DNA of 40,578 nt, from positions 1-40,578 of the forward strand of contig JBDRIF010000070.1 in assembly GCA_043816125.1 (NCBI GenBank). Direction: 5' to 3'. Both the position numbers and the translations under genes were made by a program. This document shows positions 1-40,578 of the stretch, piece after piece. Numbering within the stretch: the stretch's first letter is position 1; every line of letters begins with the position of its first letter. Source of the stretch: a bacterium. GTDB lineage: Bacteria > Margulisbacteria > WOR-1 > O2-12-FULL-45-9. The notes below the pieces were generated by a model. The model was not told the DNA's origin, searched no databases, and worked only from the letters and a program-made list of their open reading frames with translations.

Positions 1-314
1 TCAATCGGCAACCCGTGACAATCCCACCCGGGAATATACGGAGCTTTAAAGCCCTGCATACTTTTATATTTAACGATTATGTCTTTCAGCGTTTTGTTTA
101 AAGCATGACCGAGATGGATGTCCCCATTCGGATAAGGAGGACCATCGTGGAGGATATAAGTTCCTGAGTCGTGAGTTCGGTGTTCGGAGTTCTGTAATTG
201 ATGATAGATATCATTTTCGGCCCAAAAAGCAGAAAATTCTTCTTCCACTGCCTTCAGATTGGCGCGGATAGGGAAATCGGTCTGCGGCAGGTTTAAGGTT
301 TTTTTGTATTCCAT
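1..314 (-). CDS. ileS: Isoleucine--tRNA ligase (IleRS1), 5' part; runs off the window edge
   Basis: Not in the ORF track. Manual translation from ATG at 314 gives [20 protein letters not shown]...[26 protein letters not shown]...[10 protein letters not shown], with the HIGH-type HLGH and GWDCHGLP motifs. Confidence 0.97.
260..314. repeat. 55-bp direct repeat, copy 1 (functional ileS 5' end)
   Basis: tggcgcggatagggaaatcggtctgcggcaggtttaaggtttttttgtattccat matches 1531-1585 at 53/55 positions. Confidence 0.97.
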
Positions 315-321
315 TTTATCT

Positions 322-330
322 ATTTTATCA
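322..330 (-). promoter_or_regulatory. Putative extended -10 promoter for ileS (probably leaderless)
   Basis: TGATAAAAT lies 7 nt upstream of the ileS ATG, and no Shine-Dalgarno is present. Confidence 0.5.
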
Positions 331-373
331 CGAGAGAAGTGAAATTTCCGCTTTTTTCCTCAGAAATAGAATC

Positions 374-1522
374 ATGAGCAAGATACGCTTCCCTGTCCGC
401 ATGGGTGATATACAACAAGACGCTTTAACCAGGATCGGAGCTAAGGGCGTTTTACAAAGAAGAGATTTACAGCATCGCGCCTTTGGCCTGCTACCCGATC
501 AGGTAGGAAGAAAAGTCGGACTAGCAGGGCAACGGCAGACACTTCGAGCGTCAGATGATCCAACTCAAGCCAACGACTTACTCTCCCAACGAGGAACCTC
601 TGCTGATTGGCAAACTTTTGCTCTACCAGAACTAACCAGCTCAGCTCAAGCAAACCTCCTTCTGCTCTTTGGCCCTGATTTCGCCGGCAGGATCAAATCA
701 AAGAGAGGCTTGCCCACAGAGCTGCAGCGCTATCTTGACACATTAGCAAAAAATTGTCTCCCTATAGGCAGAACCACCCTGCAAAAAATACCTTCTACAT
801 TTGGAAGTGAGGCGGAAAGATATTTTTCTTCCGGCCAGTGGCTTATGGAACTAGCTAAATTTGTTTCAGCGGATGAGGCTAATTTGGCCAGCTTAGCACT
901 AATTCCCGATTTTACTCCCCTTCTCCCAACCTTAAGGAAAATACACGCGCTTCAGGCTATTTCTCAAACGGAACAAAGCCAACTTGCCAAGGCCTTGCTC
1001 TCTTTCTTGAGCAAACAGAATATTAATACAATCAGGAAACTATTTATGGGAACGTCTTCTTTTCCGTGTTTAATCAGATACCACGTAATTAAACAATGGT
1101 TGCAAGAAAAAATCGACTCAACAGATTCGACTTCTGAGGCAGAAAAAAATGCTTTGGAAAATACCGCCTTGTATTTGTCCAAATCAGCAAAAAATATTCA
1201 GAATGCTTTTCAGGTCATTCAACATCTTGAAGAACACTTCGGCCCGATCAAAAATGAACAAAATCCGGATATAAGAAAATCATGGCTCACCGCGGTCTAC
1301 GCTACTGCCATGCATGACAAAGCTGCGGCCCTCCTCGCCTCGATAAATTCCGTTAGCAAATTATTCCGGCCGCTCAATTCCGCGGATCCAGTTCAATTGA
1401 AAACCTGCTGGCTAAAAAAGCTTGTCACCACGGCCAGAAAATTCAAAACAAGTGAAACAGAAGAAATAGACGCGTACGTGGCAAAAAAGATTGTTCCGCT
1501 ATTAAAAGCATTAGCAGCTTAA
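374..1522 (+). CDS. Hypothetical orphan protein (382 aa) inside the ileS-repeat-flanked insert
   Basis: Long ORF filling almost the whole interval between the repeats, opposite in orientation to its neighbours. No motif I recognise. Confidence 0.75.
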   Translation: MSKIRFPVRMGDIQQDALTRIGAKGVLQRRDLQHRAFGLLPDQVGRKVGLAGQRQTLRASDDPTQANDLLSQRGTSADWQTFALPELTSSAQANLLLLFGPDFAGRIKSKRGLPTELQRYLDTLAKNCLPIGRTTLQKIPSTFGSEAERYFSSGQWLMELAKFVSADEANLASLALIPDFTPLLPTLRKIHALQAISQTEQSQLAKALLSFLSKQNINTIRKLFMGTSSFPCLIRYHVIKQWLQEKIDSTDSTSEAEKNALENTALYLSKSAKNIQNAFQVIQHLEEHFGPIKNEQNPDIRKSWLTAVYATAMHDKAAALLASINSVSKLFRPLNSADPVQLKTCWLKKLVTTARKFKTSETEEIDAYVAKKIVPLLKALAA

Positions 1523-1585
1523 CATTAAACTGGCGCGGATAGGAAAATCGGTTTGCGGCAGGTTTAAGGTTTTTTTGTATTCCAT
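1511..1585 (-). pseudogene. Truncated ileS 5' remnant (repeat copy 2 = 1531-1585)
   Basis: Reads [18 protein letters not shown] then SLMLSC-stop. Its ATG is 6 nt after the lemA stop codon. Confidence 0.85.
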
Positions 1586-1591
1586 CAACAA

Positions 1592-2149
1592 TTAAAACTT
1601 TACGTTCGGCGCCTCTTTGGCCTGTTCGTTGGCAATTTTGAAATAAGCTTTTTCCGAGTCAAAACCGATCAGCCTGACAAGAAAAACAGTCGGAATTGAA
1701 CGAGCTTTGGTATTATAAACCTGAACCAATTCGTTATAGCGCATTCTGGCGACAGAAAGTCTATTTTCTGTCCCTGCCAATTCATCCTGCAGGGCAATGA
1801 AATTGGTCGAAGCTTTCAATTGAGGATAATTCTCGGCAATTGCTAACAATCGACCCAAAACACTCTCCATCCCATTCGCCGCCTGCGCCTTGGCATTAAC
1901 AGAGTTAGCACCGGCCAGCTTGGTCCGAGCCTCAGCCACTGATTTAAAAATGTCCTCTTCATGTTTGGCATATCCTTTGACAGTAGAAACCAGATTCGGG
2001 ATCAGATCGTATCTTCTTTGCAATTGGTTCTCTACCTGGGCCCATCCTTGTTTAACCCCTTGGTCAAGACCAACCAAACCATTATAAGTAGAAACCAGCA
2101 TCAGAACCAAGACAACAATTATACCGACAATTACCCAGATATTTTTCAT
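1592..2149 (-). CDS. lemA: LemA family protein
   Basis: N-terminal TM helix, then YNGLV..W.QVENQLQRRYDLIPNLV, ENYPQLKA and LAGTENR..VAR.RYN. AGGAGG SD upstream. Confidence 0.95.
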   Translation of the reverse strand: MKNIWVIVGIIVVLVLMLVSTYNGLVGLDQGVKQGWAQVENQLQRRYDLIPNLVSTVKGYAKHEEDIFKSVAEARTKLAGANSVNAKAQAANGMESVLGRLLAIAENYPQLKASTNFIALQDELAGTENRLSVARMRYNELVQVYNTKARSIPTVFLVRLIGFDSEKAYFKIANEQAKEAPNVKF

Positions 2150-2204
2150 TTTATCCTCCTTTTTCCTATAGGCCTATGAGCCTAAAGGCCTATTATAACA
2201 CCTA

Positions 2205-2999
2205 TTAAAATCCCCGTCCTCCCCCTCCACCTCCGGATCTCCCCCCACCAAACCCGCCAAAGCCTCCTCCAGAACCTCCAAACGCCCCACCTCGCCCCCA
2301 AAACATAATACCCCAGAAACCAAAAAGACAACCGATCAACATCCCAACGATCGCCCCGGCCAAACCATTTTCACTCCCCCAAATCGCCCCCATTATCCCC
2401 ATCATGATCGAGCCGGGCTTTCTTAGAATTGCGCCAATAATTACCGCCGCAATAATAACATAAAAGAATAGCGGCCCGGCACTTTGCGGGGCAGGACTCG
2501 TTTGTTCGGGCAATTCTACTGTTTTGCCTGCCACAATCTCACTCAAAGCTCTGGCCGTATTAACCAATCCCTCGCCAAACTTTCCTTCTTTAAATAAAGG
2601 AACAGCATAAGCATCTAATATCCTTCCAGCTAAAGCATCAGGGACATCCCCTTCCAAACCATAACCGACCTCAATCTCCACCCTTCTCTCTTCCATGGCC
2701 AAGAGCAAAAGCAACCCGTTATCTTTCCCTTTTTGACCAATCCCCCATTTTTCAAACAATTTAACAGCATAAAGTTTGCTGTCCAAAGGCTCAACTGATT
2801 TAACAACCGCTACCGCTAATTCGGCGCCGGTTGATTTTTTAAGACCAAGAGAAATTTGTTCTAATTCCTGTTTTTGGGCTGGAGAAAGGATGCCGGCATA
2901 ATCATTAACATAGCCCTGATAGCCCGGCAGCTTATCTTCTGCAAAAGCAGAAAAAGAGATCAACAATAGGACCAATAAGATCAGGATTTTTTTGGGCAT
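2205..2999 (-). CDS. TPM domain (YgcG family) membrane protein
   Basis: Signal peptide, GYVNDYAGIL, WGIGQKGKDNGLLLL, EVGYGLEG and a Gly-rich tail GGFGGGRSGGGG. Adjacent to lemA, as is typical. Confidence 0.92.
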   Translation of the reverse strand: MPKKILILLVLLLISFSAFAEDKLPGYQGYVNDYAGILSPAQKQELEQISLGLKKSTGAELAVAVVKSVEPLDSKLYAVKLFEKWGIGQKGKDNGLLLLLAMEERRVEIEVGYGLEGDVPDALAGRILDAYAVPLFKEGKFGEGLVNTARALSEIVAGKTVELPEQTSPAPQSAGPLFFYVIIAAVIIGAILRKPGSIMMGIMGAIWGSENGLAGAIVGMLIGCLFGFWGIMFWGRGGAFGGSGGGFGGFGGGRSGGGGGGRGF

Positions 3000-3784
3000 T
3001 AACTTCTCCGCAGGTGCCGCAACGCCTTATGCGCTTCGGCTTCGCCGACTGCTATCATCTTTTGGGCCTTGTGGAGATCAAGGTGCCAGATATCTTCATC
3101 CAATAAGTGAGGTTCGATCAGAATATCGGCTTTCTTTCTTTGTTCAACAGCCAGCTTATGCATCACAATGTCCAATGAGCGGCCAAAAGCCTGAAAAGGG
3201 TCGTGAGGTAAATATTTAACGGGACAGGCAGGGACAACATCGGACGCAATCACAAAGTTTGCCCCCATTTTCCTGACCACATCGACCGGCACATTGTCGC
3301 TCAAGCCGCCATCGACGACAAATTTGCCCTGAATATCCTCGGGGGCAAAGACCCCGGGAAAGGCCGAACTGGCAGAGACAGCTTTTGCAACCCGCCCCTT
3401 TTTCATCACCACCTGCTGCCCGGTCTTGATATCTGTCCCGACCGTCGCAAAAGGCGTTTTAAGCTCGGAAAATTTCACATCTCCAATATACTTGATCAGT
3501 AAATCCTCAATTACTTCATTAGAAAGAAAACCGAGTTTAAAGAGGGAGAGTTTAAACATCCGCCCCCAACCGATACGCAAAGCAATTTGCTCAATTACGC
3601 TAATCTCTAAACCTGCAGCATAAGCGGCTCCGATCAATGAACCGGAAGAAGTTGCCGCAATATAATCGACCGGGATTTTATATTGCTCGATGACCTTAAG
3701 AACCCCAATATGAGCAATTCCACGGGCAATGCCGCCGCCGAGGACTAAACCGATCTTCTTTTTTCTAAATGGCAACCAGAACAT
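2999..3784 (-). CDS. Patatin-like phospholipase (RssA/NTE family)
   Basis: GGGIARGIAHIGV oxyanion motif, nucleophile elbow ATSSG (variant of GxSxG), SSAFPG and DGG motifs. Confidence 0.92.
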   Translation of the reverse strand: MFWLPFRKKKIGLVLGGGIARGIAHIGVLKVIEQYKIPVDYIAATSSGSLIGAAYAAGLEISVIEQIALRIGWGRMFKLSLFKLGFLSNEVIEDLLIKYIGDVKFSELKTPFATVGTDIKTGQQVVMKKGRVAKAVSASSAFPGVFAPEDIQGKFVVDGGLSDNVPVDVVRKMGANFVIASDVVPACPVKYLPHDPFQAFGRSLDIVMHKLAVEQRKKADILIEPHLLDEDIWHLDLHKAQKMIAVGEAEAHKALRHLRRS

Positions 3785-3826
3785 TTGCTTGATTTTAGCA
3801 CATTTTCTGCTACAATAAAATTTGCT
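3785..3826. promoter_or_regulatory. Overlapping divergent promoters for the patatin and EF-G2 genes
   Basis: Plus strand: TTGATT-16 nt-TACAAT with TG extension (3808-3816). Minus strand: TGCTAAAAT (3792-3800), 7 nt from the patatin ATG. Confidence 0.55.
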
Positions 3827-5860
3827 ATGAGGCAGTATCCTCCTGATAAGATCCGCAATATTGCGGTGATTGGATCGGGATCCACTGGCAAGACCTCACT
3901 CTGTGAAGCCTTAATTCTCAAATCTGGGGCAATTAATCGATCGGGTACTATTCAAGAAGGAAATACCGCCTCTGATTTTGACCCCGAAGAGATCAGACGA
4001 CAGATCAGCATCCACTCCACCCTCCTCCCAATCGAATGGAAAGACTGTAAAATTAATTTGATCGACACCCCCGGCTACATAGATTTTATCGGCGAACCGA
4101 TCTCGGCCATGCAGGTGGTCGACGGAGTAATTATTGTTGTCGATGCGGTAACTGGTGCCGGAGCCGGTTTAGATAATCTTTGGAAGTATATTGAAGAGCT
4201 CGACCTCCCTCATTGTATCGTTATCAATAAATGCGACCGTCCCCAAGCCGATTTTGACGGGGTGATGGAAAAACTACGCGAAAAATACAGCAAAGAAATT
4301 GTCCCTGTCCAGATCCCCAACGGCTTAGAAGATAAATACACCAATGTCTACAGCCTGCTCAAACATGATGCCCCGGCTGAGCTTAAAGACTCTTTTGATC
4401 TGCATAAGGAAATGCTGGTTGAGGGGATAGCGGAAATCGACGACACCATTCTCGAAGAATTTATGGAAGGAAAGGAAATCACAGAAACAGAACTAACCGA
4501 ACATCTGGTCACCGCCATTAACGCCGACAAGGTCTATCCGGTCTTTTGCACCTCGGCAACCAAAAATATCGGGATAGAGGAGATACTCAACTCGATTGTC
4601 GACTGGATGCCACCGGCTAACGAAAAAGAACACCCGGCCAAAAACAGCGCCGGTGAACAGATCCCGATCAAGGCAGATGGAAAAGAACCATTCTCCGCTT
4701 TTGTTTTTAGAAATATTACCGAGGCTCATGTCGGCACTCTCTCCTATATCCGAATCTATTCGGGAACGATTCTCCCCTCCTCCCCTGTTTATAATACCAA
4801 TAAGGGTAAAGACGAACGGGTCGGCCAGATCATTACTATGCGTGGCAAGACCAAAGTCGACCTCCCTTCTCTTTCGGCCGGTGATATCGCAGTTCTGCCC
4901 AAACTAAAAGTCACCGGGTTGGGAGATACTCTCTGTGACAAGAATCGAATCGTAAAATTTGCCCAGGTTAAATTCCCCGAACCGGCGATGTCTTTTTCGG
5001 TCAAACCCAAGAGCAAAGCCGATCAGGAAAAAATGGCCTTGGGGCTGGGGAGTTTTACCCATGAAGATAAGACCTTTCAGATGAGTTACAACGCCGAGAC
5101 CAAAGAGACAGTTATCTCCGGCATGGGAGATGTCCATCTGGAAATAATTCTCACCAAGATCAAAGAGCGCTATGGGATAGAGATTGAGATCGGCGCCCCC
5201 AGGGTTCCATATAAAGAGACTATACGCGGCAAGACGAAAGCTCAGGGGAAATACAAAAAGCAGACCGGCGGTCGTGGTCAGTATGGTGACTGCTGGATCG
5301 AGATTGAACCGCTCCCCGAAGGAAAAGGCTTTGAATTCGTTAATAAAATCGTCGGCGGAGCTATCCCCAAAAATTACATCCCCTCGATCGAAAAGGGGAT
5401 AAAAGAATGCATGGCCGGCGGGGTTATTGCCGGCTATCCGGTTGTCGACGTTAAAGTAACTGTAATTGACGGCTCATATCATGAAGTCGACTCTTCCGAC
5501 ATGGCCTTTCAAATCGCCGGATCTCTGGGCTTTAAAAAGGCTGTTCAAGATGCCAGCCCGACTATGATGGAGCCGATCGTTGTAATAACAGTTAAGGCCC
5601 CTCCCGAATTTATCGGCCAGGTGACCGGCGACCTTAATAAACGGCGGGGTAGAATTTCAACCATCGAAACAGATAAAGTGATCGCCCAGGTCCCGCTGGG
5701 GGAAATTTCAAAATATGCCACCAACCTGCGTTCTTTTACTCACGGGCAAGGTTCATTCAGCACCAAGTTTTCACATTACGAACAAGTGCCGCCACCAACT
5801 CAGGCAAAATTGGTCGAAATGTATCAAAAAATAAGAGAAGCAGGAGGTGTTAAACAATGA
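3827..5860 (+). CDS. Elongation factor G paralogue (EF-G2/FusA2 type)
   Basis: Full EF-G architecture with divergent G motifs GSGSTGKT, RQISI, DTPGY and NKCD, plus [11 protein letters not shown] and SYHEVDSS. The ATG at 3827 is preferred over the track's TTG at 3785. Confidence 0.92.
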   Translation: MRQYPPDKIRNIAVIGSGSTGKTSLCEALILKSGAINRSGTIQEGNTASDFDPEEIRRQISIHSTLLPIEWKDCKINLIDTPGYIDFIGEPISAMQVVDGVIIVVDAVTGAGAGLDNLWKYIEELDLPHCIVINKCDRPQADFDGVMEKLREKYSKEIVPVQIPNGLEDKYTNVYSLLKHDAPAELKDSFDLHKEMLVEGIAEIDDTILEEFMEGKEITETELTEHLVTAINADKVYPVFCTSATKNIGIEEILNSIVDWMPPANEKEHPAKNSAGEQIPIKADGKEPFSAFVFRNITEAHVGTLSYIRIYSGTILPSSPVYNTNKGKDERVGQIITMRGKTKVDLPSLSAGDIAVLPKLKVTGLGDTLCDKNRIVKFAQVKFPEPAMSFSVKPKSKADQEKMALGLGSFTHEDKTFQMSYNAETKETVISGMGDVHLEIILTKIKERYGIEIEIGAPRVPYKETIRGKTKAQGKYKKQTGGRGQYGDCWIEIEPLPEGKGFEFVNKIVGGAIPKNYIPSIEKGIKECMAGGVIAGYPVVDVKVTVIDGSYHEVDSSDMAFQIAGSLGFKKAVQDASPTMMEPIVVITVKAPPEFIGQVTGDLNKRRGRISTIETDKVIAQVPLGEISKYATNLRSFTHGQGSFSTKFSHYEQVPPPTQAKLVEMYQKIREAGGVKQ

Positions 5861-6057
5861 GTTTAGTAAACGACTGTTCAGTGATCAAAGAAGTTCCAAC
5901 CCTGATCAACCTCGCCTCATCCGAAGACAGACACCATTTAGATGACCTCGGTCTCCAGATCGCGGCCAAAGAACATCTGCATTATGAAGGGTATATTGCT
6001 GTTACCGATACGCCCTATTCTGTGGAACACGCGAAGACAACGTTGTTTTTTGATTAA
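5857..6057 (+). CDS. Small hypothetical protein (66 aa)
   Basis: Strong GGAGGT SD, ATGA overlap with the EF-G2 stop, and it ends just before the hairpin pair. Confidence 0.7.
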   Translation: MSLVNDCSVIKEVPTLINLASSEDRHHLDDLGLQIAAKEHLHYEGYIAVTDTPYSVEHAKTTLFFD

Positions 6058-6150
6058 CCGCTCATCTCGATACGCCACTTTCGTGGCTACTCGATGAGCG
6101 GGAGAATCGGTCACTGAGTAGGACGAAAGTCCGTACCGAAGTGACCGATT
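6058..6150. repeat. Inverted pair of REP-like hairpins between convergent transcription units; may also act as terminator
   Basis: 6058-6101 (minus): CCGCTCATC-GAGTA-GCCAC-GAAA-GTGGC-GTATCGA-GATGAGCGG. 6105-6150 (plus): AATCGGTCACT-GAGTA-GGAC-GAAA-GTCC-GTACCGA-AGTGACCGATT. Confidence 0.8.
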
Positions 6151-7726
6151 AAAGCTTTACTATAGTCGCGTCGGTGATCCCTTCGAGCTTCTCCAGCTCC
6201 TGGAGAGTCTTGATTGATACTTCCGTATCAACATTGAGGACCATAACAGCTTTCTCGCCTTCCTTAACCCGTCCGACATCCATTGATGCGATATTAACAT
6301 TATGTTTGCCAAGTAAAGTGCCAACTTTGCCAATCATCCCCGGTTTATCGGTATTACCAAGAATTAACAAATGCCCTTCTGGCTCGGCATCGACCCGGAA
6401 GCCATCGACAAATACCAGCCGGTCGCCAACGCCGGTAAAAACAGTCCCCCCGACTTCGCGGGAACCTTTTTCGGTAGTGACCTTAACAGAAATTGAACTG
6501 GCAAAATCTTTTGTCTCCGCACTTTTGGCTTCAATAACTTCAATTCCCCGCTCCTTAGCTAAATGGGGGGCATTAACGAAATTAACAACAACATCAAGTG
6601 CCGGGGTCAGCAAACCTTTGAGAATAGTAGTAGTCAGTGGAGAAACATTATTCTCCGCAACTTCGCCGGAATATTTTATTGAGACCTTGGCAACGGCTCC
6701 GTCAGCCAACTGGGCGGCCAACGCGCCAAGTTTTTCGGCCACACTCATGAATGGCTTAACAGGGTTGATCAGTTCCGGTTTCATCGACGGGATATTGACC
6801 GCCGAACGGGCCGCCCCACCCCTTAACACCTCAACGATCTGCTCGGCCACATCGACCGCCACATTGACCTGAGCTTCAACAGTTGAGGCTCCCAAGTGAG
6901 GGGTCACAACAATATTATCTAATTCAAATAAAGGACTGTTATCACACGGCTCTTTTTCAAAAACATCCAGCGCCGCGGCAATAACATGTTTCGACTTCAA
7001 AGCATCGTATAGCGCCTTCTCATCAATAATCCCGCCACGGGCAACATTGACCAAACGAACCCCCTTCTTCATTTTGGCGATCATCTCGGCATTAATTAGC
7101 CCTGCCGTATCTTTGCTTTTGGGGATATGAAAAGTCAAGAAATCGGCGGTCTTGATCACTTCCTCCAGCTCTTTAACTTCAACTCCCAAACTCTTGGCAT
7201 AATCCGCAGTGACAAAAGGATCAGAAGCGATCACTCTCATCCCCATTCCTAACGCATAAGACGCGACCCGACGGCCGATCTTCCCCAAACCGACAACACC
7301 TAAAGTCTTATTAAGAACTTCTACCCCTTTGAATGATTTCTTATCCCACACCCCGGATTTTAATTTCCCATGAGCCTGCGGGATTGAGCGGGCCATCGAT
7401 AAGAGCATCGCCCAGGTATGTTCAGCAGCAGCCACAGTATTCCCTTCGGGGGAGTTAACAACAATGATCCCTTTACGGGTAGCAGTCGGTAAATCGACAT
7501 TATCTACGCCAACTCCGGCCCTGGCGACGATCTTTAATTTCTTCCCCGCTTCCAATATCTTTGGGGTAACCTTTGTCTCCGAGCGGACGATCATTGCGTC
7601 ATAGTCCGGAATTATTTTCACCAATTCATCTTCCGATAACCCGGCCTTTGAATCGGCCTCAAAACCGGCATCCCTAATTACCTTCAAACCTTCTTCGGCC
7701 GTTTTGTCCATCGCTAATACTTTCAT
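6149..7726 (-). CDS. serA: D-3-phosphoglycerate dehydrogenase (long type with ASB and ACT domains)
   Basis: RAGVGVDNVD, GLGKIG Rossmann motif, NVARGG, TPHLGAST and a C-terminal ACT domain (DKPGMIGKVG). Confidence 0.96.
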   Translation of the reverse strand: MKVLAMDKTAEEGLKVIRDAGFEADSKAGLSEDELVKIIPDYDAMIVRSETKVTPKILEAGKKLKIVARAGVGVDNVDLPTATRKGIIVVNSPEGNTVAAAEHTWAMLLSMARSIPQAHGKLKSGVWDKKSFKGVEVLNKTLGVVGLGKIGRRVASYALGMGMRVIASDPFVTADYAKSLGVEVKELEEVIKTADFLTFHIPKSKDTAGLINAEMIAKMKKGVRLVNVARGGIIDEKALYDALKSKHVIAAALDVFEKEPCDNSPLFELDNIVVTPHLGASTVEAQVNVAVDVAEQIVEVLRGGAARSAVNIPSMKPELINPVKPFMSVAEKLGALAAQLADGAVAKVSIKYSGEVAENNVSPLTTTILKGLLTPALDVVVNFVNAPHLAKERGIEVIEAKSAETKDFASSISVKVTTEKGSREVGGTVFTGVGDRLVFVDGFRVDAEPEGHLLILGNTDKPGMIGKVGTLLGKHNVNIASMDVGRVKEGEKAVMVLNVDTEVSIKTLQELEKLEGITDATIVKL

Positions 7727-7732
7727 TTTACC

Positions 7733-8503
7733 TCACCCTTTCTTTTTTGGGATCGACCCAACATATTTATCAGCCGTTTTATTAACATATTCGGCTACCA
7801 TTATTTCAAATGACTCCAATGCCCCCAGATGTCCTCTCTCCAATGCAGAATAGTAAGCTTGTCTTGGCTCAGTTTCACACTCAAAAATCGCGATCGGGTA
7901 GCCGTATTTCATAAGAATTAGATTCATCAATAATCGAGATGTGCGCCCGTTTCCGTCGATAAAAGGATGGATATCAACCAGTTTAAAGTGGGCTTGAGCG
8001 GCAAACCGGACGGGATGCAGAATTTTGTTTTCTTGTTGATCAACCAGCCACTGAGAAAAATCTTGCATTAAAGCCGGTAATTCAGCCGGCTGGGGACATT
8101 TATGTCTGGAGCCGGGAATGCGAACTTCAACATCCCTGATTTTACCGGCATATTCATTCCTTATCCCCTCAAGGATCAGCGCATGAATCTTTAAGATATC
8201 TTTTTGAGCTATCGGTTCAATCTTTTTCAGCAATTCCCCTAAAAAGTCGATAGCATTCTTATGGTTGGTAACTTCCAAATGTTCCCGCATGCTTTTGCCG
8301 GAGATCGTCAACCCTTCCTTTAAGATCAGCATCGTCTCTTGAAGAGTCATCGTATTCCCTTCAATAGCATTACTATTATAAGTCCATTCGATATCCAGGT
8401 ATTCGGACAACTTATCAAGAACAATCTTAGGCAGCGGTCTGGCCGTGTCAACTTTGGCCTTCTTTTGGTCAATTTCTTTGAGTATGCTTTGTAAATCGGT
8501 CAT
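7733..8503 (-). CDS. Fic family protein (class II-like AMP transferase)
   Basis: Canonical Fic motif HPFIDGNGRTSR and N-terminal inhibitory motif SNAIEGN. Confidence 0.93.
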   Translation of the reverse strand: MTDLQSILKEIDQKKAKVDTARPLPKIVLDKLSEYLDIEWTYNSNAIEGNTMTLQETMLILKEGLTISGKSMREHLEVTNHKNAIDFLGELLKKIEPIAQKDILKIHALILEGIRNEYAGKIRDVEVRIPGSRHKCPQPAELPALMQDFSQWLVDQQENKILHPVRFAAQAHFKLVDIHPFIDGNGRTSRLLMNLILMKYGYPIAIFECETEPRQAYYSALERGHLGALESFEIMVAEYVNKTADKYVGSIPKKKG

Positions 8504-8523
8504 ATTTTACATTGATTATATCA

Positions 8524-9288
8524 TCAATAATTAATCTTCACCAGACAAAGCCCCTGCGCAGGAGCACATTTCCCTGCCTCTCTTCGATCTTTCGCCTTAA
8601 GGATCTGCCGGACATCTTTCATTGTTTTTTGTCCCAAACCGACCTCAACCAGCAATCCGACCAGGTTTCTAACCATCTTATACAAATAACCATCTCCTTC
8701 AAATGACAAGGAAATTACAGGGGTCTCTTCCCAAATTTTTATTTTCCTAGTCCGAACAGAGATCTTAGATAATGTCCGAACAAAGTCGGTATCATCCGAT
8801 TTGGCGGCACAGAAAGATTTAAAATCGTGTTCTCCTTTTAAAATAACCGCCGCCTGGCGCATTTTTTTCAGATCGAGCTTCGGTTTTACCTGCCAGACAT
8901 AGCCTTTCAGAAAAGGGGGGACAATTCGCCCGTTAAAGATCAAATATTCATACTCTTTGCTTTTTGCGGCATAGCGGGAGTAAAAGTCGGCCGGCACATC
9001 TTCGGCTTTTTGAATACGAATTGTCTCAGGAAGGGTCGAATTCAAAGCGGCAACAATTCTTTCGGTCGGAATATTTCTGTTTAATTGGAAGTTAATAACC
9101 TGACAGATAGCATGAACTCCGGAATCTGTGCGTGAGGTACTGACAGTTTTGATCTTGGTCTTAAAAAGCTTGTATAAGGCCTTTTCCAGCTCACCGCGGA
9201 TAGTTTTTTTGCCCGGTTGAATCTCATACCCGGCAAAGTCGGTCCCGTCGTACTGGAGAGTTAACTTAATGTTGCGTGGATCAGTCAG
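8524..9288 (-). CDS. truA: tRNA pseudouridine(38-40) synthase; probable CTG start
   Basis: The frame is open upstream of the track's start (9045) through RNIKLTLQYDGTDFAG and the catalytic SRTDSGVHA. Also contains GEHDFKSF, GYLYKMVR and APAQGL. Confidence 0.92.
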   Translation of the reverse strand: MTDPRNIKLTLQYDGTDFAGYEIQPGKKTIRGELEKALYKLFKTKIKTVSTSRTDSGVHAICQVINFQLNRNIPTERIVAALNSTLPETIRIQKAEDVPADFYSRYAAKSKEYEYLIFNGRIVPPFLKGYVWQVKPKLDLKKMRQAAVILKGEHDFKSFCAAKSDDTDFVRTLSKISVRTRKIKIWEETPVISLSFEGDGYLYKMVRNLVGLLVEVGLGQKTMKDVRQILKAKDRREAGKCAPAQGLCLVKINY

Positions 9289-9290
9289 GT

Positions 9291-10445
9291 TTACAGCATC
9301 TCCATCATTGCTTTGACGCCGGCACCAAAGTTGATCTTGGCTCCTAATCGTTTGAAAAGGATCTCAACCGCAGCCCAGGCTCCGATCAAGTCCAACGAAT
9401 CAAGATAGCCTAAATGGCCGATGCGGAAAATTTTCCCTTTAAGCTCAGATTGACCTGGGGCAACTTCGACATTAAAATCTTCGCGCATATACTTGCGAAC
9501 TTCTTCACCATCAACTCCATCCGGAGGAAAAATTGCAGTTACGGCCGGCGAAGCACAGGCATCATCGGCTAAAAGCTTTAACCCCAAAGCCTTGGCGGCT
9601 GTCCTTAACAGATCACGATTAAATTTATGACGGGCAAAAACATTCTCTCTCCCCTCTTCCTTCAGCATCTTCAACCCTTCGGCCATGCCAAAAATCAAAG
9701 ACTGTGGCGGGGTGGTATAAGTATGACCTTTGGCCGCATGCTCTTTCATTAAGCTCCAATCCCAATAATGTTTGGCACAGGTTGAAGACTCATGTGCCTT
9801 CCAGGCCCGCTTGGAGATAGAAACAGCGGAAACACCAGGCGGCACCATAAACGCTTTTTGCGAGCCGGAAACCACAACATCCAAGTCCCAGTCATCTGTC
9901 TTAAGCGGAGCCGCCATCATCCCGGAAACGGCATCAACCATAATCAAAGCATCTGGCTGAATTTTCCTAACCATCTTCGCCAGGGTCTCTACATCATTGA
10001 GGACTCCGGTTGAGGTCTCGTTCTGTTGCATAAATACTGCCTTGACCGGACCTTTCTTTAATTCTGCTTCCAAGACTTTTGGATCGGCACATTTGCCACG
10101 TTCAAATTTGACATTATTAACATCAGCACCGTAAGCAGTACAAATCTTTGCCCAGCGTCCGCCAAAATTACCAATATTGAGAACAATTACCTTGTCGCCA
10201 GGAGAAAGGACATTAACCGCAGCCACTTCCATCCCACCTGTTCCGGAAGAGGGATAGATAAAAACATCATTTTTCGTTTCATAAGCCCATTTCAGATCTG
10301 CGATCATCTCTTTGGCGACCGCAGTGAACAACGGGCCCCGGTGACCGATCATATCGTGGGTCATCGCCGCTAAAACTCTGGTCGGGATCGGGGTTGGACC
10401 GGGGATCATCAGATTATACTTGATCAGCTTTCTCTTGTTCGTCAT
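9291..10445 (-). CDS. Class V PLP aminotransferase (alanine-glyoxylate/serine-pyruvate family)
   Basis: MIPGPT, NETSTGV, VDAVS, GSQKAF (PLP lysine) and FRIGHLG. Confidence 0.93.
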   Translation of the reverse strand: MTNKRKLIKYNLMIPGPTPIPTRVLAAMTHDMIGHRGPLFTAVAKEMIADLKWAYETKNDVFIYPSSGTGGMEVAAVNVLSPGDKVIVLNIGNFGGRWAKICTAYGADVNNVKFERGKCADPKVLEAELKKGPVKAVFMQQNETSTGVLNDVETLAKMVRKIQPDALIMVDAVSGMMAAPLKTDDWDLDVVVSGSQKAFMVPPGVSAVSISKRAWKAHESSTCAKHYWDWSLMKEHAAKGHTYTTPPQSLIFGMAEGLKMLKEEGRENVFARHKFNRDLLRTAAKALGLKLLADDACASPAVTAIFPPDGVDGEEVRKYMREDFNVEVAPGQSELKGKIFRIGHLGYLDSLDLIGAWAAVEILFKRLGAKINFGAGVKAMMEML

Positions 10446-10464
10446 CTCAACAACTCCTTATTAT

Positions 10465-10794
10465 TTAATCTCTGGTCCAATCGACTTCTACAAATTTTTC
10501 ACCTTTCGAAAATTTATACTGATGTTCCCCTTTATAGGCCGAGGATAAAGCTTTGCCGATATGGAGAGCTAAATTATGATCGGAGGTGGTAACAACAATA
10601 CTCCCGTCGCTTTTTTCGAGGGTATTGATCTTGTGATCGGCGTTCTTCTCTTCGGCCAGCTTGGCTTGGTGTTTAATTAAATTGATAATATCCGACTCGT
10701 GATCAAGTAAAAATTTACCCGATATTCTTATCAACCCGCCCTGCTCCATCTTTTCCGGCGAACGGAATTCGTCATAACTTCTGGAACGCTGCAT
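10465..10794 (-). CDS. BCAM0308-family-like protein lacking the zinc-binding N-terminus
   Basis: Recognised from memory by the pattern G.FL..H..DIINLI...VTT....LA..IG.AL..AYKG...V.W.R. GGAG SD upstream. Confidence 0.6.
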   Translation of the reverse strand: MQRSRSYDEFRSPEKMEQGGLIRISGKFLLDHESDIINLIKHQAKLAEEKNADHKINTLEKSDGSIVVTTSDHNLALHIGKALSSAYKGEHQYKFSKGEKFVEVDWTRD

Positions 10795-10806
10795 TGTAAT
10801 ACTCCT

Positions 10807-11373
10807 TTATCGTTTGGTGTACTGGAATGCTCGACGAGCGCCCTTGAGACCGTATTTCTTCCGTTCCTTCATTCTCGGATCGCGTTTCAACAAACCGACC
10901 CGTTTCAATTTGAGACGAAAGTCGGCACTAACATTCAATAAAGCCCGAGCAATCCCCAAGACAATTGCATCGGCCTGCCCAGGGATCCCTCCACCAAAAG
11001 TCTCAGCGTACACATCGTAATTACCAGCTGTACTGGTTACAGCAAATGGTCGGTTAATTCGATATTCTAATAGTTTACGGCCGCAAAAGTATTCGGCTAA
11101 AGACTTTCCGTTTATTTTATAAAGTCCTTTCCCGGGCATTATCCAGACCTTGGCAGTCGCCTCTTTGCGACGGCCGGTACCGTAATATTTTTGACCTTCG
11201 GGGAGTCTCTCTTTCTTTTGTTTTTGTTTGACTAAGACTTGTTTTTCATCAGAGACAACAGTTTCAGGCGCCGCCGACTCCGGGGCTTCAGTCTTCACCG
11301 CTTTTTTAGGTGCGGCTTTCTTCTTTTTGACCGGACTCTTCTTAACCGCCGCTTTTTTCTTTTTTTCTGCCAT
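10807..11373 (-). CDS. rpsI: 30S ribosomal protein S9 with N-terminal extension
   Basis: YGTGRRK, RDPRMKERKKYG and C-terminal QYTKR. Confidence 0.98.
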   Translation of the reverse strand: MAEKKKKAAVKKSPVKKKKAAPKKAVKTEAPESAAPETVVSDEKQVLVKQKQKKERLPEGQKYYGTGRRKEATAKVWIMPGKGLYKINGKSLAEYFCGRKLLEYRINRPFAVTSTAGNYDVYAETFGGGIPGQADAIVLGIARALLNVSADFRLKLKRVGLLKRDPRMKERKKYGLKGARRAFQYTKR

Positions 11374-11378
11374 TAAAT

Positions 11379-11816
11379 CTAGACCTCCAGTGATTTTAGG
11401 TTCTGCGTTTGATGCGGGTGCTTATCGCCCTTATAAATTTTGAGTTTTTTTATCATCTGTCGCCCCAAACGAGTTTTAGGTAACATACCGGAGACAGCTT
11501 GTCTGATAACTTTTCTGGAATCCTTAGACATCATCTTGGCAAAGCTGGTTTTCCGATCCCCTCCAGGATAGTCGGAATGTGTAAAATAGATCTTTTGTTC
11601 AGCCTTGTTCCCTGTTACCCTTACCTTATCGGCATTGAGTAGAATGATAAAGTCGCCGGCGTCGGTATGCGGCGTAAAAATCGCTTTATGTTTGCCGCGC
11701 AAATAGGTCGCTATTTTGGTAGCCATACGGCCCAAGACCTTGCCCGCAGCATCAACCACATACCAGTCTCTAACTACAGTCTCTTTTCTGGCATAAACAG
11801 TTTTATTCTTTTTCAT
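11379..11816 (-). CDS. rplM: 50S ribosomal protein L13
   Basis: WYVVDA, LRGKHK and GMLPK. Confidence 0.98.
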   Translation of the reverse strand: MKKNKTVYARKETVVRDWYVVDAAGKVLGRMATKIATYLRGKHKAIFTPHTDAGDFIILLNADKVRVTGNKAEQKIYFTHSDYPGGDRKTSFAKMMSKDSRKVIRQAVSGMLPKTRLGRQMIKKLKIYKGDKHPHQTQNLKSLEV

Positions 11817-12163
11817 AACAGCTCCAATATTGCCATCGAGGCGGCATCTCCCCGGCGAAAACCGGTTTTTGTGATCCTGGTATAACCCCCGGCCCGGCCT
11901 TCAAATCTTTCGGGAAAGGTTTTAAAGATTTTGGTCACGATCGCTTTTTCACCCATCAAAGACTCCACCTGACGTCTGGCAAACAGAGTATTTTTCTTGG
12001 TTAAAGTGATCATTTTTTCAGCCATGCGTCGAGCTTCTTTAGCCCGGGCGACCGTCACGGCTACCTTGTCATGTAGAAACAAGGACCTGACAATTGACCT
12101 AAGTAAAGCCAAACGTTGATCGGTTGCCCGACCTAATTTTCTATTTCCCCGACAATGCCTCAT
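11813..12163 (-). CDS. rplQ: 50S ribosomal protein L17
   Basis: MRH...RKLGR, GGYTRI and RRGDAA. Confidence 0.98.
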   Translation of the reverse strand: MRHCRGNRKLGRATDQRLALLRSIVRSLFLHDKVAVTVARAKEARRMAEKMITLTKKNTLFARRQVESLMGEKAIVTKIFKTFPERFEGRAGGYTRITKTGFRRGDAASMAILELL

Positions 12164-13107
12164 TCTAACGTCTCTCCTTTAAGAGTTAATTTATACTCTG
12201 CCAACTTTTCTGCAACTTCGTCCAGAGATTTTTGGCCAAAATTCTTGTGCTTCATCAGATCGGCCAGAGAATTGGAAACCAATTGCCCCACTGTTTTAAT
12301 GGCGGCCTTTTTCAGGCAATTCAGTGAGCGGGCTGATAGCTCCAGGTCTTCAATACTCATTTCCATGGTAGTTTCAGAAACATCTCCTGATTTTTCCTGC
12401 TCGACACCCAAAACATCCAGCTTTTCCCCTAAGTGAATAAATAAGTCGATGTGTTTGGCCAAAATTCCGGCACTCTCTTTGACAGCATCTTCAGGTTTGA
12501 TACTTCCGTTGGTCCAAACCGAAAGGACTAAACGATCATAGTTGATCTCTTGTCCGACGCGAACTTCCTCGGTGGCAATATTTACTTTGAGAACCGGAGT
12601 AAAGATTGAATCGGTCGGAATAAAACCGATCGCCAGGCCCGGTTTTTTATTTCGTTCAGCCGAAGAAAACCCTTTGCCTCGTTCGATAACCAATTCCATT
12701 TCGATCTTACCAGAACTATCTAAATTGGCGATCACATGGTCGGGATTAATGATCTCGATCTCGGCATCATGTTCGATATCGCCCGCAGTTACCGTCCCTT
12801 TCCCTTTGGCGGACAGCGTAACAGTTTTAGGTTGTTCGGAGTGAGAGCGGATAACAACTTCCTTAAGATTAAGCATAATATGCAGAACATCTTCAACAAC
12901 ACCAGGCAGCGTGGTAAATGAATGGGTGACTCCGTCAATTTTGACAGCGGTAATCGCAGCTCCCGGCAGTGATGATAAAAGCACCCGGCGCAAAGAATTA
13001 CCCAGAGTCGATCCAAAGCCCCTTTCCAGCGGCTCCATAATAAACTGACCATAAGTGTCGGAAGATTCTCCCACTTTTACCCAAGCCTTTTCTCCAATTC
13101 TAACCAT
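12160..13107 (-). CDS. rpoA: RNA polymerase alpha subunit
   Basis: EPLERGFG.TLGNSLRRVLLSS and CTD LELSARSLNCL. Confidence 0.99.
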   Translation of the reverse strand: MVRIGEKAWVKVGESSDTYGQFIMEPLERGFGSTLGNSLRRVLLSSLPGAAITAVKIDGVTHSFTTLPGVVEDVLHIMLNLKEVVIRSHSEQPKTVTLSAKGKGTVTAGDIEHDAEIEIINPDHVIANLDSSGKIEMELVIERGKGFSSAERNKKPGLAIGFIPTDSIFTPVLKVNIATEEVRVGQEINYDRLVLSVWTNGSIKPEDAVKESAGILAKHIDLFIHLGEKLDVLGVEQEKSGDVSETTMEMSIEDLELSARSLNCLKKAAIKTVGQLVSNSLADLMKHKNFGQKSLDEVAEKLAEYKLTLKGETLE

Positions 13108-13126
13108 ACTATTTACCTCCTATTTA

Positions 13127-13744
13127 CTAACGGGAATAGTACTCAACGATCAGATGATCTTCGAGTACCGTATCAATATTTTCGCGCTGAGGAATAGCGA
13201 CCACTTTAGCCTCAGCTTCGCCGGTCACTTCGATCCAGACCGGCGGCATATGCTCGGGAAACATCTCTCTGCTCCGTTTAACATAAGGGAGCATCTTGTC
13301 GGTCACATTAATCATATCGCCAACTTCGACTCTGCACGAAGGAATATCGGTTTTTTTGTTGTTCAGTTTAACGCCACCATGACGGATAAATTGTCTGGCT
13401 GCTTGTCTGGAAGGGGCCAATCCGGCGCGAAAGACAACGTTGTCCAAACGCCGTTCCAGAAACTCCATCAATTTTTCACCGGTCGCCCCCTTACGGCTAT
13501 CGGCTTCGTCATAATATTTCTCAAATTGACCTTCAGTTAAGCCATAAATCCGTCTGGCCTTCTGTTTTTCTCGTAAACGAATGCCATACTCAGAAGTACG
13601 TACCGGCAACTTGCCATGTTGACCCGGAGCATAAGAGCGGCGGGTAAATGGACATTTCTCAGTGGTACATTTCTGGCCCTTAAGGAATAATTTTTCCCCT
13701 TCACGCCGGCACAATTTACATTTAGCCTCAGTATGTCTCCCCAT
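13127..13744 (-). CDS. rpsD: 30S ribosomal protein S4 (zinc-binding type)
   Basis: CKLCRREG, PGQHG, LERRLDNVV and IVEYYSR. Confidence 0.99.
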   Translation of the reverse strand: MGRHTEAKCKLCRREGEKLFLKGQKCTTEKCPFTRRSYAPGQHGKLPVRTSEYGIRLREKQKARRIYGLTEGQFEKYYDEADSRKGATGEKLMEFLERRLDNVVFRAGLAPSRQAARQFIRHGGVKLNNKKTDIPSCRVEVGDMINVTDKMLPYVKRSREMFPEHMPPVWIEVTGEAEAKVVAIPQRENIDTVLEDHLIVEYYSR

Positions 13745-14145
13745 TAGACTCGTCTCCTTTTGGGCGGACGACAGCCGTTATGAGGGATCGGCGTAACATC
13801 CTTAATTGAAAGGATCTCCAAGCCAGCTCCTTGCAGCGACCGAATTGCGGTCTCCCTGCCGGATCCCGGCCCCTTAACGACAACATGAACTTCTCTCATC
13901 CCGGCCTCAATCGCCTTGGCCGCAGCGGCTTCGGCAGCCGAAGATGCTGCAAACGGAGTCCCTTTTTTGGTCCCCTTAAAACCGACCCCACCCGATGAGG
14001 ACCACGAAACTACCCCACCAGCCTGGTCTGTGATAGAAATGATCGTATTATTAAAAGTCGCTTTGATATGAGCAATCCCCAGCGCCGGGACCTTTCTCAT
14101 CTTCTTTTTCTTTTTAACCGCTTTAACTACTTTTTCTTCAGCCAT
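13744..14145 (-). CDS. rpsK: 30S ribosomal protein S11
   Basis: ATFNNT and [18 protein letters not shown]. Confidence 0.99.
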
Positions 14146-14148
14146 AAA

Positions 14149-14529
14149 TTACTCTCTTGCCTCCTCTTTCTTTCCTAAGCCGACAGTCATTCGTTTGCCC
14201 CGCTTGGTTCGACTATTAGTTTTTGTCCTCTGCCCGCGAACCGGTAACCCTTTTTTATGGCGCACGCCACGATAGGTCCCGATTTCTGCCAGACGTTTAA
14301 CATTCATTGAAATCTCTTTGCGCAGATCTCCTTCAACAGCAAATTCTTTGATTGAATCTCTAAGAGCGATAATTTGGGTGTCGTTGAGCTCCTTAGATTT
14401 CATCTGCGGGTTAATGCTTAACTGCTCACAAAGAGCCTTAGCTAAGGACGGCCCGATACCATATATATATGTCAGCGCCACTACAACATTCTTTTCATTC
14501 GGCAACTCTACACCTAACAATCTTACCAT
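14149..14529 (-). CDS. rpsM: 30S ribosomal protein S13
   Basis: ALTYIYGIG and GLPVRGQRTKTN. Confidence 0.99.
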   Translation of the reverse strand: MVRLLGVELPNEKNVVVALTYIYGIGPSLAKALCEQLSINPQMKSKELNDTQIIALRDSIKEFAVEGDLRKEISMNVKRLAEIGTYRGVRHKKGLPVRGQRTKTNSRTKRGKRMTVGLGKKEEARE

Positions 14530-14538
14530 TTTTCCCTC

Positions 14539-14652
14539 CTAGCCTTGTCTTTGTTTGTGTTTTGGATTTTCACAGATCACGTAGACACGACCATGCCTTC
14601 TAACGATCTTGCATTTTTCACACATTTTTCCGACTGATGATCTTACTTTCAT
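14539..14652 (-). CDS. rpmJ: 50S ribosomal protein L36 (zinc type)
   Basis: Not in the ORF track. Manual translation: [37 protein letters not shown]. Confidence 0.98.
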
Positions 14653-14662
14653 AATTTTCTCC

Positions 14663-14884
14663 CTATTTCATCCTATAAGTTATCCGACCACGGGTTAAGT
14701 CATAAGGCGAAAGCTCAACTTTTACCCTATCTCCCGGCAAAATCCTGATCCAATGCTTTCTGATCTTCCCCGAAACATGAGCCAGCACCATCTGCCCTGT
14801 CTCTAATTTGACTCTAAACAGAGCATTTGGTAATGCTTCAGTTATCTGACCTTCAACCTCGATTACATCTTTATCTTTAACCAT
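14663..14884 (-). CDS. infA: Translation initiation factor IF-1
   Basis: EALPNA.F, AHVSGK and [10 protein letters not shown]. Confidence 0.99.
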
Positions 14885-15638
14885 TTATAGTTATAATCTC
14901 CGGGTCACCATTGGTGACTACTATCGTATGTTCAAAATGACAAGAGAAACCGTTATCCTGAGTCACAACTGTCCAGCCATCGGCCAAGGTTTTTATTCTG
15001 CTGCCCCCCGTATTAAGCATCGGCTCAATACACAAAGTCATGCCCGGTTTTAATTCTGGGCCTTCGCCAGGATTACCATAATTGGGAATCAACGGATCTT
15101 CGTGCAAATCTTTGCCGATCCCATGACCGTACAAATCTCTAACCACAGTAAACCCGGAGGTTCGGCTCGAACGTTCAATCGCCGAAGAAATATCCCCTAA
15201 ATGGTTCCCCGCCCTGGCCTGTTTAATCCCGGCCATCAGCGCTTTTTTACCGGCCCTTAAGAGCTTGGTAAGTTTCTTATCAATCTTACCAACAGCATAA
15301 GTAGCCGCATTATCTCCACAGTAACCGTTGAGTTTTGCCCCAACATCGATCCCGACAATATCACCGGCCTTGATTACTTTGGGCCCGGGAATTCCGTGCA
15401 CGATCTCGTTGTTAACCGAGATACACGTCGCATGACGGTAACCACGGTAACCGATAAAAACCGGATCAGCTTTTTTGCTTCTGATCAGTTTCTCTGCCAA
15501 TTTATCAAGGTCCTCAGTTGTTATCCCAGGTTCGACAGTCTTTGCGACTTCCGCCAAAACCCAAGCCACAATCGAACAGGCTTTTTTAATGGCCTGAATC
15601 TCCTCTGGAGATTTTATTCTTATCTTATTCTTGCCCAT
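14877..15638 (-). CDS. map: Methionine aminopeptidase type I
   Basis: [26 protein letters not shown] and HFEHT. Confidence 0.98.
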
Positions 15639-16278
15639 CGGCTACAATATTTAAGAGACGTCCGAATACTTCGTCAATCGCCCCATCGGCACTAATAGTG
15701 ACTAATTTTTCACTCTTTTTATATCGGTCAATTAACGGCATAGTCGATTTGGCATAAACAGCAAACCGGGTCCGAATCGCATCTTCCACATCATCTTTGC
15801 GCTGATAAAGAGCGGTTCCGTCAACATCACATTTCCCTTCATCCTTAGGCAAATTATACTTTACATGATAAACAGCGCCGCAAGTCTGACAACTCCGGCG
15901 GCCGGACAAACGGTCGACGATTTTATTTTCATCAACCTGAAAATAAACAACTTTATCAAGCGCTCGGCCAAGCTCGGACAACATCTGATCGAGCGCTTCA
16001 GCCTGCTCACCTGAACGAGGAAAACCATCCAGAATAAAACCGGATTGACAGTCGGCTTGCGCCACCCTCTTTTTGGTGATCGCGATAGTCAACTCGTCAG
16101 GCGCCAACTTTCCGGCATTGATCAACTCGCCGATTTTTAAACCCATCTCTGATTTAGAATGAACTTCTGCTCTTAGTAGATCTCCCAACGAAATATGAGG
16201 AAGATTATATTTATCTGCCAACAATTTGGCCTGGGTCCCTTTGCCGGAACCGGGCGGTCCTAAGAAGACTAATATCAT
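15625..16278 (-). CDS. adk: Adenylate kinase
   Basis: GPPGSGKGTQ, LDGFPR and a long LID domain. Confidence 0.98.
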   Translation of the reverse strand: MILVFLGPPGSGKGTQAKLLADKYNLPHISLGDLLRAEVHSKSEMGLKIGELINAGKLAPDELTIAITKKRVAQADCQSGFILDGFPRSGEQAEALDQMLSELGRALDKVVYFQVDENKIVDRLSGRRSCQTCGAVYHVKYNLPKDEGKCDVDGTALYQRKDDVEDAIRTRFAVYAKSTMPLIDRYKKSEKLVTISADGAIDEVFGRLLNIVADGQE

Positions 16279-17537
16279 GCCAGCAACCCCTCATACTGTC
16301 TGGTGACTAGATGGGTCTCAATTTGTCTCACCAGGTCCATCGCCACACCGACCATAATCAAAAGCGCAGTCGCTCCCAATCCCTGAAAAGAGGTAATATG
16401 AGTTCCCCGCTCCACAATCGACGGAATAATCGCGACACAAGCCAAGAACAAAGCCCCAACCAGAGTTAATCTGGTAATTACATATTCTAAATACTGGGCA
16501 GTCGGCCGGCCCGGACGGATCCCGGTAATAAATCCGCCATAACGTTTAATATTGTCAGCTAATTCAACAGGATTAAATGTTATCGCTGTATAAAAATAAG
16601 TAAAGAAAAAGATCAGGGCAAAGAAAAAGACCATATACAATGAACCGGACGGTGAGATCGCTCCGACAATCTTTTGCACAATCGGATTAGGAATAAACTG
16701 ACCGATCGTTGCCGGGAAAAGAAGAACCGAAGAGGCAAAAATAATCGGGATAACGCCCCCTTGATTAATTCGTAAGGGAATATATGTAGTTTGCCCACCA
16801 TACATTTTGCGCCCAACTATCCGCTTGGCATACTGAACCTGGATTCGACGCTGCCCCTCCTGGACAATAACTATTCCCATAATCAAGACCAAAAACGAAG
16901 AAACAAGAATGATGACTCCGACGATGGAAGCCCCACCTCGTAATAAGGTGACTGTTTGCGCAATATAGGTAGGAATGCGGGCAACGATCCCGACAAAAAT
17001 AATTAACGAAGCTCCATTGCCAATCCCATTTGAAGTGATCAATTCGGCAAACCACATAACCATAGCTGTCCCGGCAACCAGAGAGACAACAGTCCCAATT
17101 AAGAAGAGCGGAAAACTATAACCGGGCAACATTACCCCTCTGAACCAAAACGACATTCCAATCGACTGAAAGATCGCTAAAAAGATCGTTAGATAGCGGG
17201 TATAAGCGGCAATTTGCTTACGGCCGGCATCCCCTTCTTTGGACAACTCTTCCAACTGCGGAACGACAACAGTTAACAACTGCATAATAATTGAAGCATT
17301 GATATATGGAATGATCCCCATGGCGAAAATAGAAAATCTCATTAAAGCGCCGCCGGTAAACAGATCGAGAAAGCCGAGAATATTACCACGACCAAAAAGA
17401 TTTTGCAGCTGAATGGGATCGATCCCGGAAACAGGGATATGCGAACCCAATCGAAAGAGAATAACCATCCCTAACGTATAAAGGATTTTTTTGCGTAAAT
17501 CCGCAATATTGAATAAGCCGGAAATTACGTTAAGCAT
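16275..17537 (-). CDS. secY: Preprotein translocase subunit SecY
   Basis: [22 protein letters not shown] and GIRPG. Confidence 0.99.
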
Positions 17538-17941
17538 TTTCCCCCGGCCTTTTCGATCTTCTCTTTTGCGGACTTGCTAAACTTATCAGCTTTGACAGTT
17601 AATGCTTTAGTAATTTCGCCGGTCCCCAATATCTTTAAAAGGCCGGAAAGTTTTAACGTCTCCTTACTCACTTCACCATCATATTTATTTAAGTCCTCGA
17701 CATTCAAGACTGTGTATCGGGTACGGAAATAATAATTGGAGAACCCTCTTTTTGGTAAGCGCCTGTATAATGGGGTCTGGCCACCTTCAAAACGAGAACC
17801 TTTTGTCCCGCCGGAACGACTCTTTTGCCCCTTATGCCCACGACCGCAAGTTTTGCCAGAGCCGGAACTTGAGCCCCGACCGACTCTTTTTTTGGTTTTT
17901 TTGGCCCCAACGTTATGTTTTAAATTACTCAGATTTGACAT
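17525..17941 (-). CDS. rplO: 50S ribosomal protein L15
   Basis: [12 protein letters not shown] and [17 protein letters not shown]. The ATG at 17941 is preferred as start. Confidence 0.97.
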
Positions 17942-18452
17942 AATCCACACTATCCACCTTTATTTCTTTCCCTCTCATCAACTGTTGTTCTGCCAGGTCT
18001 TTGAGTGACGTTAACGCAACTATAGTCGCCCGAGCAACATTGATTGCATTATTGGACCCAAGCGATTTAGCAACTACGTTTTTTAACCCACACATTTCTA
18101 AAACGGTTCGAACCGCACCACCGGCAATAACTCCGGTACCGCGCGGGGCCGGTCTTAAAACTACTGAGCTCGCACCATATTTTCCAATAATTTGATGAGG
18201 GATTGTCCCATCGACTTGATTGATCTTGACTTGATTTTTCTTCCCTGATTCTACCCCTTTACGAATAGCCGCCGGCACTTCGGCCGCCTTGCCGATACCC
18301 AAACCGATGCTGTTCTTAAGGTCGCCAACAACAACAACAGTCCGAAAGCCCATCTTTTTACCGCCTTTAACTACTTTGGTAACCCGGCGAATCTGAATGA
18401 CTTTTTCTTTGAATTCACTATCCTCATTTCGATTAAATTTTCTATCTCTCAA
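17925..18452 (-). CDS. rpsE: 30S ribosomal protein S5
   Basis: RVTKVVKGG and GTGVIAGG; TTG start. Confidence 0.98.
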
Positions 18453-18763
18453 AACTCCAAGCCTCCTTCACGTGCTGCCTCTGCTAATGCCTTGATCCGG
18501 CCATGATACTGAGCCGTCCCACGGTCAAAAACAATCTTTTTGATCCCGGCTTTTATCGCCAGTTCCGCAATTTTGGTACCAATCACTTTGGCCGCAGCAA
18601 CATCGCCACCCTTTTTCATCTTTAATGTAGAGGCAGCAACTATTGTTTTTGCTGTCCCATCATCGATCACCTGAGCGTGGATATGATTGATGCTGCGAAA
18701 AACAGCCAAACGCGGTCTTTCTGCTGTGCCGAATATTTTCTTCCGTCTTCTTCTTGCTTTCAT
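18449..18763 (-). CDS. rplR: 50S ribosomal protein L18
   Basis: RPRLAVFRS and VFDRG...YHGR. Confidence 0.97.
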
Positions 18764-18769
18764 TTTATG

Positions 18770-19321
18770 TTATGCTCCTGCCCCGACTTTGGCTGCTTTA
18801 CCCGCTTTCTTGCGAACTCGTTCGCCAACATATCGGACCCCTTTTCCTTTGTACGGTTCAACTTCTCTAACTCGGCGGATCTTAGCCGCAACTTCACCGA
18901 CAACCTGTTTGTCTAACCCTTTAATAACAATCTTATTCGCCCCTTCGGTCGCGATTTCGATTCCCGCCGGAGCATCGATAATTACTGGGTGTGAAAAACC
19001 CAATGAGAGAGCAATACTCTTTCCTTGCATTGCAGCCCGGTAACCGACCCCCACCATCTCCAATTTCTTTTCAAAACCGGTAGAAACTCCGATCACCATA
19101 TTAGTGATCAAACTGTTGTACAGGCCGTGCAAAGCCATAACTTTGCGATCTTTAGAATTACAGATAGTGCTGATCTTACCGTCTGCTATTTTAATCTCGA
19201 TCCTCGGATCATATTGCTGTAGCAACTGTCCTTTGGGTCCCTTGACCGTGATCAGGTCAACAGTTACCTTGACTTCAACACCATTGGGAATTTCTATTAT
19301 TCTTTTACCTATTCTTGCCAT
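18770..19321 (-). CDS. rplF: 50S ribosomal protein L6
   Basis: Starts MARIGK at 19321 (the track over-extends it); GVGYRA and EPYKGKG. Confidence 0.98.
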   Translation of the reverse strand: MARIGKRIIEIPNGVEVKVTVDLITVKGPKGQLLQQYDPRIEIKIADGKISTICNSKDRKVMALHGLYNSLITNMVIGVSTGFEKKLEMVGVGYRAAMQGKSIALSLGFSHPVIIDAPAGIEIATEGANKIVIKGLDKQVVGEVAAKIRRVREVEPYKGKGVRYVGERVRKKAGKAAKVGAGA

Positions 19322-19328
19322 TATTTGT

Positions 19329-19721
19329 TCACCAAACGTATCCGACGACTTCGCCGCCGACCTTTTCTGCCCGGGCTTTTTCATCGGTCATGATGCCGCG
19401 TGATGTTGAAATCAACGCTAGGCCATAACCCGACTGCACCCGAGGCAATTTGCTGCTTTCAGCATAAACCCGGCAACCTGATTTACTGATCCTCTTCAGG
19501 TCATTAATCACACTTTTCTTGGCTGGAGTATATTTGAAAGTCAATCTAAGAACTTTCTTCTCAACCCGGTTTAAAACATCAACAGCGCCGATATACCCTT
19601 CACTGGCCAAAATCTGGGCAATCGACTCTTTCATTTTGGAATGAGGCATATCTATCGACTCAGCCTTCACATTTAAGGCTGTTTTTATACGACTAAACAT
19701 ATCTGCAATCGGATCTGTCAT
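19329..19721 (-). CDS. rpsH: 30S ribosomal protein S8
   Basis: MTDPIADM, STSRG and VGGEV. Confidence 0.98.
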   Translation of the reverse strand: MTDPIADMFSRIKTALNVKAESIDMPHSKMKESIAQILASEGYIGAVDVLNRVEKKVLRLTFKYTPAKKSVINDLKRISKSGCRVYAESSKLPRVQSGYGLALISTSRGIMTDEKARAEKVGGEVVGYVW

Positions 19722-19732
19722 TTATTTTCCTC

Positions 19733-19918
19733 CTACCAACTTGACTTGGTCACACCCGGCAATTGACCGGCATGTGCCATCTTTCTAAAACAAATTCGGC
19801 AAAGCCCAAACCTTCTAAGAAAACTGCGGCTGCGACCACACAAAAAACAACGGTTCTTGTGCCTGGTTGCAAACTTGGGACCTTTTCTTAATCTTTCTAA
19901 CCACGCTTTTTTTGCCAT
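19733..19918 (-). CDS. rpsN: 30S ribosomal protein S14, zinc (type Z) form
   Basis: 61 aa with RCFLCGR, LCRICFR and PGVTKSSW. Confidence 0.98.
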
Positions 19919-19919
19919 G

Positions 19920-20462
19920 TTATGTATCCTTCCTAAATGGCATGCCCAAGGCTTCTAACAATTGCCTTGCCTCTTTGGCATCCCGAGCAGTTGTAACAAA
20001 AGTGATATCCATGCCACGAACTCGATCGACCCGCTCATAATCTACTTCAGGGAAAATAATCTGTTCTTTGACTCCTAAAGTATAATTCCCCAAAGCATCA
20101 AATGATTTTGGATTGACTCCTCTAAAATCACGGATTTTGGGCAAACAGATATTAATAAACTTACTTAAGAATGAGTACATTCTTCTGCCGCGCAAGGTTA
20201 CCTTTAAACCGATAGGCAAGTCTTTTCTCAGTTTAAAAGCCGCAATCGCTTTTTTCGCTTTAATAACCAACGGTTTTTGTCCTGTTATCTCTCCCAGCTC
20301 TTTGGCCGAAACATCAATCGCCTTGATATTCTCTCTGGTTTCGCCAACACCGCGATTGATCACAATTTTTGTAATCTTCGGTACACGCATTGGATTTTTA
20401 TAGTTGCCCTCTTTTAGCAGAGCCGGCAAAATTTGCTTGTTGTATTTTTCTTTTAAATCCAT
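19920..20462 (-). CDS. rplE: 50S ribosomal protein L5
   Basis: ITGQKP, KVTLRG, RDFRG and EQIIFPE. Confidence 0.99.
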
Positions 20463-20463
20463 C

Positions 20464-20766
20464 TTATTTCACCTTATCGACTGACTCGCCACAGCGAGCA
20501 CAGATTCTGACCTTATTTTGTTTTCTGAGCCTGCTCGGCTTGTCACAGCTTGGGCAAAGCAACATTACTTTGGCAATGGAGAGGGCGGCCGGCTTCTCAA
20601 TGATCCCTCCCTGGAATTCGCGGGTCGCTTTCATATGTCTTTTGACAATATTAATTCTTTCAACAATAACTTTGTTCTCTGTAATCAGCGCTTCCAAGAT
20701 CTTCCCTTTCTTTCCTTTGTCTTTGCCGCTGATCACTCTAATCGTATCACCTTTTTTTAATCTCAT
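20464..20766 (-). CDS. rplX: 50S ribosomal protein L24
   Basis: KOW motif [14 protein letters not shown] and two C-terminal CxxC pairs. Confidence 0.98.
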
Positions 20767-21135
20767 TTACACTACCTCTGGTGCCAAGGAAACAATTTTC
20801 ATAAAGTCCTTGTCCCTTAATTCACGGGCGACCGGTCCAAAAACACGGGTACCGCGCGGATTTTTTTCTTTGGTCACAATAACTACCGCATTATCATCGA
20901 ATCGGACATAAGAACCATCGGCCCGGCGGATCGGCTTGACAGTTCTGACTACCACCCCAAAAACAACCTCACTCTTTTTTACCGTCATATTTGGCGTAGC
21001 CTGCTTGACGACTCCAACAATAATGTCCCCAATGCCGGCAAACATTCGGTTTGATCCGCCCAAAACGCGGATACACATTACTTCTTTAGCACCTGTATTA
21101 TCAGCTACTTGTAGTAGGGTCTGTTGCTGTATCAA
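20767..21135 (-). CDS. rplN: 50S ribosomal protein L14
   Basis: [20 protein letters not shown] and SLAPEV; TTG start. Confidence 0.99.
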
Positions 21136-21415
21136 CTTTTTTCTCCTTTACAATTGGTAAGTCATGAGCATTAATCTTGGCTTGGCCAAGAATTTTAACT
21201 ATTCTCCAGCACTTATCGCGAGAAATGGGCCTGGTTTCGATCATCTCTACCCGGTCTCCGATCTGACATTTGTTCTCCTCATCATGAGCCTTAAATTTCT
21301 TGGTAACCCTCATTACTTTTTTATAAAATGGATGAGCAAACGTTCTTTTGACTTCCACCACGGCTGTCTTATCCATCTTATTGCTGACCACAATCCCTGT
21401 TCTTTGTTTTTTCAA
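21101..21415 (-). CDS. rpsQ: 30S ribosomal protein S17
   Basis: [16 protein letters not shown] and ETRPIS. The C-terminal tail overlaps rplN. Confidence 0.97.
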
Positions 21416-21416
21416 C

Positions 21417-21608
21417 CTAGTTAGCCCCCTTCTCGGTAATGATCGTCATAATTCTGGCAATGTCCCGGCGCAAATGTCGCAACTGCAAAGGGTTCTTCAA
21501 TTGCTGATTTGCTTTCGCCAATCTGAGCTTAAATAATTCTCGGCGCAAATCAGCCGCCTTTTTATTTAGATCTTCAACATTTAATTCTCTCAATTCTTTC
21601 GGTTTCAT
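21417..21608 (-). CDS. rpmC: 50S ribosomal protein L29
   Basis: ELFKLR and RRDIARIMT; expected position. Confidence 0.97.
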   Translation of the reverse strand: MKPKELRELNVEDLNKKAADLRRELFKLRLAKANQQLKNPLQLRHLRRDIARIMTIITEKGAN

Positions 21609-22021
21609 TATTTATATTTCTCCACAAATCTGGTCGCAATCGGCAATTTGAAACTGGCTAAACGCAAAGCTTCTTTGGCGTCTTCGAACTTAATTCCACC
21701 AATTTCAAAAAGAATATGCCCGCGTCTTACCGGCGCCACAAAAGCGGCCGGCGCCCCTTTGCCGCCACCCATCCGGGTTTCAGCCGCCCGAGCAGTTTTG
21801 ATCTTATCAGCTAACATGCGAACCCAAACCTTGCCGCCACGTTTTAAATGGTGGGTCAATGCTTTTCGAGCCGATTCGATCTGATTGACAGTTAAATAAG
21901 CACATTCCAGTGACTGTAAACCAAATTCACCATAGAAGAGCTCGGTTCCGGCAGAAGCTTTGCCCCGTAACCGTCTTCGTTGATGTTTTCTATACTTTGT
22001 TTTGCCCGGTACCAATACCAT
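21608..22021 (-). CDS. rplP: 50S ribosomal protein L16
   Basis: KYRK.QR, ETRMG.GKG and KLP. Confidence 0.98.
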
Positions 22022-22682
22022 TATTTTCTCCTTGTACTTTCTCTGGAGCCTTAACTTTTAAAACCTCACCTTTGTAGACCCAAACCTTAATTCCTATCTT
22101 GCCGTATAAAGTCATCGCTTCGGTAAAACCATATTCAATTTTCGCTCTCAGAGTCTGCAACGGAACCCGACCTGCCCTATAAGTCTCTTTGCGAGCAATT
22201 TCTGAGCCGCCTAGACGTCCACCACATAAAATCTTGATCCCTTTGGCCCCCGAGCGCAGCGCTTTGGAAACACACTGTTTCATCACTCGGCGAAAAGAGA
22301 CCCGTCTCTCCAGCTGAGAAGCAATATTTTCGGAAATCAACTGCGCGTTTGCCTCTGGTTTTGGCTCTTCATGCACATTCAATTGCACCTGCCGTCCGGT
22401 TCGTTTTAATAATTTTTCACGGATCGCCGAAACCTCTTTACCACCTTTCCCGATGATCAAACCCGGTTTCGCGGTATACAGATCGACTTCAATCTGGTTA
22501 GCCTTGCGTTTGATGGAAATCCTGGAAATACCGGCCTTATACAAGCTCTCCTTCAGATATTTCCTAAGGGCAACATCTTCCTTTAGTAATTTACCGTACT
22601 CTTGTCCCTCGGCAAACCAAAAGCTGTCCCAATCATCAATAACTCCAATCCTAAATCCTTTTGGATTGATTTTCTGACCCAT
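21990..22682 (-). CDS. rpsC: 30S ribosomal protein S3
   Basis: MGQKINP.GFR, KH motif PGLIIGKGG and [10 protein letters not shown]. Confidence 0.99.
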
Positions 22683-23062
22683 TAAGCTTTTGCCTCCCTG
22701 CCTGCCGGCAAGGCAGGCTTAGTTACTTTCTCGACTGATTTCAACCAAACCGTAGCATGGCTGGTCGGTTTATGAATACTACCAACCCGACCTCGTGCCC
22801 GGGCCCGCCAACGCTTTAAAATTACCCCTTTATTAGAAAAAGCTTCATCTACAATCAAGCTATCGGCAGATAATTTAAAATTGTGTTTGGCGTTGGCAAT
22901 TGCCGCTTTAACCAGCTTGGCAAATATTTCAGCACTCTTGTTCGGCATCATTTCCAGCATATTCAAAGCATCGACAGCCGGCATCCCGCGTAACAACTGT
23001 GCTACGCGACTTAATTTACGTGCTCCATTCCTAACCCATTTTGTTTGTGCTTTAACTCTCAT
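22682..23062 (-). CDS. rplV: 50S ribosomal protein L22
   Basis: AIANA.HN and RARGR; expected position between rpsS and rpsC. Confidence 0.97.
22697..22717. repeat. 21-bp near-perfect palindrome inside the rplV 3' end
   Basis: CCTGCCTGCCGGCAAGGCAGG is self-complementary except for one bulged base and encodes PALPAGR. Confidence 0.85.
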
Positions 23063-23063
23063 T

Positions 23064-23348
23064 TTATGTTATTGTCGTGGAAACCTCGGTCGGATTTCCG
23101 TGATGCTTAAAAGTGCGAGTATGTGCAAACTCGCCCAGTCGGTGACCAACCATATTTTCGGTGATATAGATCGGGATATGTTTTCTCCCATTATGCACGG
23201 CAATTGTTAAGCCGATAAAATCGGGCACAATTGTCGAAGCCCTGGACCAGGTCTTTATTAACGTCTTTTTACCTGCCATCTGCATTTTCTGAACCTTCTT
23301 TAACAATTTCTCATCAATAAACGGACCCTTTTTTGTTGATCGTCCCAT
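23064..23348 (-). CDS. rpsS: 30S ribosomal protein S19
   Basis: [13 protein letters not shown] and MVGH.LGEF. Confidence 0.99.
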
Positions 23349-24178
23349 TATTTACCCTTCTTTCGTGACAGTATGAACCGATCGCTTCTGCGTCTCGGTT
23401 TTCTGGTCTTGAGTCCACGGGCCGGCTTGCCCCACGGGGTCATCGGTTGGACTCGGCCAACAGGGGCCCGACCTTCTCCACCGCCGTGTGGATGGTCACA
23501 AGGATTCATCGCCACGCCACGAACATGAGGACGAATTCCCAGGTGTCTTTTACGACCGGCTTTACCTAAGATAATATTCTTGGCCTCAATATTGCCAAGC
23601 TGGCCAATCGTGGCCCTACAAGCTAAAGGAACCTTCCGTTGCTCACCAGAAGGGAGTTTGACAATCCCATACTTCCCCTCTTTAGCAACTAGATTAACAG
23701 AAGTTCCAGCTGAGCGAGCCATCTTACCACCACGGCCAGGCTCCAACTCAACATTATGAATTATTGTTCCCATCGGAATAGAACTCATCGGCAAAGCATT
23801 CCCTAATTTAATATCCACTTCAACCCCAGACTCAACGGAATCGCCATCTTTGATTCCCAGCGGCGCTAAAATGTAGCGTCTCTCTTTATCCTGATATTCC
23901 AACAGAGCAATCCTAACATTGCGGTTAGGATCAAATTCAATACCTAGGACTGTAGCCGGCATATCTTTATCTCGCTTAAAATCAATAATCCGGTACATCC
24001 GCTTGTTGCCCCCGCCACGATGACGCATAGAAACCCGGCCACGCCAATCGCGTCCACCGGTCTTCCGTAAACGGCTAATCAATTTTTTCTCTGGTTTATC
24101 CTTAGTGACATCAGAGAAATCATCGGAAATCTGAAAACGTTGACCCGGTGTGACCGGATTGTGTTGTCGTAATCCCAT
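23348..24178 (-). CDS. rplB: 50S ribosomal protein L2
   Basis: DPNR and [17 protein letters not shown]. Confidence 0.99.
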
Positions 24179-24459
24179 TACAGTTCGATCTCCTCAATTT
24201 TTTGGCCGCTGACTAAAGTGACATAGGCTTTTTTCCAGCGGGCTGTTTTGCCAATCGACCGGCCAAGTATTCGTCGTTTGGCTCGAACGTGGGCAGTATT
24301 AACAGATTTAACTTTCACCTTGAATAACTGCTCAATCGCCTGCTTAATCGCGATCTTGGGAGCTTTGGGATTGACTTTAAAAGCATATTTTGACATCGCC
24401 CTTTCAGCCATCGATTTTTCGGTCACCAATTGTTCGATAATAATTTGTTCTGGCAACAT
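24178..24459 (-). CDS. rplW: 50S ribosomal protein L23
   Basis: VTEKS, F.VKV.SVNT and WKKAYVTL. Confidence 0.98.
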
Positions 24460-25082
24460 TAGGCCAAAACCTCCTCAAGTTTTTTTACCGCTGATTTTTC
24501 CGCTACAACCCAGTCGGCATTCAACAGATCAAAAATATTCAAATCCTTGGCAGGCAATATGGTTACCCCTCTGATATTCCTCGCTGCCTTGGTAAACAAC
24601 TTATTATCCTGGCCCAACAAAATCAAGGTCTTGCCTGATATCTTAAGACCTTCAAATAATTTGAGCGCCAATTTAGTCTTTGCTTCGGCAACATTCAGCT
24701 CTTCAACGATCTTAACCTTATTCTCTTTAGCCTTGTCAGATAGGACGATTCTAAGCGCCAAAGTTTTGATCTTTTTAGGCAAGCTATAAGCATAGCTTCT
24801 CGGCTTGGGAGCGAAAATGACACCACCGGTTCGCCACAACGGTGAACGGATGCTCCCGGCCCTGGCCCGACCGGTTCCTTTCTGTTTCCACGGCTTCTTA
24901 CCGCCACCTCGGACTTCGGCCCTGGTTAAGGATGATTGAGTTCCACGGCGCTGACAAGCTTGATACCAAACCAAAGTTGAATGAACAACCTGTTCATTTG
25001 CTTTCGCACCGAACATTTTTTCCGAGCCGGAGAATTCTCCGCTGCTCTTTCCGCTTACATCGTATAATGGCAATTTAGGCAT
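24459..25082 (-). CDS. rplD: 50S ribosomal protein L4
   Basis: KPWKQKGTGRARAGSIRSPLW. Confidence 0.99.
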   Translation of the reverse strand: MPKLPLYDVSGKSSGEFSGSEKMFGAKANEQVVHSTLVWYQACQRRGTQSSLTRAEVRGGGKKPWKQKGTGRARAGSIRSPLWRTGGVIFAPKPRSYAYSLPKKIKTLALRIVLSDKAKENKVKIVEELNVAEAKTKLALKLFEGLKISGKTLILLGQDNKLFTKAARNIRGVTILPAKDLNIFDLLNADWVVAEKSAVKKLEEVLA

Positions 25083-25716
25083 TTGTCTTTTCCTCTACTT
25101 TTTTAGGAAACTCACCTTCGGCTGAGATCATAACCAAATTTCCCGGTTTCCCCGGGACAGAACCTTTGACCAACAGTAAATTATTCCCCGCATCAACCCT
25201 GACCACCTTGAGACCATCAACCGTAACGTTTACCCCACCCATGCGACCAGGCATTGCTTGACCTTTTAATACCCGTCCTGGAGTTGTTCCGGCACCAATC
25301 GAACCGGTAATCCGGTGAGATTTGGAACCGTGAGACATTGGGCCACGATGATGATGATGTCGTTTAATATTTCCCTGAAAACCCTTACCAATACTAACAC
25401 CAGAAATCTCAATCGCTTCTCCAGGCTGAAACATCTCCACCTTAATCTCTTGACCAACTTTAAAATCTTCCGGTTTATCTACTCTTATTTCTCGCAAATG
25501 TTTGGCAGAAATTTCACCTAAATGTCCTTTGGCAGGCTTGTTAGCTTTTTTAGTCGCGCCAAAACCGATCTGAATAGCATTGTAACCGTCTTTCTCCTCG
25601 GTTTTAATCTGAGTTACAAAACAGGGACCTGCTTCGATAACGCTAACAGGCACAACATTTCCCGTTTCGTCAAAAATCTGAGTCATCCCTTTTTTGAATC
25701 CCAATAACTTTTTCAT
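25075..25716 (-). CDS. rplC: 50S ribosomal protein L3
   Basis: KKGMTQ, GKGFQG, MPGRMG and KGSVPG. Confidence 0.99.
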
Positions 25717-25720
25717 TTCA

Positions 25721-26035
25721 TTATCCCATCTTTATTTCGATATCGACCCCGGCCGGCAAATCCAACTGCATCAAGGCATCAATAGTTGTCTGCGGCGGAT
25801 CAAGGATATCGATCAATCTTTTATGTGTCCGCATCTCAAAATGCTCGCGTGATTTCTTATCCACATGCGGTGAACGCAAAACACAATAAACTTGTTTGTC
25901 GGTCGGCAGAGGGATCGGACCGGAAACATAAGCCCCTGCTCTCTTGGCCGTTTCGACAATCTTGATTGCGGATAAATCGAGTATCCGATGATCGTAACTT
26001 TTTAATTTAATTCTGACTCTTTGTCTTTTTGCCAT
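25721..26035 (-). CDS. rpsJ: 30S ribosomal protein S10
   Basis: GPIPLPT and [19 protein letters not shown]. Confidence 0.99.
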
Positions 26036-28135
26036 TTACTTTTTCGCTCCTGTTTCTGCGGGGCTCTTAAGCTTTTCGATTAAGTCCTGAGATAAGTTTT
26101 TCGGCAGTTCGTTGTATTCGCAAAACTCCATCGTGTAGTTGCCGCGCCCCTGACTCAAAGAACGTAACACTGTAGCATAACCGAACATACTTGCCAAGGG
26201 AACTTTTGCTTTTATCGTCTGTATTCCTTGATGAGATTCCATCCCTTCGATCCGTCCCCGTCGAGAATTGAGATCGCCGATAACTTCACCCATGTAATTT
26301 TCGGGCACCACAACTTCTACCTGCATCACCGGCTCCAGGAGAATCGGCTTGCTTTTTAAGGCGGCACTTTTGAAAGCCATCGAAGCGGCAATCTTAAAAG
26401 CGATTTCTGATGAATCGACTTCGTGATATGAACCATCGAAAACAGTTGCCTTAACATCTATCACTTCGTAACCGGCCAAAACTCCACTGGTTAAAGTTTC
26501 TTTAATTCCTTTTTCAATCGCCGGAATATATTCGCGGGGAATAGAGCCCCCAACGACTTCATTAACAAACTCAAATCCTTTACCGGTTTCCAGCGGTTCC
26601 AGCCTTAATAAAACGTGGCCATACTGACCACGACCACCGGTCTGGCGAATAAATTTTGATTCGGCTTCGGCTTTACCGCGGATAGTCTCTTTGTAGGCAA
26701 CCTGCGGTTTGCCGACATTGGCATCAACCTTAAATTCGCGCATCAGACGATCGACAATAATTTCCAAATGGAGTTCTCCCATGCCGGAAATAATTGTTTG
26801 ACCAGTTTCAGGATCGCCCTTAACCTTGAAAGTAGGATCTTCTTCGGCCAATTTTGACAAAGCGATCCCGAGTTTTTCTTGGTCAGCCTTGGTCTTCGGC
26901 TCGATTGCCACAAAAATAACCGGCTCAGGAAACTGGATCGACTCGAGAATGACAGGTTTGTCTTCGTCACACAAAGTATCGCCGGTAGTCGTATTCTTGA
27001 ATCCGACCGCAGCGGCAATATCTCCGGCTGTAACCTCATCGATTTCTTCCCGTTTATTGGAGTGCATTTGCAGAATACGACCGATCCGTTCTCTTTTTTG
27101 CTTTACAGAGTTAAAGACATAAGAACCGGCTTTTAAAACCCCGGAATATACCCTAAAGAAAGTTAACTTACCAACATAAGGATCGGTCATAATCTTAAAG
27201 GCTAAAGCGGAGAATGGCTCGTCATCTTCGGTCCGACGATTCTCTTCTGCGCCGGTCTTGGGATTGGTCCCAGCCACCGAAGCGACATCGAGAGGGGATG
27301 GGAGATAATCGACGATTGCATCCAACATCGGTTGGACACCTTTATTCTTAAAAGAGGACCCGCAGATTATCGGAATAATTTGCGCTGCAACGACCGCTTT
27401 ACGAAGACCGGCCATAATTTCTTCTTTTGTTAATTTATTTCCTGCCAGATATTTTTCCAGCAGTTTGTCGTCGGCTTCAGCGGCCGCTTCGACTAGTTTT
27501 TCATGATATTCTGTTGCCTTAGCTTTTAAATTTTCCGGGATCGGTTGGCGTTCAAATTTCATCCCCATCTCATCCTGATAAATGATTGCATCCATCTCCA
27601 CTAAATCGACAATGCCGATAAAATCTCCTTCTGCTCCGATTGGCAGCTGAAAAGGGATCCCCTTGGCCAGCAGACGATCATTGACTTGTTCGACAACGCG
27701 ATAAAAGTTGGCCCCGGTCCGATCCATTTTATTGATATAACAGATTCGTGGAACCTTGTAACGGGTCGCCTGTCGCCAGACTGTTTCGGACTGTGGCTGT
27801 ACGCCGCCGACGGCACAAAAAACAACCACAACACCGTCGAGAACGCGCATGCTTCGTTCAACCTCGACAGTAAAATCAACGTGCCCTGGAGTATCAATAA
27901 TATTAATTCGATGGTCACGCCAAAATGTGGTGGTAGCAGCAGAAGTAATTGTGATACCACGCTCTCTCTCTTGCTCCATCCAATCCATTGTGGTGGTTCC
28001 ATCGTGAACTTCGCCAATTTTGTGCAACACACCACTGTAGAACAATACCCGTTCAGTGGTCGTTGTTTTGCCCGCATCGATGTGTGCGGCAAAACCCATA
28101 TTACGATATTTATCTATTGCATACTTTCTAGCCAT
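26036..28135 (-). CDS. fusA: Elongation factor G (canonical)
   Basis: [22 protein letters not shown] and NKMD; follows rpsG. Confidence 0.99.
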
Positions 28136-28141
28136 TTACCC

Positions 28142-28612
28142 TTACCACCTAAAATGAGCAAAAGCTTTATTTGCCTCTGCCGTCTTATGTAAGTCTTCAC
28201 GTTTCTTTAAAGCCCCGCCTGCTCCGTTGCTCGCATCTATCAACTCGGCACTTAAACGCTCGATCATCGATTTGCCGGCCCGGTTACTGGCACTCTCCCT
28301 GAGCCACTGCATCGCTAAAGCCTGACTGCGCATTTTTGGAACCTCAACAGGCACTTGATAGGTTGCGCCACCAACACGCCGGGCCTTAACTTCGATTAAA
28401 GGAGCAGAATTAGAAATCGCCTTTTCAAAAATCTCCATTGGAGCTTTGCCTAATTTTTTCTCGATATCAGACAGGGCGCCATAAACGATTCTTTCGGCCG
28501 TACTCTTTTTGCCTCTTCTCATCAGGCGATTTATAAATTTTTGCAACAAAATACTATCGTAAACCGGATCAGGAGATATTTCGCGTTTAGGAACATTTCC
28601 TCTTCTTGGCAA
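28142..28612 (-). CDS. rpsG: 30S ribosomal protein S7
   Basis: Starts (TTG)PRRG at 28612 after a GGAGG SD; [11 protein letters not shown] and AFAHFRW. Confidence 0.98.
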
Positions 28613-28613
28613 C

Positions 28614-28997
28614 TTAAGCTCCTCCCTTCTTGGTTCTCTTCGCACCATATTTGGATCGACTCTTCTGCCTGCCTTCAACACCAGAGGTATCTAAGGAGCC
28701 TCTGACAATGTGATAACGAACGCCTGGCAAATCTTTTACACGGCCACCGCGGACCAAAACAACCGAGTGTTCCTGAAGATTGTGCCCAACTCCAGGAATA
28801 TAGGCAGAAACTTCCATCCCGGTCGTTAAACGAACACGAGCAACTTTACGCAAAGCCGAATTTGGTTTCTTCGGTGTTGTTGTGTAGACACGAGTACAGA
28901 CACCTCGGCGCAACGGAGCCCCTTTTAAGGCCGGGGCTTTTCCTTTTTTCTTTTTCTTTTCTCTCCCATTTCTGATCAACTGATTAATTGTCGGCAT
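28614..28997 (-). CDS. rpsL: 30S ribosomal protein S12
   Basis: [17 protein letters not shown] and [10 protein letters not shown]. Confidence 0.99.
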
Positions 28998-31900
28998 TTA
29001 TATTTCCTCCGCTTTGGCTGCCATGGATAACTGCCCCATTAAGCCGACTGTCGGGACTAATTCCAGGAAGCGATAATCCTCAAAACCTGTTCCAGCCGGT
29101 ATCGGTTTACCAATAATAATATTCTCTTTTAACCCGTACATCTTATCGGTCTTACCGTTGATGGCGGCATCGGTTAAAATTCTAGCTGTCTCTTGGAAAG
29201 AAGCAGCTGAGAAATAACTTTCGGTCGCCAAAGAAGCCTTGGTGATACCAAGTAAAACTTCGGTCGCCTCGGAATCTTCGCCCTTGGCTTTCTCGTTGAT
29301 ATCAGCCAGAGCTTTCTTCTCGATTAATTCGCCCGGTAACAGAGTAGTATCACCGGAAGTAACGATCCTGACTTTCTTGGTCATCTGTCTGACAATAACC
29401 TCGATATGTTTGTCAGAAATCGTAACACCCTGTGATCGATATATCTTTTGAATTTCATTAACCAGAAAAGCTTGGACAGCATCAACCCCCAGGATCCTTA
29501 AAACATCATGCGGGTTAATAGCCCGACCTTCACTTAACTGTGTTCCCGGATGAACCTTATCGTTAGTAATAACCTTGAGACGGGTATCATATGGGAACTG
29601 ATACTCCTTTTTCTCTTCTTTGGCCCCAGTTACAGTGACAACCCTTAACCCTTCGCTTTCGGTAATCTCCACTATCCCTTCAATCTCAGAAAGAATGGAA
29701 GCATCTTTTGGTCGGCGGGCTTCGAATAACTCTTCAACTTTTGGTAGACCTTGAATAATATCTTTTGTTTTGCTCGGGTCACGGCGGATCGACTCAACAC
29801 TGGCGACAACATCGTAGCTTTCGACAGCTTGGCCGTCTTCGACAAACACTTTTGAACCGGCAATAATCATATAACTTTCGCCCGGTGCAATTGTCACTTC
29901 GCTCTTGGAGACTTCAATAACTGTTCCCGGAGCTTTGCAGGTGAGTCCGGCAGCTAATTCATCTCCGGACTTGACCTTATCTCCCAACTTAACAAATATT
30001 TTGCCCCCCTTAGGCGCAGCGAATGATTTCTTCGCTTTCGGGTTATAGACAAAGACTTCCCCATCTTTTTTGGCGACCATCTCTTTTCGTTTATGCTGGG
30101 TCTCTAGGCCTAGGAAGATCACTTTGCCAGCTGAACTGGAGACGACAAATTCAAAGGTCGGATCAATGGTCGCAAAAGCTTCTCCAGCTTCTACCTTATC
30201 TCCATCCTTAACCTTAAGAATCGAACCGACGGGGAGAGGATAAGTATCTTTCTTCCCTTTAAATTTAACCGAGAGACTGGAACTGCGGGTAGACATCTGC
30301 TGTTTGTCGCCAAATTCATCGACAACAGTCTTGATCTCTGTCCCTTCTTCAAATTCAATAATCCCGGGATGTTTTGCTTTCATGGCCACCTTGGCCCCTT
30401 TATGCAACGCAACACCACCGATATGGAAAGTTCTCATCGTCAGCTGAGTACCCGGCTCACCAATCGACTGCGCCGCAATAATGCCTACCGCCTCACCAAT
30501 ATTAACCTCTTTAAGCGTCGATAGATCAAGCCCGTAACATTTACGGCAAAGCCCACGTTTTGTTTTGCAGGAAAGAGTCGACCGGACAGCGACATTTTCG
30601 ATTCCGGCTTCATAAATTTCTTTGGCTGTCGGCTCATCCATGATTATGCCGGCCTTTGCCAGGACTTTATTAGAAAGTGGGTCGGTTACATTCTTGATCG
30701 GGGTTCGATGGACCAGTCTTTGCCAAAGCGGAACCAATTCCTCGTACCCTTCTCTGACAGTTGCCAACTCGATCCCTTCTTTTGTCCCACAATCATCTTC
30801 GATGATCACGACATCCTGGGCAACGTCGACTAAGCGACGAGTTAAATAACCGGAATCGGCTGTGCGCAAGGCTGTATCTACCAATCCTTTGCGGGCGCCG
30901 TAAGAAGAAATAAAATATTCGGTAACAGTCAATCCCTCTTTAAAGTTACTCTTAATCGGGATGTCGATAATGTTACCAGACGGATCGGCCATTAGACCGC
31001 GGATACCGGACAACTGTCTGACCTGTTGAACGTTACCTCGGGCACCGGAGAAAGCCATCATATAAACTGAATTTAAATAATCAAAAGACTTAAGCATCTT
31101 GTCGGTGATCTCTTCGGTCACCGCACCCCAAATATCAAGTGAGCGGATGAATTTTTCTTTTTGGGATAAATTTCCGGCCCGATAATGTTTTTCCAGTTCG
31201 GCAACCTGCTTGGTCGCCTTGGCCACGATCTCTTTTTTCCCTTCCGGGATTACCAAATCATCGATCGAAATCGAAACGCCGGCCAAAGTTGCATATTTAA
31301 AGCCGAGTCGCTTGATCTCGTCGGCAATTTCAGCTGTAATCGCACTACCATAAGTCAGATAGGAGTTGGTAATGATTTTTTCCAGCCCTTTCTTATTAAC
31401 AACTTCGTTGACAAAAGGATATTCAACATCTACACCGTGTTTCTTTAATACCCGGTTAAGAGTGTAGTTGAATTTTATTCTACCAACTGTTGTTTCGACT
31501 ATTTCGCCATGGCGGCGTACTTTGATCTTGGCATGAAGATGGACAGCGTCAAGATCGTTAGCGATCATCGATTCCCAATCGTTAGCGAAAATACAATCCT
31601 TACCCAGAGTTTCTTTTTCGTTTAATACAGTCATATAATAGGTGCCTAAAACCATATCTTGGGTTGGAGTAATTAATGGGCGACCGGAAGCTGGCGAAAG
31701 AATATTGTTAGAGGCTAACATTAGGATTCTTGCTTCAACCTGAGCTTCAAACAATAATGGGACGTGAACCGCCATTTGGTCACCGTCGAAGTCGGCGTTG
31801 TAAGCCGAACAAACGAGCGGATGGATCTGAATCGCTTTACCTTCGACCAAGACCGGTTCGAAAGCCTGAATACCTAATCTGTGTAATGTCGGAGCGCGGT

Positions 31901-33155
31901 TTAGCAAGACAGGATGGCCTTTGATAACCTCTTCTAAAATATCCCAGACAACAAGTTCCTGGCGATCGATCATCCGCTTGGCCGACTTAACATTTTGCGC
32001 AATATTGCGGTCAACCAACTTTCTGATTACAAACGGTTTGAACAACTCCAAAGACATCTCTTTGGGTAGACCGCACTGGTGAAGTTTTAAATTGGGACCG
32101 ACCACAATAACAGAGCGACCAGAATAATCGACCCGTTTACCAAGCAGATTTTGTCGGAAACGGCCTTGTTTCCCTTCTATAATATCTGTTAATGATTTTA
32201 AAGGTCTCCCAGTTGAACCGGTCACGGCCCGTTTACGCCGGCCATTATCGATTAAAACGTCTACAGATTCCTGCAACATCCGTTTTTCGTTTCTGATAAT
32301 CATCTCAGGCGCACCCATGTTGATCATTTTCTTGAGACGATTGTTCCGGTTGAGAACACGGCGATAAAGATCGTTTAAGTCGGAAGTGGCAAAACGCCCG
32401 CCTTCTAGCTGAACCATCGGTCTAAGATCTGGCGGGATAACCGGTAAATGCTCCAGAATCATCCAGTCGGGCCGGTTGCCCGATTGCTTGAAAGCTTCGG
32501 CAATTCTTAAGCGCTTGATAATTTTTAGTCTCTTCTGTCCTTTGGAAATCTTAAGATCACGGCGTAATTTGCCGACCATTTGAACGAGATCGATGTCGGT
32601 CAGTAATTTCTGTATCGCTCTGGCTCCGGTTTCGGCTTTAAATTTGTTGCCATGCTTTTCTAGCGCATCCTGATATGCGGTCTCACGCAAGATCTGACCA
32701 ACTTTTAACTTCTTAACTCCTTCATTGACCTGAGTAACAATAAACGCATCATAGTAAACGACTTCTTCTAAAGCTCTGGTGGTAACATTGAGCAACAAAC
32801 TCATGTAGCCGGGGACGCCACGTAAAAACCAGATATGAGCAACCGGTTCAACCAAAGTAATATGCCCCATCCTTTCACGTCTGACTCTGGAAGTTGTTAC
32901 TTCGACACCACAACGCTCACAAACGATTCCGCGATAACGGACACGGCGATATTTCCCGCAATGACATTCCCAATCTTTGACCGGTCCAAATATCTTTTCG
33001 CAGAAAAGACCCCGTCGCTCGGGCTTGAATGTCCGATAATTGATTGTTTCTGGTTTTTCAACTTCACCATATGACCAACTTAAGATTTGCTGCGGTGATG
33101 ATAAGCCTATCTTAATGGAGCTAAACTCTTTTTCTTTCTTATTTACAAAAGGCAA
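28998..33155 (-). CDS. rpoC: RNA polymerase beta' subunit (single unsplit gene)
   Basis: N-terminal zinc finger, NADFDGDQM active site, [13 protein letters not shown] and SAASFQET; TTG start. Confidence 0.99.
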
Positions 33156-33157
33156 TT

Positions 33158-36100
33158 CTAGGCCCTCCTCTTTTTCTTTTCGAATATGCGCGGCATTCTT
33201 TTCCCTTTGAGTTTCTCTTCTTCATCAATATTGACCTCTTTGTCGTCTTTATCGATCGTCCGGATATTGAGACCCAGACTGCGCAATTCTTTGATCAGAA
33301 CCTTGAAAGATTCGGGAATCCCCGGCCGCCCCATCGATTTGCCTTTGATGATTGCTTCGTAAACCCTTGAGCGACCGACAACATCGTCAGACTTAACCGT
33401 TAGTAATTCCTGTAAAGTATTGGCCGCCCCATAAGCTTCGAGCGCCCAAACTTCCATCTCACCAAATCGTTGACCGCCAAATTGAGCTTTACCACCAAGC
33501 GGCTGCTGGGTGATCAAAGAGTAAGGTCCGGTCGAACGGGCGTGCATCTTATCGTCAACCAAATGGATCAGTTTCATTAAATACATATAACCAACGGCAA
33601 CTTTGCGGCCAAAAGCTCGGCCGGTCCGACCATCACGCAATTCGACTTTGCCGGTTGAATCTAACCAGGGCAATTTGCCTTCTTGCGCCGCCAGTTCCAA
33701 CTCTTCGGCAACTCGATTGACAGAAGCATCATCTTCGATCTGTTCATCAAAAGCGGTGACATCATATTTCTTATCGAGAATCTTGCCGGCATGGCCTAAT
33801 AGTAATTCAAAGATCTGGCCGATATTCATACGGGAAGGGACGCCTAAGGGATTGAGCACGACATCGACAGGTGTCCCATCGGGCATAAAAGGCATATCTT
33901 CTTCCGGCAAAATCTTGGCCACAACACCCTTGTTTCCGTGGCGGCCGGCCAATTTATCACCGATACTGACTTTGCGTAACTGAGCCAGATAAACACGGAC
34001 TAATTCATGAACTCCAGGCGGTAATTCGTCACCGTTTTCTCTGGAAAAGACACGAACATTAATAACAATACCGGTCTCTCCCGGCGGAACCCTTAATGAG
34101 GTATCGCGCATGTCTCTGGCTTTATCACCAAAGATAGCTCGTAATAATTTTTCTTCGGCTGGCAGTTCAGTCTCACCTTTTGGAGTAACCTTACCAACCA
34201 AAACATCTCCTGGCGAAATTTCAGACCCGGGGATAATTACTCCGCGGTCGTCTAAATTGGCCAAGGCCTCTTCGCTGACATTAGGAATCTCGCGAGTAAT
34301 CTCTTCCATCCCCAGCTTAGTCGCTCTGACTTCAACCTCTAAGCGCTGGATATGGATAGTGGTAAACATATCCTTTTTAACCAATTTTTCTGACAAAAGA
34401 ATGGCGTCTTCGTAGTTGTAACCTTCCCACGGCATCATCGCGACCAGAATATTGCGGCCCAGAGCCAACTCCCCATTTTGGGTAGCAGAGCCATCGGCTA
34501 AAATATCACCGGCACTGACCTTGTCGTCCAATTTAACGACCGGTCGTTGGTGAATGAGAGTATCCTGGTTACTGCGACAGAAAGTTAAGAGTTTGTATGA
34601 TTGTTTTTTCTTATCACTGCTCTGAATAACAATTTCATCGGCCGAGAGCTTAATAATTTTGCCGGCTTTTTCGGCCCGAACTAATGTTCGGGAATCATTG
34701 GCGACTTTAGCCTCTAATCCAGATCCGACGATTGGTGATTCTGGTTCAAGAAGAGGGACAGATTGACGTTGCATGTTGGCACCCATCAAAGCCCTGTTGG
34801 CGTCGTTGTGCTCGATAAAAGGGATCATCGCGGTAGAAATACCGATGATCTGACTCGGGGCAACACCGACATAATCGACCTCCTGATGTGGGGCAAAGAC
34901 AAATTCCCTGCGATAGCGAACAGGGACCTGGTCATCAACAATTTTTCCATCGCTGTTAACCCTGGTATCACTGGAAGCTATTTTAAAAAGATCTTCCACA
35001 TCAGCAGAGAGATATTCAATTTTATTGGTCACAACCGAATTTTTAACCCGGCGATAAGGAGACTCGATGAAACCAAATTTATTAACTTTGGCATGAGTAG
35101 CCAAAGAACCGATCAGCCCGGCATTGGGACCTTCAGGTGTTTCGATCGGACAGATACGGCCATAATGGGAAGGATGGATATCACGAACTTCAAATCCTGC
35201 CCTATCTCGGGATAAGCCGCCTGGCCCTAAGGCTGACACCCGTCGTTTATGAGTTAATTCGGCCAAAGGATTGGTCTGATCCATAAACTGGGATAATTGA
35301 CTGGAACCAAAAAATTCTTTAATAACCGCCTGAAGAGGTCGGATATTAATCAATTGACTTGGCGTAACAACATCGCCACCCCTAATCATCATCTGCTCTT
35401 TGATCAGCCGTTCAATTCTGGTGAAACCGATCCTGATCTGACGCTGTAATAACTCGCCAATAGCCCTGACTCGGCGATTGCCCAAGTGATCGATATCGTC
35501 GGCAATCCCTTCGCCACCATTAATGTTGATCAGATAAAGAACCATCCCCAAAATATCGGCTTTAGTTAAAACAAAAACATCGAGTTCGACATTAACCCCC
35601 AATTTGCGGTTAACTTTATATCGTCCTACTCTCCCCAAATCATAACGACGTGGATTGAAGAACAAATTATTAAGATAAACCTGAGCCCCTTCTTGTGTAA
35701 CCGGATCGCCGGGGCGGAGTTTTTTGTAAACTTCAATCAACGCCTCATTTTTGGGCATGATCGGACATTCTTTGAGACATTTTCGACGAAATTCACCCTC
35801 AGGCAGAGCCTGCAGAACTTCTTTTTCTGAACAGCCAATGGCCGACAAAAACATGGTTACAGGGATCTTACGAGTCCGGTTGATCCGGGTAAAGATTGCC
35901 CCGCCAGAATCTGTCTCCACCTCAAGCCAAGAACCACGATCTGGAATAACCGTGGAATAATAATAAGTTTTACCCATCATTTTATCGGTCCGTTTAATGG
36001 CCCGATAATAAACACCTGGGGAACGGACTAATTGAGAAACAATTACCCGCTCTGCTCCGTTGATAATAAAAGTCCCGCGGTCGGTCATCATCGGCAGATC

Positions 36101-36421
36101 GCCGATAAAGACATCCTGAGTTTTTACCTCTTTGGTCGCTTTATTAACCAACCTGGTCTCAACCTTAAGCGGCATCGCATAGGTTGCTTCTCTGATCGAA
36201 CACTCCTGGGCAGAATACTTTGGCTTGCCCAGTTTGTGCTTACCAGTAAAGTGCAACTCCAGCTTCCCTTCATAGCCCTTAACAGGAGAAATAGCCTTTA
36301 ATTCTTCGGCCAAACCTTCCTGCAAGAACCAGAGAAAAGAAGTTTTCTGGAGTTCCAGTAGATCCGGAGCCTCAACTATATATTTTTTGGCTTTGCTTAC
36401 AAGTGCTGTTCTTTTTGTCAT
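33158..36421 (-). CDS. rpoB: RNA polymerase beta subunit
   Basis: [33 protein letters not shown] and [13 protein letters not shown]. Confidence 0.99.
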
Positions 36422-36792
36422 TATTTAATCTCGACCTTTGCTCCCTGAGCTTCGAGTTTTTTCTTAATGTCTTCCGCTTCGTCTTTTTTCACGCCCTGCT
36501 TAACTGGTTTTGGTGCTGAGTCGACTAATTCCTTAGCCTCCTTCAGACCTAACCCGGTTACTTCGCGCAAAACTTTGAGCACTTGGATTTTCTTTGCCCC
36601 TGCGTCAGCCAAGACGACATCAAATTCGTCCTTAACTTCTTCAGCCGCACCGGCCGCGGCAACTCCACCGGCCATCATCATCGGAGCAGCAGCAGAAACC
36701 CCAAATTTCTCTTCTAATTTCTTCACCAAATCGGATAATTCTAAAACCGTTAATCCTTCTACATTTGAGATAATTTCTTCAACCTTTGCCAT
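36421..36792 (-). CDS. rplL: 50S ribosomal protein L7/L12
   Basis: EKFGVSAAA and [12 protein letters not shown]. Confidence 0.99.
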
Positions 36793-37436
36793 TACTTCTC
36801 ACCTCCTTCTGATTCATTTATTGGTTCCTCAACCTTCACTTCTTCAGCTTTTGGTTCCTCGACAACCGGGGCAGAAACTTCAACCGCCGCTACGGCAGAA
36901 GCGGGTTCCTGAGCTTTTTTATCTTTGACAGCATTTAGAGCATAAACCAATTTTCGCATTGAGCCGGCCAAAACATTGACCAGGCCATAAAGCGGAGCAT
37001 TGAAACCGCTAACCATTTTGGCAATCAGCTCTTCGCGAGAAGGAAGCTTACTTATACTTTCAATTCCTTTGGAATCAACGATCTTCTTCTCCATTAAACC
37101 GGCCTTAATCTCTCCTTTTTCGATTTCAGCGACAAAGTCAACCAAGGCCTTAACCGGCTCAACAGGATCTTTGTAACCAAGCAATAAAGCGGTTGGCCCG
37201 ACAATATGCTCATTAAGTTCGGCATGCCCGGCCGCTTCCATCGCCCGTCGTAAAAGAGTATTTTTTACAACTTTATACTCGGAATCATTTTTGTACAGTG
37301 CTTTGCGAAACTCAGTTACCTGCTTAACAGATATCCCGCGGTAATCGGTCAAAACAATAATGCTGGCTGAATCGATCTTCTCCTGAAGAGCCTCAACTAC
37401 TTTCTTTTTTCGGTCGACTACTTTTGCATTACCCAT
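36792..37436 (-). CDS. rplJ: 50S ribosomal protein L10 with acidic C-terminal tail
   Basis: DYRG, VVKNTL and LPSREEL. Confidence 0.98.
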
Positions 37437-38134
37437 TAGTTGCCCGTCCTATCTATGGCGATTTTTGGATCGATTTTGATCCCCGGCCCCATGGTGCTGG
37501 AGACAGTGATCGACTCGACAAAATTCCCTTTTAACCCGCTCGGTTTGGTCGTCAAAATTGCAGCCAAAGCAGCTGAGAAGTTGTCTTCCAACACTTTAAC
37601 ATCAAAAGAGACTTTACCTAAAACCATGTGCAAGGCACTAGTCTTGTCCATCTTGAACTCAACCTTCCCCCCTTTAAATTCTTTAACAGCTTTGGCAATT
37701 TCTGGCGTTACCGTTCCAGATTTGGGATTGGGCATTAAACCTTTGGGCCCCAAAACTTTTCCTAAGCGACCAACAGAAGCCATCATATCGGGAGAAACAA
37801 TTAGAACGTCAAAACCCAAAAATCCGTCTTGAACCTTCTTAACCAGATCCTCAGATCCGGCAATATCAGCTCCGGCTTCTTCAGCCTCTTTTACCCGATC
37901 TGGCCTGGTAATTACGGCAACTTTTTTTGACTTGCCCGATCCACCCGGTAAATTTACCGTGCCGCGAACCGAATGTTTCTTTGGCTCGGCCCCAAGTTTC
38001 ATCGCCAATTCAACGGTCTCGTCGAATTTACCTCGACTGGTTTGTTTAACCAGAGCAAAAACCTCGGCCGGAGTGTAATACTTAGTCCGATCGACTAATT
38101 TTGCCTTTTCTTGATATTTTTTACTTTTTACCAT
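37436..38134 (-). CDS. rplA: 50S ribosomal protein L1
   Basis: FDETVE, LGPKGLMPNPK.GT and STMGPG. Confidence 0.99.
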   Translation of the reverse strand: MVKSKKYQEKAKLVDRTKYYTPAEVFALVKQTSRGKFDETVELAMKLGAEPKKHSVRGTVNLPGGSGKSKKVAVITRPDRVKEAEEAGADIAGSEDLVKKVQDGFLGFDVLIVSPDMMASVGRLGKVLGPKGLMPNPKSGTVTPEIAKAVKEFKGGKVEFKMDKTSALHMVLGKVSFDVKVLEDNFSAALAAILTTKPSGLKGNFVESITVSSTMGPGIKIDPKIAIDRTGN

Positions 38135-38571
38135 TATTCTACTGTCAACCCCATATTTCTCGCCGTTCCAGCAATAATTTGCATTGCCGCTTCAACATCA
38201 TTGGCGTTTAGATCGGGCAACTTAATCTCGGCAATCTCTTTGAGCATCGCTTTGGTTACCTTGCCAACTTTTGTCTTATTCGGTTCACCCGAACCCTTTT
38301 CGATCCCGGCAGCTTTTTTCAATAAAGCTGCAGCCGGCGGAGTTTTGCAGATAAAAGAAAAAGAACGGTCTTTATAAATTGAAATTTCAACAGGAATAAT
38401 CATTCCGCCTTTATCTTTGGTTACTGCATTATATTGTTTGCAGAAATCCATAATATTTAAGCCATGCTGACCAAGAGCCGGACCGATTGGCGGAGCTGGA
38501 TTAGCTTTGCCGGCCTCGATCTGCAATTTAACTTTTGTGATAACTTCTTTCTTTTTCTTTTTTGGTGGCAT
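38134..38571 (-). CDS. rplK: 50S ribosomal protein L11
   Basis: [13 protein letters not shown] and GTARNMG. Confidence 0.99.
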
Positions 38572-38580
38572 ATTTTTTTC

Positions 38581-39327
38581 CTATACTATTTTTTGCGCAA
38601 ACTCAAAATTAACTTCGACCGGCGTGTCTCGCCCGAAGATATTAATCAGCGCCTTTAATTTACCTTTTTCATCATTAACTTCATCAACTGTCCCTGTATA
38701 TCCACGGAAAGGACCGGAGATAATACGAACCCCTTCACCCTTTTCAAAGGTGATCTCGAATCTTTCTTCTTTACCCAGCTGTTTCAACACCCGCTGCATC
38801 TCTTTGGCGGAGACAGGTGTCGGCTGAGTCTTAGAACCGATAAAGCGGGCAACTCCTGGGGTACTGCGAATCAGGTACCAGGACTCCTCATCAAGAATCA
38901 TTTCCAGAAAAACGTATCCGGCAAACATGTTCTTAACTTTTTCGACTCTCTTTCCGCCTTTTATCTCAACGATCTCCTCTGTCGGGACCAAAACTTGAAG
39001 AACTTTGTTCTTTAAATTTTTTAACTTAATGGTTAAATCGATCGCTTTTTTTACTTTGTCTTCGCTGCCGGTCATCGCCTGGATTACGTACCACTTTGCT
39101 TCACCGGCAGGGGCTTCGGCCTGAACTTCTTCTGAAACAGGTTCTTCACTTTCAGCAGGGACTTCACTTTCAGCAGGGACTTCACTCTCAACAGGAACTT
39201 CTTCAGCTGTCGGTTCTACAACAACCTCTGGCTGGACCGGCTCTACAGATTCAGCTGGCGTCTCGACATCTGTCGGGATAGCAGCAGATTCGTCTATTTG
39301 ATTCTCAAGATTCTCGTTAGCATCCAT
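38581..39327 (-). CDS. nusG: Transcription factor NusG with acidic N-terminal extension
   Basis: NGN domain from KWYVIQ and KOW motif ISGPF.G...IFGRDTPVE. Confidence 0.97.
   Translation of the reverse strand: MDANENLENQIDESAAIPTDVETPAESVEPVQPEVVVEPTAEEVPVESEVPAESEVPAESEEPVSEEVQAEAPAGEAKWYVIQAMTGSEDKVKKAIDLTIKLKNLKNKVLQVLVPTEEIVEIKGGKRVEKVKNMFAGYVFLEMILDEESWYLIRSTPGVARFIGSKTQPTPVSAKEMQRVLKQLGKEERFEITFEKGEGVRIISGPFRGYTGTVDEVNDEKGKLKALINIFGRDTPVEVNFEFAQKIV
39144..39197. repeat. Three copies of an 18-bp in-frame tandem repeat in nusG
   Basis: cttcactttcagcaggga twice exactly, then cttcactctcaacaggaa; encodes VP(A/V)ESE three times. Confidence 0.9.
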
Positions 39328-39328
39328 G

Positions 39329-39523
39329 CTATTTAATCAGCGCTCCCATAATTTTTGATAAACCCAGATCTACAAACATCACATACATCCCAGTCAAGAG
39401 AACCAAGACTACAATAATCACCGTGGCAACTGCCACATATCTCCGATCGGGCCAAACCACCTTTTTGGTTTCGGACCGAGTCTCTTTGAAAAACTTAACT
39501 AATCCTGCAATCTTTTCTTTCAT
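39329..39523 (-). CDS. secE: Preprotein translocase subunit SecE
   Basis: E.KKVVWP motif plus one TM helix; upstream of nusG. Confidence 0.96.
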   Translation of the reverse strand: MKEKIAGLVKFFKETRSETKKVVWPDRRYVAVATVIIVVLVLLTGMYVMFVDLGLSKIMGALIK

Positions 39524-39541
39524 TATTATATAGAGTCAAAA

Positions 39542-39612
39542 CGGGAGTGGGAGGATTCGAACCCCCAGTCCTGGTTTTGGAGACCAGTGGTTTGCCATTA
39601 ACCGACACTCCC
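39542..39612 (-). tRNA. trnW: tRNA-Trp (anticodon CCA); CCA end not encoded
   Basis: GGGAGTG/CACTCCC acceptor stem, G73, D-stem GGTT/AACC, anticodon arm CTGGT-CTCCAAA-ACCAG, T-arm GGGGG-TTCGAAT-CCTCC. Confidence 0.96.
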
Positions 39613-39624
39613 CCTGAGTCTACC

Positions 39625-39777
39625 CTACTTCTTCTCTTCCTTATGTTTGGTGTGTTTCATGCACCAACAACAATATTTTGAAAGTTCAATACGATCCTTC
39701 GTATTATCCTTACTTTTATTAGTCGTGTAATTTTTTCTTTTACACTCTGTACATGCTAACGTTATAATTTCTCTCAT
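39625..39777 (-). CDS. rpmG: 50S ribosomal protein L33 (zinc type)
   Basis: [16 protein letters not shown]...KYCCWC..HT.HKE. ATG at 39777 (the track over-extends it). Confidence 0.97.
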
Positions 39778-39874
39778 AAAAAAAATTCCCGAGGCACATA
39801 ATGCCCCCTTGACCAAAAATATTATTTTCTGGCAATATTTACTGAATGAATACCATTCAACAAACGGAATTAGT

Positions 39875-39904
39875 ATTTTACCTTAAACTGTGGATAACTG
39901 TCAA
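39875..39904 (-). promoter_or_regulatory. Sigma70-type promoter with a DnaA box in the spacer
   Basis: TTGACA (39904-39899), 18 nt, TAAAAT (39880-39875). The spacer contains TTATCCACA (39897-39889). Confidence 0.8.
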
Positions 39905-39922
39905 GAGGGTAATTAAGAAAAT

Positions 39923-40336
39923 TTACTGACCGAGGACTTTGACCAGCACCCGCTTCCGCCGCTGCCCATCAAACTCGCCATAGAAGATCTGCTCCCAGGG
40001 GCCAAAATCCAATTGACCATCTGTAATAGCGACTACAACCTCTCGCCCCATGATTGTCCGCTTTAAATGCGCATCGGCATTGTCTTCGCCGGTCTGATGA
40101 TGTTTGTAACCGGGATATTCCGGAGCAATCTTTTCTAACCACTCCAAAAAGTCCTGCTTCAGGCCAGACTCCTCATCATTAATAAACACCGAAGCGGTGA
40201 TATGCATAGCATTGACCAAGACCATCCCCTCTTTGACGCCAGACTTATCAACGATCGATTGAACCTCATGAGTAATATTAATAATTTCTTTTTGTTTTTT
40301 AGTTGTCAGGTATAAATAGTCGGTATGGGTCTTCAT
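39923..40336 (-). CDS. yjbQ: YjbQ/UPF0047 family protein
   Basis: [18 protein letters not shown] and G.W..I.Y.EFDG.R.R. Confidence 0.93.
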
Positions 40337-40578
40337 TTTACACCTGAATATTTTAATTTGAGATAGATTAAAAAGAAGCCCAGTAGCAATGTCGTTCCAT
40401 TAGCAATCAACATCGGAGGTTGTTTTAAAACAATCCCATCAAGAAACCAAAAGAAGACTCCCAAACAAAACAACACCAGCATTAATAATGACAAATCTTT
40501 CGTCTGTTTAGACTTGTACGCCTTAATTACCTGTGGTAAAAAAGAAATTGTAGTTAAGGTGCCGGCGATTGCGCCGAG
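40333..40578 (-). CDS. SemiSWEET/PQ-loop family transporter, 5'-truncated by the window edge
   Basis: Not in the ORF track. Manual translation: [34 protein letters not shown]...PMLIAN. Its TGA stop overlaps the yjbQ ATG. Confidence 0.9.

Follow-up and report, generated by a model that had tools for sequence, protein, structure and literature searches.

A 55-nt duplicate of the ileS start beside a single-gene insert in a Margulisiibacteriota genome: a possible scar of homology-anchored illegitimate recombination

Anatomy of the duplicated ileS start

The window, 40,578 nt in full, is an entire contig of the 1.41-Mb MAG of an uncultured groundwater bacterium of the Margulisiibacteriota. Near its start lie two direct repeats of 55 nt (Table 1), on which two computations agree and which chance does not readily produce (0 of 100 shuffles gave two matches). 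On the minus strand, each copy opens with ATG, and this ATG is also where the homology ends, with the sequences upstream of the two copies diverging at once. The copies differ at 2 positions (273 G/1544 A and 282 C/1553 T), both synonymous (CAG/CAA at Gln11 and TTC/TTT at Phe14), and their longest exact block is 32 nt. Between them, 1216 bp (315-1530) hold a 59-nt spacer, one ORF of 382 aa and 8 nt. The repeats, their mismatches and the make-up of the insert had been described in an earlier note on this DNA, as had the position of the second copy 6 nt past the lemA stop and the 24-codon frame that it opens, and each detail was borne out.

Table 1. Features at the start of the window and the evidence for each
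Positions	Strand	Feature	Evidence
3..314	-	ileS, first 104 codons; leaves the contig at its start	ORF; tRNA-synt_1 PF00133, E 4e-27
260..314	-	Repeat copy 1: codons 1-18 (+1 nt) of the working ileS	repeat comparison
315..373		Divergent spacer of 59 nt between ileS and the 382-aa ORF	sequence, ORF list
322..330	-	Extended -10 TGATAAAAT, 7 nt before the ileS ATG	sequence; motif kept in relatives
374..1522	+	382-aa ORF, predicted all-alpha; tiny unnamed family, motif FGxIK...KQWLIAVY	codon score, HMMER
1511..1585	-	Dead frame of 24 codons opened by the stub, then stop	translation
1523..1530		8 nt from ORF stop to stub; proposed illegitimate joint at the 1530/1531 boundary	sequence
1531..1585	-	Repeat copy 2: stub of ileS codons 1-18, promoterless	repeat comparison
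1592..2149	-	lemA; stop 6 nt before the stub ATG	PF04011, E 2.5e-57
2205..2999	-	TPM-domain gene; ATG overlaps the patatin stop (ATGA)	PF04536
2999..3784	-	Patatin-like gene; conserved upstream border of a variable slot	PF01734
3785..5860	+	EF-G-like GTPase, divergent from patatin; conserved synteny anchor	synteny

No mobility gene accompanies the insert: its single ORF has no Pfam or PHROG match, so that, as the earlier note held, there is no integrase or recombinase in 315-1530. A repeat search of the window found no inverted repeats at the insert ends, Pfam found no transposase domain among the window ORFs, and no RNA element came up in Rfam and tRNA scans over 1-4000 and 1-6000.

The ileS fragment shares 63-80% identity with its counterparts in 39 relatives. 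The first copy had been called the intact gene; this holds for the 104 codons on the contig, but a search of the bin did not find the remainder of ileS. Its promoter had been taken for a new one brought by the insert, which proved wrong. Of 29 relatives, 24 have TGnTAAAAT at 6-30 nt before ileS, and at this promoter one relative (G005) has 18 bases, ttctcgTGATAAAATAGA, identical to those of the window. To judge from this conservation, the promoter belongs natively to ileS, with which it makes up one unit, and the extended -10 is a feature of ileS across the order; the promoter position suggests an ileS mRNA that would be leaderless or nearly so. A promoter and terminator scan gave nothing above shuffles, by a method that does not score an extended -10 lacking a -35 box.

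The codon score of the 382-aa ORF is positive in no frame but its own, where it ranks at the 8th percentile among host ORFs. It had no PHROG match and only a sub-threshold Pfam match (GLTSCR1), and a word-based search with it returned only itself. Exhaustive HMMER searches found four remote relatives, all outside the phylum, of which one (P0005) aligns with residues 4-380, and the profile of the ORF matched 1 of 146 phylum genomes, the host itself. The ORF had been called an orphan; it is indeed absent from the 145 other phylum genomes, but it has these four relatives elsewhere, and its distribution marks it as foreign to the phylum. The AlphaFold single-sequence model is poor (pLDDT 40, all helices). 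We treated as no evidence the Atlas structure matches (TM at most 0.31) and a likeness in Atlas features to a type III secretion gatekeeper (score 0.87, 150 shared features, under the tool's bar).

Four groundwater runs contained at most 0.20 of the sampled words. Against positions 1-3200 they gave only 2x fragments, which leave 536-1498 and the 1522-1531 joint uncovered; among these fragments, too sparse for such a test, neither the joint nor an excised circle nor an empty site turned up. A row of run X3 that joins 1585 to 319 has 85% likeness and was set aside as the ileS tip of another organism. Could the stub or its junction exist in no cell at all? The repeats and the insert are close to a contig end (260-1585 nt from it), the bin includes pieces of a second population that is about 90% identical (C111/C31, C122/C78), and no run covers the junction. 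However, the overlap between contig ends of this assembly is exactly 141 nt, which suggests k = 141, far above the 55-nt repeat; a misjoin induced by the repeat is hence disfavoured, and nothing is shared at the joint that could lead a de Bruijn graph astray. Independent contigs of run X1 cover 255-527 (tip 1, promoter and ORF start; low depth, 3 differences) and lemA at 1597-1885 (no differences), and many analogous stubs with unique junctions lie on other contigs. We therefore regard an assembly artefact as very improbable.

A variable slot between patatin and ileS

The order patatin, then ileS is kept in 8 of 14 family genomes, with gaps that run from an overlap to about 2.3 kb. What fills this slot differs: nothing, unrelated ORFs without a Pfam match, or an H+-PPase, and in the window TPM-lemA together with the 382-aa ORF. 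In two relatives (G006 and G001), a promoterless ileS follows patatin directly, only 0-8 nt separating the patatin stop from the ileS start. The comparison set comprised family genomes and the wider phylum, with no same-genus genome among them, and a degenerate pattern for ileS codons 24-38 matched 0 contigs in metagenomes.

The earlier note had proposed an ancestral order lemA-ileS. Orthologues of lemA, 69-76% identical, occur in 7 family genomes, and the TPM-lemA pair is kept in relatives at other loci. We found lemA adjoining ileS at 0 of the 7 orthologous loci and at 0 of 80 wider loci. The relatives show different cargo at this site, as the note had envisaged, but not the lemA-ileS junction itself. 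An arrangement with lemA directly before ileS is nevertheless plausible as a parent, since tight, promoterless ileS junctions exist in G006 and G001. By gene order, TPM-lemA is itself a displaced pair within the variable patatin-ileS slot.

These data bear on a complex rearrangement within a single genome, in which TPM-lemA would have moved into the slot between the ORF and patatin, and the 55 nt would be filler templated on the nearby ileS start, through template switching in break repair or through break-induced replication; a lemA-ileS allele would then never have existed. TPM-lemA is indeed located elsewhere in all 7 relatives with an orthologue, and without TPM-lemA and the stub, the layout of the window (patatin, opposite-strand ORF, promoter-ileS) is that of G004, G005 and G012. 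The template would be just 1.2 kb away, and the illegitimate joints would be no more numerous than in other models. Yet the filler must begin exactly at the ATG, in the lemA direction, 6 nt past the lemA stop, and must by chance mimic the tight junctions of G001 and G006, while the ATGA overlap of patatin and TPM resembles an established operon. With the genome-wide data given below, we consider this rearrangement quite unlikely.

Gene-end stubs in the host genome and in a relative

A genome-wide scan for similar repeats, a check that the earlier note had suggested, turned up further cases on other contigs. In total, the 1.4-Mb host genome holds at least 10 stubs, at the ends of ileS, serS, rsmD/recG, ilvN, ilvD, priA and guaA (those of guaA, priA, ilvN and ilvD being 3' ends). 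These stubs of housekeeping-gene ends flank inserts of 1-2 genes; the repeats range from 36 to 180 nt, and the pairs share no common core. The cargo ORFs of about 380 aa do not form one recombinase family, an idea we dropped: two are AAA_14+DUF4143 ATPases and the rest are dissimilar (best E 0.002-7).

Across 8 stub pairs, hand-picked from 43 intra-contig repeat pairs, we counted 30 synonymous codon differences against 8 non-synonymous ones. Random change would make a share of 0.27 synonymous (p = 2e-11), and decay in place a share of 0.42 (p = 4e-6). In two of the pairs (C8 and C156), both copies lie inside ORFs, and without these two the count is 12 synonymous to 3. In the window pair both differences are synonymous, but taken alone these 2 of 2 are not significant, as decay in place would give them with a probability of about 0.18. 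The serS stub matches its partner at all but 1 of 44 coding positions, but the promoter, over about 50 positions, has 6 mismatches and 1 gap. Because the differences are mostly synonymous (30 vs 8), the stub copies of these hand-picked pairs, genome-wide, appear to come from two lineages. This excess does not fit copies made in place, as the single-genome rearrangement would have them, and that model also has to contend with Ku, which was not found in the bin (90% complete).

Among 134 phylum genomes with an ileS-tip match, 2 carry an ileS-tip stub, the host and one other (G021). A third genome (G053) with two ileS-tip matches was rejected, as these are two syntenic regions, 73-75% identical, on separate contigs. 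In a fourth (G111), the second match touches a contig end. The G021 stub is independent but has the topology seen in the window: a tip of 25 ileS codons, promoter included, is joined in frame to a duplicate of the final 24 codons of a histidine kinase, the native upstream neighbour of ileS in that genome. The joint lies at a 5-6-nt microhomology, GTCGA(A), and the two kinase ends differ mainly at third codon positions. The two ileS tips of G021 have no exact block of more than 10 nt in common, and therefore cannot have crossed over with each other. No integrase was found among the ORFs listed at either tip stub.

Direct repeats that duplicate the conserved end of a housekeeping gene are a hallmark of site-specific integrative elements, so the locus could also be a remnant or satellite of such an element, with the ileS 5' tip as its att site, its integrase lost or acting in trans, and its own promoter and tip restoring ileS. 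The host has a classic example on contig C137, where 55-nt repeats of a tRNA end surround 5.1 kb with a tyrosine integrase; the stubs at the guaA, priA, ilvN and ilvD 3' ends, and synonymous-only divergence, would suit element-borne gene ends too. However, one ORF fills the insert, which has neither an integrase nor a remnant of one and lacks inverted terminal repeats, and more than 10 repeat pairs of unrelated sequence stand against 3 tyrosine (PF00589) and 1 serine (PF00239) recombinases in the genome, all on contigs other than the window. Nor did any integrase lie beside ileS among the ORFs listed, not all of them Pfam-tested, in the 1.5-kb flanks of 29 relatives and at 16 wider loci, and the G021 stub joins a kinase end at microhomology, not at a common core. 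An integrative element thus seems to us improbable.

Origin of the stub

Our preferred reading, which we hold tentatively, is that the 55-nt stub is the scar of an integrase-free, homology-anchored illegitimate recombination between two versions of the slot from closely related populations. In version 1, patatin-TPM-lemA would be followed directly by an ileS with no promoter of its own; in version 2, the foreign 382-aa gene and the native promoter-ileS unit would face each other head to head. A fragment of one version would pair with a long conserved stretch of the other, which is ileS or, in the mirror case, patatin and the sequence upstream of it. The non-homologous end of the fragment would be joined illegitimately, linking ileS codon 18 of one version to a point 8 nt past the stop of the 382-aa ORF in the other. 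Cargo from both versions would end up in the product, along with a single working promoter-ileS unit and a dead stub of 18 codons. Candidate homologous anchors do flank the slot, with ileS (63-80% identical in the phylum sample) on one side and patatin and the EF-G-like gene on the other. We infer the two parental versions, the donor side, DNA uptake and the mechanism of the joint at this locus; neither parental version was seen among the relatives compared. RecA, DprA and ComEC were found in the genome, as permissive evidence only. Against the scar, the ORF stop lies 8 nt from the joint at ileS and 0 nt from it in the serS case, which is tidier than random illegitimate joints predict.

Such tidy boundaries at ileS and serS speak for a Campbell-type single crossover, the mechanism that the earlier note had proposed, in which a 1271-bp circle (ORF, promoter and 55-nt ileS tip) would recombine with a lemA-ileS chromosome via host RecA. 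The tip would be duplicated, and the repeats are predicted to be able to release the circle again. In accord with this, the repeat is the sole homology of insert and target and ends at the ATG, where the upstream sequences diverge. The homology is just 55 nt, however, with no perfect block above 32 nt, which is close to the shortest that RecA-dependent exchange can use. Formation of the circle would itself require an illegitimate joint, plus transfer, and a crossover cannot account for G021, whose tips share no more than 10 identical bases. In E. coli conjugation, single-crossover duplications exceeded true homology-facilitated illegitimate recombination (HFIR): deleted circular molecules gave duplications of 109-950 bp in 56 of 60 clones (PMC3240628), which favours the circle as a sub-mechanism. 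On balance, we judge a single crossover at this locus unlikely.

A bolder version would make the gene-end stubs homology arms, so that the cassettes of 1-2 genes are self-perpetuating, integrase-free mobile units of the Margulisiibacteriota, excised by RecA as circles between the repeats and, after transfer, re-entering related genomes at the same conserved gene end. We consider this a long shot. If true, the cassettes would comprise ORFs of unknown family, toxin-antitoxin-like pairs and DUF4143 ATPases, would carry a promoter or gene end that keeps an essential gene working, and, at the 5' tips of ileS and serS, would be the first to target the starts of aminoacyl-tRNA synthetase genes.

The preferred reading, the recombination scar, has close relatives among known systems. 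Minimal mobile elements are exchanged cleanly via both flanks and are not known to leave a stub. Those of Neisseria, defined by Saunders and Snyder in 2002, are slots between conserved genes in which whole-gene cassettes differ and are exchanged by host recombination, with no mobility genes (PMC1797815). The patatin-ileS slot likewise has conserved flanks, varied cassettes and no mobility genes; it differs in its 55-nt stub, the mark of an exchange that was not clean, in being compared across genera instead of strains, and in that transformation of this organism is at most putative. The HFIR model combines one conserved anchor with one illegitimate joint and no integrase, gains foreign cargo while a displaced piece of the resident gene remains, and is thought to have left the orphaned gene pieces of T6SS/Rhs/CDI arrays (PMC5361080). 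On the preferred reading the same holds at our locus, and the G021 joint has the microhomology expected. In contrast, our stub derives from the 5' tip of a housekeeping gene, essential and single-copy, and not from a toxin 3' end, and recipient DNA was duplicated instead of deleted. Campbell-type insertion-duplication similarly borders the insert with direct repeats of the shared segment and leaves the gene intact on one side, but the segment here is only 55 nt, and there is no sign of a circle, plasmid or vector origin. Since insertion-duplication and HFIR are already documented (PMC3240628, PMC5361080), the locus is not the undescribed mode of gene capture that the earlier note had suggested.

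Other systems are more distant. Site-specific genomic islands at tRNA genes or the guaA 3' end also duplicate a conserved gene end and restore the gene, whereas the insert has no integrase, a single-gene cargo and a 5'-end target, and the many stubs of the host have no common core. Transposons and insertion sequences differ from the locus, which has no transposase and no terminal inverted repeats, and from the repeats of the host genome, whose lengths vary, unlike a short target duplication of fixed length. For an integron cassette, the 8 nt past the ORF stop leave no room for an attC of its usual size.

The locus thus looks like a leftover of ordinary host recombination and not like a new kind of mobile element. 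It is a readable record of gene gain without mobile-element machinery in a small-genome uncultured bacterium, and of how the 5' end of an essential gene can be rebuilt in such an event; its stub would keep the trace of an alternative lemA-ileS operon order that is found in none of the sequenced relatives searched. Since at least 10 stubs occur in 1.4 Mb, with differences that are mostly synonymous, recombination with related populations that leaves one sloppy end is suggested to be a regular route of gene gain in the phylum. Stubs of this kind could then mark such events in metagenome-assembled genomes, so that they can be counted and dated.

Repeat anatomy and the ileS promoter

The source genome, G000, is a 1.41-Mb bin in 162 contigs (90% complete), and the window is its entire contig C70; relatives of its lemA carry the names Candidatus Margulisiibacteriota/Saganbacteria. 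The 55-nt direct repeats described in the earlier note are present, copy 1 at 260-314 and copy 2 at 1531-1585; each starts from a minus-strand ATG, and they differ by two mismatches, both synonymous. Copy 1 is the start of ileS, with 104 codons readable up to the contig end (the remainder of ileS was absent on a search of the bin), and copy 2 begins 6 nt past the lemA stop and stops after 24 codons. The 1216 bp between them hold a 59-nt spacer, one opposite-strand ORF of 382 aa (374-1522) and 8 nt.

An assembly artefact is a less likely explanation of the duplicated tip. Contig ends of G000 overlap by exactly 141 nt, which suggests k = 141; hence, a 55-nt repeat could not have misled the assembler. 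Pieces of the window occur in public groundwater metagenome runs as 2x fragments only: one spans 255-527 (tip 1, promoter and ORF start) with 3 differences to the window and one spans lemA at 1597-1885 with 0, and the joint at 1522-1531 lies outside their cover.

Of the 29 relatives from two families whose 70 nt upstream of ileS were aligned, 24 have TGnTAAAAT at a distance of 6-30 nt, mostly 6-14 nt, from the start; ttctcgTGATAAAATAGA is common to G005 and the window. The extended -10, earlier taken for a new promoter, is therefore native. Judged from this alignment, it is ileS's own promoter throughout the order, and copy 1 with its 30 nt upstream is a single contiguous native unit. Since the extended -10 is so near the ATG, the ileS mRNA would be leaderless or nearly so. 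In two families of the order, ileS has no Shine-Dalgarno sequence (window 315-330, loci L009-L037), which together with the promoter position suggests ileS mRNAs with little or no leader. The serS leader of G000 is 10 nt.

A variable slot and its 382-aa ORF

Eight of 14 family genomes have a patatin-like gene (2999-3784 in the window) upstream of ileS and co-oriented with it, and the slot between the two varies widely (Table). Slot ORFs of G004, G005 and G012 are on the opposite strand, and the two tested from the set of these genomes and G013 gave no Pfam family. The junctions in G006 and G001 show that this family can live with an ileS that has no promoter and sits tight against the gene before it; hence, a former lemA-6 nt-ileS junction is credible. 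That ancestral order, proposed earlier, gains this much, but the TPM-lemA pair sits elsewhere in all seven family genomes with an orthologue, and of 80 bacterial lemA loci not one has ileS within 3 kb. Hence, TPM-lemA is itself a newcomer in the slot. A slot of comparable variability is described for the minimal mobile element (PMC1797815). Beyond the patatin-like gene and divergent from it is an EF-G-like gene (3785-5860, +), whose position is conserved in the family; a paralogue on the same contig (26036-28135, -) is ~42% identical.

Only in its own frame does the 382-aa ORF show coding statistics, where it ranks at the 8th percentile of host ORFs; its GC content is host-like. The earlier note called it an orphan, which holds within the phylum, but not beyond: a word-based search of 5.8 billion clusters matched only the ORF itself, and exhaustive HMMER found four remote relatives (E 6e-18 to 2e-8). 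One, P0005, is 26% identical in an alignment that covers residues 4-380, and the other three repeat FGxIK...(R/K)KQWLIAVY.VAMKGK several times. None of the four has a Pfam family or name, and a five-member profile gave 0 matches among the phylum's other 145 genomes. By these sequence criteria, the ORF is a real gene foreign to the phylum; it may be all-alpha, a low-confidence prediction. As a candidate recombinase it was negative in every test at hand (no Pfam or PHROG match). The family, including P0002-P0005, has 5 members in 1.84 billion representatives and is unnamed; it is marked by ~40-residue tandem repeats that include KQWLIAVY.VAMKGK, the N-termini of three members are hydrophobic, and the longest recorded contig is 97.5 kb for both P0003 and P0004.

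Gene-end stubs across the genome

The earlier note had proposed a genome scan for similar repeats, and further cases were found. Self-comparison of G000 gave 43 intra-contig repeat pairs, of which 16 were inspected in one pass and 21 in another. Many are direct repeats of 36-180 nt, 88-100% identical, around one or two genes, and in many one copy is the end of a housekeeping gene (Table); cargo also includes several ORFs without a family, and most differences between paired copies are synonymous. The serS case is a close twin of the ileS case, with the same geometry; a terminator-like hairpin lies upstream of the dead copy, and the serS promoter also occurs in relatives G003, G004 and G001.

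Patatin-ileS gaps in family genomes and gene-end repeats in G000 and G021
Feature	Location	Content
Patatin-ileS gap	G006	overlap
Patatin-ileS gap	G001	8 nt
Patatin-ileS gap	G007	113 nt
Patatin-ileS gap	G013, G004, G005, G012	about 0.4-0.9 kb, unrelated ORFs
Patatin-ileS gap	G010	2.3 kb, H+-pyrophosphatase
Patatin-ileS gap	G000	2.7 kb: TPM, lemA, stub, 382-aa ORF
serS stub	C45:16574-18004 (L068:1575-3005)	93-nt direct repeat, 91% identical
serS repeat		native promoter TTGACC...TGTATACT and first 14 serS codons
serS cargo		one opposite-strand 390-aa ORF, no family; ORF stop abuts dead copy
rsmD start/recG end stub		PIN gene and 75-aa partner
ilvN 3' end stub		AAA_14+DUF4143 ATPase
priA 3' end stub		AAA_14+DUF4143 ATPase
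ilvD 3' end stub		nucleotidyltransferase pair
guaA 3' end stub		705-aa ORF
Gene-end repeats (rsmD/recG, ilvN, ilvD, priA, guaA, others)	C43:20025-20801, C50:8856-10160, C50:3806-4938, C77:3083-4398, C22:1441-3693, C156:647-1680, C97:5303-6316, C17:1388-6478, C118:554-5023, C8:14012-14716	
tRNA-end island	C137:994-6250 (L077)	55-nt tRNA 3'-end repeats, 5.1 kb between
G021 stub	L052 = G021:C1:785100-793900	stub ~2 kb upstream of ileS

The two ATPase genes (C50:8873-10018 and C77:3138-4292) are 29% identical to each other and sit with the same geometry in two different convergent gene pairs: intact target 3' end, opposite-strand ATPase, 60-100 nt, stub. This may hint that the AAA_14+DUF4143 family travels in a regular way.

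A decayed integrative element, which would leave target-end repeats, is a less likely source of the ileS stub. The tRNA-end island is of the classic integrated type and ends on one side in a tyrosine integrase gene (PF00589); the G000 genome has 3 tyrosine recombinases and 1 serine recombinase only, and its repeats share no common sequence.

In 8 hand-picked stub pairs, we found 30 synonymous and 8 non-synonymous codon differences, against expected synonymous shares of 0.27 for random change (p = 2e-11) and 0.42 for a dead copy decaying beside a constrained one (p = 4e-6). When the two pairs with both copies in ORFs are left out, the count is 12 versus 3. The serS copies differ at 1 of 44 coding positions, with 6 mismatches and 1 gap in the ~50 positions of the promoter part. 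Hence, both copies were functional genes when they diverged, which places them in two lineages; a rearrangement within one genome, with templated filler supplying the second tip, is less likely. Contigs C111/C31 and C122/C78 share 1.1-3-kb stretches 89-90% identical, and such similarity suggests that a second related population (~90% identical) is partly binned within G000.

A parallel stub and the proposed origin of the ileS stub

Among 146 phylum genomes searched for the ileS tip (134 with a match), a short dead second tip occurs beyond G000 only in G021, of another family in the same order. Two further double matches were set aside, G111 (a contig end) and G053, where two syntenic regions of >4 kb, 73-75% identical, each hold an ileS (L177/L178, contigs C4 and C5); either a mixed bin or an old duplication of large extent could account for this pair.

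In G021, a histidine kinase is followed by an opposite-strand 319-aa gene, then by a promoter and 25 ileS codons that run in frame into a duplicate of the kinase's final 24 codons, then by a 204-aa gene, an opposite-strand 68-aa gene and promoter-ileS; three genes without a Pfam family are distributed over both halves. Kinase-ileS is the native order in the sister G022 and five other family genomes. The fusion joint lies at a 5-6-nt microhomology, GTCGA(A), and nearly all differences between the two kinase ends fall on third codon positions. Identical blocks common to the two tips reach 10 nt at most; hence, a crossover within the tip is impossible there. From its sequence, this layout is the product expected of one illegitimate joint between two diverged versions of the interval, each bearing its own cargo, and the stub is independent of that in G000.

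The main rival for the window is the circle of the earlier note, integrated by a single (Campbell-type) crossover. Such integration is a documented outcome (PMC3240628), but here it must work with 55 nt of homology, and it leaves the G021 case unexplained. The ileS stub is best read as the scar of host recombination between two slot versions. The event would have combined a long stretch of homologous pairing with a single illegitimate joint, in the style of homology-facilitated illegitimate recombination (PMC5361080); either version could have been the donor. RecA, DprA and ComEC are present in G000, as in most control genomes, so they are permissive only, and Ku was not found in the 90% complete bin.

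The earlier observation thus stands and its interpretation stands in part: the feature is best read as a scar of known kind in a variable slot, not as an undescribed mode of gene capture. The part worth following up is the genome-wide set of two-lineage stubs.
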